DNA from: Nitrospinota bacterium
GTDB lineage: Bacteria; Nitrospinota; Nitrospinia; Nitrospinales; VA-1
Assembly: GCA_028345515.1 (NCBI GenBank)
Contig: JAOMDP010000002.1
Location: 65,180 to 129,179, forward strand
Direction: 5' to 3'
DNA length: 64,000 bases
This document shows, piece by piece, positions 1 through 64,000 of the stretch; position 1 is the first letter of the stretch, and each line of letters starts with the position of its first letter. The position numbers and the translations under genes are program-made. Under the pieces are notes generated by a model, which was not told where the DNA came from, ran no database searches, and saw nothing but the letters and a program-made list of their open reading frames with translations.

Positions 1-133
1 ATCACTTATAGATTAAACCCATAATGCTTTAGTGGATAAATTCTTTTGATACTAATGAGTTTTTTAACATTAATAGAACCTTTTGGATTAAACACAAGAT
101 ATTAATGAAAAAATAAGGAAGGGTTTAAATCAA

Positions 134-541
134 CTATTTTTGTTTACTGAGAAGGGTTTTTAGGGTAAGAAATCCATAACCTATTAAAAAAAAGCCTATT
201 AGGCCACTCGAAAATGAATTCTGCCCGACGGCACTGGTAAAAACAAAAATTCCCATACCGCTTAAAAGTAGCCCCAGAAAAAAATAAGCACCGGTTCTAT
301 AAAAAGGCGTTTTTGATTCAGATTTTTCTATTTCACCTCGCTTTTGCTTGAGCTGCCAACGCCATCTAAGAATATAATAAGTTTGCCGAACCCAGTTTAT
401 TAACCCCGCATCTTCAATCAGGCTGGTGCGGCAGTACATGCAATGGCTATCTGTATTGCGGTTGGGGAAACCACAATTAAGACATAGCTTTGACTCTTGA
501 TTTCCACTTAGAGTTATCGGTTCTTTTTTAGAGTCATCCAT
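134..541 (-). CDS. Hypothetical zinc-ribbon membrane protein
   Basis: 135-aa ORF. Paired CxxC motifs (CLNCG...CMYCR) near the N-terminus, hydrophobic helices near the C-terminus. Confidence 0.55.
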   Translation of the reverse strand: MDDSKKEPITLSGNQESKLCLNCGFPNRNTDSHCMYCRTSLIEDAGLINWVRQTYYILRWRWQLKQKRGEIEKSESKTPFYRTGAYFFLGLLLSGMGIFVFTSAVGQNSFSSGLIGFFLIGYGFLTLKTLLSKQK

Positions 542-773
542 TTATAGCTCCTGATTTATCTTATTAATCGGCTACCAATATGAATAAGTTTAAAAAATCT
601 TTGTTGTTTTAAGGATGCGAAATTCTATTACTTATATACAAAGCTGTCAATTTTCATTAGCCCATGGATATAGATACGGTTAATATTTTTTTTAAAATGC
701 CATTTCAATTACCCGATTGCCTTGCTGCATTGATTTGTCTATAATCCCATTTTTAAAAATCCAGCCAATAGCA

Positions 774-1562
774 ATGAAGACCATAATTTTATTAATTTTG
801 TCTATAGTTTTAATTTTCCCGGCTTATGGTGAAAAACCAGTACCGATGGGCATGGTATTAATTCAAAAAGGAGCTTTCCAAATGGGAAGCAAAAAATCTA
901 TGCTTGAGTTGAGGCCACATGATCTATTTAATACCGATAGACATACATTGGGTCCTGAAAATCCCGCGCACGAAATCTATCTTGACAGTTTTTATATAGA
1001 TATATACGAAGTCACAAATTCTGCTTATGCCAAATATATGGAGAAAACAGGAGCTAAAAACCCAAAGGGTTGGAATAATAAAGATTTTAACAAGTTGCAG
1101 CAGCCTGTGGTGGGAATGAATTGGAAAGAAGCCGTAAAATTTTGTAAATGGAACGGGAAACGGTTGCCGACAGAAGCGGAGTGGGAAAAAGCAGCTCGGG
1201 GAAAACGTCCAGTAAAATATCCTTGGGGTAACACGCCTCCTGATTCCAACAATCTCAACTATAATGAGGAAATAAAAAAAACTACGGCGGTTGGTTCTTT
1301 CGAAAAGGGAAAGTCAGATTATGGCCTCTATGACCTTTCTGGGAATGTATCCGAATGGGTAAGCGATTGGCATTCTCCTGAATACTATCTCTTTTCGCCA
1401 AAAAAAAATCCCCAAGGGCCCAAGAAAGGACAATATAAAGTTATTCGTGGAGGTAGCTGGAGAAACAATGCTGAAGACGTTAACCTTGTATATCGAAATG
1501 CCACTACTCCTAGAAACCGTTCTTTGGCAATCGGCTTTCGCTGTGCCAAGTCGTCAGACTAG
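774..1562 (+). CDS. Secreted formylglycine-generating-enzyme (SUMF1/FGE) domain protein
   Basis: ATG at 774 gives the signal peptide MKTIILLILSIVLIFPAYG. FGE-sulfatase hallmarks: LPTEAEWEKAARG, YPWGN, RGGSWRN, GFRCA. The ORF-track start at 717 is a TTG upstream of the signal peptide. Confidence 0.85.
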   Translation: MKTIILLILSIVLIFPAYGEKPVPMGMVLIQKGAFQMGSKKSMLELRPHDLFNTDRHTLGPENPAHEIYLDSFYIDIYEVTNSAYAKYMEKTGAKNPKGWNNKDFNKLQQPVVGMNWKEAVKFCKWNGKRLPTEAEWEKAARGKRPVKYPWGNTPPDSNNLNYNEEIKKTTAVGSFEKGKSDYGLYDLSGNVSEWVSDWHSPEYYLFSPKKNPQGPKKGQYKVIRGGSWRNNAEDVNLVYRNATTPRNRSLAIGFRCAKSSD

Positions 1563-2752
1563 GGCTGCAATTGTTTGATTTTATCCAATAGGATATTTGC
1601 AATTTCTTTTTTGGTCATTCGGGGAAGATTTTCAATTCTTTCACTGGAATCAATTAAGGACACCTGATTATTATCCGACTGAAATCCGATGCCGGGCGCG
1701 CTGATATCGTTAGCCACAATCAAGTCGAGTTTCTTATTTCTTAACTTTTCTAGCGCACTTTGAATCAAGTTTTGCGTTTCCGCTGCAAATCCAACTACAA
1801 ACTGTTTAGTTTTAACTTTAGAAACTTCCATTAGAATATCTTTAGTAGGGACAAGATTCAGAACCAAGCTATCCCCGCTACACTTTTTAATTTTTTCCTT
1901 TTCCAGTGTTTCCGCTGTGAAATCTCCTACCGCCGCAGTCATAACTAGCACATCACATTCAGGCAAATACTTCTGTACCAAACTATTCATTTCTGCTGCA
2001 GTTTTACAAGGCGTGAATTTGGCTACCGCAGGCGGTTTAAGATAGGTAGGACCGCTGATCAAAGTCACTTCAGCGCCTCGTATTTGCGCCGTGTCAGCAA
2101 TCGCATATCCCATTTTCCCGGAGGAGGGATTAGAAAGATACCTGACTGGGTCCAAGGGTTCATGAGTCGGACCCGCTGTCACAAGAATTCTCAGTCCCTG
2201 TAAATCCTCAAGTTTGGTAAAATGTTTTTTTACCTTATTTAAAATGGTATCGAGATTTGCCAATCGACCGAGGCCAGTGCTCCCACATGCTAATGTCCCT
2301 ACTTCTGGATCGACAAACTCTACACCTCTTGCTTTTAATTTTTCTATATTCTCCTGAACCGCCAAGTTTTCCCACATACCCCCATTCATTGCAGGCGCAA
2401 CCATTACATGTCCCTTAAATGCTAAATAGAGACTGCTCAGAGCATCATCTGCCAAACCATTTGCCATCTTGCCTAATGTAGAAGCTGTAGCGGGGGCTAC
2501 CAATAAAAGGTCGGCTTGCTCAGAAATACGGATATGCTGCATATCAGCAGAGTTTTCAGAATTAAAAAGCTTGTCGTAAACTGGATATCCAGACAGAGCT
2601 TCGAAAGTCAAAGGGGTCACAAACTCTCCCGCATTAGCACTCATGGTTACCCGGACCTCACTGCCCTCTTTAATCATCATTCTTAATAATTCAATAGCCT
2701 TGTAGGCTGATATACCTGCCGACACCGCTAGCGCAATTTTTTTATTTCTCAT
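1559..2752 (-). CDS. coaBC: Bifunctional phosphopantothenoylcysteine decarboxylase / phosphopantothenate-cysteine ligase
   Basis: 397 aa. N-terminal flavoprotein domain (KKIALAVSAGISAYKA) plus C-terminal DFP ligase domain (ILVTAGPTHEPLDPVRYLSNPSSGKMG). Stop overlaps the convergent FGE gene by 4 bp. Confidence 0.95.
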   Translation of the reverse strand: MRNKKIALAVSAGISAYKAIELLRMMIKEGSEVRVTMSANAGEFVTPLTFEALSGYPVYDKLFNSENSADMQHIRISEQADLLLVAPATASTLGKMANGLADDALSSLYLAFKGHVMVAPAMNGGMWENLAVQENIEKLKARGVEFVDPEVGTLACGSTGLGRLANLDTILNKVKKHFTKLEDLQGLRILVTAGPTHEPLDPVRYLSNPSSGKMGYAIADTAQIRGAEVTLISGPTYLKPPAVAKFTPCKTAAEMNSLVQKYLPECDVLVMTAAVGDFTAETLEKEKIKKCSGDSLVLNLVPTKDILMEVSKVKTKQFVVGFAAETQNLIQSALEKLRNKKLDLIVANDISAPGIGFQSDNNQVSLIDSSERIENLPRMTKKEIANILLDKIKQLQP

Positions 2753-3113
2753 TTGATTTCATTCTGGGTTCAATGCCTAGATTATAGTTATTAATTGCAA
2801 TGCAATCAATGCTTTTGGGAGGCATCTTGCTTTAATTACCTTTTGATCTCAAATTTTAAAATGATTGGAAAACAATGAGTCTAGCGCAAATAGTTGTCTT
2901 CCCTTAGTCTACTTATTAAAAAATAGGAAATTTTGAGGATTTATTTTGTGTTAATCCAACCAAGGATTATTCCCCCTTTAATTTAGAAGATTTCCAGTCC
3001 TAGGCCCAACCATTAAACATTGCAATAATAGCTCGATTATTATAAAAACTAAGCGCGGAGGGGAAGCAATACATTTTCCGTAGCCCTTATAATTTAACAA
3101 TTCAATAATTACC

Positions 3114-3488
3114 TTGAGTATAAATTCAAAAAAAATCCTTATAGTAGATGCCCCAAATGATCAGCACACATCTCTGTATCAAGAACTTAAAAGTGAAGGT
3201 TTTACGGTTTCTATTTTTAGTTCTCTTGAGGATGCAGAAAAGGGTGGATACATACCGCAACTCGTCATAATGAACTCAATATTAAATGGTGAAAGTAGCA
3301 TTAAATTTATCGAACTAAATAAAAGCCAAAATATACCTACCATTATTTGCTCAGAATGGGGTAAAGATAAAATGAGTTTTCCCATTTGGGCGTCTGATTT
3401 AAAAGTCGTTAAATCTGGAGATTACAGAGATTTGAAGTTAACCATCCAAGAAATTTTAGGGCAGCTTAAAGGGGTTAGTAACCGATGA
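3114..3488 (+). CDS. Stand-alone receiver-like (pseudo-receiver) domain protein
   Basis: 124 aa with a CheY-like pattern (KILIVDAPND...QLVIMNSILNG...IICSEWG...VVKSGD). Asn occupies the expected phospho-acceptor Asp position. TTG start. The stop overlaps the next gene's start (ATGA). Confidence 0.6.
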   Translation: MSINSKKILIVDAPNDQHTSLYQELKSEGFTVSIFSSLEDAEKGGYIPQLVIMNSILNGESSIKFIELNKSQNIPTIICSEWGKDKMSFPIWASDLKVVKSGDYRDLKLTIQEILGQLKGVSNR

Positions 3489-4135
3489 CGAAATCTACCA
3501 TCGAACCTAGATTCATTGCTGTTGAAGGTGCTATTGGAGCTGGTAAAACATCTCTAGTTAACCTTCTTGGTGAAAATTATGGGGCAAGATTAATATTAGA
3601 GGAAACCGAATCAAATCCATTTATATCTAAATTTTATGAAGATAAAGAAGCATATTCCTTTCAGACCCAAGTTTTTTTTTTACTAAGCCGTTACAACCAA
3701 TATATGCAACTTGCACAAAGGGACCTCTTCAATTCAGTAGTGGTTATTGACTATTTATTCCAACGGGACAAAGTTTTTGCCCGACTCAACTTGGAAGATC
3801 ATGAATATAATTTATACGAACAGATTTTCAGCCTGATTGATGCCAAGGCTCCAAAACCGGATTTAGTCATTTATTTGCAGGCCAGCACAGAAGTATTGCA
3901 GGAAAGAGTTGCCAAGCGAGGGCGAGATTACGAAGCGTTTATGGACCCAGACTACCTCGATTCGGTAAATAAAGCATTCAACAATTTCTTTTTTTATTAT
4001 TCTGAGACACCGCTTTTGGTCATAAATACCAATGATATCGACTTCGTTGAAAAAAAATGTGACCTTGATGAGTTGATAAAAAAGATTAACAGCCATAAAA
4101 TAGGCCGAGAATATTACAATCCGCTTGGATCCTGA
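3485..4135 (+). CDS. Deoxynucleoside kinase (dCK/dGK/dAK family)
   Basis: P-loop IAVEGAIGAGKTSL, DRS-type motif region, LID motif RVAKRGRDYE. Length 216 aa is typical. Confidence 0.85.
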   Translation: MTKSTIEPRFIAVEGAIGAGKTSLVNLLGENYGARLILEETESNPFISKFYEDKEAYSFQTQVFFLLSRYNQYMQLAQRDLFNSVVVIDYLFQRDKVFARLNLEDHEYNLYEQIFSLIDAKAPKPDLVIYLQASTEVLQERVAKRGRDYEAFMDPDYLDSVNKAFNNFFFYYSETPLLVINTNDIDFVEKKCDLDELIKKINSHKIGREYYNPLGS

Positions 4136-4329
4136 TGGACCGGGACGGAGAAAGCTTAGACCAGACAAATAAACGTTTGAAATACGAAGACCCTAAAAGG
4201 CTTTAAGTTTTAGTTTGCGTTTATAAGTCACCTTGCTTCTCTTTGGGCAATTGCCTAAGAGTATCGTTGATTTATTTTCGATCTCTTACCCGCCTCCTAA
4301 CTGATTCCCAGCCATAATTAAAAATAAAA

Positions 4330-5175
4330 ATGAAGAATCTACCTATCACTGTCCCTGCTATTGCAAAACGAAAAAACTCAGGAAAAAAAATTACTGCATT
4401 GACTGCCTACGACTACAGTTTTGCAAAATTGCTGGATAGTACTCCCATTGATATCCTTTTGGTTGGCGACTCGCTTGGAATGGTCTCTCAGGGCCATATA
4501 AATACCCTATCTGTAACCCTTGAAGATATCGTTTACCACACGCGATGCGTTAACCAAGGGGTAGAAAGAGCATTGGTCGTCGCAGACATGCCTTTCATGT
4601 CTTACCAGGTTTCTGTAGAACAAGCCGTGACCAATGCTGGAATTTTAATTCAGCAAGGTGGAGCAGCAGCCGTAAAACTCGAAGGTGGTGAACGGATAAT
4701 CAATCAGGTAAATGCCATTTTAAAAGCTGGAATCCCGGTTATGGGACATATTGGCTTAACTCCTCAATCAGTTCATCAGTTCGGTGGATATAAAATTCAA
4801 GGCAAAAATTTCCTCGACTCCAAGCAAATCAAACAAGATGCAAAGGATTTGCAAAAAGCGGGGGTCTTCTCCTTGGTTTTGGAAGGAATACCAGAAGAAC
4901 TGGCCAAAGAAATCACCAATGATCTCAAAATTCCCACTATAGGAATTGGTGCCGGTTCAAATTGCGATGGGCAAATTCTTGTGACCCATGACCTTCTCGG
5001 GTTGAATCCTGACTTCGCGCCAAAATTTGTCAAACGTTACGCTCATTTATCAGATGTAATTCAAAATGCAGTCATTGATTTCATTAGCGAGGTTCAAAGT
5101 GAAAAATTTCCAGGCTCTGAACACGCCTATAATTTAAAAAAAGGCCCCCTTAAGCAGGTGAATAATGATCGTTGA
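4330..5175 (+). CDS. panB: 3-methyl-2-oxobutanoate hydroxymethyltransferase
   Basis: KITALTAYDYSFAKLLD, LLVGDSLGMV, VKLEGG, GHIGLTPQS. Followed by panC and panD. Confidence 0.95.
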   Translation: MKNLPITVPAIAKRKNSGKKITALTAYDYSFAKLLDSTPIDILLVGDSLGMVSQGHINTLSVTLEDIVYHTRCVNQGVERALVVADMPFMSYQVSVEQAVTNAGILIQQGGAAAVKLEGGERIINQVNAILKAGIPVMGHIGLTPQSVHQFGGYKIQGKNFLDSKQIKQDAKDLQKAGVFSLVLEGIPEELAKEITNDLKIPTIGIGAGSNCDGQILVTHDLLGLNPDFAPKFVKRYAHLSDVIQNAVIDFISEVQSEKFPGSEHAYNLKKGPLKQVNNDR

Positions 5176-6028
5176 TTTAAAACAGCAAACTGTCGTAATT
5201 ACTACAATTGACGAAATGAAAAAAGTAACTGCCGATTTAGATGGGCAAACTCTGGGCTTGATACCAACAATGGGATATTTACACGAAGGTCATATGAGCT
5301 TGGTAAAGCAATCCATTAAAACCTGCGACTATACCGTAGTCAGCATCTTCGTCAACCCCCGACAATTTAGTCCGAATGAAGATCTGGATATTTATCCCCA
5401 TGATTTACCAAGAGATTTAGAAAAATTGGGAGCTGCAGGAGTAAATGCGTTATTTCACCCAGAAAAAGAATTGATTTATCCCGAAGGGTTCAAAACAAAT
5501 ATAGAAGTGGAAACAATTACCGATCAACTATGTGGAAAAAGCAGACCTGATTTATTCAAGGGTGTGGCAACAATAATTGTCAAACTATTTAATATAATTC
5601 GCCCACAACACGCCTTTTTCGGGGAAAAAGATTGGCAGCAACTTGCAGTTATAGAAGCTTTAAACAGGGATTTAAATATGGATGTACAAATTCACAGAGT
5701 TCCTCTAATGCGTGAGCCTGATGGTTTGGCTATGAGTTCTCGAAACAACAATCTTTCACCTGAAGAAAGATTAAAAGCTCTTTGTCTTTCAAAATCCCTG
5801 AAATTTGCAAGGCAAAAAATTAAGCAGGGAGTTATTTCTTCAACCCAATTACGCCAGAGTATAAAAAATATTATTTCCGCTGAGCATGGTATACAAATTG
5901 ATTATATTTCTATTTGTGATCCCATAAGTTTAAAAGAAAAATTCGAGGTGAAAGGCCGAACGCTGATCGCACTGGCAGTAAAAATTGGGCCTACTCGACT
6001 TATCGATAATTGCATAGTAGAGGGCTAA
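5165..6028 (+). CDS. panC: Pantoate-beta-alanine ligase
   Basis: PTMGYLHEGHMSL, FVNPRQF, FGEKDWQQ, GLAMSSRN. Overlaps panB by 11 bp. Confidence 0.95.
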   Translation: MIVDLKQQTVVITTIDEMKKVTADLDGQTLGLIPTMGYLHEGHMSLVKQSIKTCDYTVVSIFVNPRQFSPNEDLDIYPHDLPRDLEKLGAAGVNALFHPEKELIYPEGFKTNIEVETITDQLCGKSRPDLFKGVATIIVKLFNIIRPQHAFFGEKDWQQLAVIEALNRDLNMDVQIHRVPLMREPDGLAMSSRNNNLSPEERLKALCLSKSLKFARQKIKQGVISSTQLRQSIKNIISAEHGIQIDYISICDPISLKEKFEVKGRTLIALAVKIGPTRLIDNCIVEG

Positions 6029-6031
6029 AAA

Positions 6032-6385
6032 TTGCAAAGAATAATGTTAAAATCAAAGCTGCACAGAGCCTCCGTGACAGCCACTGAAATTGATTATGAA
6101 GGTAGTATCGCCATTGATGAGGATTTACTGGAGCTCGTCGATATACAACCATATGAGCAGGTTCATATATATAATATCAATAGTGGTAGTCGCTTTATCA
6201 CTTATGTTATAGCTGCCAAACGGGGTTCAGGTATATTTTCCATAAATGGAGCAGCTGCACGCCTCGCACAGATAAATGATCGCATCATCGTTGCGGCTTA
6301 TGGTAATATAGATACTGATAAAGAAAAATATCAGCCAAAAACATTACTCCTCGATGCATTAAATAAAGTGGTTGAGGATGACTAA
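6032..6385 (+). CDS. panD: Aspartate 1-decarboxylase
   Basis: MLKSKLHRASVT, YEGSIAID (Gly-Ser self-processing site). 117 aa. TTG start 3 nt after the panC stop. Confidence 0.95.
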   Translation: MQRIMLKSKLHRASVTATEIDYEGSIAIDEDLLELVDIQPYEQVHIYNINSGSRFITYVIAAKRGSGIFSINGAAARLAQINDRIIVAAYGNIDTDKEKYQPKTLLLDALNKVVEDD

Positions 6386-6451
6386 TTTAAATAGGAAATT
6401 TTAACCGGGCAATGGTTTTTTAATTGCTCCTAAAAACAAAAAGAGGATAAG

Positions 6452-7225
6452 TTGGGAGAAATATTCAATTATTTGGCATTCGGATTTATGTTATGGATGT
6501 GCATGGATTGTATTCAAAGACGTGAACATTTTGTCTGGATAATAATTATAATTCTGCTTCCGCCAATTGGAGCCGTAGCATATTTTTTTGCAATCAAAAA
6601 TAGGTCTGGCAGTGTAGCCACAAGTAGGGCAACGGGCGGCAACATTATTCCTTTTGGTAAATCCGAGAGAAAAGAAGTAGAGACCGATGAAACTCTACAA
6701 TTAAAAGATTTAATTGGCAAATATCAAAAAGCATATCACTACGAAAAACTCGGACAAGCTTATGTTGAACAAAAAAATTATGACTCCGCTATAGCCAATT
6801 TTGAAGAAGCTATCCAGCGCGATCCTGAAATGCTGGAGGCTAGATACGGTCTTGCAAAATGCCTACATGGTTTGCAACGCTATGATGAAGCCGCTACCGC
6901 ATTAGAAAAACTAACCGCTCTGGATAAAAAATATGACTACGGAAATGCCATTTTTGGACTAGCTGAATCCTACCGTTTAGCTGGAAATGATGAAAAGGCA
7001 TTAGCCGCATATGGAGAAGTGATTAACTCGTTTCATTTCTTCAAAGCTTATTATCACTACGCACGGCTACTGGATAAAAATGGCAAAAAGCAGGAGGCCA
7101 TAGACTACATGAAAAGCATTGTTGGTTCCTCAAAAGATCTGCCTGATTATAAGCTGGAAAAAGAGCGCTTCTGGATCGATGAAGCCTATAAATATTTAAG
7201 GAAGAATGGCATTGAATTAGCATAA
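6452..7225 (+). CDS. Membrane protein with PLD-N-terminal-like small helix pair fused to TPR repeats
   Basis: N-terminus FVWIIIIILLPPIGAVAYFFAIKNR resembles the PLDc_N motif. The C-terminal 170 aa are TPR-like (AYVEQKNYDSAIANFEEAIQRDPEMLEA...). Confidence 0.65.
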   Translation: MGEIFNYLAFGFMLWMCMDCIQRREHFVWIIIIILLPPIGAVAYFFAIKNRSGSVATSRATGGNIIPFGKSERKEVETDETLQLKDLIGKYQKAYHYEKLGQAYVEQKNYDSAIANFEEAIQRDPEMLEARYGLAKCLHGLQRYDEAATALEKLTALDKKYDYGNAIFGLAESYRLAGNDEKALAAYGEVINSFHFFKAYYHYARLLDKNGKKQEAIDYMKSIVGSSKDLPDYKLEKERFWIDEAYKYLRKNGIELA

Positions 7226-7250
7226 ATATAAAGGCTATTACCCTTAAATT

Positions 7251-7805
7251 ATGACCATCCTCTCAAATAATTTAAAAGTAATCCGCAAAAATCTAAACTG
7301 TACACAGACAGCCTTGGCTGAAGTCCTTGAAATAGGATTCAGAACCTATGTCCGCTATGAGGCAGGTGAAAGAGATGCCCCCATTGCAACGTTGGTAAAA
7401 CTAGCACGATTGGGAAACATTTCTCTAGACCGCCTGTTGACAACACAAGTTTTTCCTGAAGATTTAAAAGTTCCCGACCAAAAAATTTTTCCAACTTCAA
7501 AAGCTCCCCTAGAAGTTATTGGAGGTGGTTTAGAAGAAGGACGCCTTATGTTTAAAGGCTTATTAAATGACAATCTAATTAGCACCAATAAAGAAGAGCA
7601 AAAACTTCTTAAATTTTTTCGAGAAATGAACCCCACCAATCAAAAAAAGTTTTTACAAGATACCGAATGGGCTTTTACCAATACTCGCAAATCTGCTCTC
7701 TATCGCAAAACAAAAAAAATCTCACGCAAAGAAGAAAAAGCTAAAAACGCTATCAAACTCAGAAATTTGGCAAAATCTATCAAAAAAACCACCGTCCGCG
7801 GCTAA
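7251..7805 (+). CDS. XRE-family helix-turn-helix transcriptional regulator with Lys-rich tail
   Basis: N-terminal HTH_3 pattern (LKVIRKNLNCTQTALAEVLEIGFRTYVRYEAGERDAPIATLVKLA). Basic C-terminus. Confidence 0.75.
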   Translation: MTILSNNLKVIRKNLNCTQTALAEVLEIGFRTYVRYEAGERDAPIATLVKLARLGNISLDRLLTTQVFPEDLKVPDQKIFPTSKAPLEVIGGGLEEGRLMFKGLLNDNLISTNKEEQKLLKFFREMNPTNQKKFLQDTEWAFTNTRKSALYRKTKKISRKEEKAKNAIKLRNLAKSIKKTTVRG

Positions 7806-7900
7806 CCGGCTAGCCATCGAAATTATTTGTCAAATACCTCATGGAATCTGGTAGAAAAAAATCAACCAATAGATCTATTGGTTACTAACCTTGCTTCAAA

Positions 7901-9748
7901 CTATTTGCGTAGAAATTTTTTAAGGATGTCGTCCATATCGAATAGAAGCGATATGGGTCTTCCGTGTGGGCAGGTAAATGGCATACTCGTTTGCTCTAAA
8001 TCAGAAATCAGTTTGCGAATCTGTTCAAGGTTCAAAGGGTGGTTTACCTTAATTGCATTGCGGCAGGACATCATTATCAAGATATCTTCATATTTGTCAT
8101 GCAAAATATCTTCATGACCTCCTTTTGGAAGAAGCTCGATGGTATCTCGAAGTATTTTTTCATTATCAATATTTTTCAGAATAGCTGGAACAGAACGCAA
8201 AAGAAACTCGTTCTTACCAAAGGTTTCTAGTTCCAACCCCAAATGTTGCAATCGTTCAAGATGAGGAGTCAGTATTTCTGTCTCTGCAGCAGAGAGTTCA
8301 ACCGTAAGTGGAAATAAAAGGTTTTGCACTTCGATTTTTCTTTCCTTTGCTGCTTCGCGGAACCTTTCATATAAAATTCGTTCATGGGCCACATGTTGGT
8401 CTACCACCAATAATCCCTTTTTTCCCTGCATAATAATAAATGAGCTATCTAACTGACCCAGCGGTTCAAATTCGGAGTAAATAAGATTCGAAACTGGAAT
8501 GGGTGGCTTATCGAAACCTATAACCTGTTGGGGTGAAGAAGGCACTTGCTGTTCGAAACCAACTGAATAATTCTTTCCTCTTAAAAGCTCGGATATTTTT
8601 TCTTGTTCAAACGAACAAGTTTCATACTTTTTGCTCACTCCAGAAGGTATCTTTTGTTTAAAAACGCGATTTTGAGAACTGGGACTTATTGGGATATCGT
8701 CATAAACAGGTCGAGTTTCTTCGACCGGTGTCTGTACATTTTTCTCAAGGGCATCGCGGATACTTCGTGATACAAATTGATGAACATCCTGCTGAAAAGC
8801 AAAACGCACCTCAGCTTTAGAGGGGTGAACATTCACATCCAATAACTTGGGGTCCATGTTCAAAAATAAAAATAGGGCCGGATGTTGACCTTTTGGCAAT
8901 AAATGACTATATCCTTGCTGTGTGGCATGAAGTATTACCTTATCACGGACGAATCGTCCATTGATGAAGCAATATTGTGCAGACCGATTAGATCGGCTAT
9001 ATACCGGATTTGAAACATAGCCTTGCAGCTTATAATCTGCGGAATTTGATGTAACCTGCACCAATGACTTGGCAAGATCAGCTCCAAAAAGTTCTGCTAT
9101 ACGGTAATGAATCTGATCGGTGGGCAGAGTTTGAATGACCTCCCTGCCATTATGAGTAAGTTGAAAGTGAATGTTTGGATAAGCTAACGCATGTTGCGTG
9201 ACCACCTGAGTAATATGTGAAAACTCGGTAGAGTCTCCTTTTAAAAATTTACTACGTGCAGGGGTCACATAAAATAATTGATCCACTTCAATTGTTGTCC
9301 CTTGCGGACAAGCAAAATCTTTTTCTTCTATAAGGTTTCCCCCCTCTATTACGATTAATTTTCCTCCTTGATTTTCATTACGAGCACTAATGCAGCGAAC
9401 CTTTGAAACGGAGGCAACACTAGGTAAAGCTTCTCCTCGAAAGCCCAGCGATCGAATAGACTCTAGATCGCTAAATTCAGAAATTTTACTGGTTGCATGC
9501 CTGGAGAAAGCGATACTGCACTCTTCTGGCAACATCCCAATACCATTATCCATAACACGAATTTTCTTTTTACCTCCGCCCTCAATATCTAGTCGAATAA
9601 TAGTAGCGCCTGCATCGATTGAGTTTTCAACCAACTCCTTAACAACAGAGGCCGGTCGTTCCACGACCTCCCCTGCGGCTATCTGGTTTGCCAAATCTTC
9701 AGAAAGAACACGTATTTGCGGGTTATTTTTATCTTCCGGGGAGAACAT
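7901..9748 (-). CDS. mutL: DNA mismatch repair protein MutL
   Basis: IRVLSEDLANQIAAGEVVERPASVVKELVENSIDAG, GFRGEAL, and a C-terminal dimerisation domain. 615 aa. Confidence 0.95.
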   Translation of the reverse strand: MFSPEDKNNPQIRVLSEDLANQIAAGEVVERPASVVKELVENSIDAGATIIRLDIEGGGKKKIRVMDNGIGMLPEECSIAFSRHATSKISEFSDLESIRSLGFRGEALPSVASVSKVRCISARNENQGGKLIVIEGGNLIEEKDFACPQGTTIEVDQLFYVTPARSKFLKGDSTEFSHITQVVTQHALAYPNIHFQLTHNGREVIQTLPTDQIHYRIAELFGADLAKSLVQVTSNSADYKLQGYVSNPVYSRSNRSAQYCFINGRFVRDKVILHATQQGYSHLLPKGQHPALFLFLNMDPKLLDVNVHPSKAEVRFAFQQDVHQFVSRSIRDALEKNVQTPVEETRPVYDDIPISPSSQNRVFKQKIPSGVSKKYETCSFEQEKISELLRGKNYSVGFEQQVPSSPQQVIGFDKPPIPVSNLIYSEFEPLGQLDSSFIIMQGKKGLLVVDQHVAHERILYERFREAAKERKIEVQNLLFPLTVELSAAETEILTPHLERLQHLGLELETFGKNEFLLRSVPAILKNIDNEKILRDTIELLPKGGHEDILHDKYEDILIMMSCRNAIKVNHPLNLEQIRKLISDLEQTSMPFTCPHGRPISLLFDMDDILKKFLRK

Positions 9749-10110
9749 AACATTCCTTGCCAGTTTGGTTTTACAGACTTTAGCCTGTGCTTAAAGAGCT
9801 TGCAAATATTTAAAGCTTTAGGTTTATGTCTTAAACTTAAGGGAATTTGCGGTATTTGTAATACAAAAAGAACAAAGAAATAAGGGATAAGCTACTTGCA
9901 AGTTTTTAAAATAAATTAAAAAAGGTTGTAAGCCAATTAGCATGGACCTGCTAAACATTTTTTAAGACAATATTATGAATTTTCTCTACTTCTTACTTAA
10001 ACAACATTCAAATACTCAAAAAAATAACTTTAAAGCACCTATAATTACTATCAACAGATAAAGAAAAAACCCCAAAGTATGGACTTATCGGCTTTGAGAA
10101 ACCTGAATAA

Positions 10111-10581
10111 TTACCAACCGGCTTTCAACATATTATCCAGCTCGGATTTTAATTTATTACTTTGTTGAGAAAGAGGCTCTTTGGGATTTGGCAATTGAAT
10201 AGACGCCATCAATTTATCATGTATTTTTTTTATACTTATTACACCGTTACGCATCACTGTTAGTTCGCTACATCCATTTTCCTTTGAGTCAACAAGCAAT
10301 TTTTCCATAACCACAGTATATCTATCAAGATTACCAAATAGAATATTCATATGGCGGTTATATTTATCAATAATTTGGTTGCTTTGAAGTGTCTGGTGGA
10401 GAACCTTGTGAACCTTTAAAGCTTTATTTAATCGCACTTTAAAAAAACTCTTTAGTTCAATGCAACTTTCATTTTGTTTAGCACCTTGGTTTCTAACATC
10501 AGTTGTTTGTGCATGAACCATGGCTGTCGAGCACATAAAAAATAAGGTTATGCTTAATGTAATTCTTTTAATATTTTTCAT
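10111..10581 (-). CDS. Secreted hypothetical protein
   Basis: 156 aa. Signal peptide MKNIKRITLSITLFFMCSTAMVHA, helical body, two Cys. No family recognised. Confidence 0.55.
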   Translation of the reverse strand: MKNIKRITLSITLFFMCSTAMVHAQTTDVRNQGAKQNESCIELKSFFKVRLNKALKVHKVLHQTLQSNQIIDKYNRHMNILFGNLDRYTVVMEKLLVDSKENGCSELTVMRNGVISIKKIHDKLMASIQLPNPKEPLSQQSNKLKSELDNMLKAGW

Positions 10582-10993
10582 TTAAATATCATCCTAAAAA
10601 GTTCTAAGATTCTCATAATAAGTTATTTATATAATGAAATAGAGATTGTCTTCAGCTTATAAAATAATGCTGCAGCCAAATATGATTTATAAGCCTATTT
10701 TATCAACCATTCCGAAATAATAAATTGAATTATTGAATGTTGTCAAAAAAATAACTTTTAATTTAGCTTACCTTTTGTGTTTTTTATAAATCAGCTACAA
10801 ATCGATAGCCTGAATTCTCACAATTTTTAAGTTCAGACCTTACAATTTTACCTTGAGAAAGTAGATTTTTAAACTTGCCATACAATTTAACGCTGGCTGA
10901 TAGTGGAAAGATCTATTTTATAAGGCTTAATGCCTAAACTTGTAGCATTTTTTTTGGAAAAATGACAATACCTTTTCTAAGTCAATTGATGAT

Positions 10994-12424
10994 ATGATTG
11001 AAATGATACAATTTGGAGATCCTCGGTTGGACAATCACTTCTTCGAAATAAACCTTGCCTTACTTAAAAATCACCTTTCAAAGCCTATAGCTATTAAAAA
11101 TCAGCTATCTGAAAAAATTACTATTATTAATGCAAATTCCGGACAACCGACTATTCAATACAAAGGGATTTTGCTGCATAGCAAATACGATCCAAACAAA
11201 GAGGGTATTGATTTTGCCAAAAATATCAAACCTGGTAGCCGAATATGCCTCTATGGATTCGGTCTAGGTTATCATCTAGAACCCTTGCTTGAAAAAATCG
11301 GCCCAGATGGTTTTCTGCTTGTAATAGAACTTAATCCAGATCTTCTTAGTGCAGCTATGAAGTTGAAAAATCATACCCAACTTTTTCATAACAACCGTTT
11401 CAAATTAATTTTCGGAGTAGATGAGTTTGATGTATCTAATACTGTATCAAAAGAAATGCACCGTATCTCAGAATCTGGATCAGAGAAACTAGAGATTTTA
11501 TTTCATGCCCCATCATTTAAATGTCTACCCAAAAATTTTCCGGCACTCAAAAACGCTTTGGAGATATTATTAATAGAACGTAGATTCCCAACCGTTTTCC
11601 GTGATCTGGAGGAAGCCAATTATTCCCTTAATAAAGAAAAAATTACAGATTCATCGGGAATCAACTCTTTAAAAAATGCTCATCTTGGAAAACCTGCTCT
11701 TATGGTAAGTGCCGGCCCCTCTCTCGACACAGTCTTACCCTACCTTAAACATTTACAAAACAACTTAATTTTAGCTTGTGTTGATACGGCTTTTCCTGCT
11801 CTTTTAAAAAATGACATAAGTCCCAAGTATGTCTTTACCCTCGACCCACAAATAGATAGTGCCTACTATTTTGCGGATTACAAAAAAGGTTCAACCAAAC
11901 TTATTTATACACCTACAGCAAATCATAATATTTTAAAACATTTCCCCGGTGAATATTATGTGGTTTATAAAGAAGGAAAAATATTTTCTAATCATGAGCA
12001 ATCTGAAACAAAGGGAATCACACAAGCTGGTGGTTCAGTAGCCTGCCTGGGTGTCGACGCTTTAATTCAATTTGGATGCGAACCTATTTTTTTAATCGGA
12101 CAGGATTGTGCTTTTACCGGAAAACGTTATTATTCAAAACATACCCATTTCAATGAAAAACTATTCCCAAAGGTTTTCGGAATCTCCCAGTTAGACAAAC
12201 TTCACAAAGATAAATTCTATGAAAAAAAATCTGTGGAAGTCAGTAATACTTATGGGGCCCCAGGTATTACCGATCAAGTTATGTACAGTTATTTACGCAA
12301 CCTTGAAGAAATAGCAGACCAACGAAAAAATACTCGAATATATAATCTATGCTCGCAGGGAGCCGCTATTGCAGGCGTTAATTCTTTACATTCGATCAGC
12401 GAATTAAAACGCTGGTTTTCATAG
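10994..12424 (+). CDS. MptE-like / DUF115 (motility-accessory-factor-like) domain protein
   Basis: Core GKPALMVSAGPSLD...ILACVDTAFPALLKNDISPKYVFTLDPQ matches the DUF115/Maf signature as I recall it. 476 aa. Confidence 0.7.
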   Translation: MIEMIQFGDPRLDNHFFEINLALLKNHLSKPIAIKNQLSEKITIINANSGQPTIQYKGILLHSKYDPNKEGIDFAKNIKPGSRICLYGFGLGYHLEPLLEKIGPDGFLLVIELNPDLLSAAMKLKNHTQLFHNNRFKLIFGVDEFDVSNTVSKEMHRISESGSEKLEILFHAPSFKCLPKNFPALKNALEILLIERRFPTVFRDLEEANYSLNKEKITDSSGINSLKNAHLGKPALMVSAGPSLDTVLPYLKHLQNNLILACVDTAFPALLKNDISPKYVFTLDPQIDSAYYFADYKKGSTKLIYTPTANHNILKHFPGEYYVVYKEGKIFSNHEQSETKGITQAGGSVACLGVDALIQFGCEPIFLIGQDCAFTGKRYYSKHTHFNEKLFPKVFGISQLDKLHKDKFYEKKSVEVSNTYGAPGITDQVMYSYLRNLEEIADQRKNTRIYNLCSQGAAIAGVNSLHSISELKRWFS

Positions 12425-12435
12425 TTGTTACACAG

Positions 12436-13029
12436 ATGAAATCCTTAAAATATCTTCCACATTTTGGACTTTTAGCGCTTATTATTTTTTTAATCACAGA
12501 TACCCCTATAATTAAAGAAACCTCTTCAAAAATAAAAAGTCAACTACAAAAAAGCGAGGGTAGCGATAGCGAAGGTAGCCATAAAGAAGGGAGTAACGGT
12601 CAAAATATTCCTCAGGAAGAAAAAGAAAAAAGAATGGGCATATTCCACTACAACGAAGGAAACAAAAATTTCAAAGCGGGCCGTTACGACGAAGCAATTA
12701 TAAATTATAGAAAAGCGCTCCATCATAACAAGAGTTTTAAAGAAGCAACTATAAATTTAAGTACCGCTTATATGAAAAATTCAAATTATGATAAAGCTTT
12801 GGAAACTTTAAAGATAGGAATGTTATTAGATTCAAAAAACCCAGACATTCATTATAACTATGCCTGCTATTATTCGTTAATAGGACAACCTAAAAGAAGT
12901 TTAGAAATGTTGAAAGCTGCGATTCATTTTGGTTTTAATAAGTTAGATCAAATCGAAATAGATCCAGATCTCCAAACACTTAGGCAATCTCCAGCATTCA
13001 AAGACTGGTCTCGCAATTCTAGTATCTAG
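12436..13029 (+). CDS. Membrane-anchored TPR-repeat protein
   Basis: N-terminal TM helix, then TPR units (GNKNFKAGRYDEAIINYRKALHHNKSFKEA...). Starts 11 nt after the DUF115 gene. Confidence 0.7.
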   Translation: MKSLKYLPHFGLLALIIFLITDTPIIKETSSKIKSQLQKSEGSDSEGSHKEGSNGQNIPQEEKEKRMGIFHYNEGNKNFKAGRYDEAIINYRKALHHNKSFKEATINLSTAYMKNSNYDKALETLKIGMLLDSKNPDIHYNYACYYSLIGQPKRSLEMLKAAIHFGFNKLDQIEIDPDLQTLRQSPAFKDWSRNSSI

Positions 13030-13032
13030 AGT

Positions 13033-14196
13033 CTATTTTATGGGTATGAGTGTGACCTGCCCTGAAGGATTGATTTTTAAACCAACTTCGCCATTTAGTA
13101 ATGACAACATAGGTTTACCAATGCATTCTTTTCTCCAACCCTGCAAGAGAAAATGATCATCCATATTAATACTTTGTTCAAAGTGAGTGGCAAACGAATG
13201 GATACGTTTGCGGTCAGCCAGAACTGAAGGCTCAATTTTTAATTCTTCAGATCGGATTTGCACAAAGGCAGACAACAACTCTTCAATACCACGCGTTGTA
13301 GAATGACCATCGGATTCAGGTAGTGTGGGCAATTCATTTTCTGGCACTTCGTTTCCGCGTTTAATCGATTCTATTATAGCTTTTCCACTTTTGCCGATTT
13401 CCTTATGATAAAAACCCCTAAGTGAAGAGAGATCTTTAACATCAGTAGGCATTTTCCTAGCGATTTCCAAAAGGGTTTCATCTCGCACAATAGACTTTGC
13501 CAAGCAATCACGAGAGACAGCAACTTTTTCTCTCCAGGCGGCCAGTTCCCTTAAAACAGCCATATTTCTAGGATTTAGGCTTCTTAAGCTTTTAATTTTC
13601 ATATAACGCGTTTGTGGATCAGGCAAAGCAAATGTTGCAGAATCTTCCCAAATTGCCACCTCTCCTCTCATCCAATCAGATCTATTTAGTTCTTTGAGTT
13701 TCTCAAGGAGGCTTTCATAAGCTGGCATAAGATAGCGCACATCGTCTATAGCGTATTGGATTTGATTCTGACTTAAAGGGCGTCGACACCAATCTGTATA
13801 AGTTTCAGTTTTATGAATGCGTTTACCTAAAGCTTTTTGAATTAACTTAGCAAAAGATATTTGTGATCCCCAGCCTACAAGAGCAGCGGCAATTTGTGTA
13901 TCAAAGACAGGAGGGATAACCTGACCACAAAGGCGTACCAGAATCTCAAGGTCCTGACGGGCTGCGTGAAATACCTTTGTTTTATTCGGGTCTTTAAGTA
14001 ATTCCAACAAAGGGGTTAGATCATCCAATTGAATCGGATCTATTGCTGCACATTCATTATTTCCTGCAACCTGAATGAGCCCTATTCTATGAAAATAAGT
14101 TCTTTCGCGGACAAATTCAGTATCCACAGCAAGAACTTTTGCTGAATAAAGACGGGAACAAAAATCATTTAACTGGTCCGCAGATGTTATATACAT
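13033..14196 (-). CDS. rnd: Ribonuclease D
   Basis: DEDD 3'-5' exonuclease motifs (LAVDTEF, HAARQDLEIL, YAIDDVRYL) plus an HRDC region. 387 aa. Confidence 0.9.
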   Translation of the reverse strand: MYITSADQLNDFCSRLYSAKVLAVDTEFVRERTYFHRIGLIQVAGNNECAAIDPIQLDDLTPLLELLKDPNKTKVFHAARQDLEILVRLCGQVIPPVFDTQIAAALVGWGSQISFAKLIQKALGKRIHKTETYTDWCRRPLSQNQIQYAIDDVRYLMPAYESLLEKLKELNRSDWMRGEVAIWEDSATFALPDPQTRYMKIKSLRSLNPRNMAVLRELAAWREKVAVSRDCLAKSIVRDETLLEIARKMPTDVKDLSSLRGFYHKEIGKSGKAIIESIKRGNEVPENELPTLPESDGHSTTRGIEELLSAFVQIRSEELKIEPSVLADRKRIHSFATHFEQSINMDDHFLLQGWRKECIGKPMLSLLNGEVGLKINPSGQVTLIPIK

Positions 14197-14300
14197 AAAA
14201 CCTTTTTAGTTCGTGATCAAATAGTAAAACCAAAACTGGCAATTATAGGAAATTGCTAAGGGTATGGGTAGAGTTAATTACGCTTAAGCTAAATTTAAAT

Positions 14301-14339
14301 AAAAAAAGGTATAGTGACTCAGTCACTATACCTTTTTTT
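14301..14339 (-). terminator. Rho-independent (bidirectional) terminator
   Basis: Perfect 11-bp stem GGTATAGTGAC/GTCACTATACC (14308-14318 / 14322-14332), 3-nt loop, flanked by A7 (14301-14307) and T7 (14333-14339). Lies just downstream of the small minus-strand ORF. Confidence 0.75.
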
Positions 14340-14366
14340 CCTATTAATTATTGACCTACATCCTAA

Positions 14367-14558
14367 TCAACTATCTTCTAATTGAAACTCGTCTGTTGTA
14401 TCATTTTTATTGTTTCCACTTACGGAAACACTATCTTTATCAGTAAAGTCTATTAATCTTTGCTCCCCTTCCTTCCAGAAACGATTGCTCAACTTCTTTG
14501 GAGATAAAACTTTTTTGAGTTGACCCTCAGCGTCGAAAACTTTCACCTCATAGAACAT
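14367..14558 (-). CDS. Small hypothetical protein (63 aa)
   Basis: ATG at 14558 is preceded by GGAGG (reverse complement of 14570-14574) and the gene is followed by a strong terminator. The longer 100-aa ORF-track version lacks an RBS. Confidence 0.5.
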   Translation of the reverse strand: MFYEVKVFDAEGQLKKVLSPKKLSNRFWKEGEQRLIDFTDKDSVSVSGNNKNDTTDEFQLEDS

Positions 14559-15005
14559 AACTCTCTTTGCCTCCAGAAAATGTTCTAAAATCTTTGTTTT
14601 TAAAAGCTTTAAAAATTTACAAAACAAAACTTTTCCTGACCAACGAAATAACCTTAAATTTAATAACAACTAATGTCAAGCAAATAAGTCTATTTTTTTC
14701 AATGGTTAAGCAGGAAATCGCAGTAGTTTTATAAAATAAGTTGGCCCTATAAGACCAAATTGCCAAAGAATAATAGTTACCAAAAAATCTCTTTAAAAAG
14801 TTAATTACAGCAAAATATCTTTTAACCAAATAATTATCTAAGTATTTAATTTTAAATGATTTATTTGGCATAGGCAGGGCCTTGAAAGGTTCCGGTTTTT
14901 CATTGACTTTCCGCATGCCATAACCTATGTTTACATTAAGGCATAAGGTCTATTTTGATAGGCACTTTTTACAATCCCATCACCATAGTAGCCCCGTTGA
15001 AAACC

Positions 15006-15695
15006 ATGAAGATACTGGGAATAGACACATCCTCACCGGCAGGAAGTGTTGCCCTGTTGGATAATAACCGCATTATTTCAGAATCTACGCTTGGTGGTTC
15101 AAAGGCCTATTCCCATAGTATTTTGGAGGAGGTGGATACGCTACTCAAACGTACCGAAACAAAACTAAAAGATCTGGAAGGATTTGCCATAACAAATGGT
15201 CCAGGGTCATTTACAGGACTTCGAGTTGGAATTAGTTTGCTTAAAGGGTTAGTAATGGCAACTGAAAAACCTTTTGCAGCGGTGAACACACTAGATGCCT
15301 ATGCCGAAACAGTAAAGCCAGGTTCATACCTTATTTGCCCAGTTTTGGATGCACGAAAAAAAGAAGTTTATACTGCTTTATTTAATTCTAATAACCATAT
15401 ATACCAAAGAAAAACTCACGATCAAGCCATCACTCCCGCGAGATTGTGCGATCAAATAAGCCAGCCCACCGTTTTTGTAGGAAATGGCTTAGAAGTTTAT
15501 AAAAATACCTTTATATCCTGTCTAAAAGAAAATTATGTACACGACACACCCATGAAAAATCTAACAGTTGCTGCCAGCGCCGGCTTGATCGCCTCTCGAA
15601 ATCTAAAGAAAAACTTTAACTACGATCTAGATTCCTTAAAAATTAATTACATAAGACCTTCAGAGGCCGAACTAAATCATACAGTTTCTAAATAA
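15006..15695 (+). CDS. tsaB: tRNA threonylcarbamoyladenosine biosynthesis protein TsaB
   Basis: MKILGIDTSS start, then GFAITNGPGSFTGLRVG. Start chosen at the ATG at 15006 rather than the track's 14955. Confidence 0.9.
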   Translation: MKILGIDTSSPAGSVALLDNNRIISESTLGGSKAYSHSILEEVDTLLKRTETKLKDLEGFAITNGPGSFTGLRVGISLLKGLVMATEKPFAAVNTLDAYAETVKPGSYLICPVLDARKKEVYTALFNSNNHIYQRKTHDQAITPARLCDQISQPTVFVGNGLEVYKNTFISCLKENYVHDTPMKNLTVAASAGLIASRNLKKNFNYDLDSLKINYIRPSEAELNHTVSK

Positions 15696-15707
15696 GGAGA
15701 TTGAAAA

Positions 15708-15935
15708 ATGAATATCAACCCCGAGTTACTCGAAAAAGTCCAAAAAGAAAATAAAGAATTTCGCGGACTTTATGAAAAACACACCTCGCTCAAACAAAAA
15801 GTCGAAGCCTTTAACAAAATGAAAATCATCACGCCCGAGCAAGAAGTGGAAAAAAAAATAAATCAAAAGGAAAAATTAAATCTCAAGGATCGAATGGAAA
15901 AAATCTTAAGTGAGTATGAATCCAGCATCCATTAA
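15708..15935 (+). CDS. DUF465 (YdcH-like) small coiled-coil protein
   Basis: 75 aa. Strong RBS AAGGAG 8 nt upstream. Pattern LYEKHTSLKQKVE...LKDRM is typical of DUF465. Confidence 0.65.
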   Translation: MNINPELLEKVQKENKEFRGLYEKHTSLKQKVEAFNKMKIITPEQEVEKKINQKEKLNLKDRMEKILSEYESSIH

Positions 15936-16199
15936 ACCAAATGCAAAAATAAATAAGAGATAAATTTACTCTCTGATTGAAAGCAAGCGAAATCTTCTAT
16001 TCAGGGATATACCATGACTACTGAACGTCTCGTATTTTAGATAAGAACGGTTAGGTTTTAGAAAAAGGTAGCTGGATCGACTGGAATGTCTCAAGTCTTA
16101 AAGATTACTAAAGGACCCGATGAAAAGAAAAAATATAATGTTTTAGGAATTAACCCTACCCTACTTGATTTCTCCCGAAACTTGACTCTTAGATGGCAG

Positions 16200-17453
16200 T
16201 CAGACTTTTCTTCCCACAAAATGAAAGGTAGGTTTTTCTCTGAGGTAAGCTCCCACCAATTGTGATAAAAACTTGAATGACACCACCCTCTCGGCAGGTA
16301 CCAAATCCCCTATAACGCCCACCAAAATTTCGGCAAGTTCACGTTTTTCTTTTAAAACCCGTACAACCTGATCACAAAAAAATTGGTTGTAAATGATTTT
16401 CTGTAAAATCCGACTCAATAAAAACTTCTTTTCAAATTCCTGCTTTCGTTTCTTCTCATAAACCTTAAGAAATTCCAAAGAAACATCCGCATTTTTCAAA
16501 GCCAAATCTGCAATTTGAACTGCAATTTCAGAACTTCGCAAGGAAAGATAAATACCTTCTCCAGTAAAAGGATCGATAAACCCCATTGCGTCCCCAACTG
16601 CCAGCAGACCGCCACAGGGAATAGGTTTAACTGAAAAACCCAAAGACTCGACTGCGCGGACCGATTCTAGACATTCTGCATTTTGTAAAATCTTACGCCG
16701 GAATCGATTTTTCATTACCATACGCCCATAAAAACTATCAGGTTTTTCCCCACGCATCGAATTTTGATCAACCACCAGAACTACATTAATCTTATCTTGG
16801 CTCACGCTGGATATACCAGTGTAGCCGGGACGCGAGACATGCATATAACAATAATCATCCAAAATTTGCGCCCCCTGCCAATGCGCCGCCATGGCGATTT
16901 TAGCATTTCTTGAAGACTCTCTCTTTAAGTTGAATTTTTTTAGCGACAGCGAATTGCGTCCTCCTGCATCAATTACCAAAGGGGCTTTAAGGGTAAAGGA
17001 AGATTTATTTTCATCCCAGCCCTTTACACCAGAAACGCAACCTTCTTCAAATAAAAAATCAGTAATTTTGTTTTGTTCCCGAATTTCCACTCCAACCCGC
17101 CGCACCTGTTCAATAAAAAGAGAATCTAATTCATATCTTGGCACAGACAAGCTTGTCGGTCGCTCTATCTGTCCTGGTTGGCAGGGATAATCAATTATGA
17201 GTTCTTCTCCTTCATAGGAAGAAATAGCAACTCCCTTTAATCTTTTTGGGGCCAAAGCCTCGATATCATCTAAAACTCCCAAACGGTCTAGTATTGGGTC
17301 TGCTGCTGGGCTGATAAACTCACCACAAATTTTATCGCGTGGGAATTTAGCCTGGTCGCAAAGTATCACATGATAACCAAGCTGATTGAGCCCCAGTGCT
17401 GCTGAGCAACCCGCTGGCCCGCCACCAATAATAATTACATCTGCTTTATCCAT
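16200..17453 (-). CDS. FAD-dependent oxidoreductase, geranylgeranyl-reductase family
   Basis: DVIIIGGGPAGCSAA dinucleotide fold, GDAMGFIDPFTGEGI motif. 417 aa. Overlaps the upstream methyltransferase by 8 bp. Confidence 0.85.
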   Translation of the reverse strand: MDKADVIIIGGGPAGCSAALGLNQLGYHVILCDQAKFPRDKICGEFISPAADPILDRLGVLDDIEALAPKRLKGVAISSYEGEELIIDYPCQPGQIERPTSLSVPRYELDSLFIEQVRRVGVEIREQNKITDFLFEEGCVSGVKGWDENKSSFTLKAPLVIDAGGRNSLSLKKFNLKRESSRNAKIAMAAHWQGAQILDDYCYMHVSRPGYTGISSVSQDKINVVLVVDQNSMRGEKPDSFYGRMVMKNRFRRKILQNAECLESVRAVESLGFSVKPIPCGGLLAVGDAMGFIDPFTGEGIYLSLRSSEIAVQIADLALKNADVSLEFLKVYEKKRKQEFEKKFLLSRILQKIIYNQFFCDQVVRVLKEKRELAEILVGVIGDLVPAERVVSFKFLSQLVGAYLREKPTFHFVGRKV

Positions 17454-18231
17454 TATTTTTCTTTCCTAAAAATGCAATGCGGTAGGGGAAATGGCGATGA
17501 ACCTCAAAAGGTTCTACTCCCGCTTCCATAGCAAGCACACCAAATTCCGAAGGAGTGAATGCATTCATCACAGATACCGGAGCATCATAACGGGTGAGGC
17601 GATTACGAGTAAAAATTCGCGTTAAAATAAATATAACTGCATGCGCAATTCGACTTCGGTGCAAATCGTTAATCAAAAACCCCAAGCGTGCCGATTTATA
17701 AATAGCTTTAATAACAGCCACTGCATTGTCCCAACTGAAGTGATGTAACGAAAGATTGTTGATTGCCAAATCAAAGACATTATCTTTAAAGGGCAGCTCA
17801 AGTATATTGCATTGCACCAGGCGGATTTCTGGGTATTCATAGATTTCTTCTTTTGCCATTTTCAGCATCTTGGCGTTGATATCAATTGCAGTGATTCTAA
17901 TAGGAATACCCATAGACCTGGCAAGCTTGGCTAGAGCAACTGGTTGATCAGCAGAGCCAGTCGCCGCATCTAGCACAGAAAAAGGTCGATCTAATTTATG
18001 CTCTCTTAAAAACTTTTTAGCATGATAAAGCAAAACCCGGTAGCCACTTAAATAGCGGTTTACAGTAGCAACATCGTTCAGGCTATCACGAACCTCTTCA
18101 TAAGGAGCTTCATCCAAATCCAATAATTCGTCTCTTAGGTTTCGGGGGGGGAAGAAAAACGATTTCACAGCGAAACGCCTCCAACCACTAATGTGTGAAG
18201 TAATTGGAAATTGCCATCGGCAACTCGCCAA
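17446..18231 (-). CDS. Class I SAM-dependent methyltransferase
   Basis: VLDAATGSADQ (motif I), ITAIDIN, DLAINNLSLHHF. TTG start 2 nt after the fxsA stop. Confidence 0.8.
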   Translation of the reverse strand: MASCRWQFPITSHISGWRRFAVKSFFFPPRNLRDELLDLDEAPYEEVRDSLNDVATVNRYLSGYRVLLYHAKKFLREHKLDRPFSVLDAATGSADQPVALAKLARSMGIPIRITAIDINAKMLKMAKEEIYEYPEIRLVQCNILELPFKDNVFDLAINNLSLHHFSWDNAVAVIKAIYKSARLGFLINDLHRSRIAHAVIFILTRIFTRNRLTRYDAPVSVMNAFTPSEFGVLAMEAGVEPFEVHRHFPYRIAFLGKKNNG

Positions 18232-18233
18232 AG

Positions 18234-18626
18234 CTAATTTTTAAAGAAAAAATATTGCTGACCTGTTTTAATTCTTTTCTGCGTAAGGTTTAATGCCATA
18301 CCTTTGAACAAGCCACGAGTGGCAGGAATCATTATGAGCAATCCAATCGTATCCGTTATAAAACCCGGTGTAATGAGCAACATACTGCAAAGGCTCATCA
18401 CAGCACCATTTAAAACATCATCAACAGGAGCTTCACGTGATTTGAGAGACCGTTGGATTCTTTCAAGGCATTCATCACCATAACTACGGCTAACAACAAT
18501 CCCCACAAGAAATGAAAACATTACCCATGAGATGGTATTCATGATACTGATCGATTCACTTACCCATTTCAGTCCATAAAGCTCAATTCCTGTTCCTAAA
18601 GCAAAAAAAGCGGCAACTGGTAGCAT
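18234..18626 (-). CDS. fxsA: FxsA-family membrane protein
   Basis: 130 aa. ITPGFITDTIGLLIMIPATR signature, three TM segments. Confidence 0.75.
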   Translation of the reverse strand: MLPVAAFFALGTGIELYGLKWVSESISIMNTISWVMFSFLVGIVVSRSYGDECLERIQRSLKSREAPVDDVLNGAVMSLCSMLLITPGFITDTIGLLIMIPATRGLFKGMALNLTQKRIKTGQQYFFFKN

Positions 18627-18916
18627 TATTTATATTTCCCTTAATATTTAGCTAAATAAAAGATACATTAAACAATATCACGCTCTTATTGCACTAAAAA
18701 GGAAAAAACAGACTGCACAAAATCTCTAAAACGGAAATCCTGTTATTCCTGAAATATTTGGGCTAAAAAATATTGTTTTTTCAATAATTTGAACGTTATA
18801 TAAGAAAAAATTTGGACAACCAAAACCTTCCAAAAAAATTTGATTTTATAGAGTGCAAGAACGTGCTAATAGTTTTATCTTGCCTGGTGGAAAATTAATT
18901 TATAAATATTTCTTTA

Positions 18917-19498
18917 ATGAATCAAAATATTACAACCTCTTTTGAAAATGAACGCCTTACATGGGCTAAAATTTCTCGTTTCATTGCTCTTCCATTTCAA
19001 CCTTCACGTTTAACAACCTATCTTTCCGTAAAAAGGTTTGAAGAGGTTCCTATTGATGTTCTGTTAAACGATGGTGTAAGGGGAATACTTCTTGATGCGG
19101 ATGGAACACTGGGCCCTCACCATACGAAATTTTTTGAACCCACGATTTTAGAACATTTACAAAAGATGCTGCAAAAGGGATTCAAAATTGCCATTTATAC
19201 TAACGCCGCCCAGAACCGCTTTGAATCTTTTGAAAAACTTGGAGTCAAAATTGTTAATAACGTACCGCCTAAACCCGACCGCTCTGGATTCGTAAAAGCT
19301 ATGAAAAATTTCCTGGAGTTGGACGATCCTTTAAAAGTTTGCATGATCGGAGATAACTACATCACCGATGGGGGTGCCATTGATGCAGGAATACGTTTCA
19401 TACATATTCAGCCCGTTCCAGGTAACGAGCCTTTCATTCATGCCTTAACACGTTATTTCGCATATTTGTGCGTACGTTTTCACAAAAAAACCCCATAA
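18917..19498 (+). CDS. HAD-IIIA phosphatase, YqeG-like
   Basis: GILLDADGTL (HAD motif I), IYTNA, MIGDNYITDGGAIDAGIRFIHIQPV. Confidence 0.75.
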   Translation: MNQNITTSFENERLTWAKISRFIALPFQPSRLTTYLSVKRFEEVPIDVLLNDGVRGILLDADGTLGPHHTKFFEPTILEHLQKMLQKGFKIAIYTNAAQNRFESFEKLGVKIVNNVPPKPDRSGFVKAMKNFLELDDPLKVCMIGDNYITDGGAIDAGIRFIHIQPVPGNEPFIHALTRYFAYLCVRFHKKTP

Positions 19499-19669
19499 CT
19501 TCATTAAAAGAACATTTTTAGGACATCGAATAGCCCCCCAAAAAAAATGTAGATTTTTCAAAAAACCTTTAATTTCTTCCTAAATTTTGGGGCATAAATA
19601 CAAAAGGGGGTTTACTTCTCATTCATTTCCAAGAATAATAACCCTTATTCTTACCTAGTCATAAAATTT

Positions 19670-20143
19670 ATGGAAAACGAACAGATTCAAGAGTTTTGCC
19701 AAGAGGGTTTAAAGATTTCTGAACTAAAGGGAGTGCAAAATGGGCTTTCTTTTTTAATTGGAGAAAAATTTAGAAGAACCTTTTTGCAACTTAAAAAAGC
19801 ACGTGAAAAACTACAATTCTTATATCCTAGTGAAGATGAATCTGAAAACCACCCCTTAAATAAAGGGGGACGTGCCCTGAAAATGAGCTATGCACTAGCT
19901 ATTCAGGAACACTACAGCACACCTTTAGAGCAGGTGAAACATTTTGAATTATTTTTAAAGACATTCGCAGTCGCCATTAAAAATAGTTTTTCTAAGGATG
20001 ATATTAAAAATTATTTCGAATCCTCTCCCACGCTAGGCACATATGATGAAGATCGTTCAGATTCGGAATTAGATTACACAGGTGTTTTGCTGGAAGCCGA
20101 AGAGATTCTCACCTTGGAAGAAATGAGAAAGTTGTTCATTTAA
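19670..20143 (+). CDS. Hypothetical protein
   Basis: 157-aa ORF with plausible codon usage. No family recognised. Confidence 0.5.
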   Translation: MENEQIQEFCQEGLKISELKGVQNGLSFLIGEKFRRTFLQLKKAREKLQFLYPSEDESENHPLNKGGRALKMSYALAIQEHYSTPLEQVKHFELFLKTFAVAIKNSFSKDDIKNYFESSPTLGTYDEDRSDSELDYTGVLLEAEEILTLEEMRKLFI

Positions 20144-20173
20144 TTAAACAATATTATTTCTCGGTCAAAATAT

Positions 20174-20347
20174 ATGGATCAAGAACCTGAACCCATTTTA
20201 AAACAAAGAACGCGGCTTATAATTGCTTTTATAATTCTCTGTGCCGCCTCCGTACTCATTTTATTTACCGGGCCTGAGTTCAATTTTGTATGGCAAGTAA
20301 TCCTTTCCAGTTTTTTATTTTTTTTCCTCTTCTGGCTGATAACCTAA
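20174..20347 (+). CDS. Possible small membrane protein (57 aa)
   Basis: ATG ORF below the track threshold, found by hand translation. Two hydrophobic helices (LIIAFIILCAASVLILF, VILSSFLFFFLFWLI). Confidence 0.3.
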   Translation: MDQEPEPILKQRTRLIIAFIILCAASVLILFTGPEFNFVWQVILSSFLFFFLFWLIT

Positions 20348-20477
20348 CCAAGAACCGCCTGGGTCAATGCAATTGATTTTAGTCAAAGAAAGCTTTAACT
20401 AGGCTCAATGGATTCTAGTAATATGCACGCATACCAAGAAGAAGGTAAATCGTTCTAAAAGTTAAATCATACGAGTA

Positions 20478-21014
20478 TCAGCGAAACATCAGAAATAATA
20501 TTCCTAACAAGGCGAGAGAACCTAAACCCATCGAAATTAAGATGCGAATTTTAGCGTCATTTAATCTTTGATCGATTTTTTCTTGTAAAGGGGTCAAGGT
20601 ACTTTGAATGGTTTTTTGCAGGTCTTTTTTAACTTCGGTAAGGATTTCCATTTTCACAAAGCGGATATTTTCGGCTATCACCTTATCAAGATCTTCTAAA
20701 ATTTTTTGCGATATCTCTGGTGTTGCATTTTGGAGTTCCTCACGAACCGACTCCAAACCATCTTCATTTAATCGCCGCATTTTTCGATCAATTTCTTCCA
20801 TTTTAGCGTGGATGGCTTTCTCAACCTTTGGCGCAATGTTTTCCTGAATACGTTCTATGGAGTCACGCGCATTCGCCAATGATTCATGTAAGTGTTCCTG
20901 AATTTCTTCTTCCAGGGCTTCTTTTCTGGACTCCACATGTTCTATCAAAATATCCAACCGCTGCTGAATTTCTGACACCTTTTTAAACTCCTCTTGATTT
21001 TTTGAATCAGTCAT
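20478..21014 (-). CDS. Tail-anchored coiled-coil protein
   Basis: Start at the ATG at 21014 (MTDSKNQEEF) with an AGGAAAA RBS. Long heptad-like acidic helices and a C-terminal TM (ILISMGLGSLALLGILFLMF). Confidence 0.6.
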   Translation of the reverse strand: MTDSKNQEEFKKVSEIQQRLDILIEHVESRKEALEEEIQEHLHESLANARDSIERIQENIAPKVEKAIHAKMEEIDRKMRRLNEDGLESVREELQNATPEISQKILEDLDKVIAENIRFVKMEILTEVKKDLQKTIQSTLTPLQEKIDQRLNDAKIRILISMGLGSLALLGILFLMFR

Positions 21015-21166
21015 AGCTTTTCCTGAATTGTGAGCGTTTGTAATATTAGATGTCAAATATTTAAAATAATTGCAAATAATTATGGACTCAACCTTTGATA
21101 GTTTCAAATAGATTTGAAGAAACCTCGCTCTTGACTTCACGATAGCATTAGACTACCTTTATATCA

Positions 21167-22102
21167 TTGATAAGTAAGAGGTTATTTTTGAAGAAATACA
21201 TAAAAGAATTCAAAAATTATTTGGTAGCGGAAAAAAATGCTTCGCCCCATACTCTGGATAGTTACCTCAATGATATATTCCAGTTCGAGGAATTTTTAAA
21301 ACAGTCGGGACATGGTCTTGAGTCAGGCGCCCCTGAAATAACGTCGATAGATCGCTTAGCTGTTCGTTCCTATCTAGGCTTCTTATATGACAAAAAGTTA
21401 TCTGCTTCTTCCATGCGAAGAAAACTTTCCACATTAAGTTCCTTTTTCCGTTTTTTATGCCGCGAGGGCCACTTAAAGAATAATGTGGTTAAATCTATTC
21501 CTGCACCAAAAATGGAAAACAAACTTCCCACCTTTCTTTCTGTAGACGAAATGTTCCGTCTGATTGATTTACCTCAAGGAGATGGTTTTCTGGTTATTCG
21601 TGATCGTGCAATGCTTGAATTATTTTATAATACCGGGTTGAGAATCAGCGAATTGGTTTCTCTAAAGGTTATAGATATTGACCTTGTTACTCAAACTTTA
21701 AAAGTTCTTGGGAAAGGAAACAAAGAACGTCTACTTCCCTTCGGTCAAAAATGTTTAGAGGCATTGGGAAATTACAAAAAAGCTCGCTCTGATAAAATAG
21801 TGTCTGCAAAAACAAATACTGACTTCCTCTTTCTCAACCACCGTGGTAGAGGTATTTCAACCCGTGGAGTTAGAAAAATTATTGATAAGTATGTTACAAC
21901 AGGAAATTTCCCTGGAAAAGTTTCACCTCACTCCATTCGACACTCCTTTGCCACTCATCTACTAGAAAGTGGCGCCGACCTCCGGTCTATTCAGGAATTA
22001 CTGGGCCATGCAAGTCTTTCTACTACACAAAAATACACTCATCTGACAATCGACAAATTGTTAGAAACCTATGATCAAGCTCACCCCAGAGCAAAAGAAT
22101 AA
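21167..22102 (+). CDS. xerC: Tyrosine recombinase XerC/CodV-type
   Basis: SAM-like N-domain (HTLDSYLNDIFQFEEF). Catalytic RHSFATHLL...LLGHASLSTTQKYTH. Sits directly upstream of hslVU. An alternative TTG start lies at 21188. Confidence 0.9.
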   Translation: MISKRLFLKKYIKEFKNYLVAEKNASPHTLDSYLNDIFQFEEFLKQSGHGLESGAPEITSIDRLAVRSYLGFLYDKKLSASSMRRKLSTLSSFFRFLCREGHLKNNVVKSIPAPKMENKLPTFLSVDEMFRLIDLPQGDGFLVIRDRAMLELFYNTGLRISELVSLKVIDIDLVTQTLKVLGKGNKERLLPFGQKCLEALGNYKKARSDKIVSAKTNTDFLFLNHRGRGISTRGVRKIIDKYVTTGNFPGKVSPHSIRHSFATHLLESGADLRSIQELLGHASLSTTQKYTHLTIDKLLETYDQAHPRAKE

Positions 22103-22156
22103 ATCCTCTTTCAATAAAATCTTTATTTTTCTTACTTTACAAGTACAATAACTAAC

Positions 22157-22684
22157 ATGATGCATGCGACCACAATTTTAGCTGTACGCCATAAAGGCAA
22201 AATCGTTATGGGTGGAGATGGACAAGTGAGCCTTGGCAATACTGTCATGAAACATACTGCCAGTAAAGTAAGGCGAATATTTAATAATAAAGTAGTCGGA
22301 GGTTTTGCCGGTTCCACCGCCGATGCGTTCTCTCTGTTTAGTCGATTCGAGGAAAAACTAGAAAAATTTCAAGGTAACCTGTATCGATCCGCAGTCGAGA
22401 TGGCAAAAGACTGGCGAACCGATAAAATGTTACGCCGACTAGAGGCGATGCTAATTGTTGCCGACAAAGAAAACTTCCTTTTATTATCAGGTACTGGAGA
22501 TGTGATCGAACCTGATGATGAAATATTGGCGATTGGTTCCGGTGGAATGTTTGCACTTTCAGCAGCTAAGGCATTACTTGCACATAGTGATCTGTCTGCA
22601 CGTGAAATTGTTGAAGAGGCTATGAAAATTACTGAAACTATCTGCATATATACCAACGGTAATCTCACTATTGAAGAACTATAA
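22157..22684 (+). CDS. hslV: ATP-dependent protease subunit HslV (CodW-like)
   Basis: [35 protein letters not shown] 4-residue extension (MMHA) precedes the catalytic Thr. Confidence 0.95.
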
Positions 22685-22687
22685 CGT

Positions 22688-24106
22688 ATGAACGAATTAA
22701 CAATGACTCAACCTGAAGAAAAATCAAATACCCCGGCAGGGGAATTTATGGCTTCCTTGACTCCGAAACAGATTGTAGAAGAGCTGGACAAGTTTATCGT
22801 AGGACAAAATAAAGCCAAGCGCGCTGTTGCAATTGCATTGAGAAATCGCTGGCGAAGGCAACAGCTACCCGACTCATTACGAGATGAGGTGGGGCCCAAA
22901 AATATTCTTATGATCGGCCCCACAGGGGTTGGAAAAACTGAAATCGCAAGACGGCTGGCTAAACTTGCCAAATCTCCTTTTATAAAAGTAGAAGCTTCTA
23001 AGTATACCGAAGTCGGTTATGTCGGGCGTGATGTCGAATCGATGATCCGAGATCTCGTCGAACTCAGCAAAACCATGGTTAAGGAGGAAATGCAGGTAGA
23101 GGTAAGGCAAAAAGCCCGTGAACAAGCAACTGAAGAATTACTCGATCTGCTTTTGCCGCCTCCACCGGGTCATTCCGGAAAAACAGACTTTAAATCTGAC
23201 CCTAATGGAAAACTACATTACGATCAAACTCGTGAAAAGTTTAAACAAATGCTTAAAGAAGGGCGTCTTGATGATCGAGAAGTGGATATCGATGTGACAG
23301 AAAAACGCCCTCCCATGATTGATGTTGTATCGGGTGCGGGAATGGAAGAAATGGGAAATAATTTAAAAGATATGCTCGGCTCAATCATGCCAAGCAAAAC
23401 AAAAAAACGCAAACTCCTAGTTCCCGAAGCTTTTAAAGTACTCTGCCAGGAAGAAGCAGAAAAGCTATTAGATGAAGACGCAATAATTCAGGAAGCATTA
23501 AAACGGGTGGCGCAAAACGGAATCGTCTTCATTGACGAAATAGATAAAATAACAGGTCGCTCAGGTCAAGGTACAAGCGGCCCAGATGTGTCTCGTGAAG
23601 GAGTGCAGCGAGACTTATTACCGATTGTCGAAGGTTCGTCTATAAATACTAAATACGGAATTGTAAAAACGGATCACATCCTTTTTGTTTCTGCGGGAGC
23701 TTTTCATTCCTCCAAACCTTCTGACTTGATTCCTGAATTCCAAGGGCGTTTTCCAATCCGAGTTGAGCTGGATTCGCTCACAAAAGAAGATTTTATTCAA
23801 ATCTTAACGGAACCTAAAAATGCATTAGTCAAGCAATATACCGCTCTGCTAAAAGCCGAAGATGTTCACTTAACTTTCAAAGAAGATGCAATTGACCAAA
23901 TTGCTGAAATGTCTGCACTGGTGAATTTACGAACTGAAAATATTGGTGCGCGACGTCTACAAACCATTATGGAAAAATTTTTGGAAGATATTTCTTTCGA
24001 TGCACCCGACCTTGAAGATAAAAATATCTCTATTGACGCATCTTATATTCGAGAAAAATTAAAAGACATTATTCAAGATGAAGATCTAAGTCGATATATT
24101 CTTTAA
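22688..24106 (+). CDS. hslU: ATP-dependent protease ATPase subunit HslU
   Basis: [17 protein letters not shown], Walker [26 protein letters not shown]. An alternative start at 22748 (MASLTPKQ) has an AGGGGAA RBS. Confidence 0.95.
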
Positions 24107-24114
24107 AACCTATC

Positions 24115-25035
24115 GTGAAAAAACTTATCCAAAAAGCCGAAATCTTGTTGGAGGCGCTGCCTTTCATCAAAAAATTCTATGGTAAAACTTTCGTTATTAA
24201 ATACGGAGGTAATGCTATGGTTTCAGAGAATTTAAAAAATAACTTTGCTTTAGATATTGTTATGATGAAATACATTGGCATCAATCCGGTGATCGTTCAT
24301 GGAGGCGGTCCTCAAATCGACAAAACTTTGAAAGCACTAGGTATAAAATCTCAATTTTTTGAAGGCCAGCGTGTCACTAATAAGGAAACCATTGACGTCG
24401 TAGAAATGGTATTAGGAGGAAAAGTAAATAAAGAAATTGTTTCTCTTATCAATCGTCACGGTGGTAATGCAGTAGGCCTAACAGGAAAAGACGGAGATTT
24501 GATAACGGCTAAACGCCATAGCAAAGGCAAGAAACAATCTCCTGAAATGGATCATCCGGAAATCATTGATCTTGGCCTGGTAGGTGAAATCACTCAAGTG
24601 AATCCACGGATCTTGGAAACACTCGATAAAAACGAATTCGTACCGGTAATCGCACCTATTGGCAAAGGAGAAAACGGAGAAACTTTAAATATTAACGCAG
24701 ACTTCGTTGCTTCTAAAATTGCTTCAGCGCTTAAAGCTGAAAAACTTATTCTAATGACAGATACAGAAGGTGTGAAAAACAAAACCGGCAATCTACAATC
24801 AGGACTCACCAAAAAAGAAGTTGGGTCTATGATCAAAGAAAAAGTGATTAAAGATGGAATGCTCCCAAAAGCCAATTGCTGTCTCGATGCCCTAAAATCT
24901 GGCGTAAATAAAACCCATATCGTTGATGGACGAATTCAACATGCCTTATTACTGGAAATATTTACAGAAGACGGAATCGGCACACAAATCGTAGAGAAAA
25001 AATCTGACCTTGCACCCATTTCTACACCTGTATAA
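24115..25035 (+). CDS. argB: Acetylglutamate kinase
   Basis: [30 protein letters not shown] start. Confidence 0.95.
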
Positions 25036-25152
25036 ATCCAGTTTCCGTTATTAACTAATAATATCGCAAAGTATTGACATTAAATTTTTGGGTTGATAAC
25101 TTACTCTAAAGGGTTTAAGTCGAAATATAATTACTATAAATAATAGATTTTT

Positions 25153-26208
25153 ATGAACACACCGATGCTCGATGAACGAAGTAAATCGATACTTCTGGCA
25201 ATTATCGACAAATACATTGAAAGTGCGGAACCCGTTGGTTCAAAAACCATTGCGAAATTTCACCCCAAGCATTTAAGTTCAGCAACAATCAGAAATGCTA
25301 TGGCCGAATTAGAAAATAATGGTTTTTTAAGTCAACCACATACCTCTGCCGGTCGCATTCCCACTGACAAAGGATACCGTTTCTATGTAGACCATCTCTT
25401 ACGCCCACAAAATTTCTTAATGGAAGCAGAAATTCTTTCAGAAACACGACCTTTTGAATACACCCCGGGAAAAGAAAACTTACAAAGTGTATTGGAAAAG
25501 GCTTGCGATAATTTGTCTACAGGATCCCAGCAAACAGGCCTGGTTATGCTCCCTGGCTTCTCAACGACCTGCTTCAAACATATAGAGTTTACAAAAATAA
25601 CGCCTCAGACTGCCCTGGCTGTGTTTTTCTCAGAACACGGAATATTGCAAAATAAAATCCTCCCAATAAACGCAGATTTAACGCAGGATCAACTCACTTC
25701 TATTTCCAATTATTTAAATGATGAATTCAGTGGGAAACCCATTAAATGGATTCGTAATGAGCTTTTAAGACGTTTGAGGCTCGAAAAAGCGCATTACAAT
25801 GAACTGGCTCAAAAAGCGCATGACCTTTCTGCCGCCTTATTTAAGGATTCCAACAATGAACTAATAGTGCAAGGAGCTTTAAATCTTCTTGATCAACCGG
25901 AATTTAATGAAGATATAGAAAAGATTAAAACATTATTGACAACCCTCGAAGAAAAAACCAAGTTAATAAATTTACTGGATTTATGCTTGGATCATGAGGG
26001 TATGACCATTCTTATTGGCGAAGAAAACTTGCAAGAAGAAATGGGTAATTGCAGCTTGATTGCTCAGAACTACCAGCTGGGAACAGAAAAAGTAGGAACC
26101 TTGGCTGTATTCGGTTCAAAAAGAATGGACTATAAAAAAATCATCTCAATTGTAAATCATACCGCGCGAATGGTATCAAAATTAATTTCAGAAAATCAAG
26201 GAGTATAA
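25153..26208 (+). CDS. hrcA: Heat-inducible transcriptional repressor HrcA
   Basis: LDERSKSILLAIIDKYIESAEPVGSKTI, AELENNGFLSQPHTSAGRIPTDKGYRFYVD. Followed by grpE. Confidence 0.95.
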   Translation: MNTPMLDERSKSILLAIIDKYIESAEPVGSKTIAKFHPKHLSSATIRNAMAELENNGFLSQPHTSAGRIPTDKGYRFYVDHLLRPQNFLMEAEILSETRPFEYTPGKENLQSVLEKACDNLSTGSQQTGLVMLPGFSTTCFKHIEFTKITPQTALAVFFSEHGILQNKILPINADLTQDQLTSISNYLNDEFSGKPIKWIRNELLRRLRLEKAHYNELAQKAHDLSAALFKDSNNELIVQGALNLLDQPEFNEDIEKIKTLLTTLEEKTKLINLLDLCLDHEGMTILIGEENLQEEMGNCSLIAQNYQLGTEKVGTLAVFGSKRMDYKKIISIVNHTARMVSKLISENQGV

Positions 26209-26217
26209 AAAAGCTTT

Positions 26218-26835
26218 ATGACAACGAAGACTGATAACGACCAGGATGAGGTAGAGCCTGAAGAAGAATTAGAAGAGAAACTAGAAGAAGACTCTGTTGA
26301 AGAAGAAGAGGCTGTCAAGAAAGAAGAAGCTAAAGAATTGAGCCCTCTCGAACAACTCGAAGAACAAATTCGCTTAAAGGATGAAGAAATTTTAAAACAA
26401 AAAGATACCTTCCTTCGTGAAAAAGCTGAACTTGAAAACTTCAAAAAACGACTTACCAAAGAAAAAGAAGACTTTGTCCAGTTTGCAAATGAACGTTTAC
26501 TCAAAGAACTGTTACAAATAGAAGATAACTTGGAAAGGGCTATGGCAGCACCCAATGCAACCCTTGAAAGCCTTAAAGAAGGCGTCGAGATGATCCAAAA
26601 ACAATTCAAGGATTTTCTTAAAAATCAAAAGGTTGAAGCCATCGAAGCACTTGGAAAACCTTTCGACCCCAATTTACACGAGGTTTTAAACCAGCAGGAA
26701 TCCGAAGAACATGAAGAAAATACGGTAATCGAAGAATATTCTAAGGGATTTACTCTAAATGGAAGAATACTTCGGTCTGCCAAAGTAGTGATCTCTAAAA
26801 AACCTGCGGAGAAGAACGAAGATGAAAATTCTTAA
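26218..26835 (+). CDS. grpE: Nucleotide exchange factor GrpE
   Basis: Acidic N-terminus, FLREKAELENFKKR, GKPFDPNLHEV, RILRSAKVVIS. Confidence 0.95.
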   Translation: MTTKTDNDQDEVEPEEELEEKLEEDSVEEEEAVKKEEAKELSPLEQLEEQIRLKDEEILKQKDTFLREKAELENFKKRLTKEKEDFVQFANERLLKELLQIEDNLERAMAAPNATLESLKEGVEMIQKQFKDFLKNQKVEAIEALGKPFDPNLHEVLNQQESEEHEENTVIEEYSKGFTLNGRILRSAKVVISKKPAEKNEDENS

Positions 26836-26934
26836 ATTCTTCGTCTAATCACTTTATTTAAAATCCAACCTTTTCCTGATCGAGTTTTAAAAAAAAGATC
26901 CTACTAACAAAGATTGGTTAAAATTTATTAACCT

Positions 26935-27753
26935 ATGCCCGAACTACCTGAAGTAGAAACTCTTCGTCGCTCGCTTTTACCTCTAGTTAAAAACAAAGTT
27001 TGCCAAGCAGTAAAATTTTTTCGTAAAGATATTCGATTTCCTATCCCCCAGGAATCCTTGGTAAAAGGCCTAACCAACAATGAGGTTCAAGACATCAGCC
27101 GGCAAGGCAAGTATCTTTTGTTTCATGTGCCTGAAGGGTTCATGCTGTTACATTTAGGGATGAGCGGCAGAGTCACATTACAATCTACTCTTGAACCTCA
27201 AGAAAAACATACGCATGCCGTTTTTTGGTTTTCAGAAAAAACCTATTTACATTTTATCGACCCTCGACGTTTTGGGAGCATTTCATGGGTACCCTTATCT
27301 GGAAAACACCCGTTGATAGATAATCTGGGTTGTGATCCTTTCTCCGAGAAAATGAATGCCAAAACCATGAAATTTCTTGCAAGAAAAAGCCGGGCTCCCA
27401 TTAAATCTTTTATTATGAACTCACAGAAAGTAACAGGGGTGGGAAATATTTATGCTTGCGAATCCCTTTTTCATGCAGGAATACGGCCACAAAAACAATC
27501 AGGAAAAGTCACATTAGCTCAATGGGAGAAATGGATTAAATGCCTTCGAGACATTCTCACCAAAAGTATTACCCGAGGAGGTACCACCTTGCGTGATTTT
27601 TTTGATCCCAGTGGATCTCAAGGTTATTTTTCTGTAAGCCTCTCAGTATATGGAAAAGAAAATGAACCTTGTCCAAAATGCTCCCGCCCTATAACCCGTC
27701 ATGTTCATTCAGGTCGCTCTACTTTTTTTTGCAAAGTTTGCCAGCCAGCATGA
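26935..27753 (+). CDS. mutM: Formamidopyrimidine-DNA glycosylase
   Basis: MPELPEVE N-terminus, H2TH region, C-terminal zinc finger CPKC...CKVC. Confidence 0.95.
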   Translation: MPELPEVETLRRSLLPLVKNKVCQAVKFFRKDIRFPIPQESLVKGLTNNEVQDISRQGKYLLFHVPEGFMLLHLGMSGRVTLQSTLEPQEKHTHAVFWFSEKTYLHFIDPRRFGSISWVPLSGKHPLIDNLGCDPFSEKMNAKTMKFLARKSRAPIKSFIMNSQKVTGVGNIYACESLFHAGIRPQKQSGKVTLAQWEKWIKCLRDILTKSITRGGTTLRDFFDPSGSQGYFSVSLSVYGKENEPCPKCSRPITRHVHSGRSTFFCKVCQPA

Positions 27754-27867
27754 TCTTTTACTTATCGACAAGCATACAAAACCTAAAGCTAATAGAATAA
27801 TTTAATCCTTTCTATTCGATCGATTTTTGGCGAAAATAAAACCCTTTACTCTTAAAAGAGGTTTGAT

Positions 27868-29505
27868 TTGCAGCACTCAATAGGACTAATAACCTTAAAC
27901 GCTAAATTTATTCACGCATCATTAGGGCTTAGGTATCTAAGAAATGTGGCACGTGATGAAGGACATAAAAATGTTTGGATCAAAGAGTTTGTCATCAACC
28001 AACCGGTTTGGAAAATAGCTTCAGAAATCCAAAAACTAAAGCCAGATATTCTAGGAATAGGTATCTACATTTGGAATCGAAATCAAAGCTTCGAGCTAAT
28101 AGAACGACTGCAAAAACAAAATCCAAATTTAAAAATTGTCATCGGGGGGCCTGAGGTATCTTTTGAAACTGAAACATCCATCAAACGCCCTATCATTTCT
28201 GGTGAAGGTGAAAAAAAATGGCTGGAATATTTAGAAATAACCTGCAAGGGGCAAGTTCCTTCAGAAGAGGTTTTGAATCGCTGGAAAACTTATGGAGTAG
28301 ATCTCCCTGACCTTTCTCCTGGCTATATCGAAGAAGATTACGAGCAACTTAATAACCGTATCGTATATTTTGAAACATCGAGAGGCTGCCCCTACCTTTG
28401 TTCATTCTGTCTTTCAGCTCTCGACAAAACTGTTCGCTATTTTGACGACAAAGTTATCCACAAACAAATAGAAGGTTTAGTAAAAGCCAACGTTAAAAAA
28501 TTTAAATTTGTTGACCGCACTTTTAATCTCAAACCCAGTCGGATGCAAGATCTTATGAAATGGCTGTCTCAATTTAACGGTTGCGAATTTCATTTCGAAG
28601 TCGTCGGCGATATTCTCACCCCCAGTATTTTAAAATTTCTAAACACCGTTCCACCCGGAATGTTTCAGTTCGAAATCGGAATTCAAACCACCGATATAGT
28701 TGTCCAGGACAATATTCAAAGAAAACAAAATAACAAAAGGTTATTTGAAATTATAAAAACACTGGTGGAGCAAGATCGAATTCATTTTCATTGTGACCTC
28801 ATATTTGGTCTTCCTGGTGAAAATATGGAAAAAATATTGAACTCGTTTAAACAGGTCATTTCCCTTCTCCCTCACGAATTACAATTAGGTTTTTTAAAGT
28901 TTCTTCCCGGTGCTCCAATAAAAGATTCCATCTCTTTATATGAATACCAATATCAATCCACGCCACCTTATGAGCTGATTTCCAACAAAGATCTTGGTGC
29001 AGACGAAATTGACTACTTGAAAAAATTTGTAGATATTTTTGATCGTTTCTATAATTCAAAACGGTTTCGATTTTCAATTACGCATCTTTTATTAGAAATG
29101 GATGCGGTAACACTATTCAACAAGTTATTGCATTACCACGACTCAAGAGGGATATTTATGAATCCTGTATCTCTGGATGAACAATATAGAATTTTTCAGG
29201 AAACATTTTTTCATACTGTCTCCAGTGAAAATAAAGACCTGCTGAAGCTGGACTATCTGTATTCCCAGCGGTCATATAGGCTTCCAGCTTTCCTATCGGA
29301 AAAATCTGCTTACCCAAGAAAAACGTGGCAGAAAGACCGAAAAACCCCAATCACTTCTTTTATGCATACAATTGAAATTTCAGGTTCTCAAGCCCATTTA
29401 AAATCCATGAAACATCCTGTATACTACGCCATCGCGCACTCAAATAATGGGGATGGATATTTTAATCGCCCCGTACTAAATCGGATTATAGAGCCGGGAA
29501 TATAA
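27868..29505 (+). CDS. B12-binding-domain radical SAM protein with DUF4080-like C-terminus
   Basis: N-terminal cobalamin-binding-like domain, radical SAM cluster motif SRGCPYLCSFC. 545 aa. TTG start. Confidence 0.8.
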   Translation: MQHSIGLITLNAKFIHASLGLRYLRNVARDEGHKNVWIKEFVINQPVWKIASEIQKLKPDILGIGIYIWNRNQSFELIERLQKQNPNLKIVIGGPEVSFETETSIKRPIISGEGEKKWLEYLEITCKGQVPSEEVLNRWKTYGVDLPDLSPGYIEEDYEQLNNRIVYFETSRGCPYLCSFCLSALDKTVRYFDDKVIHKQIEGLVKANVKKFKFVDRTFNLKPSRMQDLMKWLSQFNGCEFHFEVVGDILTPSILKFLNTVPPGMFQFEIGIQTTDIVVQDNIQRKQNNKRLFEIIKTLVEQDRIHFHCDLIFGLPGENMEKILNSFKQVISLLPHELQLGFLKFLPGAPIKDSISLYEYQYQSTPPYELISNKDLGADEIDYLKKFVDIFDRFYNSKRFRFSITHLLLEMDAVTLFNKLLHYHDSRGIFMNPVSLDEQYRIFQETFFHTVSSENKDLLKLDYLYSQRSYRLPAFLSEKSAYPRKTWQKDRKTPITSFMHTIEISGSQAHLKSMKHPVYYAIAHSNNGDGYFNRPVLNRIIEPGI

Positions 29506-29587
29506 TCAGACTTTCAACCATCTTATATAAACAAAACTGTGTCCCCAGTGGCAACGATTTCATTATTTATTAATTAAGGAATTATTG

Positions 29588-31276
29588 ATGTCTCAAAAAT
29601 CTCAATCATTAAACTCTAAAAGCCAAGTAGTAACACAAGGAGACAGACGTGCACCTAATCGAGCTATGCTTCGGGCTGTAGGGTTTTCGGATGATGATTT
29701 TCAGAAACCTATTGTCGGTGTTGCAAACGGACAAAGTGATATTACTCCCTGTAATGCTGGACTGGGAAAACTAGCAGATATTGCAGCCGATCAAATTCGT
29801 AAAGAAGGAGGGATGCCACAAACATTCGGCACCATAACCATAAGCGATGGCATTTCCATGGGAACAGAAGGCATGAAATGTTCCCTCATTAGTCGGGATG
29901 TTATTGCCGATTCTATTGAGACTGTTTGCCTTGGCGCTAGTATGGATGCGGTTATTTGCATCGGTGGGTGTGACAAAAATATGCCAGGAGCCATGCTGGG
30001 TATGGCAAGACTTAATATCCCTGGAATTTTTGTCTATGGAGGGACTATCAAACCTGGCCATCTAGATGGTAAGGATCTTACAGTGGTCAGTGTTTTTGAA
30101 GCAGTGGGTCAGTTCGGTGCGGGAACCATCGATAAAAATCAACTTACTGCAATCGAAAAGAATGCCTGCCCCGGATTTGGTTCTTGTGGTGGGATGTACA
30201 CTGCTAACACGATGTCCTCTGCATTCGAAGCTATGGGAATGAGCTTACCTTATAGTTCAACAATGGCAAATGAAGATAAAGAAAAGGAACTCAATACAGG
30301 ACTCTGCGCAATAACACTTATGAACATGATAAAGCAGAATATCCTTCCTCGCGATATAATGACCCGAAAAGCCTTTGAAAATGCCATCGCAGTTATTATG
30401 GCCATTGGTGGATCCACCAATGCCGTACTGCATTTACTCGCCATCGCGCACTCCGCTGATGTAAATTTGACCATCGATGATTTTGAATCTATTCGAAAAA
30501 AAATTCCTCTTTTATGTGATTTGAAACCCTCAGGACAATACGTAGCTGTTGACTTGCATCATGCCGGAGGAATCCCGCAAGTAATGAAAATGATGCTAAA
30601 CGCAGGAATGATTCATGGGGATTGCCTTACGGTCACAGGTAAAACAGTCAAAGAAAACTTAGAAGATATTCCTGATCAACCTCTTGCAAACCAGAATGTC
30701 ATTCTTCCTATTAATAAACCCAAGTCAACAGAGGGACACTTGGTAGTTTTAAAAGGCAACCTTTGTGCGGAGGGTGCTATTGCAAAAGTATCTGGAGTAA
30801 AAACTCGTAAAATTACCGGGCCGGCAAAAGTTTTTGATTCTGAAGAAGAATGTCTCGATGCGATTCTTGAAGACCGCATAAAAGCAGGTGATGTTGTTAT
30901 CATACGCTTTGAAGGGCCTAAAGGTGGGCCAGGAATGCGGGAAATGCTGGCACCGACCGCTGCTATTGTAGGCAAAGGGTTAGGCGATAAAGTTGCACTT
31001 ATCACGGATGGTCGTTTTTCCGGGGGGACCTATGGGATTGTTATTGGTCACGTGGCTCCAGAAGCACAAGTAGGTGGAAACCTTGCTTTATTGGAAAATG
31101 GCGACATTATAAATATCGATATTGAAAAAAATAGAGTAGATGTTGAGTTAACGAATGAAGAACTCGATAAACGAAGAAATAAGTTTTCACCAAAAGAGAT
31201 TAAGTACAAAAAAGGTGTACTAGCTAAATATGCCAAGGTTGTTAGTTCTGCCAGTAAGGGTGCCGTTACGGATTAA
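29588..31276 (+). CDS. ilvD: Dihydroxy-acid dehydratase
   Basis: [53 protein letters not shown] at 29588 (the track's TTG is at 29585). Confidence 0.95.
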
Positions 31277-31281
31277 CAAAT

Positions 31282-32229
31282 ATGGATTATAAAACTCTTG
31301 CTGGACATCTTTACTCCCAAAACCAACGAATCAATCTCTATTATCTGCATAACCTTTTCAAAGAAGTGTCATCGCACATCTCTTCAGAGATGCAAGAAAA
31401 ATATGGTCTGGATATTCCCATCACTGCTGGAATGTGGGGCGGTTCTTATATGGTCGCCTTGAATGATGGAGAAGCTAGGACTAATGTAGTCCGTCTTTAC
31501 TCTATTGTCAGCCTACCCCAAAACAGTCCCTTGGATGAAAAAGATAATTTTGAACGCCTAATGGAACTTTACCAACAGAACTTAAAAAAAAATTTTGGGC
31601 GATATGGTTTAAATCTAGCTAACCCAAAGTGGGGCGAAATCATCCCCTATTCTAACAAAGTCCGTCCCACAACCGCGTTGCAGATGTGGGATACGAACGG
31701 CAAGGCAAATTTCATAAGAGTATTTTTCGTATGGAACCAGGCCAGTTGGGAAGAATCCATTATTTACGATATGATCCGTAACATAAAAACATTAAAGGAG
31801 CTTTTAAATTTAAATATCCGCCCACCCAAAAAGGAAATGTCTGAATTAAAATTTCTTCTCCAGGATGTCTTAATAACCTATAAAACTTTACATGCCGCAT
31901 TGACACCTGATTTTATTGAACACGCAGAACCTATTATTCAGAATTTATTCGATAAGTTTGTAAAAGGATTACATTCTGAGGAAAGTGTCGAAGAGCAATA
32001 CCATCGCGTTTATTCCTCCGCATTGGTATATGGTTTCGAGGAAGCTTTACTTGAACCCTACAAAAAGGATAACCTGGATATTCAAAATGTAGAGAATTGG
32101 CCAGTCGAAAAAATCAATTATGTTCCAGTCGAATTAAAAGAAAAATTGATACCTGCCCTTCAGGCTCCATGGAAAAAATTTCAAATGACCCTGGAAAATA
32201 AATACCGCCAGGCAAATTCGGTTAACTGA
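31282..32229 (+). CDS. Hypothetical protein, probably co-transcribed with ilvD
   Basis: 315-aa ORF starting 5 nt after the ilvD stop. No family recognised. Confidence 0.55.
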   Translation: MDYKTLAGHLYSQNQRINLYYLHNLFKEVSSHISSEMQEKYGLDIPITAGMWGGSYMVALNDGEARTNVVRLYSIVSLPQNSPLDEKDNFERLMELYQQNLKKNFGRYGLNLANPKWGEIIPYSNKVRPTTALQMWDTNGKANFIRVFFVWNQASWEESIIYDMIRNIKTLKELLNLNIRPPKKEMSELKFLLQDVLITYKTLHAALTPDFIEHAEPIIQNLFDKFVKGLHSEESVEEQYHRVYSSALVYGFEEALLEPYKKDNLDIQNVENWPVEKINYVPVELKEKLIPALQAPWKKFQMTLENKYRQANSVN

Positions 32230-32995
32230 ACTTCAATAACATCCAACCCGCCAATCCTTTTTGACCGTTTAATTCGCGGTTCGAACCATTCCACACTGCT
32301 ACCGCCATTAAAACAGATTGCCGAAACTGAACGTCATTGGGATCGTTATTGACTAGATCACGTTTAAATACTAAACGCCACTTCCCTTTTTTCCATAGCC
32401 CTGTCCCTTTAGCATTTTGCAAGCTTTGGTAAGTTAATGTACTGTATCCCTCTGCATTTAAATCTTCAACGGTTTGGTAAGCTATTTCGTTTTTTTGTTT
32501 GACCCCCGGTTGCCCCTTTTCACCACCAATGGATTTCCATTGCCAGATATTTACTGGAATTCCGTTTTCCCCCATGGTTAAGGAGGGCGGTTCTTTTTTA
32601 GACTGGACAGGAAACATGATAGCCGCACGATCTACATACAAAGAGGAATGCTCAAAAGTACCATCTCGAGAATCGTCTTTCCATTCGAGCATTACCACTA
32701 ACTCCTCACCATTTTTAACAGCACGTATCGCTACTTGTTGGGTAGATGGATTAGGCCATTTGGGATTGGTGATCATTTGCGGACCTAATTCAATTTTAAT
32801 AGGAGCAGGTGACTGTTCACCATTCCAAAATGGATCAAAAGGGTTATCCGGCAAACTCCCTTCATAATTGGCAACATTAATTATTGGTCCACAACTACCT
32901 TCTTCTATACAATCTTCGACATTTGAAGAACAACTCCAATTACCACATAAAAGTACAAGGCATAGAAACAGATGATGAGGAAAACGAACACACAT
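32222..32995 (-). CDS. Secreted EB_dh (ethylbenzene-dehydrogenase gamma / NxrC-like) heme-binding domain protein
   Basis: Signal peptide, then DPFWNGEQSPAPIKIELGPQ..., VAIRAVKNGEELVVMLEWKD, DRAAIMFPVQ, NIWQWKS, GKWRLVFKRDL, AVAVWNGSNRELNGQKGLAGW. This block order is as I recall for the EB_dh family. Confidence 0.65.
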   Translation of the reverse strand: MCVRFPHHLFLCLVLLCGNWSCSSNVEDCIEEGSCGPIINVANYEGSLPDNPFDPFWNGEQSPAPIKIELGPQMITNPKWPNPSTQQVAIRAVKNGEELVVMLEWKDDSRDGTFEHSSLYVDRAAIMFPVQSKKEPPSLTMGENGIPVNIWQWKSIGGEKGQPGVKQKNEIAYQTVEDLNAEGYSTLTYQSLQNAKGTGLWKKGKWRLVFKRDLVNNDPNDVQFRQSVLMAVAVWNGSNRELNGQKGLAGWMLLKFS

Positions 32996-33009
32996 ATTAA
33001 TTACGGAAA

Positions 33010-34320
33010 TTAGAATTGAAAAATCAATCCCTCAAGCTGGGATTTTAATTCTGAAGTATAGGGGCCCACTAAAATAAAATTGAGTTTTTTCGAATCAAAG
33101 ACCTTTTTAGCTACCGCCAACATTTTTTCAGCGGTTATAGATTCAATAAATATTCTTTCTTCCTCCAAAGACATTTCTCTCGAATAAAGATGAGGAAATG
33201 CATAACGCACCACCTGCTTATATGGGTCATCTAATTCTGAGTCCAGATCGAAAAAATATCTCTTTTTAATATGAGCAAGTTCTTTCGCGGTCGGCCCTTC
33301 CTTGCAAAAATTTTTTATTTCCTTCAGTAGAATCTCGGTGACCTCCACTACCTTTTCCTGTCTCACTGTAACGTCAAAATCGATAGTTCCAAGGTCTGAC
33401 ATGCTAGTGGCTCGACATTCCACAGAATAAACTAATCCCAACTCTTCTCTAAGAATCCGTTGCAGCCTTGAAGTAAATCCATCATCAAAAACACGACTAA
33501 TCAAAGCCAAAACAAAAAATTCAGGATCGTTATAGGAAAAAGTACGGAAACAAATCTGTAATTCAATCTGGCTGTCTGAATCTTTCTGGAAATGAAGTCC
33601 TGGCTTATCCTGTTTTTCATCAATACTTCCAATAAAATGATTTTTAGAAAAAGGTTCAAATCCGTTTTTCAGGCTTGAAAAATATTTATGACTAAGTTCC
33701 AAGGTTTGCGAATGTAAAACCGGACCCCCAAATGCCAAAACCATATTGCCGGCTATGTAATGCTTTTCAAAGTATTCCCTTATCATTTCTGTTGTAATAG
33801 TCTTGATCGTTTTTTCCGTGCCAATGGTCGGCCATGCCATCGGTGTATCCGGATATAACAATCTGCAAGCCTGATTGTTTATATCAACGTTTATCCCTTC
33901 TTCATTGAGTTCTTCAAAATACTCTTCAAGGATTATTCCACGTTCCAGTTCAATTTCCGGAAAAGTCGGAGAAGAAAAAAATTCCGCAAATAATTCTAAT
34001 CCTTTTTCTAATTGCGAAATATGAGGGCTAAAACCATACTGTGTATATTCTCCTAATGTGGAAGCCCTTAAATCATGCCCAATATTTTCAAACTCCATAT
34101 TTAATGCAATAGAATTAGGGTATTTTCGGTTGCCACGAAACATCATGTGTTCTAGAAAATGTGAAACCCCATTATTCTGAAGACTCTCGTACCGCAATCC
34201 CGCACGCACAAACATTGCAACCTCCATGGTGTGAATATGCGGCATTTCCACAGTAACTACCGTCAAACCGTTGGGCAAGGTGTCACTAAAATATTTTAAA
34301 GCAAATTCTTTAACTGTCAT
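33010..34320 (-). CDS. M16-family zinc peptidase (pitrilysin/insulinase-like)
   Basis: Inverted zinc motif HFLEHMMF, downstream E of the REVILEE-type region (GIILEE). 436 aa. Confidence 0.9.
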   Translation of the reverse strand: MTVKEFALKYFSDTLPNGLTVVTVEMPHIHTMEVAMFVRAGLRYESLQNNGVSHFLEHMMFRGNRKYPNSIALNMEFENIGHDLRASTLGEYTQYGFSPHISQLEKGLELFAEFFSSPTFPEIELERGIILEEYFEELNEEGINVDINNQACRLLYPDTPMAWPTIGTEKTIKTITTEMIREYFEKHYIAGNMVLAFGGPVLHSQTLELSHKYFSSLKNGFEPFSKNHFIGSIDEKQDKPGLHFQKDSDSQIELQICFRTFSYNDPEFFVLALISRVFDDGFTSRLQRILREELGLVYSVECRATSMSDLGTIDFDVTVRQEKVVEVTEILLKEIKNFCKEGPTAKELAHIKKRYFFDLDSELDDPYKQVVRYAFPHLYSREMSLEEERIFIESITAEKMLAVAKKVFDSKKLNFILVGPYTSELKSQLEGLIFQF

Positions 34321-34386
34321 ATTTACTTAGGTATCATACAAACCCTATCAGGGTCGAGTTTACTAATCCGAGTTGAACTATTTATT

Positions 34387-35040
34387 ATGTCACAAACCAA
34401 TCAAAAAGATGAGTCTGGAAAATGGTCTGAAAATGACTACCAAATTGGCTTAAACTTTATCAGAAATAATGAAGACCAAGCCAATTCAGATACTATTTTA
34501 TATACGGAAAATGACGTTTCGGTTATATCACCAAGCAGACTACCTATCTTTGGAGCAGGATTCTATGGTATTTTCATGCTCGCTCCAATAGTTCTTTTCA
34601 TGCTTATGATCAGCTACCTGATAATTATTGTCCTCACCGCAAATTCTTTAGAAACTCAATCTCAGTTACTTTTTTCTTCAGTATGCTTGTTTTTTCTATG
34701 GGCCCTGACTAAAATCTTAAAATTGATCATGTCAAAACACGAACTGTTTCCCAGAAAATATTTTTCAACTTTGGGGCCACGGGGTGTGGCGGGTCATTAC
34801 TCAAAATTACATTTTCCTTTCCATTCGACAGTAACCATTCGAAATGAAGAAATTGAATCTATTCGGTCTTATTCCACTTTTTTTCTTCCAGGATTTATTT
34901 TAGGTATCTTTAAAGTCTATATCGTTGCAATTTATTCTAAAGAGGGAAAAATATTAAAAATCCCATTCTACGCCTCAGCGAAAGAAGCGTCTGCTATTTC
35001 AGATAAAATCTTACAGTTAATTAACCCAAAACCTCTCTAA
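34387..35040 (+). CDS. Hypothetical membrane protein
   Basis: 217 aa with two to three predicted TM helices. No family recognised. Confidence 0.5.
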   Translation: MSQTNQKDESGKWSENDYQIGLNFIRNNEDQANSDTILYTENDVSVISPSRLPIFGAGFYGIFMLAPIVLFMLMISYLIIIVLTANSLETQSQLLFSSVCLFFLWALTKILKLIMSKHELFPRKYFSTLGPRGVAGHYSKLHFPFHSTVTIRNEEIESIRSYSTFFLPGFILGIFKVYIVAIYSKEGKILKIPFYASAKEASAISDKILQLINPKPL

Positions 35041-35111
35041 TAATACAAGTAGTTTCAAAATTTTTTCGTCCCAGTAAAGCTAGAATGACTTTTTAAGAGC
35101 GAGGCCTAAGC

Positions 35112-38100
35112 TTATTCAAACAAAATTGCGTCTTCACCTAACAAAGATTGAATTTGCTCAATAACCTCATCGGAGGGTTGGATGCGAAGGTCTTCAGAAA
35201 CGGTGACCACTCGCTCCTTATTGTCTGGAGAGATGAAATGTAACCTGGTATCGTTATTCCCTTTGTTAGCCGCCAAGATTTCTTTAACAGCATATAACGT
35301 TTCTTTTTCCAGGCCTAAGGTCCGGAAGTGGATCATCACCCTACCCTGAAATCTCTGCTTCGCCTGAATCAATGGAAATACCTCGCTAGCAATTACTTTT
35401 GCCATATTACCTTCGGAGTCCACCTGCCCCTTCACTAGAATAGGTTCTTCGGTAAGTAAAAGGGGTTCTACCTTGGCATAAATTTCAGGCCACAAAATCA
35501 CTTCAATGGATCCATGCAAATCTTCCAGCGTAATAATACCCATTTTATCGCCCTTACGGGTTGTTTTTGGAAGATGCTTGATGGGGATACCGGCAATACT
35601 AACCGCCTTATTGTTTCCAAATTCAGCAACGGATGCGGATGTCGCATCGGTAAACCGGGCAAGATCTTTTTGAAATCGATCAAGAGGATGTCCTGTTATA
35701 TAAAAGCCTATACTTTCTTTTTCAAATTTTAACCGGTCCATTTCATCCCATTCATTGACATGACTTCCATTATCTTTTTCGGAAACTGAATCTTCGGCGA
35801 AAGTATCAAACATACTTGACTGACCCAGTTGTTTATCGCGTTGTTTAGCTTGCCCCTGCTCCATAGATGCTTGAAGATCTTTTAACATTTTTGCTCGATT
35901 CTCCCCAAGTGAATCACAAGCACCGCTTTTTATTAAACTTTCAAAAACACGTTTGTTTGCCAATTGAAGGTCTACACTTTCACACAACTCGGTCAAAGAT
36001 TTAAAGTTTCCCAATCCTTGTCGAGCTTCAATAATATTATCGATGGCTTTAGTTCCAACATTTTTAATAGCACCCAAGCCAAACACGAGTTTATTATTCG
36101 AAACTGAAAAATCACGATCACTTAAATTTACATCAGGGGGCTGTACGGAAATTTTCATCTCGCGGCAATCATGGATATAACGTAGCACCTTATCTGTGTT
36201 ATCCATATCGCTCGTAATAAGGGCACCAAAAAACTCCAATGGATAATGTGCCTTAAGATAAGCGGTTTGATAAGAAACCTGTGCATAAGCTGCACTATGA
36301 GATTTATTAAATCCATAGCCTGCAAATTTTTCCATCAGGTCAAAAATTTTCTGCGCTTTTTTAACAGCAATTTTATTAACCTGAGCTCCTTCCATAAATT
36401 TTTCGCGTTGCGCGGCCATCTCTTCGGGTTTCTTCTTACCCATTGCTCGACGCAATAGATCTGCATCCCCTAAGCTGAAACCGGCCAAAACACTGGCTAT
36501 CTTCATCACCTGTTCCTGATAAAGGATTACCCCTTGTGTTTCTTTGAGGATATTCTCCAATTGTGGCAGATCAAATTTCAACTCCATCGTTCCATGCTTA
36601 CGCTTGACAAAATCATCCACCATTCCACTTTCTAATGGACCGGGTCGGTACATAGCAAGCAAAGCGATAATATCTTCGAAGCAATCTGGCTTTAGTTTTT
36701 TCAAAAGGTCACGCATTCCCGAGCTTTCCAATTGAAAAACACCCAAGGTTCTGGAAGCGCATAAAAGCTTAAACGTGGCTGGATCATTCAAAGGAATCAT
36801 GCTGATATCCAGATCTTTATCCTGGGACTGTTTAATGAGCTTCAACGCATTATGAATTACTGTCAATGTTCGAAGCCCAAGAAAATCCATTTTGAGCAGT
36901 CCCAGCTTTTCAATACTACCCATTGCGTACTGCGTAACTACTTCGTCATTACCGCCTTTATAAAGAGGGCAAAACTCCGTCAAGGCCTTCGAAGAAATAA
37001 CAACTCCAGCAGCATGCGTTGAACAATGTCTTTGTAATCCTTCCAGGCTCTTAGCAATATCCAGCAGTTCCGCGACTTTAATATTTTCTTTACGAATTTT
37101 AGCGAATTGTTTTTCTTCCTTGAAGGCATCGTCCAAAGTGATATTCAGTTTATTCGGAACCAGTTTTGCAAGTTTATCTACCTCACCATAAGACATATCG
37201 AGAACACGGCCCACGTCACGGATCACTCCTTTGGCGTTCATACTGCCAAAGGTGATGATCTGAGTTACGTTTTGGTTGCCACCATATTTTTCCGTTACAT
37301 ATTTGATAACGTCATCGCGACCATCCATACAGAAATCAATATCAATATCGGGCATACTCACCCGTTCTGGATTCAAAAAACGTTCAAACAGCAAATCGTA
37401 TTGCATCGGATCAATATCCGTGATTTTCAAGGCGTAAGCCGCAACGCTGCCCGCCGCTGAACCCCGACCCGGGCCTACAGGAATACCCTTTTCTTTCGCA
37501 TGCTTGATAAAGTCCCAAACAATTAGAAAGTAGCCTGGATATCCCATTCTTTGGATAATTCCCAACTCTTCTTCCAGACGTTTTTCATAGATGGATCGGT
37601 CAAAGTCGATTCCCAGTCGGTCCAATTCCACAAACCGGTCTTTAAGTCCCTTACGCGATATCTCTTCCAGATAGGTTTCCAGAGTATAAGATTCCGGCAC
37701 CGGGTAATCGGGCAAATTGAGTTTGTCGAACTCCAACTCCAGCTCACAACGTTCCGCAATTTTTAGTGTATTTGTAATGGCTTCCGGTATTTCCCTGAAT
37801 AACTCAGTCATCTCTTCAGGGGATTTGAAATAAAATTCAGGCGCAGGATATTGCATACGATAAGGATCGCTGATCGTTTTTCCCGTCTGCAAACAAAGAA
37901 GGATTTCATGGGCACGAAAATCTTCCTTATTAAGATAATGGCAGTTATTAGTCGCAACGATCGGGATATCAAGTTTTTTTCCTATGCCGGTAATTTCCTT
38001 GTTAATCCGGTCCTGATTTTCCAGCCCGTGATTTTGCAATTCGAGGTAAAAATTTTCTGGTCCCATAATTTCGGCATATTTAGCCGCAACCTTAGTCGCA

Positions 38101-38567
38101 CGCGGTACATTTTCGCGATTAACATTATGCGCAACCTCGCCACGAATACAGGAACTCAAGGCAATCAATCCTTCAGAGTGCTCCGCGAGCAGTTCCTTAT
38201 CAATACGGGGTTTGTAGTAAAATCCTTCCAGGTACCCCAGAGTGATCAGGCGCAACAGGTTCTTGTATCCGGTTTCATTTTTTGAGAGGAGAATCAGATG
38301 ATAAGAGGCATCCCGCAGACTATCTTTTGATTTTTTTTCATGACGACTCTCCGGGGCAACATACACCTCGCAACCCAGAATGGGTTTAATACCATGTTTT
38401 TTAGCGGTGTTGTAAAACTCAACGGCCCCAAACATATTACCGTGATCGGTCATGGCAACAGCAGGCATACCAAACTCAGCGGCCCTTTTGATCAACGGCT
38501 CATGACGAATGGAAGAGTCCAGTAAACTGTAGGAAGTATGAAGATGCAGGTGAACAAAATTGCTCAT
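35112..38567 (-). CDS. dnaE: DNA polymerase III alpha subunit
   Basis: PHP domain FVHLHLHTSYSLLDS, palm/fingers motifs (GPGRGSAAGS, PDIDIDF), OB-fold C-terminus. Start at the ATG at 38567 (the track's TTG is at 38591). Confidence 0.95.
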   Translation of the reverse strand: MSNFVHLHLHTSYSLLDSSIRHEPLIKRAAEFGMPAVAMTDHGNMFGAVEFYNTAKKHGIKPILGCEVYVAPESRHEKKSKDSLRDASYHLILLSKNETGYKNLLRLITLGYLEGFYYKPRIDKELLAEHSEGLIALSSCIRGEVAHNVNRENVPRATKVAAKYAEIMGPENFYLELQNHGLENQDRINKEITGIGKKLDIPIVATNNCHYLNKEDFRAHEILLCLQTGKTISDPYRMQYPAPEFYFKSPEEMTELFREIPEAITNTLKIAERCELELEFDKLNLPDYPVPESYTLETYLEEISRKGLKDRFVELDRLGIDFDRSIYEKRLEEELGIIQRMGYPGYFLIVWDFIKHAKEKGIPVGPGRGSAAGSVAAYALKITDIDPMQYDLLFERFLNPERVSMPDIDIDFCMDGRDDVIKYVTEKYGGNQNVTQIITFGSMNAKGVIRDVGRVLDMSYGEVDKLAKLVPNKLNITLDDAFKEEKQFAKIRKENIKVAELLDIAKSLEGLQRHCSTHAAGVVISSKALTEFCPLYKGGNDEVVTQYAMGSIEKLGLLKMDFLGLRTLTVIHNALKLIKQSQDKDLDISMIPLNDPATFKLLCASRTLGVFQLESSGMRDLLKKLKPDCFEDIIALLAMYRPGPLESGMVDDFVKRKHGTMELKFDLPQLENILKETQGVILYQEQVMKIASVLAGFSLGDADLLRRAMGKKKPEEMAAQREKFMEGAQVNKIAVKKAQKIFDLMEKFAGYGFNKSHSAAYAQVSYQTAYLKAHYPLEFFGALITSDMDNTDKVLRYIHDCREMKISVQPPDVNLSDRDFSVSNNKLVFGLGAIKNVGTKAIDNIIEARQGLGNFKSLTELCESVDLQLANKRVFESLIKSGACDSLGENRAKMLKDLQASMEQGQAKQRDKQLGQSSMFDTFAEDSVSEKDNGSHVNEWDEMDRLKFEKESIGFYITGHPLDRFQKDLARFTDATSASVAEFGNNKAVSIAGIPIKHLPKTTRKGDKMGIITLEDLHGSIEVILWPEIYAKVEPLLLTEEPILVKGQVDSEGNMAKVIASEVFPLIQAKQRFQGRVMIHFRTLGLEKETLYAVKEILAANKGNNDTRLHFISPDNKERVVTVSEDLRIQPSDEVIEQIQSLLGEDAILFE

Positions 38568-38934
38568 AATGCAACTATTTAGCAGGTTCAATTGCCTAAA
38601 TCAACTGCCTCTAATAACTGCCAATAAATCAATTAACCAAATAGGGATGTTAAATACTTAAGTGAGATAGATGAACGGGAAACTATACCTGAGTAGGGAT
38701 AGTTGATTATCGTTTACCAACAACGACAACTCAGATACCCAACAAAAAAATTAAATAAAATACTTTAATGTAAAGTTTTACTTCCCCAAAAAAAAATTTC
38801 TATTAAATTATTTTAAACTGGTCAAAAATATGATAAAAGACGATGCAAAAGTGGAGTCATTAATAAAAGTAATTAGTTTGCTAATAATTTTCTAACTGGT
38901 TTAGTAATATAAACTTAAATTAGGAGCCAACCCC

Positions 38935-39273
38935 ATGACTGATTGCACAACGCATCCAAACCATGACCATACTCACGGTGAAAACTGTGGTCATACAAAA
39001 ATTAAGCACGAAGATCATTACGATTTTCTCCACGATGGACACTTGCATCATCCCCATGAAGACCATATTGACGAGCATGTGTTAGAAGTAAATGATGATC
39101 AACCCAACGAATGTAATAAAAAACATCTTCACGATCATACTCATGGCCCTGACTGCGAACATGAGGCTGTAACTCACGGGGATCATATAGACTATATAGT
39201 TGATGGACGCCTTCATCAACAACATGGCGATCACTGTGACGACCATGGAGCGGTAGAGGTTCTAACAAATTAG
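38935..39273 (+). CDS. Histidine-rich, internally duplicated putative metal-binding protein
   Basis: 112 aa with AGGAG RBS. Two about 42-aa repeats share the pattern HDHTHGxxCxH...DHxD(F/Y)...DGxLHxxHxDHxD(E/D)H. Confidence 0.7.
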   Translation: MTDCTTHPNHDHTHGENCGHTKIKHEDHYDFLHDGHLHHPHEDHIDEHVLEVNDDQPNECNKKHLHDHTHGPDCEHEAVTHGDHIDYIVDGRLHQQHGDHCDDHGAVEVLTN

Positions 39274-39276
39274 ACA

Positions 39277-39316
39277 AAAGCTCCCCTAGACCACTCCAAG
39301 TGGTTTAGGGGCTTTA
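39277..39316. terminator. Hairpin terminator between convergent genes
   Basis: 13-bp stem CCCCTAGACCACT/AGTGGTTTAGGGG (one G-U pair), loop CCA, extended by AAAGC/GCTTT. Lies between the His-rich gene and the channel gene. Confidence 0.6.
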
Positions 39317-39409
39317 GGTCAATCATACAGAACTAACCCCAACTCCCAGACATCGCTACCAACTCCTTACGTATTACCCAATACATCTAACATCTGTCTC
39401 TTGCTCATG

Positions 39410-40315
39410 TTATATCTTTTCTTTCAATCGCCTCTTTTCCAAATCATCTAAGAAAGAAACATGTGTTTCTAACAAGGCCATATCTTTTTTTATTCTATTG
39501 AGCAATATTTTCATATTGGCTTCGGTTGTATCTATTTTTTCAAGTTTGGGGGCTAATTTGTATTTCTCTTCTTCTTTTAGGTCTTCCATATTATTGATAA
39601 TCACACCAATAATGAGATTAAGAAACACAAAAGTGGCCAGCAAAACAAAGCTGACAAAATACAACCAACCCAAAAAAGGAAATGCCTCTGAATTTTTACA
39701 CAATTCTTCCATCCCCGAATAACCATACTGTTGGCAACCATATATCGCTGTATACATGATGTCTGTCCAATCTTCCAATGTTGCCACACGGAATAGGCTT
39801 AGTAGGGTTAAGTGAAGACTTTCAAAGTGAATAGGATCGTTTGCACGAAATAAAAATGTTCCAAGGCATGCATATATATAAAACAAGATGGACAAGAGGG
39901 CTGCAATATAACCCATTGAGGGAATACTTTTTAAAAGTGTATTTACAATTAGTTTTAGTTCTGGGACCGTGCCCACTAAACGAACAACCCTCAATACTCT
40001 TAATAACCTTAAAACAATTATAGATTGCCCATCAAATGGAAGAAAACACGCACTGACAATGATAAAGTCAAAGGTATTCCACCCGTCCTTGAAAAACTCG
40101 GAAAATCTGCCACCTAAAGCGACCATTTTGAGTAAAATTTCAAAGACAAACAGCCATAATATAATGCTGTCCATAACATTTAAAATTCTTCCATATTGAG
40201 CAGAAATCGATGGATACGAATCTAGCCCCACTACTAATCCTGATAAAAGAATTATTGCTATAAAAAATATTTGAAATTGTTTTGATTCAGTAAGAGCTTT
40301 TAGTTTCTGTTGCAT
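39410..40315 (-). CDS. Voltage-gated cation channel, BacNaV (NaChBac) family
   Basis: Six TM segments. S4 is RLLRVLRVVR, pore is FRVATLEDWTDIMY, S6 is WLYFVSFVLLATFVFLNLIIGVIINN, with a C-terminal coiled coil. ATG at 40315 has an AAGGAAA RBS (the track's TTG is at 40330). Confidence 0.9.
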   Translation of the reverse strand: MQQKLKALTESKQFQIFFIAIILLSGLVVGLDSYPSISAQYGRILNVMDSIILWLFVFEILLKMVALGGRFSEFFKDGWNTFDFIIVSACFLPFDGQSIIVLRLLRVLRVVRLVGTVPELKLIVNTLLKSIPSMGYIAALLSILFYIYACLGTFLFRANDPIHFESLHLTLLSLFRVATLEDWTDIMYTAIYGCQQYGYSGMEELCKNSEAFPFLGWLYFVSFVLLATFVFLNLIIGVIINNMEDLKEEEKYKLAPKLEKIDTTEANMKILLNRIKKDMALLETHVSFLDDLEKRRLKEKI

Positions 40316-40586
40316 AACTTTCCTTAACAAGTATTAATTAGATTTAAAATTCTATTTTTATTTAATAATTTATTACTGCAATACTCCTACCCCAAAGGGT
40401 TATAAAGCGGGGCGATACGTTCAATTTTAGGGTAGTGCAATTCGAGTGTGACTTGATCTCTACCTAAAGGCCGGGAGTTCAATGGGGATGCCCAACAAGT
40501 TCTCCGGAAAGTATAAATATTGATTGGCTTTTTGGAGAATTGAATTACCTATAATAGCTTTTTTAGGTTCTAAATAAAGATCACAT

Positions 40587-40636
40587 AAGACCAGATGTAT
40601 GAAGCCATTGGTGCTTCTTCTCTGGTCTTATTTTTT
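40587..40636. terminator. Compound hairpin with T-tract
   Basis: AAGACCAGA/TCTGGTCTT (40587-40595 / 40621-40629) encloses an inner GAAGC/GCTTC helix and is followed by ATTTTTT on the + strand. It lies 15 nt downstream of the minus-strand ald stop. Confidence 0.5.
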
Positions 40637-40650
40637 GACAATGGATAATT

Positions 40651-41760
40651 TCACAAATAAGTTTCAGGCTCAACAAATTCTTTTCCAAGCGCCTTTGCTA
40701 CAGCAGGATGGGTGACGGAACCGAGGCAGACATTGAGTCCCCCTCTCAAAGCAGGGTCATCAGACATGGCTTTTTTATAACCCTCATTAGCTAGTTTTAA
40801 CGCGTAGGGAAAGGTAGCATTGGTGAGCGCGAATGTAGATGTACGTGCCAATGCCCCGGGCATATTGGCAACACAATAATGAATAACACCTTCCACTTCA
40901 AAAATCGGATCACTGTGTGTGGTGGGACGTGACGTTTCCAGCATTCCCCCTTGATCAATTCCCACATCGACAATCACCGATCCCTTTTGCATTTCTTTCA
41001 GCATATCGCGAGTGATTAAACGCGGTGCCCGCGCGCCAGGAATTAGAACAGCGCCAACAACCAGATCTGCCGTGCGCAAGGATTCGATTAGGTTGAATTT
41101 ATTCGACATCAAGGTTTTAAGTCGGCTGCCGTGAATGTCATCGAGATACCGCAATCTTGGCAAACTCACATCAAGCAAAGTTACCGATGCACCTGTCCCG
41201 ATAGCCATTTTTGCGGCATTGGCACCCACGATACCGCCGCCAACGATAACCACATGTCCCGGGTCAACACCGGGTACACCACCCAGCAAAATACCTCGTC
41301 CTCCATTTTCTCTCTCCAGGTATTTTGCACCTTCATGAACCGCCATTCTTCCGGCCACTTCACTCATGGGAATGAGTAGGGGTAAAGATTTATCTTTCAG
41401 TTGCACCGTTTCGTAGGCAATACCTACAATTTTTCTATCGAGCAAAGCTTGCGTCAGCTCTGGCGCGGGAGCAAGATGCAAGTAGGTGTATAAGATTTGT
41501 CCTTCACGTAATAAGGAATACTCCTGGGCAATGGGCTCCTTAACTTTCACAATCATTTCAGCTTTGGAAAATAGTTCGTCTCTGGGAACAACTTCAGCTC
41601 CCTGATTTAAGTAATCTTTATCAAGAATTCCACTTCCCTCTCCCGCCTTGTTTTCTACAAGTACTTGATGTCCATTACCCACCAGATCATGCACACCTGC
41701 CGGGGTTATGGAAACTCTATATTCATCGGGTTTAATCTCTTTTGGGATTCCTACAATCAT
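40651..41760 (-). CDS. ald: Alanine dehydrogenase
   Basis: [37 protein letters not shown] Rossmann motif. 369 aa. Confidence 0.95.
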
Positions 41761-41881
41761 TTTAACCTCTTAAAAATTTTCAGATTTCTCAATCTATTAT
41801 AAGCGAATGCCCCATTTGATCTTTCATATAAAATCCATTACAGTGGTTCATATAAAACAATAACATTTTGAGTATTCTTTA

Positions 41882-42685
41882 ATGGAAGAAGTAAGTTTTG
41901 AGCAAATAATAACGGCAAATCTAGTCGATAACGGTAAACTTTTAGATCTAGAAGACAAAAATATCGGTATTGAAGAATTACGTCTTTTAGCAGCAAGCAA
42001 AGAATTGACCGGGGTGAAACAACTTTATCTTAGCCAAAATCAGTTGTGTGGGGAAGCCATCGAAGTTCTTTGTCAGGTAAAGTGTTTACCTGAGCTTACC
42101 TCTCTTTACCTCAATCACAATATCATTGGCGACGAAGAAGCAAAGTCTCTTGCCCAGGCTGATCTTTTAAAAAGTTTAAAATGTATCATGCTGGAAGCCA
42201 ACAATATCGGCCCAAAAGGTGCAGCCGCCCTGGCCGAATCTCCAAACCTAAAAAATATGGAAATCATTTTTCTGGATTCAAATCCTATTGGAGCCGAAGG
42301 CGCAAGGGCGATTGCCACATCAGAACATTGGCCCAGTTTGAAAGCACTACACCTTGATAGCACCGGAATCGGTGATGCGGGGACCGAGGCACTTGCTCAA
42401 AGTAAGTATTTAACGGATCTGGAAAAACTATATTTATGCTCCAATAAAATGGGTAATGCTGGGGCTATAGCTATTGCAAACTCGCCCTACTTGAAGAACC
42501 TGACTGCTTTAAGTATCTGGAGGAACGAAATAAGAGATGAAGGGGGACAAGCTATCGCAGAATCAGAAACTTTTTCGAACCTGGACCGCCTTTATATGAG
42601 TCTAAACTATATAGAACGCCCCATTCGAAAAGTGATTCGAAGCTCTGGGCTTGCACAACGTTTAACCACTCTGGTAATGGACTGA
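41882..42685 (+). CDS. Ribonuclease-inhibitor-type leucine-rich repeat protein
   Basis: At least six consecutive 28-residue repeats of the form LxxLxLxxNxIGxxGaxaLAxSxxLxx, for example LKALHLDSTGIGDAGTEALAQSKYLTD. No signal peptide. Confidence 0.8.
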   Translation: MEEVSFEQIITANLVDNGKLLDLEDKNIGIEELRLLAASKELTGVKQLYLSQNQLCGEAIEVLCQVKCLPELTSLYLNHNIIGDEEAKSLAQADLLKSLKCIMLEANNIGPKGAAALAESPNLKNMEIIFLDSNPIGAEGARAIATSEHWPSLKALHLDSTGIGDAGTEALAQSKYLTDLEKLYLCSNKMGNAGAIAIANSPYLKNLTALSIWRNEIRDEGGQAIAESETFSNLDRLYMSLNYIERPIRKVIRSSGLAQRLTTLVMD

Positions 42686-42691
42686 ACTGTC

Positions 42692-42823
42692 ATGACAAAA
42701 GAAAATAAAGAAAATTATGATTACAGCCACGGCAAATTTTTTAATGTGTTTTTCCACGTGGGAGTTGTTTTTAACGTTATTCTAGTCATCTGGATGATTC
42801 TCGTCTTCACAGAGATCATTTAG
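42692..42823 (+). CDS. Possible small membrane peptide (43 aa)
   Basis: Hand-translated ATG ORF 6 nt after the LRR gene stop, with one hydrophobic helix (VGVVFNVILVIWMILVF). No clear RBS. Confidence 0.25.
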   Translation: MTKENKENYDYSHGKFFNVFFHVGVVFNVILVIWMILVFTEII

Positions 42824-42854
42824 ATAAAATATTGAACAGGTATTTATGCTTTAG

Positions 42855-43643
42855 TCAGTCGATGGTTAGGCTGGAAGAAGAAGCGGCTTTCACGAGAAGT
42901 TCTGAATTTTTCCATTGCAGGCGTTTTTTAGAAATCAGGTAATCTCCCCCGGCATTCCTAAATCGGCGCCATTCCCGTCCCATATAAATTTCATTTGGCC
43001 GAAAACTAGCTTTGTAGTTTAACGATGCATTCTCGGCAATATAATAACCAAGATAAAAGTATTTCATTCCATACTGGTTCGCATACTCTAATTGTTTTAA
43101 TACACTATAGGTTCCAAGGCTCATTCTTTTATCCGCCACATCATAAAAAGTATAGATAGCCGAAAAAGATTTTGATGTTTTATCACCTAAGGCCACGCCA
43201 ACAAGTTTACCATCCAAATAATACTCAAATTCTATACCGAATGGCGTATTGACATAAAATGACATTCGAAAGTTTTGTTCGTCTTCTACATCATCCTGTA
43301 ACGAATTAAATCTCTCTTTATGTTTTAGGTACAGTTTAAACTTTTCTTCTGTATAGACGGGATCACCAATTTTCATTTTGATATTTTCACATGTGGCCAA
43401 CGCGCGCTTCTGGTTACGTGTCATTTTAAATTCATTGATACGTACACGGATAGGGATACATAGGTAACAATTCTGGCAGCGGGGTCGAAAATAATAATCC
43501 CCAAAATGTCTCATACCATGTGCCAAAAGATACTCAAACTCCACTTCAGAAACATCTTCCAGTAAGTACTCTTCAAATAGTGACTGGCGGTCCTGAAAAT
43601 AACCACACTGAAAGGATCGGGAATCTATAAAATGCGCGAACAT
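42855..43643 (-). CDS. bpt: Arginyl/aspartyl-glutamyl tRNA-protein transferase (Bpt/ATE family)
   Basis: N-terminal CGYFQDR and RPRCQNCYLCIPIRV Cys motifs, C-terminal acyltransferase region (YLGYYI). 262 aa. Confidence 0.85.
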   Translation of the reverse strand: MFAHFIDSRSFQCGYFQDRQSLFEEYLLEDVSEVEFEYLLAHGMRHFGDYYFRPRCQNCYLCIPIRVRINEFKMTRNQKRALATCENIKMKIGDPVYTEEKFKLYLKHKERFNSLQDDVEDEQNFRMSFYVNTPFGIEFEYYLDGKLVGVALGDKTSKSFSAIYTFYDVADKRMSLGTYSVLKQLEYANQYGMKYFYLGYYIAENASLNYKASFRPNEIYMGREWRRFRNAGGDYLISKKRLQWKNSELLVKAASSSSLTID

Positions 43644-43773
43644 ATTTACGGGCCCTAATGAGTTGTGAAATAGGAAAATTGATTTTACTTTAACCTATTC
43701 TATAATATATTGACGCCTGATTACAAAGGGGTATTGAAATTAGGAGAAATTAGAAAATTATTGGGGCAATATT

Positions 43774-44451
43774 TTGAAAACTTCTATCATCATTCCCACC
43801 TTAAATGAAGCGCGGTATTTGAGTGAAACTTTGGCACAAATACAACAGCTATCGCCTCACGAAATTATTATTAGCGATGGGGGCAGCAATGATAACACCC
43901 TCAAAATCGCCTCTAAATTTACTCAAAATCTAATAAAAGGACCTGCTGGGCGTGCACTGCAAATGAACGCGGGAGCTCAGGTCGCCACAGGTGACCTTCT
44001 ACTTTTTCTCCATGCTGATAGCTGTATTGAACGCGCCAGTTATCAGAAAATGTTGGCCGCAATGAAAAAACCAGAAGTACTTGGAGGGGCCTTCTCGCTT
44101 CTAATTGATTCAGACAGATGGGCTTTACAAATAATCAACCAGTTTGCAAATCTGCGTTCAAGATACCTTGGAAGAGCATATGGGGATCAGGCTTTTTTTG
44201 TAAAAAAACATGTCTTTCAGGAAATGAGAGGGTTTACGGATTTTCCTATATGTGAAGACTTAGATTTCTATAAACGACTAAAAATTTTAGGTCCGGTAGT
44301 CCTCCTCAAAGAAGAAGTTCTCACTTCTCCTCGCAGGTGGATAAATGAAGGTATCTGGTTTACCACAATCAGAAATATTCTCATTGCGACTTTATTCGAA
44401 TTAGGTTTTCCGCCTCGCATTCTTACGAAATGGTACCAAATCATCCGCTAA
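43774..44451 (+). CDS. Family 2 glycosyltransferase
   Basis: SIIIPTLNEA, ISDGGSNDNT, LFLHADS (DxD-like region). TTG start. Confidence 0.85.
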   Translation: MKTSIIIPTLNEARYLSETLAQIQQLSPHEIIISDGGSNDNTLKIASKFTQNLIKGPAGRALQMNAGAQVATGDLLLFLHADSCIERASYQKMLAAMKKPEVLGGAFSLLIDSDRWALQIINQFANLRSRYLGRAYGDQAFFVKKHVFQEMRGFTDFPICEDLDFYKRLKILGPVVLLKEEVLTSPRRWINEGIWFTTIRNILIATLFELGFPPRILTKWYQIIR

Positions 44452-44605
44452 ACACTCAAAATGATACCTATTGCATTTCCCGCAAACCCAAAATAGCTCA
44501 TCCAACTGCTTACTCAAGCTTTTCTTTATTATCCCGTCAAAAACTCCAACTGCAATTTTTTAATAAAAAGATATGATATGCCTGCTATACGGTGGGGATT
44601 GACTG

Positions 44606-44634
44606 TTGCATCGTAGCATTCCAGTCCATATAAT
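44606..44634 (+). promoter_or_regulatory. Sigma70-like promoter for the 44679-47162 operon
   Basis: TTGCAT (44606-44611), 17-nt spacer, TATAAT (44629-44634). About 45 nt upstream of the ATG at 44679. Confidence 0.5.
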
Positions 44635-44678
44635 TAGTATTAACCTATACACAATTAAAAAAAGGTTTATTTCAAAAA

Positions 44679-45140
44679 ATGGCTAATAAAAAGAAACCTG
44701 GGCCAAAACACTCTAAAATTAATAAAAAACGTACCTCTAAAATAGCTATGGTAGTTTTTGTCTGTATCGTAGTTGTAGGGGTTTATGTAGGTACAAAACC
44801 TTCAGTAAAAGTTCAGCCTGTAGCACCAGCGACAGGAACATTAATTGAAACACGTCCCATCTTAACCGATGCAATGTTTGTAGGAAGAGTAGCAAAGGCC
44901 TACCGAATTGCTGCAGAAATACCTAAGGTGTTGGACAGTTTATTTTGCTACTGTTATTGCAAAAAAAATCACAATCATAAAACTTTGTTGACTTGCTACA
45001 CAAATAAGCATGGCTCAAAATGCGATATTTGCTTAAACGAAGTTTTTTATGCTTATGAATTATATAATCAAGGTAAAACTCTAGACGAAATTGTTGTTGC
45101 GGTAGACAAAAAATTCTATCGCCCTTATCGCCGAGCTTAA
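44679..45140 (+). CDS. Membrane-anchored Cys-rich protein, PCYCGC-motif-like
   Basis: Basic N-terminus plus a TM helix. Extracytoplasmic domain has FCYCYCKKNHNHKTLLTCY...HGSKCDICLNE, resembling the PCYCGC-motif family as I recall it. Confidence 0.55.
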   Translation: MANKKKPGPKHSKINKKRTSKIAMVVFVCIVVVGVYVGTKPSVKVQPVAPATGTLIETRPILTDAMFVGRVAKAYRIAAEIPKVLDSLFCYCYCKKNHNHKTLLTCYTNKHGSKCDICLNEVFYAYELYNQGKTLDEIVVAVDKKFYRPYRRA

Positions 45141-45173
45141 ACCCTTATAAAATCATTTCAAACCCACTCTAAA

Positions 45174-45737
45174 ATGGAAAACGTTTCTCAAGATAAACCT
45201 ATTAGCATTTACATTCCTTATACGTTTCTGGTAGCAGCATTACTGTCCGTATTTGTTATATCGCTCAACAAGGTAGAGTTAAAACCCTTTGAGACCGAAT
45301 ATCCCGCGGAAGCTTTTATATCTCCAAACTTTGAACTACCAAGTTTGTTAGGCGGCAAAGTAAAACTTTCTGACTACCGAGGTAAAGTAGTGTTTATAAA
45401 TTTCTGGGCTACCTGGTGTGGTACCTGCGAAGTTGAAATGCCCTCAATGGAAAAATTGTATCGTAAATTCAAGGACCATGGATTCGAAATGCTCACTATA
45501 AGTGTTGACAAAGATCAGACGTTGATCGAACCATTTATGAAAAAATTCAATCTAACCTTCCCCGTATTGTTAGACCCAGAAAGCATGGTGGCCAAAAAAG
45601 TTTACAAAACTACCGGAGTTCCAGAAACATTTATCGTTGGTCGAGAAGGATTGATTCGGCACAAAGCTGTTGGCCCTAGAGACTGGGCCAACGATGAAAC
45701 GATAGAAGCTTTTACGCAATTGGTAATGGGATCATGA
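45174..45737 (+). CDS. TlpA/ResA-like thiol-disulfide oxidoreductase
   Basis: TM anchor. Thioredoxin fold with the WATWCGTC active site and the GVPETFIV cis-Pro region. Confidence 0.85.
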   Translation: MENVSQDKPISIYIPYTFLVAALLSVFVISLNKVELKPFETEYPAEAFISPNFELPSLLGGKVKLSDYRGKVVFINFWATWCGTCEVEMPSMEKLYRKFKDHGFEMLTISVDKDQTLIEPFMKKFNLTFPVLLDPESMVAKKVYKTTGVPETFIVGREGLIRHKAVGPRDWANDETIEAFTQLVMGS

Positions 45738-46144
45738 AACAACTTTTAATCATTATTACCTTATCTATCTTTGCTTTTATCACCCAAAATGTATTTGCGC
45801 ATGGTGGGGGTCATAAAAAGGAAACGGCTCCAATTCCAGCTACTGAAGAACCAGCTGATTCGATGTATGTAACGGGAGAAAAGGAGTCAGATCCATTTGA
45901 AAGCCCTGAATTGTTTTCTCCCGGCGACCTATTTATGCCAGGAGAAATTGAGCCCGAAAAAAGTGAATCAATGGATATGGAGGGCAGCCACAGTGAAAAT
46001 AATGAGCACAGTATGCCCAAAGTGGAATCGGCAAAACATAAAGCTATAGAAACATCAAGCAAAGGCTATGCTACGGCATTAGGTATTACTGTTTTCGCAG
46101 GTCTTATTTTTGCAGGGCTTACTTTCATAAGACCAGGAGAATAA
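45734..46144 (+). CDS. Signal-peptide plus C-terminal-anchor protein with acidic Met/His-rich linker
   Basis: Start overlaps the tlpA-like stop (ATGA). Signal peptide ends ...[12 protein letters not shown]. Low-complexity E/D/P/M/H region. C-terminal [20 protein letters not shown]. Confidence 0.6.
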
Positions 46145-46148
46145 CAGC

Positions 46149-47162
46149 ATGGCTAACGGACTTACAAAAATCTTGGAAGACCGATTAGGCCTGCACCTTC
46201 TCGAATACGATATCCCCGAACATTCAAACTCCATAAAATATTCCCTAGGAGGAATGACCCTTTCTTCCTTTGGGATTCTGGTAATCAGTGGCATCTTGCT
46301 ATCGCAATTTTTCATCCCCGATCCCGAGCGCGCCAATCGAAGCCTGCATTACCTAGTCGATCAAGTTTATCTGGGTTGGTATCTTCGCGGCATTCACTTT
46401 TGGGCGGGAGAAGTATTGACCGTAACCATGATACTCCATGCCATTCGTGTTTTCTTCACCGCTTCCTATAAAAACCCACGAGAAATCAACTGGCTCATTG
46501 GAATCGGAATCATGACTATGATGGGCACTCTACTATTCACCGGCACAGTTCTAAAGTGGGATCAAGAAGCTTATGAGGCGTTGGCGCATTTCCTTTGGGT
46601 TGCCGAGAAAATGGGGCCTTTTGGTCTACCTCTTACCGAAGCTTTTGCTCAGGGGGTTCCTTTACTAAATAGGATTTACATGGCACATATTTCCCTATTA
46701 CCCATCATCGTGATCCTGATGATTGGATTGCATTTATTCTATATTAAATACCATAAGCTATCGCAATTACCGGATGCTACAAAGCCCGCTAAAAATATTC
46801 CATTTACTCAGCATATGGCCTACTTGAGGAGAGCCGGCGCCGGGATCTTATTATTAATTTGTCTGCTTGCACTTACTATTGCACCGCCTTTAGGAGAGGA
46901 ACCGGTATTGGGCCTCGAAGTTACCAAGCCTCCCTGGCAATTTGTTTGGATCTATGCATTGGAAAATGTGTGGGTACCTTTTTTAATTGTAGCCCCGCCT
47001 ATAATTATAGGATTTTTGCTAGCTGTTCCCATAGTTGATCAAAACAAAGAGCGCTATTGGAAAAAGCGCCCCCTCGCAAGCGCTGTTCTGGCAGGTTTTA
47101 TATTAATTTTTGCAGCCTTAATTATTTGGGGTAGTGTGACCACAATGACTCACTCCATGTAA
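46149..47162 (+). CDS. Cytochrome b (fused b6 plus subunit-IV-like), b6-type heme spacing
   Basis: Helix B His pair is [15 protein letters not shown] (14 apart). Helix D pair is [16 protein letters not shown] (15 apart). [13 protein letters not shown] is present. PPWQF stands where PEWY normally sits. About 7 TM helices. Starts 4 nt after the upstream stop. Confidence 0.85.
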
Positions 47163-47253
47163 CTGAACCACAACTGTGGAAACGGGTCAGCACCTATAAC
47201 AAAAATTCCATAACCGAAAAAATTCAAATTACTCGTTTTACCATCGTGAATTC

Positions 47254-47499
47254 ATGCAAATACAAATCGAAATCCTGACCAAAAAAGATTGTGGCTTATG
47301 CGATGATGCTAAAGAAATTGTTGAGCGGGTTTTGCCTGACTTCCCAGCAACACTAAAAATGATTGATATCGAATCCAACTCCGATCTTTTTGAGAAATAT
47401 AAAGAAAAAATACCTGTAGTGCGCATCAATGGAAAAGAAAACTTCGTATATAAAGTGCACGAAATAACTTTAAGAAAAAAACTAGAAAAACTTATTTAA
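47254..47499 (+). CDS. Glutaredoxin-like protein (DUF836 type)
   Basis: 81 aa. LTKKDCGLCDDAK CxxC motif and IPVVRING. Confidence 0.75.
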   Translation: MQIQIEILTKKDCGLCDDAKEIVERVLPDFPATLKMIDIESNSDLFEKYKEKIPVVRINGKENFVYKVHEITLRKKLEKLI

Positions 47500-47529
47500 T
47501 AATTTGCTTTGTAGGAATGGAGAATAGCA

Positions 47530-47835
47530 ATGGTAGAAAAAACTGCATTGACTGAACAGGAATTGGAAGAGAAGCTAAAAGATATGGCACCAGAATGGAA
47601 AACAGGCAAAAACGAAAAAGGGGTATCTTTTATTCAGCGGGTACACCATGCTTCAAAGTTTATGCAAGGAATTGATTTTGTCGGTAAAGTTGCGGAGGCT
47701 GCAGAAGAAAACAATCATCATCCCGATATCATCATAAACTACAAACGAATTTCCATCCGTTATTGGACGCATACAGCGAGTGGGGTTACCCTGGCAGATA
47801 TTCAAATGGCACAAAAAATCGATCCGTTATTTTAA
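47530..47835 (+). CDS. Pterin-4-alpha-carbinolamine dehydratase
   Basis: HHPDIIINYKRISIRYWTH signature. 101 aa. Confidence 0.9.
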   Translation: MVEKTALTEQELEEKLKDMAPEWKTGKNEKGVSFIQRVHHASKFMQGIDFVGKVAEAAEENNHHPDIIINYKRISIRYWTHTASGVTLADIQMAQKIDPLF

Positions 47836-49076
47836 CCGCCCTGAATCTCAGCCTGCATGATGTCATCCAGGGTTTGACGTTTTCGGGTCAGCGTGCAAAT
47901 ATCACCATCGATAATTACTTCGGGAATTAAAGGCTGGGAATTATAGTTCGAAGACATGACATGACCATAGGCCCCTGCCCCTCCAATTACGATGCAGTCA
48001 CCTGACTTAGGCATAGGTAATTTTCTTGGAACCGGTTCTTCATCCTTCTGGGTTAATACATCTCCAGATTCACAGACGGGACCAGCGATAATCAAATTTT
48101 GTTCGGGACCCAACTCTTCTCCATCAAACCAGATGGGATGAAAAGAACCATATGCCATTGGCCGGATTAAATGGCAAAAACCAACATTTGTTAAAACATA
48201 ATCGATTCGTTTTCCCTCTTCGTCAAAAGTGTGATTAAGAGATCGCACTTCGCCGATCAAATATCCACATCCTGCTACAAAGCGTCTTCCCGGCTCTATC
48301 TCACAAACCACTTCCCTGCCGAAATGTTCTCTAAGAACTTTCGCTCTCTCATCGATAATTGCTTTATAGCCCGTAATATCTTCCTGCGGTTGATCAGGAT
48401 CATACTGGTAAGGTAAACCACCTCCAAAATTAATGGTTTCTACATCTGGAAATTCTTTAGCAAATTCTACCAATTTTCCTGTAATACGCTTAAGGTGTTC
48501 CATATCTCCACCAGAACCAATATGCATATGCACACCAGATAGAGTCAGATTATATTTATTCAGTAATTGCTTGACCTCATCCAGGTTTTGGTACCAGATG
48601 CCATGTTTACTATAGGGTCCACCGGTATTGGTTTTTTTGGAGTGCCCTGCTCCCTCTCCCGGATTAATACGAATAGATATTTTGGGTGAACCAGTGGTCT
48701 GTTTTTTTAAAGCCTGACCATACTCTTCGACCATTCCTAATGTGCCGCAGTTACAATAAATATTATTTTCCAAACAATAGTTCACATCATTGGAATTAAA
48801 AAAAACATCGCTGGTGAAGCAAATATCTTCGGCCTTATAACCGGCTCTAAGAGCACGCTGTACTTCATATACACTAACCGCATCTATTTTTACTCCATTG
48901 GCCAACATCTCTTGCAAAATTCTCACATTGGAGGAAGCTTTCATTGCGTAACGCGTGACAGGAGATAGTTTTTTTATTTCCTGGATGGCCCTACGCAAAA
49001 TTTCCAAACTATATACATAAACAGGAGTACCAAACCTACTGGCGATCTCCCGAACTTCGACTTTTTCAATTTTCAT
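47832..49076 (-). CDS. lysA: Diaminopimelate decarboxylase family PLP enzyme
   Basis: FGTPVYVYS, YAMKASSN (PLP Lys), HMHIGSG, EPGRRFV, GPVCESGD. Divergent from speA, so an ornithine/lysine-type substrate cannot be excluded. Confidence 0.8.
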   Translation of the reverse strand: MKIEKVEVREIASRFGTPVYVYSLEILRRAIQEIKKLSPVTRYAMKASSNVRILQEMLANGVKIDAVSVYEVQRALRAGYKAEDICFTSDVFFNSNDVNYCLENNIYCNCGTLGMVEEYGQALKKQTTGSPKISIRINPGEGAGHSKKTNTGGPYSKHGIWYQNLDEVKQLLNKYNLTLSGVHMHIGSGGDMEHLKRITGKLVEFAKEFPDVETINFGGGLPYQYDPDQPQEDITGYKAIIDERAKVLREHFGREVVCEIEPGRRFVAGCGYLIGEVRSLNHTFDEEGKRIDYVLTNVGFCHLIRPMAYGSFHPIWFDGEELGPEQNLIIAGPVCESGDVLTQKDEEPVPRKLPMPKSGDCIVIGGAGAYGHVMSSNYNSQPLIPEVIIDGDICTLTRKRQTLDDIMQAEIQGG

Positions 49077-49242
49077 TTTAATCTCGTATTTACAGTGTTG
49101 ATTCAGCTAAACAGTCCAAAGTTTATAGCACAGTTTTGCAAAACAAAAAAAACGCTTTGTTTTCAATTGACATTTAAACACTTTAAGGTAATTTGAATAA
49201 ATTCAAATAATAAGTTTATATTGTAAAAAAGGACTCTCCTAA

Positions 49243-51165
49243 ATGCCGAAGTGGACCATTGAAGAAGCCCGCGAGCACTATAACATCCGGGGCTGGGGTG
49301 CAGGCTATTTCGATATCAATGCGAAAGGAAATATTGTAGTACGCCCTAATCGAAAAAACAAACATGACATAGATCTTAAGAATCTGGTCGATGACATTCA
49401 GTCGAAAGGTTATTCTCTCCCTGTCCTCATCCGTTTTTCAGATATTCTAAAAGCCAGCATCGCAAACCTTGCCAATTCTTTTCAACGCGCTATCGATGAA
49501 TACAAATATAATGGTAAATACCACGGGGTATATCCGATCAAGGTCAACCAACAAAGACAGGTTGTTGAAGAAATTGTCAAATTTGGTCAGCCCTACAACA
49601 TCGGACTTGAAGCCGGATCCAAACCAGAATTACACGCTATCCTTGCTATTTTGGATAACCCGGAAGCTCTGCTTGTTTGCAACGGCTACAAAGATGAATC
49701 ATTTATCAGGCTTGCATTGATGAGCCAGAAGCTGGGCAAAAAAGTTTTTATCGTAGTAGAAAAGCTCGATGAATTATCCCTTATAGATAAAGTCGCCAAA
49801 GATCTTGGTGTAAAACCGAATATTGGTTTGCGCATCAAACTATTGAGCACCGGGCAAGGTCGTTGGTCCTCTTCAGCAGGCGAATACTCAAAATTCGGTT
49901 TAAATTCGATAGAGCTGATGGAAGCTTTGCAAATAGCCAAAGACAATAGCATTCTCGACTGTATCAAATTAATACATTTTCATTTAGGTAGTCAGGTCAC
50001 TAATATCCGTCGCATCAAAAGCAGCTTGCAGGAAGTGGGAAGATTTTATTCTGAGCTAATGAAGTTTGGTTGCAACATTGAGCATATTGATGTCGGGGGA
50101 GGATTAGGAGTAGATTACGATGGTTCTCGTTCTACTTTTGCATCCAGCACCAATTATTCAGTGCAAGAGTATGCCAACGATGTCGTATACCACCTTTTAG
50201 AAATCTGTAATAAGGAAAACCTACCGCATCCAAACATTATCTCTGAATCAGGACGAGCCATGACCGCACACCATTCAATACTAGTGGTAAACGTTCTCGA
50301 TGTTACCAGCTTTCCTGAATGGAGTAATACCATCGAAGTCAAAGATGATGCTCCCGAAGTGGTAAAAGAAATTTTTTATGTGCTAGACTCCGCTTCGAAC
50401 AAAAATCTAATTGAATCCTGGCATGATGCGGTCCATTTAAAAGAGGAGGCACAAAACCAATTTCTTTTAGGGATCATTTCCCTTGAAAATAGAGCTCTGT
50501 CGGAAAGAATCTTCTGGGGTATTTGTCGAAAAATTGAACAACTCAGCTCTCGCTTGAAATTCATGCCCGACGAGATCCGCAGCTTAAAAACCACACTCGC
50601 AGATAAATACTTCTGTAATTTTTCTGTTTTTCAATCCGTTCCTGATTCTTGGGCTATTGACCAGGTTTTTCCAGTAGTACCCATCTACCGATTGAACGAA
50701 GAACCCTCACGCGACGCCACACTCGAAGATATTACCTGCGATTCAGACGGCAGGATAGACAATTTCATAGGTAGTCATCGTGGCACAGAAAGAACCCTGC
50801 GCGTCCATAATCTGGAACCCGGTGAAACCTACCCTCTTTGTATTTTTTTAACCGGAGCGTACCAGGAAATTCTGGGTGATCTACATAATCTGTTTGGTGA
50901 TACCAATACCGTTCATGTTTCTCTTAACGAGGATGGCACATTAAATTATGAACAGATTATTGAAGGTGAAGATGTAACCGATGTGCTCGATTATGTTCAG
51001 TTCTCAGCAGACGAGCTTGCAGGCCGTATTGATGGTTTTCTTATTGGCTGTGTGCAGCGAGGGATTGTCACACAAAAAGAGGCGAATGATTTTTCAAATC
51101 TATATAAAGAGGGTTTAGAGGGTTACACCTATTTGGTAGATCCCGATAGGGCTCATAAAAAATAA
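49243..51165 (+). CDS. speA: Biosynthetic arginine decarboxylase
   Basis: YNIRGWGAGYFDIN, YPIKVNQQ, HFHLGSQ, DVGGGLGVDYDG. 640 aa. Confidence 0.95.
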   Translation: MPKWTIEEAREHYNIRGWGAGYFDINAKGNIVVRPNRKNKHDIDLKNLVDDIQSKGYSLPVLIRFSDILKASIANLANSFQRAIDEYKYNGKYHGVYPIKVNQQRQVVEEIVKFGQPYNIGLEAGSKPELHAILAILDNPEALLVCNGYKDESFIRLALMSQKLGKKVFIVVEKLDELSLIDKVAKDLGVKPNIGLRIKLLSTGQGRWSSSAGEYSKFGLNSIELMEALQIAKDNSILDCIKLIHFHLGSQVTNIRRIKSSLQEVGRFYSELMKFGCNIEHIDVGGGLGVDYDGSRSTFASSTNYSVQEYANDVVYHLLEICNKENLPHPNIISESGRAMTAHHSILVVNVLDVTSFPEWSNTIEVKDDAPEVVKEIFYVLDSASNKNLIESWHDAVHLKEEAQNQFLLGIISLENRALSERIFWGICRKIEQLSSRLKFMPDEIRSLKTTLADKYFCNFSVFQSVPDSWAIDQVFPVVPIYRLNEEPSRDATLEDITCDSDGRIDNFIGSHRGTERTLRVHNLEPGETYPLCIFLTGAYQEILGDLHNLFGDTNTVHVSLNEDGTLNYEQIIEGEDVTDVLDYVQFSADELAGRIDGFLIGCVQRGIVTQKEANDFSNLYKEGLEGYTYLVDPDRAHKK

Positions 51166-51171
51166 TCCATA

Positions 51172-51804
51172 TCAATTATTTGATATTTGCAAATCTCTTA
51201 TTTTCTGTATCCTTTTTTTATTGGTCGGATGAGTGGAAAAATAACTTGCCTTTTTAGACTTACCTCCTGATTTTTTTTGAAGTACGTTTAAAAGTTGAAG
51301 ATAGTATTCGGTTGAAAGGCCAGCTTTATTTAAATACCCAACTCCAACTTTATCCGCTTCCAGTTCTTGAGGGCGAGAAAACCCATTCACAACTACTGGC
51401 TTAACTAAATATTCGCTATAACCTGCTCCCGGAACAAACATATTCAACACAGAAAATCCAATCGATGTCAGAATAGAAACTCCTAGTTTAGTGTAATAAT
51501 GTCCCGATTTTAAATGGGCAATCTCATGCGCTGCTACGGCGACGCGCTGCTCCTTCGTCAACTCGTGAAGAAAGTTTGCAGTAATGTGTACTTTATTTCC
51601 AGTGGTCACCCAAGCATTGGAGAAGTTATCGTAATGCACCACAGCAACAAACTCTTCATCAGGAAAGTTTGCCAAAGCAATCGTATCTATTGCTGTTTTC
51701 CACAAGGAAATATCATAAGCGCATCCAGCACAATCTTTTTTATGCGTAGATTGGCAAGCAGCTAATAAGAAAATTATCAGAAAAAATATGAAAGTTTTTT
51801 TCAT
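51172..51804 (-). CDS. M48-family zinc metallopeptidase lipoprotein
   Basis: Lipobox LLAAC, HEIAHLKSGH (HExxH), downstream ELEADKVG. Confidence 0.8.
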   Translation of the reverse strand: MKKTFIFFLIIFLLAACQSTHKKDCAGCAYDISLWKTAIDTIALANFPDEEFVAVVHYDNFSNAWVTTGNKVHITANFLHELTKEQRVAVAAHEIAHLKSGHYYTKLGVSILTSIGFSVLNMFVPGAGYSEYLVKPVVVNGFSRPQELEADKVGVGYLNKAGLSTEYYLQLLNVLQKKSGGKSKKASYFSTHPTNKKRIQKIRDLQISNN

Positions 51805-51830
51805 AGATGTTGCTAGGGCTATTGAAGGAA

Positions 51831-52613
51831 TTACAATTGTCCTTTTTGCAAAATATCTACCATCTCTTGGTGCACCAGCCCATTGCTGACAAGAATTTCC
51901 TGATCATAAATATTGGTCGGAGTACCATCAAATTTACTAGCCTTACCACCCGCCTCTAGAACAATCAGTAGTCCCGCGGCGACATCCCACGGATGAAGCA
52001 TCCGCTCCCAGAACCCTTCAAAGCGGCCCATCGCCGTATAAACTAAGTCCATAGCGGCAGAACCAGGGCGTCTCACGGCCTGGCAGGCTTTCATGAAATT
52101 GCAGAAATGATCAAGGTTATCTTTTTCCGATTTCACCACACGTGGTGCAAAACCTGTAACGAGTAAACTTTTTTTCAGAGTGGAAATAGTTGATACTTGA
52201 ATGGGCTTGCCATTTAGTATTGCGCCCTGTCCTTTTTCGGCTACGAACAATTCATCAAGGCAAGGGTTATAGATGACCCCCACTTTCACTTCACCTTGTT
52301 GCTCCAAAGCAATGGAAACACAATAGCAGGGATAACCATGCGAATAGTTTAACGTTCCATCTAATGGATCAATGATCCACTTGCTAGATGAATCATTGCC
52401 CTCTGAGTCACCTGATTCTTCTGCAAGAATATCGTGGTCGGGAAAAGTTTTTTTTATTCGGGTGATAACCGATTTTTCGGCAAGGTGGTCTACTTCCGTA
52501 ACCGGGTCATGAAATTCCTTGAAAGAAATTTTTCCAATATCGTTGGCACGCTCGCGAAGAATCTTTCCTGCTTGAAGCGCAGCTTCCACTGCGACGATGA
52601 CCTCCTGGCTCAT
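51831..52613 (-). CDS. suhB: Inositol monophosphatase family protein
   Basis: LAEESG, WIIDPLDGTLNY, WDVAAG. Confidence 0.9.
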   Translation of the reverse strand: MSQEVIVAVEAALQAGKILRERANDIGKISFKEFHDPVTEVDHLAEKSVITRIKKTFPDHDILAEESGDSEGNDSSSKWIIDPLDGTLNYSHGYPCYCVSIALEQQGEVKVGVIYNPCLDELFVAEKGQGAILNGKPIQVSTISTLKKSLLVTGFAPRVVKSEKDNLDHFCNFMKACQAVRRPGSAAMDLVYTAMGRFEGFWERMLHPWDVAAGLLIVLEAGGKASKFDGTPTNIYDQEILVSNGLVHQEMVDILQKGQL

Positions 52614-53683
52614 TCAAGCCACCCGCCACCGATAACGCAATCTTCCTGATAAAAAACAGCGGACTGACCAGGAGCTACAGATATTTGAGGCTGATCAAAT
52701 TCCACGCGAACACGAGAGTCCTCCATCTTGGTAATCTTAGCAGGGACACTTTGATGACGATAACGAATTTGCACATCGGCGCGAGTCGACTCCTCCACAT
52801 CCAGAGACCAAGTAACTTGTCCGACGACACAATTTGCTCTTTCCAATTCTTTTTTAGTTCCTACAGTTATGCGGTTATTGACGGGGTCGATATGTGTTAC
52901 GAAATGGGGCTCTTTGAGTCCACCCAAGTTCAAACCTTTGCGTTGGCCAATTGTAAATGCGGGGTAGCCTTGATGTTTACCTAGTACTTCGCCTTTTGAG
53001 TTAACAATTTCCCCCTGCTTAAAGGCATCATCGTTTAATTGCTTGGCAATGAATTTCGGATAATCATTGTCAGGTATAAAGCATATTTCATGAGATTCGG
53101 CTTTATCTGCCACATTTAACCCCAATTGCCGTGCTCGTTCGCGCACTTCATTTTTATCCATATCTCCTAAAGGAAACTCCAAACGAGACAGCTGGTCCTG
53201 CGATAAATTGAAAAGGAAGTAACTCTGGTCTTTCCAGCGGTCACGTCCTCGGCGAACCAAAAACCTACCACTCTTATGTTTCACGATGGAGGCATAATGC
53301 CCAGTCGCTACTCGTTGCACCCCAAATGATTCTGCTTTTTGGATCATTTCATCGAACTTTAATTTTTGGTTACATAAGGTGCAAGGGATTGGAGTTCGAG
53401 CTTGCATATATTCAGAAATGAAATAATCGACCACTTCTTCTTTGAATTTTTTTTCCATGTTGAGAATATAAAAGGGAATACCTACTTTTTCTGCAACACG
53501 GCGCGCATCAGCAAGATCATCCAGCGAACAACATGTTCCAAATCGGTTATCCGACTCGGAATAGTTCCACAACTGCAAAGAGATACCAACAGCTTGGTAG
53601 CCCTTCTCTTTAATAATCGATGCGGCGACCGAGCTGTCAACTCCGCCACTCATTGCAATGACAATTTTATTTGAATCCTTCAT
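52610..53683 (-). CDS. mnmA: tRNA-specific 2-thiouridylase
   Basis: IVIAMSGGVDSSVAA PP-loop, CCS..D, ATGHYA, KDQSYFL. Confidence 0.95.
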   Translation of the reverse strand: MKDSNKIVIAMSGGVDSSVAASIIKEKGYQAVGISLQLWNYSESDNRFGTCCSLDDLADARRVAEKVGIPFYILNMEKKFKEEVVDYFISEYMQARTPIPCTLCNQKLKFDEMIQKAESFGVQRVATGHYASIVKHKSGRFLVRRGRDRWKDQSYFLFNLSQDQLSRLEFPLGDMDKNEVRERARQLGLNVADKAESHEICFIPDNDYPKFIAKQLNDDAFKQGEIVNSKGEVLGKHQGYPAFTIGQRKGLNLGGLKEPHFVTHIDPVNNRITVGTKKELERANCVVGQVTWSLDVEESTRADVQIRYRHQSVPAKITKMEDSRVRVEFDQPQISVAPGQSAVFYQEDCVIGGGWLE

Positions 53684-54243
53684 AATTCCATTTCAAAAAA
53701 TGATAGACAAGTATCACCCAAACGTCTGTCTTTAAAAGACTTCAGTCTACCATAACTTTCTTGTAATTTTGTCTTGTAGAAGTGCTCTACAACAACTGAT
53801 CCATCCCTTTCTAATATATCAGGCAAGAGGATGAGAGAATTCTTGTACAAATTATCTTTAAAAGGTGGGTCGACATAAATTAAGTCGAAGTGAACACCTT
53901 TTTCTTTTAAAACCATTATAAATTCCAAAGCGCCCTGCTTAATTAATTGCCAGCGCTTTATTTGGTCTTCAGATATCATTCGACATTTTTCTAAATTACG
54001 AGTTATCAAAGCATTTGCAGTTGAGTTCTTCTCAACAAAAAATACCTTTTCTGCTCCTCGGCTGAGAGCTTCGATCCCTATTGAACCCGTTCCGGCAAAT
54101 AGATCCAAGAAGGTCCTACCTGAAATATCTTGCCCTACCTGATTGAAAAACGACTCTTTCACCCGATCCAAAGTGGGACGAATATCCGCATCTCCCAAAT
54201 CCACTAAGCGAGTGCCACGGGCACTGCCAGAAATAACTCTCAT
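53680..54243 (-). CDS. rsmD: 16S rRNA (guanine966-N2)-methyltransferase
   Basis: MRVISGSARGTRL, FLDLFAGTGSIGIEALSRGA, IYVDPPF. Confidence 0.9.
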   Translation of the reverse strand: MRVISGSARGTRLVDLGDADIRPTLDRVKESFFNQVGQDISGRTFLDLFAGTGSIGIEALSRGAEKVFFVEKNSTANALITRNLEKCRMISEDQIKRWQLIKQGALEFIMVLKEKGVHFDLIYVDPPFKDNLYKNSLILLPDILERDGSVVVEHFYKTKLQESYGRLKSFKDRRLGDTCLSFFEMEL

Positions 54244-54282
54244 ATAACAAAGCCCCTTATCTTTTAATTAAGGCAAACATTC

Positions 54283-54311
54283 TTGACATGGAAATTTATT
54301 AAAATTAAGAT
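54283..54311 (+). promoter_or_regulatory. Sigma70-like promoter upstream of tRNA-Gln
   Basis: TTGACA (54283-54288), 17-nt spacer, TAAGAT (54306-54311). Ends about 22 nt before the tRNA 5' end. Confidence 0.45.
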
Positions 54312-54333
54312 AAATAATTAATGAAATAAGCAT

Positions 54334-54407
54334 TCGGGTATCGTCTAATGGTAGGACGTTAGATTCTGGTTCTAAAGGTTGGGGTTCGACTCCCTGTACC
54401 CGAGCCA
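54334..54407 (+). tRNA. tRNA-Gln (anticodon CUG), CCA encoded
   Basis: Hand-folded cloverleaf. Acceptor TCGGGTA/TACCCGA with the U1-A72 pair typical of bacterial tRNA-Gln. D stem GTCT/GGAC. Anticodon arm TTAGA-TTCTGGT-TCTAA. T arm TGGGG-TTCGACT-CCCTG. Discriminator G followed by CCA. Confidence 0.9.
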
Positions 54408-54465
54408 ATTCCATTACGCCAAATTTGTTTCGGTTGGCTTCCCCAGTTTTTATTAAGAGGAGAAA

Positions 54466-54930
54466 ATGAATATTTATCGGAATCCATTTATTGTTGCGCT
54501 TTGTGCTCCCCTTTACCAACTGGTCGCTACCATCGCCATTACCAATGATTTTCTGATGGCGGCTATCTTCATCATGTTTACTTTGGGACTCATTGGAGCG
54601 TATGTTAGCGATTTCCCATTGCTGCCAACACTATATATGAATGAGGTAGCACATAAAACCTCCGTTTCTTCATTAATGGGGATGTTATTAGGACTGATGC
54701 TGTTCCTTGCCTTTGGCACAGGAGGTAATGAAGGCGGCGATGGCGGAATGATCTCCGCTGGTGGTAAGTTTATGGCGACCTGGGGAATTTTATGCCTACC
54801 CGCTTATCCACTTATGGTATTTCTAATTGTAGGGTTGAACAAACGTGATCTCGAAGCAGAAAATGTAATTAGAAAACAAAAGAAAAAGAAAAACAGCGGC
54901 CCACCAATCATGAAACGTGATGGGTTTTAA
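54466..54930 (+). CDS. Hypothetical polytopic membrane protein
   Basis: 154 aa. Strong RBS AAGAGGAGA. Four hydrophobic segments, a Gly-rich loop and a Lys-rich tail. Confidence 0.55.
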   Translation: MNIYRNPFIVALCAPLYQLVATIAITNDFLMAAIFIMFTLGLIGAYVSDFPLLPTLYMNEVAHKTSVSSLMGMLLGLMLFLAFGTGGNEGGDGGMISAGGKFMATWGILCLPAYPLMVFLIVGLNKRDLEAENVIRKQKKKKNSGPPIMKRDGF

Positions 54931-55102
54931 GAAACCCGTTCTTAGTTGAAGCTGTACGGTTCGGGACCGCAAAACTTAAATCCCTTCATAAAACCAGCAT
55001 TAGAAAATTTTTTCCCATGCCCTTTTGTCATTTATCTAAAAATTTTCCCTTTAGAGAAAATACGACAAAATTTAAGGCCAACCGTTTTTTGATTCCTTAA
55101 AA

Positions 55103-55249
55103 CTACTCCTTAAGCCCAAAAGCCTTGCCTGAAATCTCTAAATCTTTACTTTTTAATGTTTTAATTTGTTCGTTTGCAAGTTTTAGTTGAGATTCAACAA
55201 TTGCCAAACGCACCTTTAATTGATTATTTTTATCAAATTTAAGCTTCAT
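55103..55249 (-). CDS. Possible small coiled-coil protein (48 aa)
   Basis: Hand-translated ORF MKLKFDKNNQLKVRLAIVESQLKLANEQIKTLKSKDLEISGKAFGLKE. GGAGGA RBS lies 7 nt upstream of the ATG at 55249. Below the track threshold. Confidence 0.4.
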   Translation of the reverse strand: MKLKFDKNNQLKVRLAIVESQLKLANEQIKTLKSKDLEISGKAFGLKE

Positions 55250-55297
55250 ACAATTATCCTCCTAAATTTTTAAATGAATCAATGAATATAGAAAAGC

Positions 55298-55327
55298 TTG
55301 ACATTTTCCAACCTTTTTTATGATAAT
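55298..55327 (+). promoter_or_regulatory. Sigma70-like promoter
   Basis: TTGACA (55298-55303), 18-nt spacer, GATAAT (55322-55327). Confidence 0.55.
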
Positions 55328-55340
55328 GATAATCATTATT
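55322..55340 (+). promoter_or_regulatory. Fur box (ferric uptake regulator operator)
   Basis: GATAATGATAATCATTATT matches 18 of 19 positions of the classical consensus GATAATGATAATCATTATC. It overlaps the -10 hexamer. Confidence 0.75.
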
Positions 55341-55380
55341 AAAATCAAGTATTATTTTACTTAATTAATTAGGAAACAAA

Positions 55381-55521
55381 GTGTTCGAAAAAACATACTT
55401 ACTAATTGTTGGGGTAATCGCAATCGCCAATTTATTTCTGATTATCCTATCTATTTTTTACTCCACCAATCTATTCAATACTTTTTTTGAGAAGTTATTC
55501 GTATTGCAAGGGATCACATAA
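55381..55521 (+). CDS. Possible small membrane peptide (46 aa)
   Basis: GTG start with an AGGAAA RBS 5 nt upstream. One TM helix (LLIVGVIAIANLFLIILSIF). First ORF after the Fur-box promoter. Confidence 0.35.
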   Translation: MFEKTYLLIVGVIAIANLFLIILSIFYSTNLFNTFFEKLFVLQGIT

Positions 55522-55556
55522 GCTCGATGTTTAAGCTTGAAGATTGGAATTAGATT

Positions 55557-55739
55557 ATGACTAATAAAACTCTTTTCATATTGGTCCTGATATTAGGAGC
55601 TTTTTTTTTGGCTTTAAACATCATGATTTTAAATCCAACTAAAAATCAAATTCCAAACCAGATTAAAACAGTCAACCCAAAAATTATTAGTCCAATAGAT
55701 TCCACAGAAACTTTGAAAAATGATGGATCCATTAAATAA
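55557..55739 (+). CDS. Possible small membrane protein (60 aa)
   Basis: ATG ORF. N-terminal TM helix (LFILVLILGAFFLALNIMIL) followed by a Pro/Asn/Ile-rich tail. Confidence 0.4.
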   Translation: MTNKTLFILVLILGAFFLALNIMILNPTKNQIPNQIKTVNPKIISPIDSTETLKNDGSIK

Positions 55740-55761
55740 ATTTTGTCTTGAATGGGAGAAC

Positions 55762-57489
55762 ATGATGATTAAGCAGCTAATACTTATTTTTTTCTGGTTA
55801 GCCTTAATAGCTGGGAATGCTTCGGGGATGCAAATAACCAATTCAAATTTTCAACAAATTTCTCCTAAAACAGGGTTCCTGGTTTTAGCACCAGACCGCG
55901 GTTTTGTAGGAAATAAGGAGACTCTTTCGGTTTTTAAAAATTTTAAAAAAGAATACTTGGCAAAAATTGTTTTTATTGGAAGAAAGTATGACGGATTAGA
56001 TAGTAATTATTCAGGATACATTCAAAAGGCCTTGTCGGGTTTTGATTCACTTTCCGTATCAAAGGTCGTAATTATTCCTCTATTTCTATCAAAATATAAT
56101 CACATTTTAAAGGAAGTAAGAAAACATCTTCCAGCATATAAATTTAAAGATCAGATTCATTGGAACGAAACTATGTCCGAGAGTTATCTAACTGGACAAA
56201 TACTTTTAGATCGTGTGAAAAAAATCAGTAAAAATTCAACCCAAGAAAAGCTTGTGATCCTTGGAAGAGGAGCACTTAATGAAAAGTCAGAGAATTTTAT
56301 GAAAAAAGAACTCGAGGGGTTATCTGATTATATAAAACAAAGAAAGGAATTTAAAAGTATTCAAACAGGTATTTATTACAGTTATAACGCAAAAGAAAAA
56401 CTCAGAGTAACCAAAGACAATGAAGTTGATGAAATGGTTATACATACTGCGGCAAAAAAGGGAAACACCTTGGTAATACCTTTTTTTATAGGTCCAAAAT
56501 ATTCAAATATGATGTCTTTGACTCATTTTTTTGACCGTAGGTTCCGGGACATAGACATTATTCATAATCCAGAAGAGATCTTGCTTCACCCAAATGTCCT
56601 GCTTTGGATGAAAAAAACTGCAAATAAATATATACCTTTAAATAGTCACGAACCCATTGGCATTGTGATAATGCCCCACGGCGCAACGCAACCTTACAAT
56701 GATGCAGTTGAAAAAACTATAGAACCTCTAAGGTCAAAGTATAAAGTTGAAATGGCCTATGGGATGGGTGATGCCGTAACTATTCAAAATGCGGTTTCTA
56801 ATCTTGAGTTTCAGGGTGTGAAAAAAATCGTATTTGTAAGGATGTATCCAACATCTGATCAGCTTAAAGAAAAAACGGATTATATCTTGGGATTGAGCGC
56901 AAAAATACCTGAACAGTGGGATGGATTAACTCCGCCTCAAATTAGAAGCAGCGCTATCATAAATACTTTTGGGGGATACGAGGAAGATAATCTGATTGCA
57001 GGAATATTTTTAGAAAGAATTAAAGAAGTCAGTAAAAAACCAAAAGAAGAAACGATTGTTTTGCTAGCTCACGGAAGTAGTGATGATCAAGCAGAGGTTT
57101 TGCGAAAAAAGAAAATGAAGAATCATATCGATTGGATTCAGAAACAGTTCAATCCTCCTTTTAAAAATATAAAAGGTATGGCTTTGAGAGAGGATTGGCC
57201 AGACAAAAGAGAAAAAGCCTTGAACGAGATTAAAAATATTATAGAGGAAGGAAATAAACGAGGACGGGTTATTGTGATTTCAAACCGTCTTTACGGAAGT
57301 GGCCCTTACAAACATTTCCTTAAAGGATTGAATTTTGAAATGAACTCAAAGGGATTAGCACCACACCCTAATTTAACAAGTTGGTTAGAAAAGGGTATAG
57401 CGTCAGTAATAAAAAATGAATTTTCTAAACAAATTTCAAATCAAAACGTAACTGATTTGAATATAAAGGTTTCGTCCACTATCAGGTAA
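55762..57489 (+). CDS. Secreted protein with four tandem CbiX/SirB-like (class II chelatase fold) modules
   Basis: ATG at 55762 with a GGGAGA RBS. Signal peptide MMIKQLILIFFWLALIAGNASG. Module starts are LVLAPDRGF, LVILGRGALN, VIMPHGATQPYND and VLLAHGSSDD. Module ends are VVIIPLFLSKYNH, LVIPFFIGPKYSN, IVFVRMYPTSDQ and VIVISNRLYGSGPY. Confidence 0.75.
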   Translation: MMIKQLILIFFWLALIAGNASGMQITNSNFQQISPKTGFLVLAPDRGFVGNKETLSVFKNFKKEYLAKIVFIGRKYDGLDSNYSGYIQKALSGFDSLSVSKVVIIPLFLSKYNHILKEVRKHLPAYKFKDQIHWNETMSESYLTGQILLDRVKKISKNSTQEKLVILGRGALNEKSENFMKKELEGLSDYIKQRKEFKSIQTGIYYSYNAKEKLRVTKDNEVDEMVIHTAAKKGNTLVIPFFIGPKYSNMMSLTHFFDRRFRDIDIIHNPEEILLHPNVLLWMKKTANKYIPLNSHEPIGIVIMPHGATQPYNDAVEKTIEPLRSKYKVEMAYGMGDAVTIQNAVSNLEFQGVKKIVFVRMYPTSDQLKEKTDYILGLSAKIPEQWDGLTPPQIRSSAIINTFGGYEEDNLIAGIFLERIKEVSKKPKEETIVLLAHGSSDDQAEVLRKKKMKNHIDWIQKQFNPPFKNIKGMALREDWPDKREKALNEIKNIIEEGNKRGRVIVISNRLYGSGPYKHFLKGLNFEMNSKGLAPHPNLTSWLEKGIASVIKNEFSKQISNQNVTDLNIKVSSTIR

Positions 57490-57547
57490 GCAAAGGATAA
57501 TCGTTAATCTCTTAAAAATAATATTTTAAATTAGAAAGGATAAGTCG

Positions 57548-58234
57548 ATGAAAAAGTTACTTTATTCTTTAATTATTGGCGTGTTTGTTTTGCTGGTGCA
57601 AAATGCTATGGCTCAAATGCCTCCTCCAACGGCACCGCCTGGTACGCCTCCGATGGCAGGCCGCACTGTTGATGAGTGCAAACAAATGAAACCCCGAGGC
57701 GACTACCAGTTAATGAAAGACAAGAAAAGGTGTTTCAGGGATGCTGCAAGAGCATTAGGGGCAGAGGAAATTGCACCAGGGGAATTACAAAGGTGCAAAC
57801 AAATAAAAGCCCGAGGCGATTTCGCCTTGATGAAACAAAAGAAAAATTGCATGAGAGACCTTGCAAGATCTTTGATGGCTGGTCCGGGTATAGCTCCAAC
57901 AGGAGATCCTAACATGCCTCCAACAGGCGTTCCTAACATGCCTCCTCCAACGGCACCGCCTGGTACGCCTCCGATGGCAGGCCGCACTGTTGATGAGTGC
58001 AAACAAATGAAACCCCGAGGCGACTACCAGTTAATGAAAGACAAGAAAAGGTGTTTCAGGGATGCTGCAAGAGCATTAGGGGCAGAGGAAATTGCACCAG
58101 GGGAATTACAAAGGTGCAAACAAATAAAAGCCCGAGGCGATTTCGCCTTGATGAAACAAAAGAAAAATTGCATGAGGGACCTTGCAAGATCTTTGATGGC
58201 TGGTCCGGGTATAGCTCCAGGAACAAATCCGTAA
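57548..58234 (+). CDS. Secreted Pro/Cys-rich tandem-repeat protein with four RGD motifs
   Basis: Signal peptide MKKLLYSLIIGVFVLLVQNAMA. Two identical 94-aa units, each with two C-x17-C sub-repeats (CKQMKPRGDYQLMKDKKRC, CKQIKARGDFALMKQKKNC). AAAGGA RBS. Confidence 0.8.
   Translation: MKKLLYSLIIGVFVLLVQNAMAQMPPPTAPPGTPPMAGRTVDECKQMKPRGDYQLMKDKKRCFRDAARALGAEEIAPGELQRCKQIKARGDFALMKQKKNCMRDLARSLMAGPGIAPTGDPNMPPTGVPNMPPPTAPPGTPPMAGRTVDECKQMKPRGDYQLMKDKKRCFRDAARALGAEEIAPGELQRCKQIKARGDFALMKQKKNCMRDLARSLMAGPGIAPGTNP
57617..58219 (+). repeat. Tandem direct duplication, period 321 bp
   Basis: 57617-57898 and 57938-58219 differ at one position by eye (AGA vs AGG Arg codon, near 57856 and 58177). The 39-bp linker carries a short internal direct repeat of CCTAACATGCCTCC. 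Confidence 0.95.
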
Positions 58235-58397
58235 CGGAACTCCTGGAAATTAATAATTGATTGTATCCAAGCCCACGGGGCTGAGAAAAAGATGATCTTC
58301 TCCGCTTGTCCAAGTTTTTCTATATCCAAAATAGAAAAACTTGGAACAACAGAGCAAGACAGGCTTCTTTCTAATCCCTAAAGGGAGAAGTCTCTGG

Positions 58398-58441
58398 ATC
58401 AGAAGGGGTTGGGTCCCCATTACCAATCCCTTCTGATTTTC
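58398..58441 (+). terminator. Hairpin with short T-tract, possible terminator of the 55.3-58.2 kb transcription unit
   Basis: Perfect 10-bp stem ATCAGAAGGG/CCCTTCTGAT (58398-58407 / 58428-58437), 20-nt loop, followed by TTT. Confidence 0.4.
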
Positions 58442-58682
58442 AAACAAAAGGATTTTACTATGCAAGCCAAATTAAAATAGATATCTGGAAGGTGTCTCCA
58501 AGTCCAACCCCCAAGATAACTCTAATTTCTAACTAGCAGATACCTTAGTTCGAAGCGAAACAGGCTTTCTTTGATAGAAAGCTCTGGGTAAGCGGAAAGG
58601 GGTTGCGCCCTTTTCGCTTATCACGCTTTGCAAACCTTAATTTATTAAAAACAAACTTTTTGAGGATCAATGGAGAAATATT

Positions 58683-59417
58683 ATGAAAAAGTTTTACTTA
58701 ATAGCTGTCATTATAGGAACTATTTTTATAACTATTGTAAGTGGTTGTGCTGTCAAAACTGTCGACACAAAAAACGTAAATCAGGAAATGGAAAGATCAA
58801 AAAAAGCTCCTGTCGTAGGTAAAATTCCTGCTAAAGAAAAAACAATTGAACCTCCAATAAAAAAAATTATTCCAGATAAAAATTTGTCATCTTTTATCGT
58901 GGAAGAAAGCCTGACAAATGAAAATAATATTGATAAATTTTCCGATTCGAATATTGATGATATTAATTTAATGCAAACCGAAAAAGCAACACCATCAAAA
59001 GAGCAGTTTAATCCATTCTTCAATCCAAATTCTAACGACAACGAGAAAAAGGATACTAATACAAAATTTATTCAATCTGAAAAACTAGATGATGTTTATT
59101 TCAGTTTTGATCAATACAACATAGATGAATCGGCAAAAAAGATTCTATCTAAAAACGCAGAGTGGCTTAAATATAACCCCGCCTTAAAGATTCAGTTGGC
59201 AGGTCATTGTGATGAAAGAGGAACCAATAATTATAATATTGCTTTAGGAGATAGACGGGCACTTTATGTAAAGAAGCAGCTCGCATTTTTAGGCATAAGT
59301 GAGAATAGAATGTTTGCAATCAGTTATGGGGAAGAAAAACCAACTTGCTCGGAAGGTGAAGAGAAATGCTGGAGAAAAAATCGTCGTGTTCAATTTTTAA
59401 TAATTTCTGATCAATGA
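58683..59417 (+). CDS. pal: Peptidoglycan-associated OmpA-domain lipoprotein (Pal-like) with long linker
   Basis: Lipobox IVSGC. C-terminal VYFSFDQYNI...LAGHCDERGTNNYNIALGDRRA...ISYGEEKP is the Pal/OmpA_C signature. A 100-aa low-complexity linker is present. Confidence 0.85.
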   Translation: MKKFYLIAVIIGTIFITIVSGCAVKTVDTKNVNQEMERSKKAPVVGKIPAKEKTIEPPIKKIIPDKNLSSFIVEESLTNENNIDKFSDSNIDDINLMQTEKATPSKEQFNPFFNPNSNDNEKKDTNTKFIQSEKLDDVYFSFDQYNIDESAKKILSKNAEWLKYNPALKIQLAGHCDERGTNNYNIALGDRRALYVKKQLAFLGISENRMFAISYGEEKPTCSEGEEKCWRKNRRVQFLIISDQ

Positions 59418-59660
59418 TTTTGGGGGACTCCGGCGAAAAGCTTGTGCCTTCCATAAGACGCAGTACGCCTACTGTTGTCTCCTCCGGATAGCCGGGTGTT
59501 CCCTTTAATATTTAAAGTTCTTTAGATTCAGAATTGCTATATTAATCCACAACTATTATAAAGTTCCAGACACCATTCAATATTATAGGTTCATTTATTC
59601 CAAGAAAACCTTCTCTCCTTGCATAATATTTTTATCCAAAATATAGAAATTTCACTATTT

Positions 59661-61571
59661 TTAATTCCATCCATATGGGAACCCCAACAAGTCTGCCCTT
59701 GCCTTAATTCCCTTAGCAAGTTGATACTCGTTATTTAAATTTAAATGATTTATCAAACTCAAAAATATGGAACGACCTAAAATAGGATTGGCCCAATAAA
59801 AATTAACATGTTGCATAACAAACATGTTTTTAGTTTTGTTTGAAATATTCTTACTTTCCGGCAAAGAATTAAAAAGCACGAATTTGTAATTAGGATCGCT
59901 ACCTTGCTTTATAGCTTTCACAAACTCAAGGTAATCACTTATGAATGGATTTTGTTTATAGTTTTTCTGAAATTTTAATCTTTCCTTTTCAAAAGATATA
60001 TTTTTTAATAAAGGATTTAATTGTATTGATTTTAATAAATATTTTTTAGAAAGATTTTCTTCTTTTATTATTAAGTAAAGGCAACTCAATATCCAAGGAG
60101 TAATAGAATTATCAGGGCTCATCAAAATGGATTTTTTCAATAAGCTTTCAAGTTTTCTAAAAAGTTTTGGCTTTTTAGTATCTTCGTGAAACTGAAGCAA
60201 ACTTCCCAAGGCAAACTCGTTGATCGCCCTCACATAAATAAATACTTTAAGATTTTTATGTGAAGAACTGCAAAAAGTTTTACTTAAAGCAACGCAACCC
60301 GAACCTGCAAGATCTTCAATTCTATTAGAGGCAAAAATACTTTTTAAATAATCCAGTTCAAGTTTATTATTCGACCAACTTGCCTTGGAAATATTTATTT
60401 TATTATTATTTACTAAACCAATTATGGGCTCCAATAATTTAAATGCCATAATCCTATTACCCGACCCAGTTGGATGAACAGGGTCGAAAAAGAAGTCATT
60501 TTTACCAGGTATATTAATTGAAAGGCCATTATCAACATAAGATGCATGAGGATACTCTCTGGCCAATTTAATTTTAATTTCACTAGTAGATAGGAGCGCT
60601 TTTTGACGGTATGTTAACTCCCGAGTATTCATATTCCCGAACTGAACATATTCTTTAAAATTTTTTACGGAATTTTTTTCATAAACCCCTGGTAATCCCA
60701 TTAAAATTAATTTTATATTTTTTTCTTTTGTTTTTTCAGCAATCTCGCGCAAATTATTCTCATAAAGATCCAGGTTTTTCTTCAAAACATTAAACCCTAA
60801 TTCTGAATTTGTTTTTTTTACTAGTTCGATAATTTCAAGACGTAATAAACGAAATATATTTGACTTAATTAATAAAGGGTGGTGACTTTCACAATAATCC
60901 CTAGAGTTTGTTATGTCAGCTGATCTGAATTTGTTTATATCGTTCCAACCACTCATTAGAACTAGCAGATCCGGTTTCAATTCAATAATTTCATTTTGAA
61001 ATCTTGTTTTTATCTGACATGTATTATGACCCCACATACCAGCATTAATTACCTGGAAATATTCTTTTTTAGTTTTTGATTGATTTAGCATTCGCTCTAA
61101 AATTCTTGGATACGTCAATTCATTTTCATGCATCCCCGCAGTAGTGGAACCTCCCATAGTGACAATTCGAAAAATATTAGAATCCTTCTTTTTTACAAAG
61201 TAAGGCCCTCTATACCCTAAGCTGTTAATTGCAATATCACCATTTTCATTACGTATAATTCCTTCCTTTTTATTAAAATTTAATTTTGTTGATATAAGTT
61301 TCTTTGATACAACCTTATTGAGTTTGCCTTTCATGATTGTCTGAACCTCTATCGGAAAACTCTTTGTTTCCTTATCCATTGCTGCTTTACGTATCCTATA
61401 ACCTAAATTTTCATCATACTCCATAAAAGGATGATGCTTTTCCATCAACCCAATAATCCCATAAATATTTTTATTGGTAATTATATTTCCCGAAAACCAC
61501 TCCAGAGCCGCAAAGATTAAACTATTAATCAAAATAGTGAAAAATATAATTTTTTTCATTTTTGTTTGCAT
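59661..61571 (-). CDS. Membrane-anchored SGNH/GDSL-type hydrolase with helical-repeat C-terminal domain
   Basis: N-terminal TM. Block I IVTMGGSTTAG, block II NAGMWGHN, block III LMSGWNDI, block V DPVHPTGSG. 636 aa. Confidence 0.7.
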   Translation of the reverse strand: MQTKMKKIIFFTILINSLIFAALEWFSGNIITNKNIYGIIGLMEKHHPFMEYDENLGYRIRKAAMDKETKSFPIEVQTIMKGKLNKVVSKKLISTKLNFNKKEGIIRNENGDIAINSLGYRGPYFVKKKDSNIFRIVTMGGSTTAGMHENELTYPRILERMLNQSKTKKEYFQVINAGMWGHNTCQIKTRFQNEIIELKPDLLVLMSGWNDINKFRSADITNSRDYCESHHPLLIKSNIFRLLRLEIIELVKKTNSELGFNVLKKNLDLYENNLREIAEKTKEKNIKLILMGLPGVYEKNSVKNFKEYVQFGNMNTRELTYRQKALLSTSEIKIKLAREYPHASYVDNGLSINIPGKNDFFFDPVHPTGSGNRIMAFKLLEPIIGLVNNNKINISKASWSNNKLELDYLKSIFASNRIEDLAGSGCVALSKTFCSSSHKNLKVFIYVRAINEFALGSLLQFHEDTKKPKLFRKLESLLKKSILMSPDNSITPWILSCLYLIIKEENLSKKYLLKSIQLNPLLKNISFEKERLKFQKNYKQNPFISDYLEFVKAIKQGSDPNYKFVLFNSLPESKNISNKTKNMFVMQHVNFYWANPILGRSIFLSLINHLNLNNEYQLAKGIKARADLLGFPYGWN

Positions 61572-61957
61572 CTTTTAAATAATCGATGAATTCAATCGTT
61601 CTTCGATTTATATAAAGTTATTTAATAGGATTATAAAAAAGGCGAAAAACTAGGAAATTATGATGGGAAGTTGCCTTTTGTTTTTACAATGCTATTATAG
61701 CAGCGTTTATTGAAAATTTTCTTATTTGGCCCTATTGCCTAGCGTCTAAAACGCTGACTTCTCAAGCCGGCGAATTTATCAACGACCGATGAGGCCATCC
61801 AGCCCATTTATAATATGTTAGTATAACTTGCCAAAATTCTTTCCCAACTAAATGCTTGATACAAACCTAAAACACAGGTCATTTCTTATATTGATATGGA
61901 TTAAGTTTTGGAGGATTTAGTCTGAAAAAGATTTTTCAAAAATATTTAAAACTTTGC

Positions 61958-63004
61958 TTGGCCAATCTTATTATATTTTTTTTATTTTTCGCAATTTTAG
62001 AAGGTGTTGCAAGTTTCTATTATGCTTACCAAGAAGTGCGCCAAAAAATCAAGAAAGAACCGTTTCTTGCTGAACGGCTCCATACTGAATATGATCCATT
62101 ATTAGGGTGGATCAATAAGCCTAATATTTCTATTGATAACATGTATGGTCCGAATGTGTATCTCAAAACTAACGGCCAACGATTTAGGGGGGAAACTGAT
62201 TTCACTACCAACGTTCCAAACGGAAGAATTAGAGTTATATGTTCAGGTGATTCGTTTACCCTTGGTTATGGCGTAGATAACGCGAGCACTTGGTGTAATT
62301 ATCTTGAGCTGATTGACCCACGCATTCAGAGTGTCAACATGGGGCAGGGTGGATATGGCGTTGGCCAGGCTTATCTTTGGTATAAACGCGATGGTGCGCA
62401 ACTCGACCACTCAATACATATCTTCGCCTTCATCAGTGAAGACTTTAAACGCATGATGAAGAAAAGTTTTCTGGGCGTGCCAAAACCATTACTACGTGTA
62501 AGAAATGAAGAAATTATAGTTGAAAACACACCGATCAGTAGATTATCGTTTCGCAAAATTCATGAAAAATACTTAAAATTTTTTAATATTGCTAGACTAG
62601 CCAAAAAAGTTAGAGGAATCAGCTTTTCAGAAAACGTAAATAAGCCCTCGGTTTTAATTGAAAAGGAGATGGAGGAGTTAATAGGAAAAGTTTTTGGCAA
62701 TTTAAAAAAAATTAATAGAGCTAAAAACAGTAAACTTATACTCGTTCATTTACCGACACAATACGAACATAGAAGTGCCTACTATGAAAATATTTACAAA
62801 TTTGTTCGCCAGGAGGCAGAAAAAAAAGGAATTACTTACCTTAATTTAGTTAGGGAAATACGACAAGTTTCTTCTTCCGAAATGGTAAAGTTTTTTTTCC
62901 AAAAAGATATTAAAGATTTCGCCTATTCGAAAGGACATTTGACCCCTATAGGTAATTTGTACGTCGCTAAAAAGATTTCTAAAACTCTTACCAAAAGTAA
63001 TTAA
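61958..63004 (+). CDS. Membrane-anchored SGNH/GDSL-type hydrolase
   Basis: VICSGDSFTLGYG (GDS block), NMGQGGYG, and KGHLTPIG near the C-terminus. The track start is the TTG at 61958. An in-frame CTG at 61922 is preceded by GGAGGA at 6 nt and would give MKKIFQKYLKLC... Confidence 0.7.
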   Translation: MANLIIFFLFFAILEGVASFYYAYQEVRQKIKKEPFLAERLHTEYDPLLGWINKPNISIDNMYGPNVYLKTNGQRFRGETDFTTNVPNGRIRVICSGDSFTLGYGVDNASTWCNYLELIDPRIQSVNMGQGGYGVGQAYLWYKRDGAQLDHSIHIFAFISEDFKRMMKKSFLGVPKPLLRVRNEEIIVENTPISRLSFRKIHEKYLKFFNIARLAKKVRGISFSENVNKPSVLIEKEMEELIGKVFGNLKKINRAKNSKLILVHLPTQYEHRSAYYENIYKFVRQEAEKKGITYLNLVREIRQVSSSEMVKFFFQKDIKDFAYSKGHLTPIGNLYVAKKISKTLTKSN

Positions 63005-63091
63005 TCCTCTGTACCCATATTGAAGTAACAAAAAAAGTCTCCTAAATCTCCCGTCAATATTGCGATCCCTTTCTGCCTGTTCTCTATTTTA

Positions 63092-63119
63092 TTGAAAAAA
63101 TTTGATTTATTGCTAGAAT
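63092..63119 (+). promoter_or_regulatory. Sigma70-like promoter upstream of the tRNA-Glu-like gene
   Basis: TTGAAA (63092-63097), 16-nt spacer, TAGAAT (63114-63119). Ends 9 nt before the tRNA 5' end. Confidence 0.45.
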
Positions 63120-63128
63120 TACCATCAT

Positions 63129-63200
63129 GGCCCCATCGTCTAGCGGCTAGGACGCTGGCCTCTCACGCCGGAAACAGGGGTTCGATTCCCCGTAGTGCCA
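63129..63200 (+). tRNA. tRNA-Glu (anticodon CUC)-like gene with imperfect acceptor stem, no encoded CCA
   Basis: Aligns module by module with E. coli tRNA-Glu. Acceptor GGCCCCA, D arm GTC-TAGCGGCTAG-GAC, anticodon arm CTGGC-CTCTCAC-GCCGG, T arm AGGGG-TTCGATT-CCCCG. The 3' acceptor strand TAGTGCC gives C4-U69 and C6-A67 mismatches, and 49-65 is A-G. Confidence 0.65.
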
Positions 63201-63352
63201 CTTCTTTTTAAGTTCCTAACTTGGGCAGAAGATATAAAGAGGGCTTGTCTATTTTTATATTTGACGCATAGTTTTTAATTTTTTTATATACATAACTGTT
63301 TCTAGATTCTGATATAAAAAAACGGGTTTTTATTTTCACACAAATTAAAACA

Positions 63353-64000
63353 TTGAAAAATTTTTTTAAAATACTTACCGCTCAGCTATTAACAATAATA
63401 ATTGTATTAGTACTTATTGAAATAGGTGGGCAAATATATGCTCGCTTCCATCCAGGCTATGAAACTCTATCGGTGATACCTGATTCAACGGTCGGTTGGA
63501 GGCTGGCCCCCAATTTAAAATATACTTATACAGGTGGCCATTGGTATGCCCATGAATATAGCGCCAGGATCAAGAACAATGCTTTAGGGTTCCGAGATTT
63601 TAATAGAAAAAGGGTTAAACCACCTAACACTAAAAGAATTGCCTTGCTAGGAGATTCCTTAGTGCAGGCAGAACAAGTCGCATTTCAAAATACTCCAGGG
63701 CAAGTTTTAGAGCAACTCTTAAATAACATTTCGCTTAATAGGCCAAGTCAAAATTTTGAAGTTTTGAATTTTGGTATTGGGGGCATCGGCATCGGGCAAA
63801 GTTTATTAGTTTACCGTCAATACGCTCGGGCATTTAATCCCGATTTTGTATTCTTATTCATCTTTATAGATGATATCTATAGGACCATTGCCCCTTTTTC
63901 TTCTATCACTAACACAATTAAAAAAGAACAACAATTGGCAATCCGCCCGGTTTTTAATATAGCACCAAAAGGCATACAAAGTGATTTCAAATCTTTATTA
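63353..64000 (+). CDS. Membrane-anchored SGNH/GDSL-type hydrolase (3' end beyond the window)
   Basis: Hand-translated open frame running off the window, so not in the track. TTG start. TM ILTAQLLTIIIVLVLIEIGG, IALLGDSLV (GDS block), NFGIGGIGIGQ, PDFVFLFIFIDD. Confidence 0.6.
   Translation, partial: MKNFFKILTAQLLTIIIVLVLIEIGGQIYARFHPGYETLSVIPDSTVGWRLAPNLKYTYTGGHWYAHEYSARIKNNALGFRDFNRKRVKPPNTKRIALLGDSLVQAEQVAFQNTPGQVLEQLLNNISLNRPSQNFEVLNFGIGGIGIGQSLLVYRQYARAFNPDFVFLFIFIDDIYRTIAPFSSITNTIKKEQQLAIRPVFNIAPKGIQSDFKSLL

What the first reader, a model, noticed from the sequence alone, without database searches (positions are those of the whole stretch)
55762..57489. Secreted protein built from four CbiX-like chelatase half-domains
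After a cleavable-looking signal peptide come four consecutive modules of about 130 aa. Each resembles a CbiX/SirB class II chelatase half-domain. Module 4 opens with the canonical VLLAHGSSDD and module 3 with VIMPHGATQPYND. Modules 1-2 have lost the His (LVLAPDRGF, LVILGRGALN). Each module ends with a hydrophobic strand plus a P/G motif (VVIIPLFLSKYNH, LVIPFFIGPKYSN, IVFVRMYPTSDQ, VIVISNRLYGSGPY). This amounts to two full chelatase folds, one apparently catalytic-like and one degenerate, exported to the periplasm. Chelatases of this class normally act in the cytoplasm. From memory, a periplasmic heme-binding CbiK paralogue linked to iron-transport genes has been described in Desulfovibrio vulgaris. 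A four-module, Fur-box-linked form would extend that idea, for example as a dechelatase, a heme or metal chaperone, or a scavenger.
Basis: partly seen in the sequence, partly recalled or inferred. Interest (0 to 1): 0.65.

Follow-up and report, generated by a model that had tools for sequence, protein, structure and literature searches.

The report
Exported double chelatase-fold iron-starvation protein
A marine nitrite-oxidising bacterium (Nitrospina) encodes a secreted protein made of two copies of the enzyme fold that normally puts metals into haem-like rings; an iron-sensor binding site sits on the likely promoter, and in related bacteria the gene sits beside haem-type uptake genes, so it probably helps extract iron from haem outside the cytoplasm.

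Summary
ORF 55762-57489 encodes a 575-aa protein with a Sec-type signal peptide and four CbiX-like modules. These form two complete class II chelatase folds: the N-half model matches B. subtilis SirB at TM 0.69-0.70, and the two halves align at 99.2% hhalign probability. A Fur box with 18 of 19 consensus bases overlaps the -10 element of the best promoter-like site upstream.

The "one catalytic, one degenerate" reading is only partly right. No module keeps the canonical His pair. The C-half keeps one invariant His in each lobe (H306, H437) plus an REDW motif. The N-half keeps an equally invariant D45-R46-G47...N51 motif.

The protein belongs to an apparently uncharacterised exported family in Nitrospina, Nitrospira, Manganitrophaceae and some Gammaproteobacteria. 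In relatives the gene lies in Fur-box-headed operons with TonB, HmuY-like lipoproteins and TonB-dependent receptors that are mostly of the haem/haemoglobin type. The window itself has none of these partners.

Best reading: a periplasmic haem or metalloporphyrin-handling component of iron acquisition, possibly a dechelatase. This is an inference; nothing biochemical was tested. It is a new variant of a known kind, the exported CbiK-like proteins CbiKP and IhtB/FetB.

The parts
55298..55327 (+). Sigma-70-type promoter-like site: TTGACA, 18 nt, GATAAT
   Evidence: It is the best-scoring site in 54900-58700, with 11 of 12 matches. The total number of sites in the region is not above shuffles. Its weight comes from its position and its overlap with the Fur box.
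55322..55340 (.). Fur box GATAATGATAATCATTATT
   Evidence: It matches 18 of 19 bases of the consensus; 0.03 such sites are expected by chance. It is the only site with 4 or fewer mismatches in the whole 64-kb window. Fur-like boxes also head the orthologous operons. In related loci 38 such sites were found, against 0-1 in shuffled sequence.
55381..55521 (+). Small conserved single-transmembrane ORF (46 aa, GTG start, VFEKTYLLIVGVIAIANLFLIILS...)
   Evidence: It is conserved upstream of the orthologue in L059 (78% identity), L061-63 (41%) and L060. An unrelated 36-aa hydrophobic ORF sits in the same place in N. watsonii L001. Its function is unknown.
55557..55739 (+). Second small hydrophobic ORF (60 aa, MTNKTLFILVLILGAFF...); reality uncertain
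   Evidence: Only MTNK-hydrophobic fragments are seen in L059. There is no tblastn hit at E below 0.01 and no Pfam hit.
55762..57489 (+). Gene for the 575-aa exported tandem class II chelatase-fold protein (coordinates include the stop codon)
55762..55827 (+). Predicted Sec signal peptide (aa 1-22, MMIKQLILIFFWLALIAGNASG; cleavage after A-S-G is inferred)
   Evidence: Sequence features, and 55 of 59 relatives have an equivalent segment. In the AF2 model it is a helix at residues 2-21 followed by a low-confidence linker at 18-33.
55861..56211 (+). Module 1 (aa 34-150). It carries the invariant D45-R46-G47...G50-N51 motif where the first catalytic His would be, plus P106-L-F.
   Evidence: Pfam CbiX and NCBIfam CfbA hit residues 85-131. 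The DRG codons at 55894-55902 were checked.
56212..56637 (+). Module 2 (aa 151-292). Together with module 1 it completes the first chelatase fold.
   Evidence: Module 2 resembles module 4 at 97.5% hhalign probability. The N-half model matches SirB at TM 0.69-0.70.
56638..57036 (+). Module 3 (aa 293-425). It carries invariant H306-G307...N313, M335, D337 and R360.
   Evidence: A profile of the two-module relatives hits CfbA (6m25) at E 7e-8, and H306 aligns with CfbA His9. The PHG codons were checked.
57037..57429 (+). Module 4 (aa 426-556). It carries invariant H437-G438, R476-E477-D478-W479 and R509.
   Evidence: Modules 3 and 4 together correspond to free-standing exported proteins of about 300 aa.

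Best explanation
The gene encodes a periplasmic protein that is probably repressed by Fur and exported by the Sec pathway. It was built by tandem duplication of a bilobal class II (CbiX-type) chelatase fold. I read it as a haem or metalloporphyrin-handling component of an iron-starvation response.

Proposed mechanism. When iron is scarce, Fur leaves the box that overlaps the -10 element. The small membrane peptide and the protein are then made, and the protein is exported unfolded. In the periplasm its C-terminal fold binds a metalloporphyrin, most likely haem brought in by a haem-type TonB-dependent receptor. The binding cleft would be formed by H306, H437, R476-E-D-W and several invariant arginines. 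The fold then releases the iron by running the chelatase reaction backwards, and the iron is taken up separately. The N-terminal fold (D45-R46-G47...N51) is a diverged second site, for example for the released metal, the free porphyrin or a partner protein.

Shown: the fold, the duplication, export signals across the family, the Fur box, and the haem-type genomic context in relatives.

Inferred: ligand identity, the direction of the reaction, Fur repression itself, and the roles of the two halves.
For: Fold and duplication.

Export: signal-like N-termini occur in 55 of 59 full-length relatives, 9 with a lipobox. The ~300-aa two-module relatives also have N-terminal leaders, several with Cys-containing lipoprotein-like ends.

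Iron regulation.
- The Fur box matches 18 of 19 bases and overlaps the -10 element.
- Fur-like boxes sit at the head of operons containing the orthologue in Nitrospina, Nitrospira, Manganitrophaceae and Gammaproteobacteria.
- 38 such sites were found in 793 kb of related loci, against 0-1 in shuffles.
- A FUR-family gene lies divergently upstream in L061-63.

Haem-type context in relatives.
- A TonB-dependent receptor is present in 42 of 54 loci, and within three genes of the orthologue in 33 of 53.
- 23 of the 38 nearest receptors hit TIGR01785 (haem/haemoglobin receptor) at E of 1e-60 or better; only 2 hit the siderophore type.
- 3 of 5 receptors tested singly exceed the curated cut-off.
- TonB is present in 21 loci and HmuY-family proteins in 13; ExbB, PepSY_TM and bacterioferritin also occur.
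- None of the recurrent neighbour families that were annotated is a haem ABC importer or a haem oxygenase. Many singleton neighbour ORFs were not annotated. Nitrospira loci instead carry a MacAB/HlyD-type pump directly upstream. By my own recollection, E. coli MacAB-TolC exports protoporphyrin IX; PMC12094164 only treats such a role as hypothetical in P. gingivalis.

Precedents for haem dechelation and exported chelatase folds.
- HmuS, a CobN-type enzyme encoded in the hmu operon, removes iron from haem (PMC12583661).
- IhtB/FetB is an exported CbiK-like haem-binding lipoprotein proposed to be a reverse ferrochelatase (PMC12094164). FetB was shown to support Mn-PPIX formation (PMC13065792).

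No link to tetrapyrrole biosynthesis: there is no riboswitch, and the neighbours are housekeeping genes.
Against: The window has no TonB-dependent receptor, TonB, ExbB, HmuY, PepSY, bacterioferritin or MacB homologue anywhere in its 64 kb. The four Nitrospina-group loci with long flanks (L001, L005, L008, L013) also lack an adjacent receptor. The haem link is therefore borrowed from more distant relatives at 40-50% identity.

The canonical His pair needed for metal insertion or removal is incomplete in every module. Catalysis would need a non-canonical site.

No reductant or electron donor for ferric haem is apparent in the window.

The HmuY Pfam family and the TIGR01785-type receptors are not proof of haem specificity, and two of five receptors tested singly fall below the curated cut-off.

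Model coordinates could not be inspected, so the cleft geometry of H306 and H437 is assumed from topology.

Nothing biochemical was tested.
Confidence: 0.45

Rival explanations
1. It is a non-catalytic periplasmic haem or porphyrin binding, shuttle or buffering protein. The chelatase fold would be used only as a binding scaffold: H306 and H437 (or conserved Met residues) ligate haem iron, and the protein passes haem on from the receptor or sequesters it.
For: It shares the context evidence of the best explanation. The catalytic His pair is incomplete. One invariant His in each of two facing lobes would suit bis-His ligation. CbiKP and FetB are isolated with bound haem or porphyrin (PMC13065792). 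The fold is related to periplasmic binding proteins, which give weaker Foldseek hits at TM 0.2-0.4.
Against: Among the recurrent, annotated neighbour families there is no inner-membrane haem importer or cytoplasmic haem-degrading enzyme to receive the haem. The many invariant polar and charged residues (R360, R419, R476, E477, D478, R509) look more like an active site than a simple pocket, but this is an inference.
Confidence: 0.25
2. It is a periplasmic metal-ion or ferric-chelate (siderophore-type) binding or release protein with no tetrapyrrole involved. The two clefts would bind Fe, another metal or a carboxylate-rich iron chelate delivered by TonB-dependent receptors, perhaps working with PepSY-type membrane reductases.
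For: Fur control. PepSY_TM proteins and a multicopper oxidase occur in some loci. Two of 38 receptors are of siderophore type, and 13 match none of the listed receptor families at E of 1e-60 or better. His, Asp and Glu are metal ligands, and the many invariant Arg residues would suit an anionic chelate. In Nitrospina the gene stands alone behind its Fur box.
Against: The best structural matches are tetrapyrrole chelatases at TM about 0.7, not binding proteins at 0.2-0.4. Most neighbouring receptors are of haem/haemoglobin type, and HmuY-family partners recur.
Confidence: 0.15
3. It is a periplasmic metal-inserting chelatase or haem-delivery factor for exported haem-b proteins, for example the Sec-exported gamma subunit of periplasmic nitrite oxidoreductase in Nitrospina and Nitrospira.
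For: The family is concentrated in Nitrospina and Nitrospira. By my own knowledge, not tested here, these have periplasmic NXR. FetB shows that exported class II chelatases can insert metal (PMC13065792).
Against: A Fur box predicts expression under iron starvation, which is the opposite of what a haem-protein maturation factor would need. The gene is linked to uptake receptors and TonB, not to nxr genes. The family also occurs in Manganitrophaceae, Gammaproteobacteria and a Sphingomonadales MAG.
Confidence: 0.05
4. It is an ordinary biosynthetic sirohydrochlorin or protoporphyrin chelatase (SirB, CbiX or HemH), as several databases name it.
For: Pfam CbiX is just above its threshold. Source names include 'sirohydrochlorin ferrochelatase', 'protoheme ferro-lyase' and 'sirohydrochlorin cobaltochelatase'.
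Against: Signal peptides occur throughout the family. The catalytic His pair is absent. It scores far below the NCBIfam cut-offs: 39 against 120 for CfbA and 14 against 125 for HemH. There is no biosynthetic context or B12 riboswitch. It is under Fur control with uptake-gene neighbours.
Confidence: 0.02

Closest known systems
Desulfovibrio vulgaris periplasmic CbiK (CbiKP; PDB 2xvx/2xvz)
   Same: It is an exported class II chelatase fold with a signal peptide that binds haem. The structural match is TM 0.59-0.61 to the N-half model. CbiKP is described as binding metallated porphyrins (PMC13065792, citing Lobo et al. 2008).
   Different: CbiKP is a single bilobal fold of about 260 aa from the CbiK sequence family, and by the literature it keeps a working cobaltochelatase site. 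The window protein is a tandem of two folds from the CbiX/CfbA lineage. It has no PF06180 hit and no significant sequence match to any PDB chelatase as a single sequence. Its His pair is incomplete.
Porphyromonas gingivalis IhtB/FetB (PDB 9b86)
   Same: It is an exported CbiK-like lipoprotein encoded next to a TonB-dependent receptor. It binds haem and is proposed to be a reverse ferrochelatase (PMC12094164). It has chelatase activity that forms Mn-PPIX (PMC13065792). The structural match is TM 0.53.
   Different: It is a single fold from the CbiK family. It is described as outer-membrane associated and surface-exposed, belongs to Bacteroidota, and is encoded with an ABC iron importer. The present family has two folds and different conserved residues. 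It occurs in Nitrospinota, Nitrospirota and Gammaproteobacteria, usually with TonB and HmuY-like proteins and with no ABC importer among the annotated neighbours.
HmuS of the Bacteroidota hmuYRSTUV operon (haem dechelatase)
   Same: This is a 'works like' analogy. A chelatase-superfamily protein is encoded with a HmuY-type protein and a haem TonB-dependent receptor, and it removes Fe(II) from haem to leave PPIX (PMC12583661). The same operon logic (HmuY-like, receptor, chelatase-fold protein) is seen in L007, L009, L012, L014, L015 and L045.
   Different: HmuS is a large, membrane-bound, NADH-dependent class I (CobN-like) protein of anaerobes. The window protein is a soluble-looking, exported class II fold in aerobic or microaerophilic chemolithoautotrophs. 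It is not a sequence relative.
Cytoplasmic class II chelatases: CbiXS/CfbA, CbiXL/SirB, CbiK, HemH/CpfC
   Same: The fold is the same and there is detectable sequence relationship: Pfam CbiX, a profile hit to CfbA at E 7e-8, and SirB at TM 0.69-0.72. The evolutionary theme is the same: repeated duplication of a CbiXS-like half-domain (PMC7689651).
   Different: Those enzymes are cytoplasmic and have one or two half-domains per chain with a His/His (or His/Glu) pair in one domain. Here there are four half-domains per chain, the protein is exported, and there is one His in each of two lobes of the C-half and none in the N-half.

Membership tests
Class II chelatase superfamily (CbiX, PF01903) | Bilobal alpha/beta fold of two CbiXS-like half-domains | tested here: met
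   Met twice over. The N-half model matches SirB at TM 0.69/0.70. The whole model matches SirB at TMt 0.72. The N-half and C-half align at 99.2% hhalign probability.
Class II chelatase superfamily (CbiX, PF01903) | Sequence match above the curated Pfam threshold | tested here: met
   24.8 bits against a cut-off of 22. This is marginal. Most homologues carry a precomputed PF01903 hit.
Catalytically canonical class II chelatases (CbiXS/CfbA/SirB/CbiK/HemH) | A pair of active-site histidines (His10/His74-type; His/Glu in HemH) within one half-domain (PMC7689651) | tested here: not met
   The first His is kept in M3 (H306) and M4 (H437). It is replaced by D45/R46 in M1 and is not kept in M2. The second-His position is lost in all four modules across the family; H114 in M1 occurs only in the window's clade.
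Catalytically canonical class II chelatases (CbiXS/CfbA/SirB/CbiK/HemH) | NCBIfam equivalog score (CfbA, HemH) | tested here: not met
   CfbA 39.4 bits against a cut-off of 120; hemH 14.1 against 124.6.
Catalytically canonical class II chelatases (CbiXS/CfbA/SirB/CbiK/HemH) | Cytoplasmic location and tetrapyrrole-biosynthesis gene context or B12 riboswitch | tested here: not met
   A signal peptide is present. Neighbours are speA, suhB-like, mnmA-like, rsmD-like and tRNA-Gln. No Rfam element was found.
Catalytically canonical class II chelatases (CbiXS/CfbA/SirB/CbiK/HemH) | Metal insertion into (or removal from) a tetrapyrrole in vitro | not testable with these tools
   This needs purified protein.
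Exported CbiK-type haem-binding proteins (CbiKP, IhtB/FetB) | N-terminal export signal | tested here: met
   This is a rule-based assessment; SignalP was not available.
Exported CbiK-type haem-binding proteins (CbiKP, IhtB/FetB) | Membership of the CbiK sequence family (PF06180) | tested here: not met
   The window protein has no PF06180 hit at E of 10 or better. One distant relative (P0125) has a sub-threshold hit. The structural match is only TM 0.53-0.61.
Exported CbiK-type haem-binding proteins (CbiKP, IhtB/FetB) | Genomic link to iron or haem uptake genes | tested here: inconclusive
   Met in relatives: a TonB-dependent receptor is present in 42 of 54 loci, mostly of haem type. Not met in the window or in the Nitrospina loci.
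Exported CbiK-type haem-binding proteins (CbiKP, IhtB/FetB) | Haem or porphyrin binding | not testable with these tools
   This needs spectroscopy on purified protein.
Fur regulon | Fur-box consensus placed at the promoter | tested here: met
   18 of 19 bases match, and the box overlaps the -10 hexamer. It is the only such site in the window.
Fur regulon | Conservation of the site upstream of orthologues | tested here: met
   38 sites were found against 0-1 in shuffles.
Fur regulon | Fur binding and iron-dependent repression | not testable with these tools
   This needs EMSA or footprinting, or transcript data under iron limitation.
HmuS-type (class I, CobN-like) haem dechelatases | CobN/Mg-chelatase homology and membrane-bound, NADH-dependent activity | tested here: not met
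   No CobN-type Pfam or NCBIfam hit was found. Only the operon logic is analogous.
Type I periplasmic binding proteins | Best structural match to solute-binding proteins | tested here: not met
   Ribose-binding-type hits reach only TM 0.2-0.4, against 0.6-0.7 for chelatases.

The most novel reading that the evidence does not exclude
The family is a previously unrecognised soluble, periplasmic, class II-fold haem dechelatase of aerobic chemolithoautotrophs, including abundant marine Nitrospina. Under iron starvation it would strip iron from haem, or another environmental metalloporphyrin, in the periplasm. It would do this through a non-canonical site with one histidine from each lobe, without importing or breaking the ring. 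The duplicated N-terminal fold would capture the released iron or the porphyrin, and the porphyrin would then be expelled, in Nitrospira by the adjacent MacAB-type pump.
Probability: 0.28. Interest if true: 0.8.

Novelty: new variant of a known kind. Interest (0 to 1): 0.6.

Why it matters
By general knowledge, nitrite oxidisers such as Nitrospina and Nitrospira need much iron for nitrite oxidoreductase and their cytochromes, and they often live where iron is scarce. How they obtain iron is poorly known.

A family that carries Fur boxes across lineages and sits beside haem-type receptors points to haem or metalloporphyrins as an iron source for these organisms. It also points to a route that extracts iron in the periplasm rather than through cytoplasmic haem oxygenase.

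For enzymology, the protein would add a fourth round of duplication to the CbiXS, CbiXL/CbiK series. It would also add a new distribution of active-site residues across the lobes.

Practically, these proteins are named 'sirohydrochlorin ferrochelatase', 'sirohydrochlorin cobaltochelatase' or 'protoheme ferro-lyase' in source databases. Those names would mislead metabolic reconstructions of sirohaem, B12 and haem synthesis in these organisms.

Tried and rejected
- A single-sequence search of PDB chains found no chelatase; only a profile of the two-module relatives reached CfbA and CbiX.
- Model coordinates are not exposed, so the distance and orientation of H306 and H437 and the shape of the cleft could not be measured.
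- Cobalamin or other riboswitch control: nothing was found. Rejected.
- Biosynthetic chelatase: rejected on export signals, the missing His pair, sub-threshold equivalog scores and gene context.
- The downstream 228-aa repeat protein as a conserved partner: it is present only in very close relatives (L003, weakly L059) and absent elsewhere. Rejected as part of the system.
- Transport partners in the window (TonB-dependent receptor, TonB, ExbB, HmuY, PepSY, bacterioferritin, MacB, HlyD): none were found by tblastn.
- Literature searches found no paper on this four-module family. This holds only within the held library.
- The terminator scan found none between the Fur box and the end of the gene. 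This is consistent with one transcript but is weak evidence.
Full report
**1. What is in the sequence**

The ORF at 55762-57489 (+) is real and encodes 575 aa. A GGGAG motif precedes the ATG at 55762, and homologues start at the equivalent MIK/MKK position. The in-frame ATG at 55720 is therefore probably not used.

The closest relatives, at 90-92% identity, are contigs of uncultured marine Nitrospina MAGs (L003, L004). The window has about 38% G+C.

**2. Four modules make two chelatase folds**

- Pfam CbiX is just above its gathering score, at 24.8 against 22 bits.
- NCBIfam CfbA gives E 5e-10 but is far below its equivalog cut-off. HemH is negligible.
- I cut a 47-sequence family alignment into four modules. 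hhalign pairs M1 with M3 (86%) and M2 with M4 (97.5%).
- The whole N-half aligns with the whole C-half at 99.2% probability, E 1e-19, 26% identity over 210 columns. The architecture is therefore (A-B)(A'-B'): a tandem duplication of an already bilobal unit.
- AlphaFold2 with that alignment gives a confident model, with pLDDT 86.5 and pTM 0.84. It shows four beta-alpha repeats of the expected pattern.
- Foldseek against the PDB returns DR2241, B. subtilis SirB (TMt 0.72), CbiK, CbiKP and coproporphyrin ferrochelatase ahead of periplasmic sugar-binding proteins.
- That search could not say which half matched, so I modelled the N-half alone (pLDDT 89.3). It matches SirB over its full length (TM 0.69/0.70), CbiKP (0.61), ferrochelatases (0.59-0.66) and P. 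gingivalis FetB (0.53).
- The C-half corresponds to a large set of free-standing proteins of about 300 aa. Their profile hits M. jannaschii CfbA at E 7e-8.

**3. Export**

The N-terminus is MMIKQLILIFFWLALIAGNASG|MQ. It has a basic residue, a 13-residue hydrophobic core and a small-x-small site.

Across 59 full-length four-module proteins that share only 21-65% identity, 55 have such a segment ahead of the first conserved strand, and 9 have a lipobox. The two-module relatives also have N-terminal leaders, several with Cys-containing lipoprotein-like ends.

SignalP could not be run. The family-wide pattern makes export the only reasonable reading. No twin-arginine motif was evident in the N-termini listed, though I ran no motif scan. 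Export would then be through Sec, with the protein crossing unfolded and without cofactor.

**4. Active-site residues**

Class II chelatases are defined by a pair of histidines in one half-domain. Examples are His10/His74 in CbiXS, His145/His207 in CbiK and His14/His79 in CbiXL; HemH has His/Glu (PMC7689651).

In the profile alignment to CfbA, H306 aligns with His9. The position of His75 falls in a gap of the family.

Across the 59 divergent full-length members, the residues conserved at 91-100% are as follows:
- N-half: D45, R46, G47, G50, N51, P106, G170, M251, W282.
- C-half: H306, G307, N313, M335, R360, G404, G405, R419, H437, G438, R476, E477, D478, W479, R509, G514.

The C-half therefore keeps the first His in each of its two lobes and the second His in neither. 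M1 has Asp-Arg where the His would be. M2 has nothing conserved there.

H114 of M1 sits exactly at the second-His spacing (P106 plus 8), but it is confined to the window's clade.

Two conclusions follow:
- The protein fails the catalytic-site test for a canonical chelatase.
- The N-half is not a decayed copy. It is as tightly conserved as the C-half, but around different residues.

**5. Regulation**

GATAATGATAATCATTATT at 55322-55340 matches the 19-bp Fur consensus at 18 positions. About 0.03 such sites are expected by chance, and it is the only site with 4 or fewer mismatches in the 64 kb.

Its first hexamer is the -10 element of the best promoter-like site of the region (TTGACA, 18 nt, GATAAT; 11 of 12 matches). 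This is the classic arrangement for Fur repression.

Between the box and the gene lie two small ORFs:
- A 46-aa single-pass membrane ORF (55381-55521, GTG start). It is conserved in front of the orthologue in L059 (78% identity), L060 and L061-63 (41%), and replaced by a 36-aa hydrophobic ORF in N. watsonii.
- A second, poorly conserved 60-aa ORF (55557-55739).

No terminator-like site separates them from the gene.

Fur-like boxes recur upstream of orthologues:
- N. watsonii at -197, with one mismatch in a 59% G+C genome.
- L007, L009, L017 and L029, with two mismatches.
- L059, L060 and L061-63, where a FUR-family gene lies divergently next to the box.
- In Nitrospira, the box sits in front of TonB, which is the first gene of the TonB, chelatase-like gene, receptor operon.

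In 793 kb of related loci there are 38 sites with 4 or fewer mismatches, against 0-1 in shuffled sequence.

**6. Genomic context in relatives**

Fifty-six loci were recovered from species-representative genomes. They come from Nitrospina and Nitrospinaceae, Nitrospira and Nitrospirales, Ca. Manganitrophaceae, several Gammaproteobacteria (Ca. Tenderia, Acidiferrobacterales, Chromatiales) and one Sphingomonadales MAG.

I clustered the neighbouring ORFs and annotated them:
- A TonB-dependent receptor is present in 42 of 54 loci. It is within three genes in 33 of 53 and directly adjacent in 16.
- A TonB C-terminal-domain protein is present in 21 loci.
- HmuY-family proteins are present in 13 loci.
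- ExbB, PepSY_TM proteins, bacterioferritin and a multicopper oxidase occur in some.
- Many Nitrospira loci carry an AraC regulator and a HlyD/ABC/MacB-type pump immediately upstream.
- These loci also carry a second, two-module paralogue of about 310 aa, followed by a PepSY_TM-like protein.

Of the 38 receptors nearest the gene, 23 hit TIGR01785 (haem/haemoglobin receptor family) at E of 1e-60 or better, and only 2 hit the siderophore-receptor family. Of five tested singly, three exceed the curated TIGR01785/TIGR01786 cut-offs.

None of the recurrent neighbour families that I annotated is a haem ABC importer or a haem oxygenase. Many singleton neighbour ORFs were not annotated.

The window, and the Nitrospina-group loci with long flanks, lack all of these partners. 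There the gene stands alone behind its Fur box, among housekeeping genes: arginine decarboxylase, an inositol monophosphatase family protein, MnmA-type and RsmD-type enzymes, and tRNA-Gln. No riboswitch was found.

**7. Interpretation**

The shown facts are:
- an exported, tandem class II chelatase fold;
- strong purifying selection on two different putative sites;
- a Fur box at the promoter, conserved across phyla;
- in most non-Nitrospina relatives, co-operonic haem-type outer-membrane uptake machinery, with no inner-membrane haem importer among the annotated neighbour families.

The most economical explanation is a periplasmic haem or metalloporphyrin-handling step in iron acquisition.

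Two precedents make iron removal plausible:
- HmuS, a class I chelatase-family protein encoded in the hmu operon, is a proven haem dechelatase (PMC12583661).
- The exported CbiK-like IhtB/FetB of P. gingivalis is proposed to be a reverse ferrochelatase and has chelatase activity (PMC12094164, PMC13065792).

By my own recollection, E. coli MacAB-TolC exports protoporphyrin IX; the review I read only calls such a role hypothetical in P. gingivalis. If that recollection holds, the MacAB-type pump next to the Nitrospira genes would fit disposal of the porphyrin. This last point is speculative.

Three things count against a catalytic role: the incomplete His pair, the lack of an obvious reductant, and the absence of partners in the window's lineage. 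A non-catalytic haem-binding role and a metal or ferric-chelate role therefore remain serious rivals. A biosynthetic role is effectively excluded.

**8. Comparison with what is known, and novelty**

Exported class II chelatase folds tied to iron or haem are known (CbiKP, IhtB/FetB). This is not a new category.

It differs from them in these ways:
- sequence lineage: CbiX/CfbA-like, not CbiK;
- a four-module architecture;
- the distribution of conserved residues: one His per lobe in the C-half, and Asp-Arg in the N-half;
- taxonomy: Nitrospinota, Nitrospirota and Gammaproteobacteria;
- operon partners: TonB, an HmuY-like protein and a haem-type receptor.

I found no paper on the family in the held library. 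No member has a solved structure detectable by sequence. Source databases give names such as 'sirohydrochlorin ferrochelatase', 'sirohydrochlorin cobaltochelatase' or 'protoheme ferro-lyase', which are probably wrong.

I rate it a new variant of a known kind, with interest 0.6.

Noticed in passing
window 57548-58234 (+): The ORF just downstream encodes a 228-aa protein with an N-terminal hydrophobic segment. It is Pro-rich and Cys-containing, and it consists of a 321-bp unit repeated 1.9 times at 99% identity, so the internal duplication is very recent. The only Pfam hit is a marginal HAMP_2 match. It is present in the closest relative L003, only weakly in L059, and not elsewhere.
   Followed up: partly
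window 55381-55521 (+); L059 5545-5682; L061 3057-3197; L060 about 5650-5800; L001 9848-9958: A 36-46 aa single-pass membrane peptide ('MFEK...LQG') is conserved immediately upstream of the chelatase-like gene throughout marine Nitrospina-like lineages. It has no Pfam family. It may be a membrane partner or a regulator.
   Followed up: partly
L007, L009, L012, L045, L006 (genes flanking the orthologue): In Nitrospira and Manganitrophaceae operons the orthologue is flanked by two small, related proteins of about 75-85 aa. One hits DUF6686, and both share the motif 'RC..G.YH.......H....F....LFKLA'. Their function is unknown.
   Followed up: no
L009 11998-13581; L015 4314-5888: The HmuY-family proteins in these operons carry an extra domain of about 130 aa. 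It has a His...Cys...His...Met pattern reminiscent of a cupredoxin (type 1 copper) site, at the N-terminus in L009 and the C-terminus in L015. Pfam did not name it at E of 0.001 or better.
   Followed up: partly
L060 4069-5621; L061 2363-2996 (same in L062, L063): In some marine relatives, two HU-family DNA-binding protein genes lie between the Fur box and the small-peptide and chelatase-like genes, apparently in the same Fur-box-headed transcription unit.
   Followed up: no
L030, L034, L035, L037, L042-L044, L049, L052, L056: Nitrospira loci carry a second, two-module paralogue of about 310 aa. It is followed by a PepSY_TM-like membrane protein and preceded by a receptor and an OmpR-type winged-helix protein. 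The single-fold and double-fold forms therefore coexist in one gene cluster.
   Followed up: partly
P0146 (828 aa): One representative has the four-module protein fused to part of a TonB-dependent receptor Plug domain. This is either a real fusion or a gene-calling merge of adjacent genes. Either way it reflects the tight adjacency of the two genes.
   Followed up: no
window 55110-55252 (-): A short minus-strand ORF reads away from the Fur-box region. By eye it looks coiled-coil and begins MKLKFDKNNQLK. The Fur box could serve divergent promoters. It was read from the sequence only.
   Followed up: no
window 59661-61571 (-) and 61958-63004 (+): Two GDSL/SGNH-type lipase or acylhydrolase-like genes lie in a stretch of lower G+C (0.30) than the rest of the window.
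   Followed up: no
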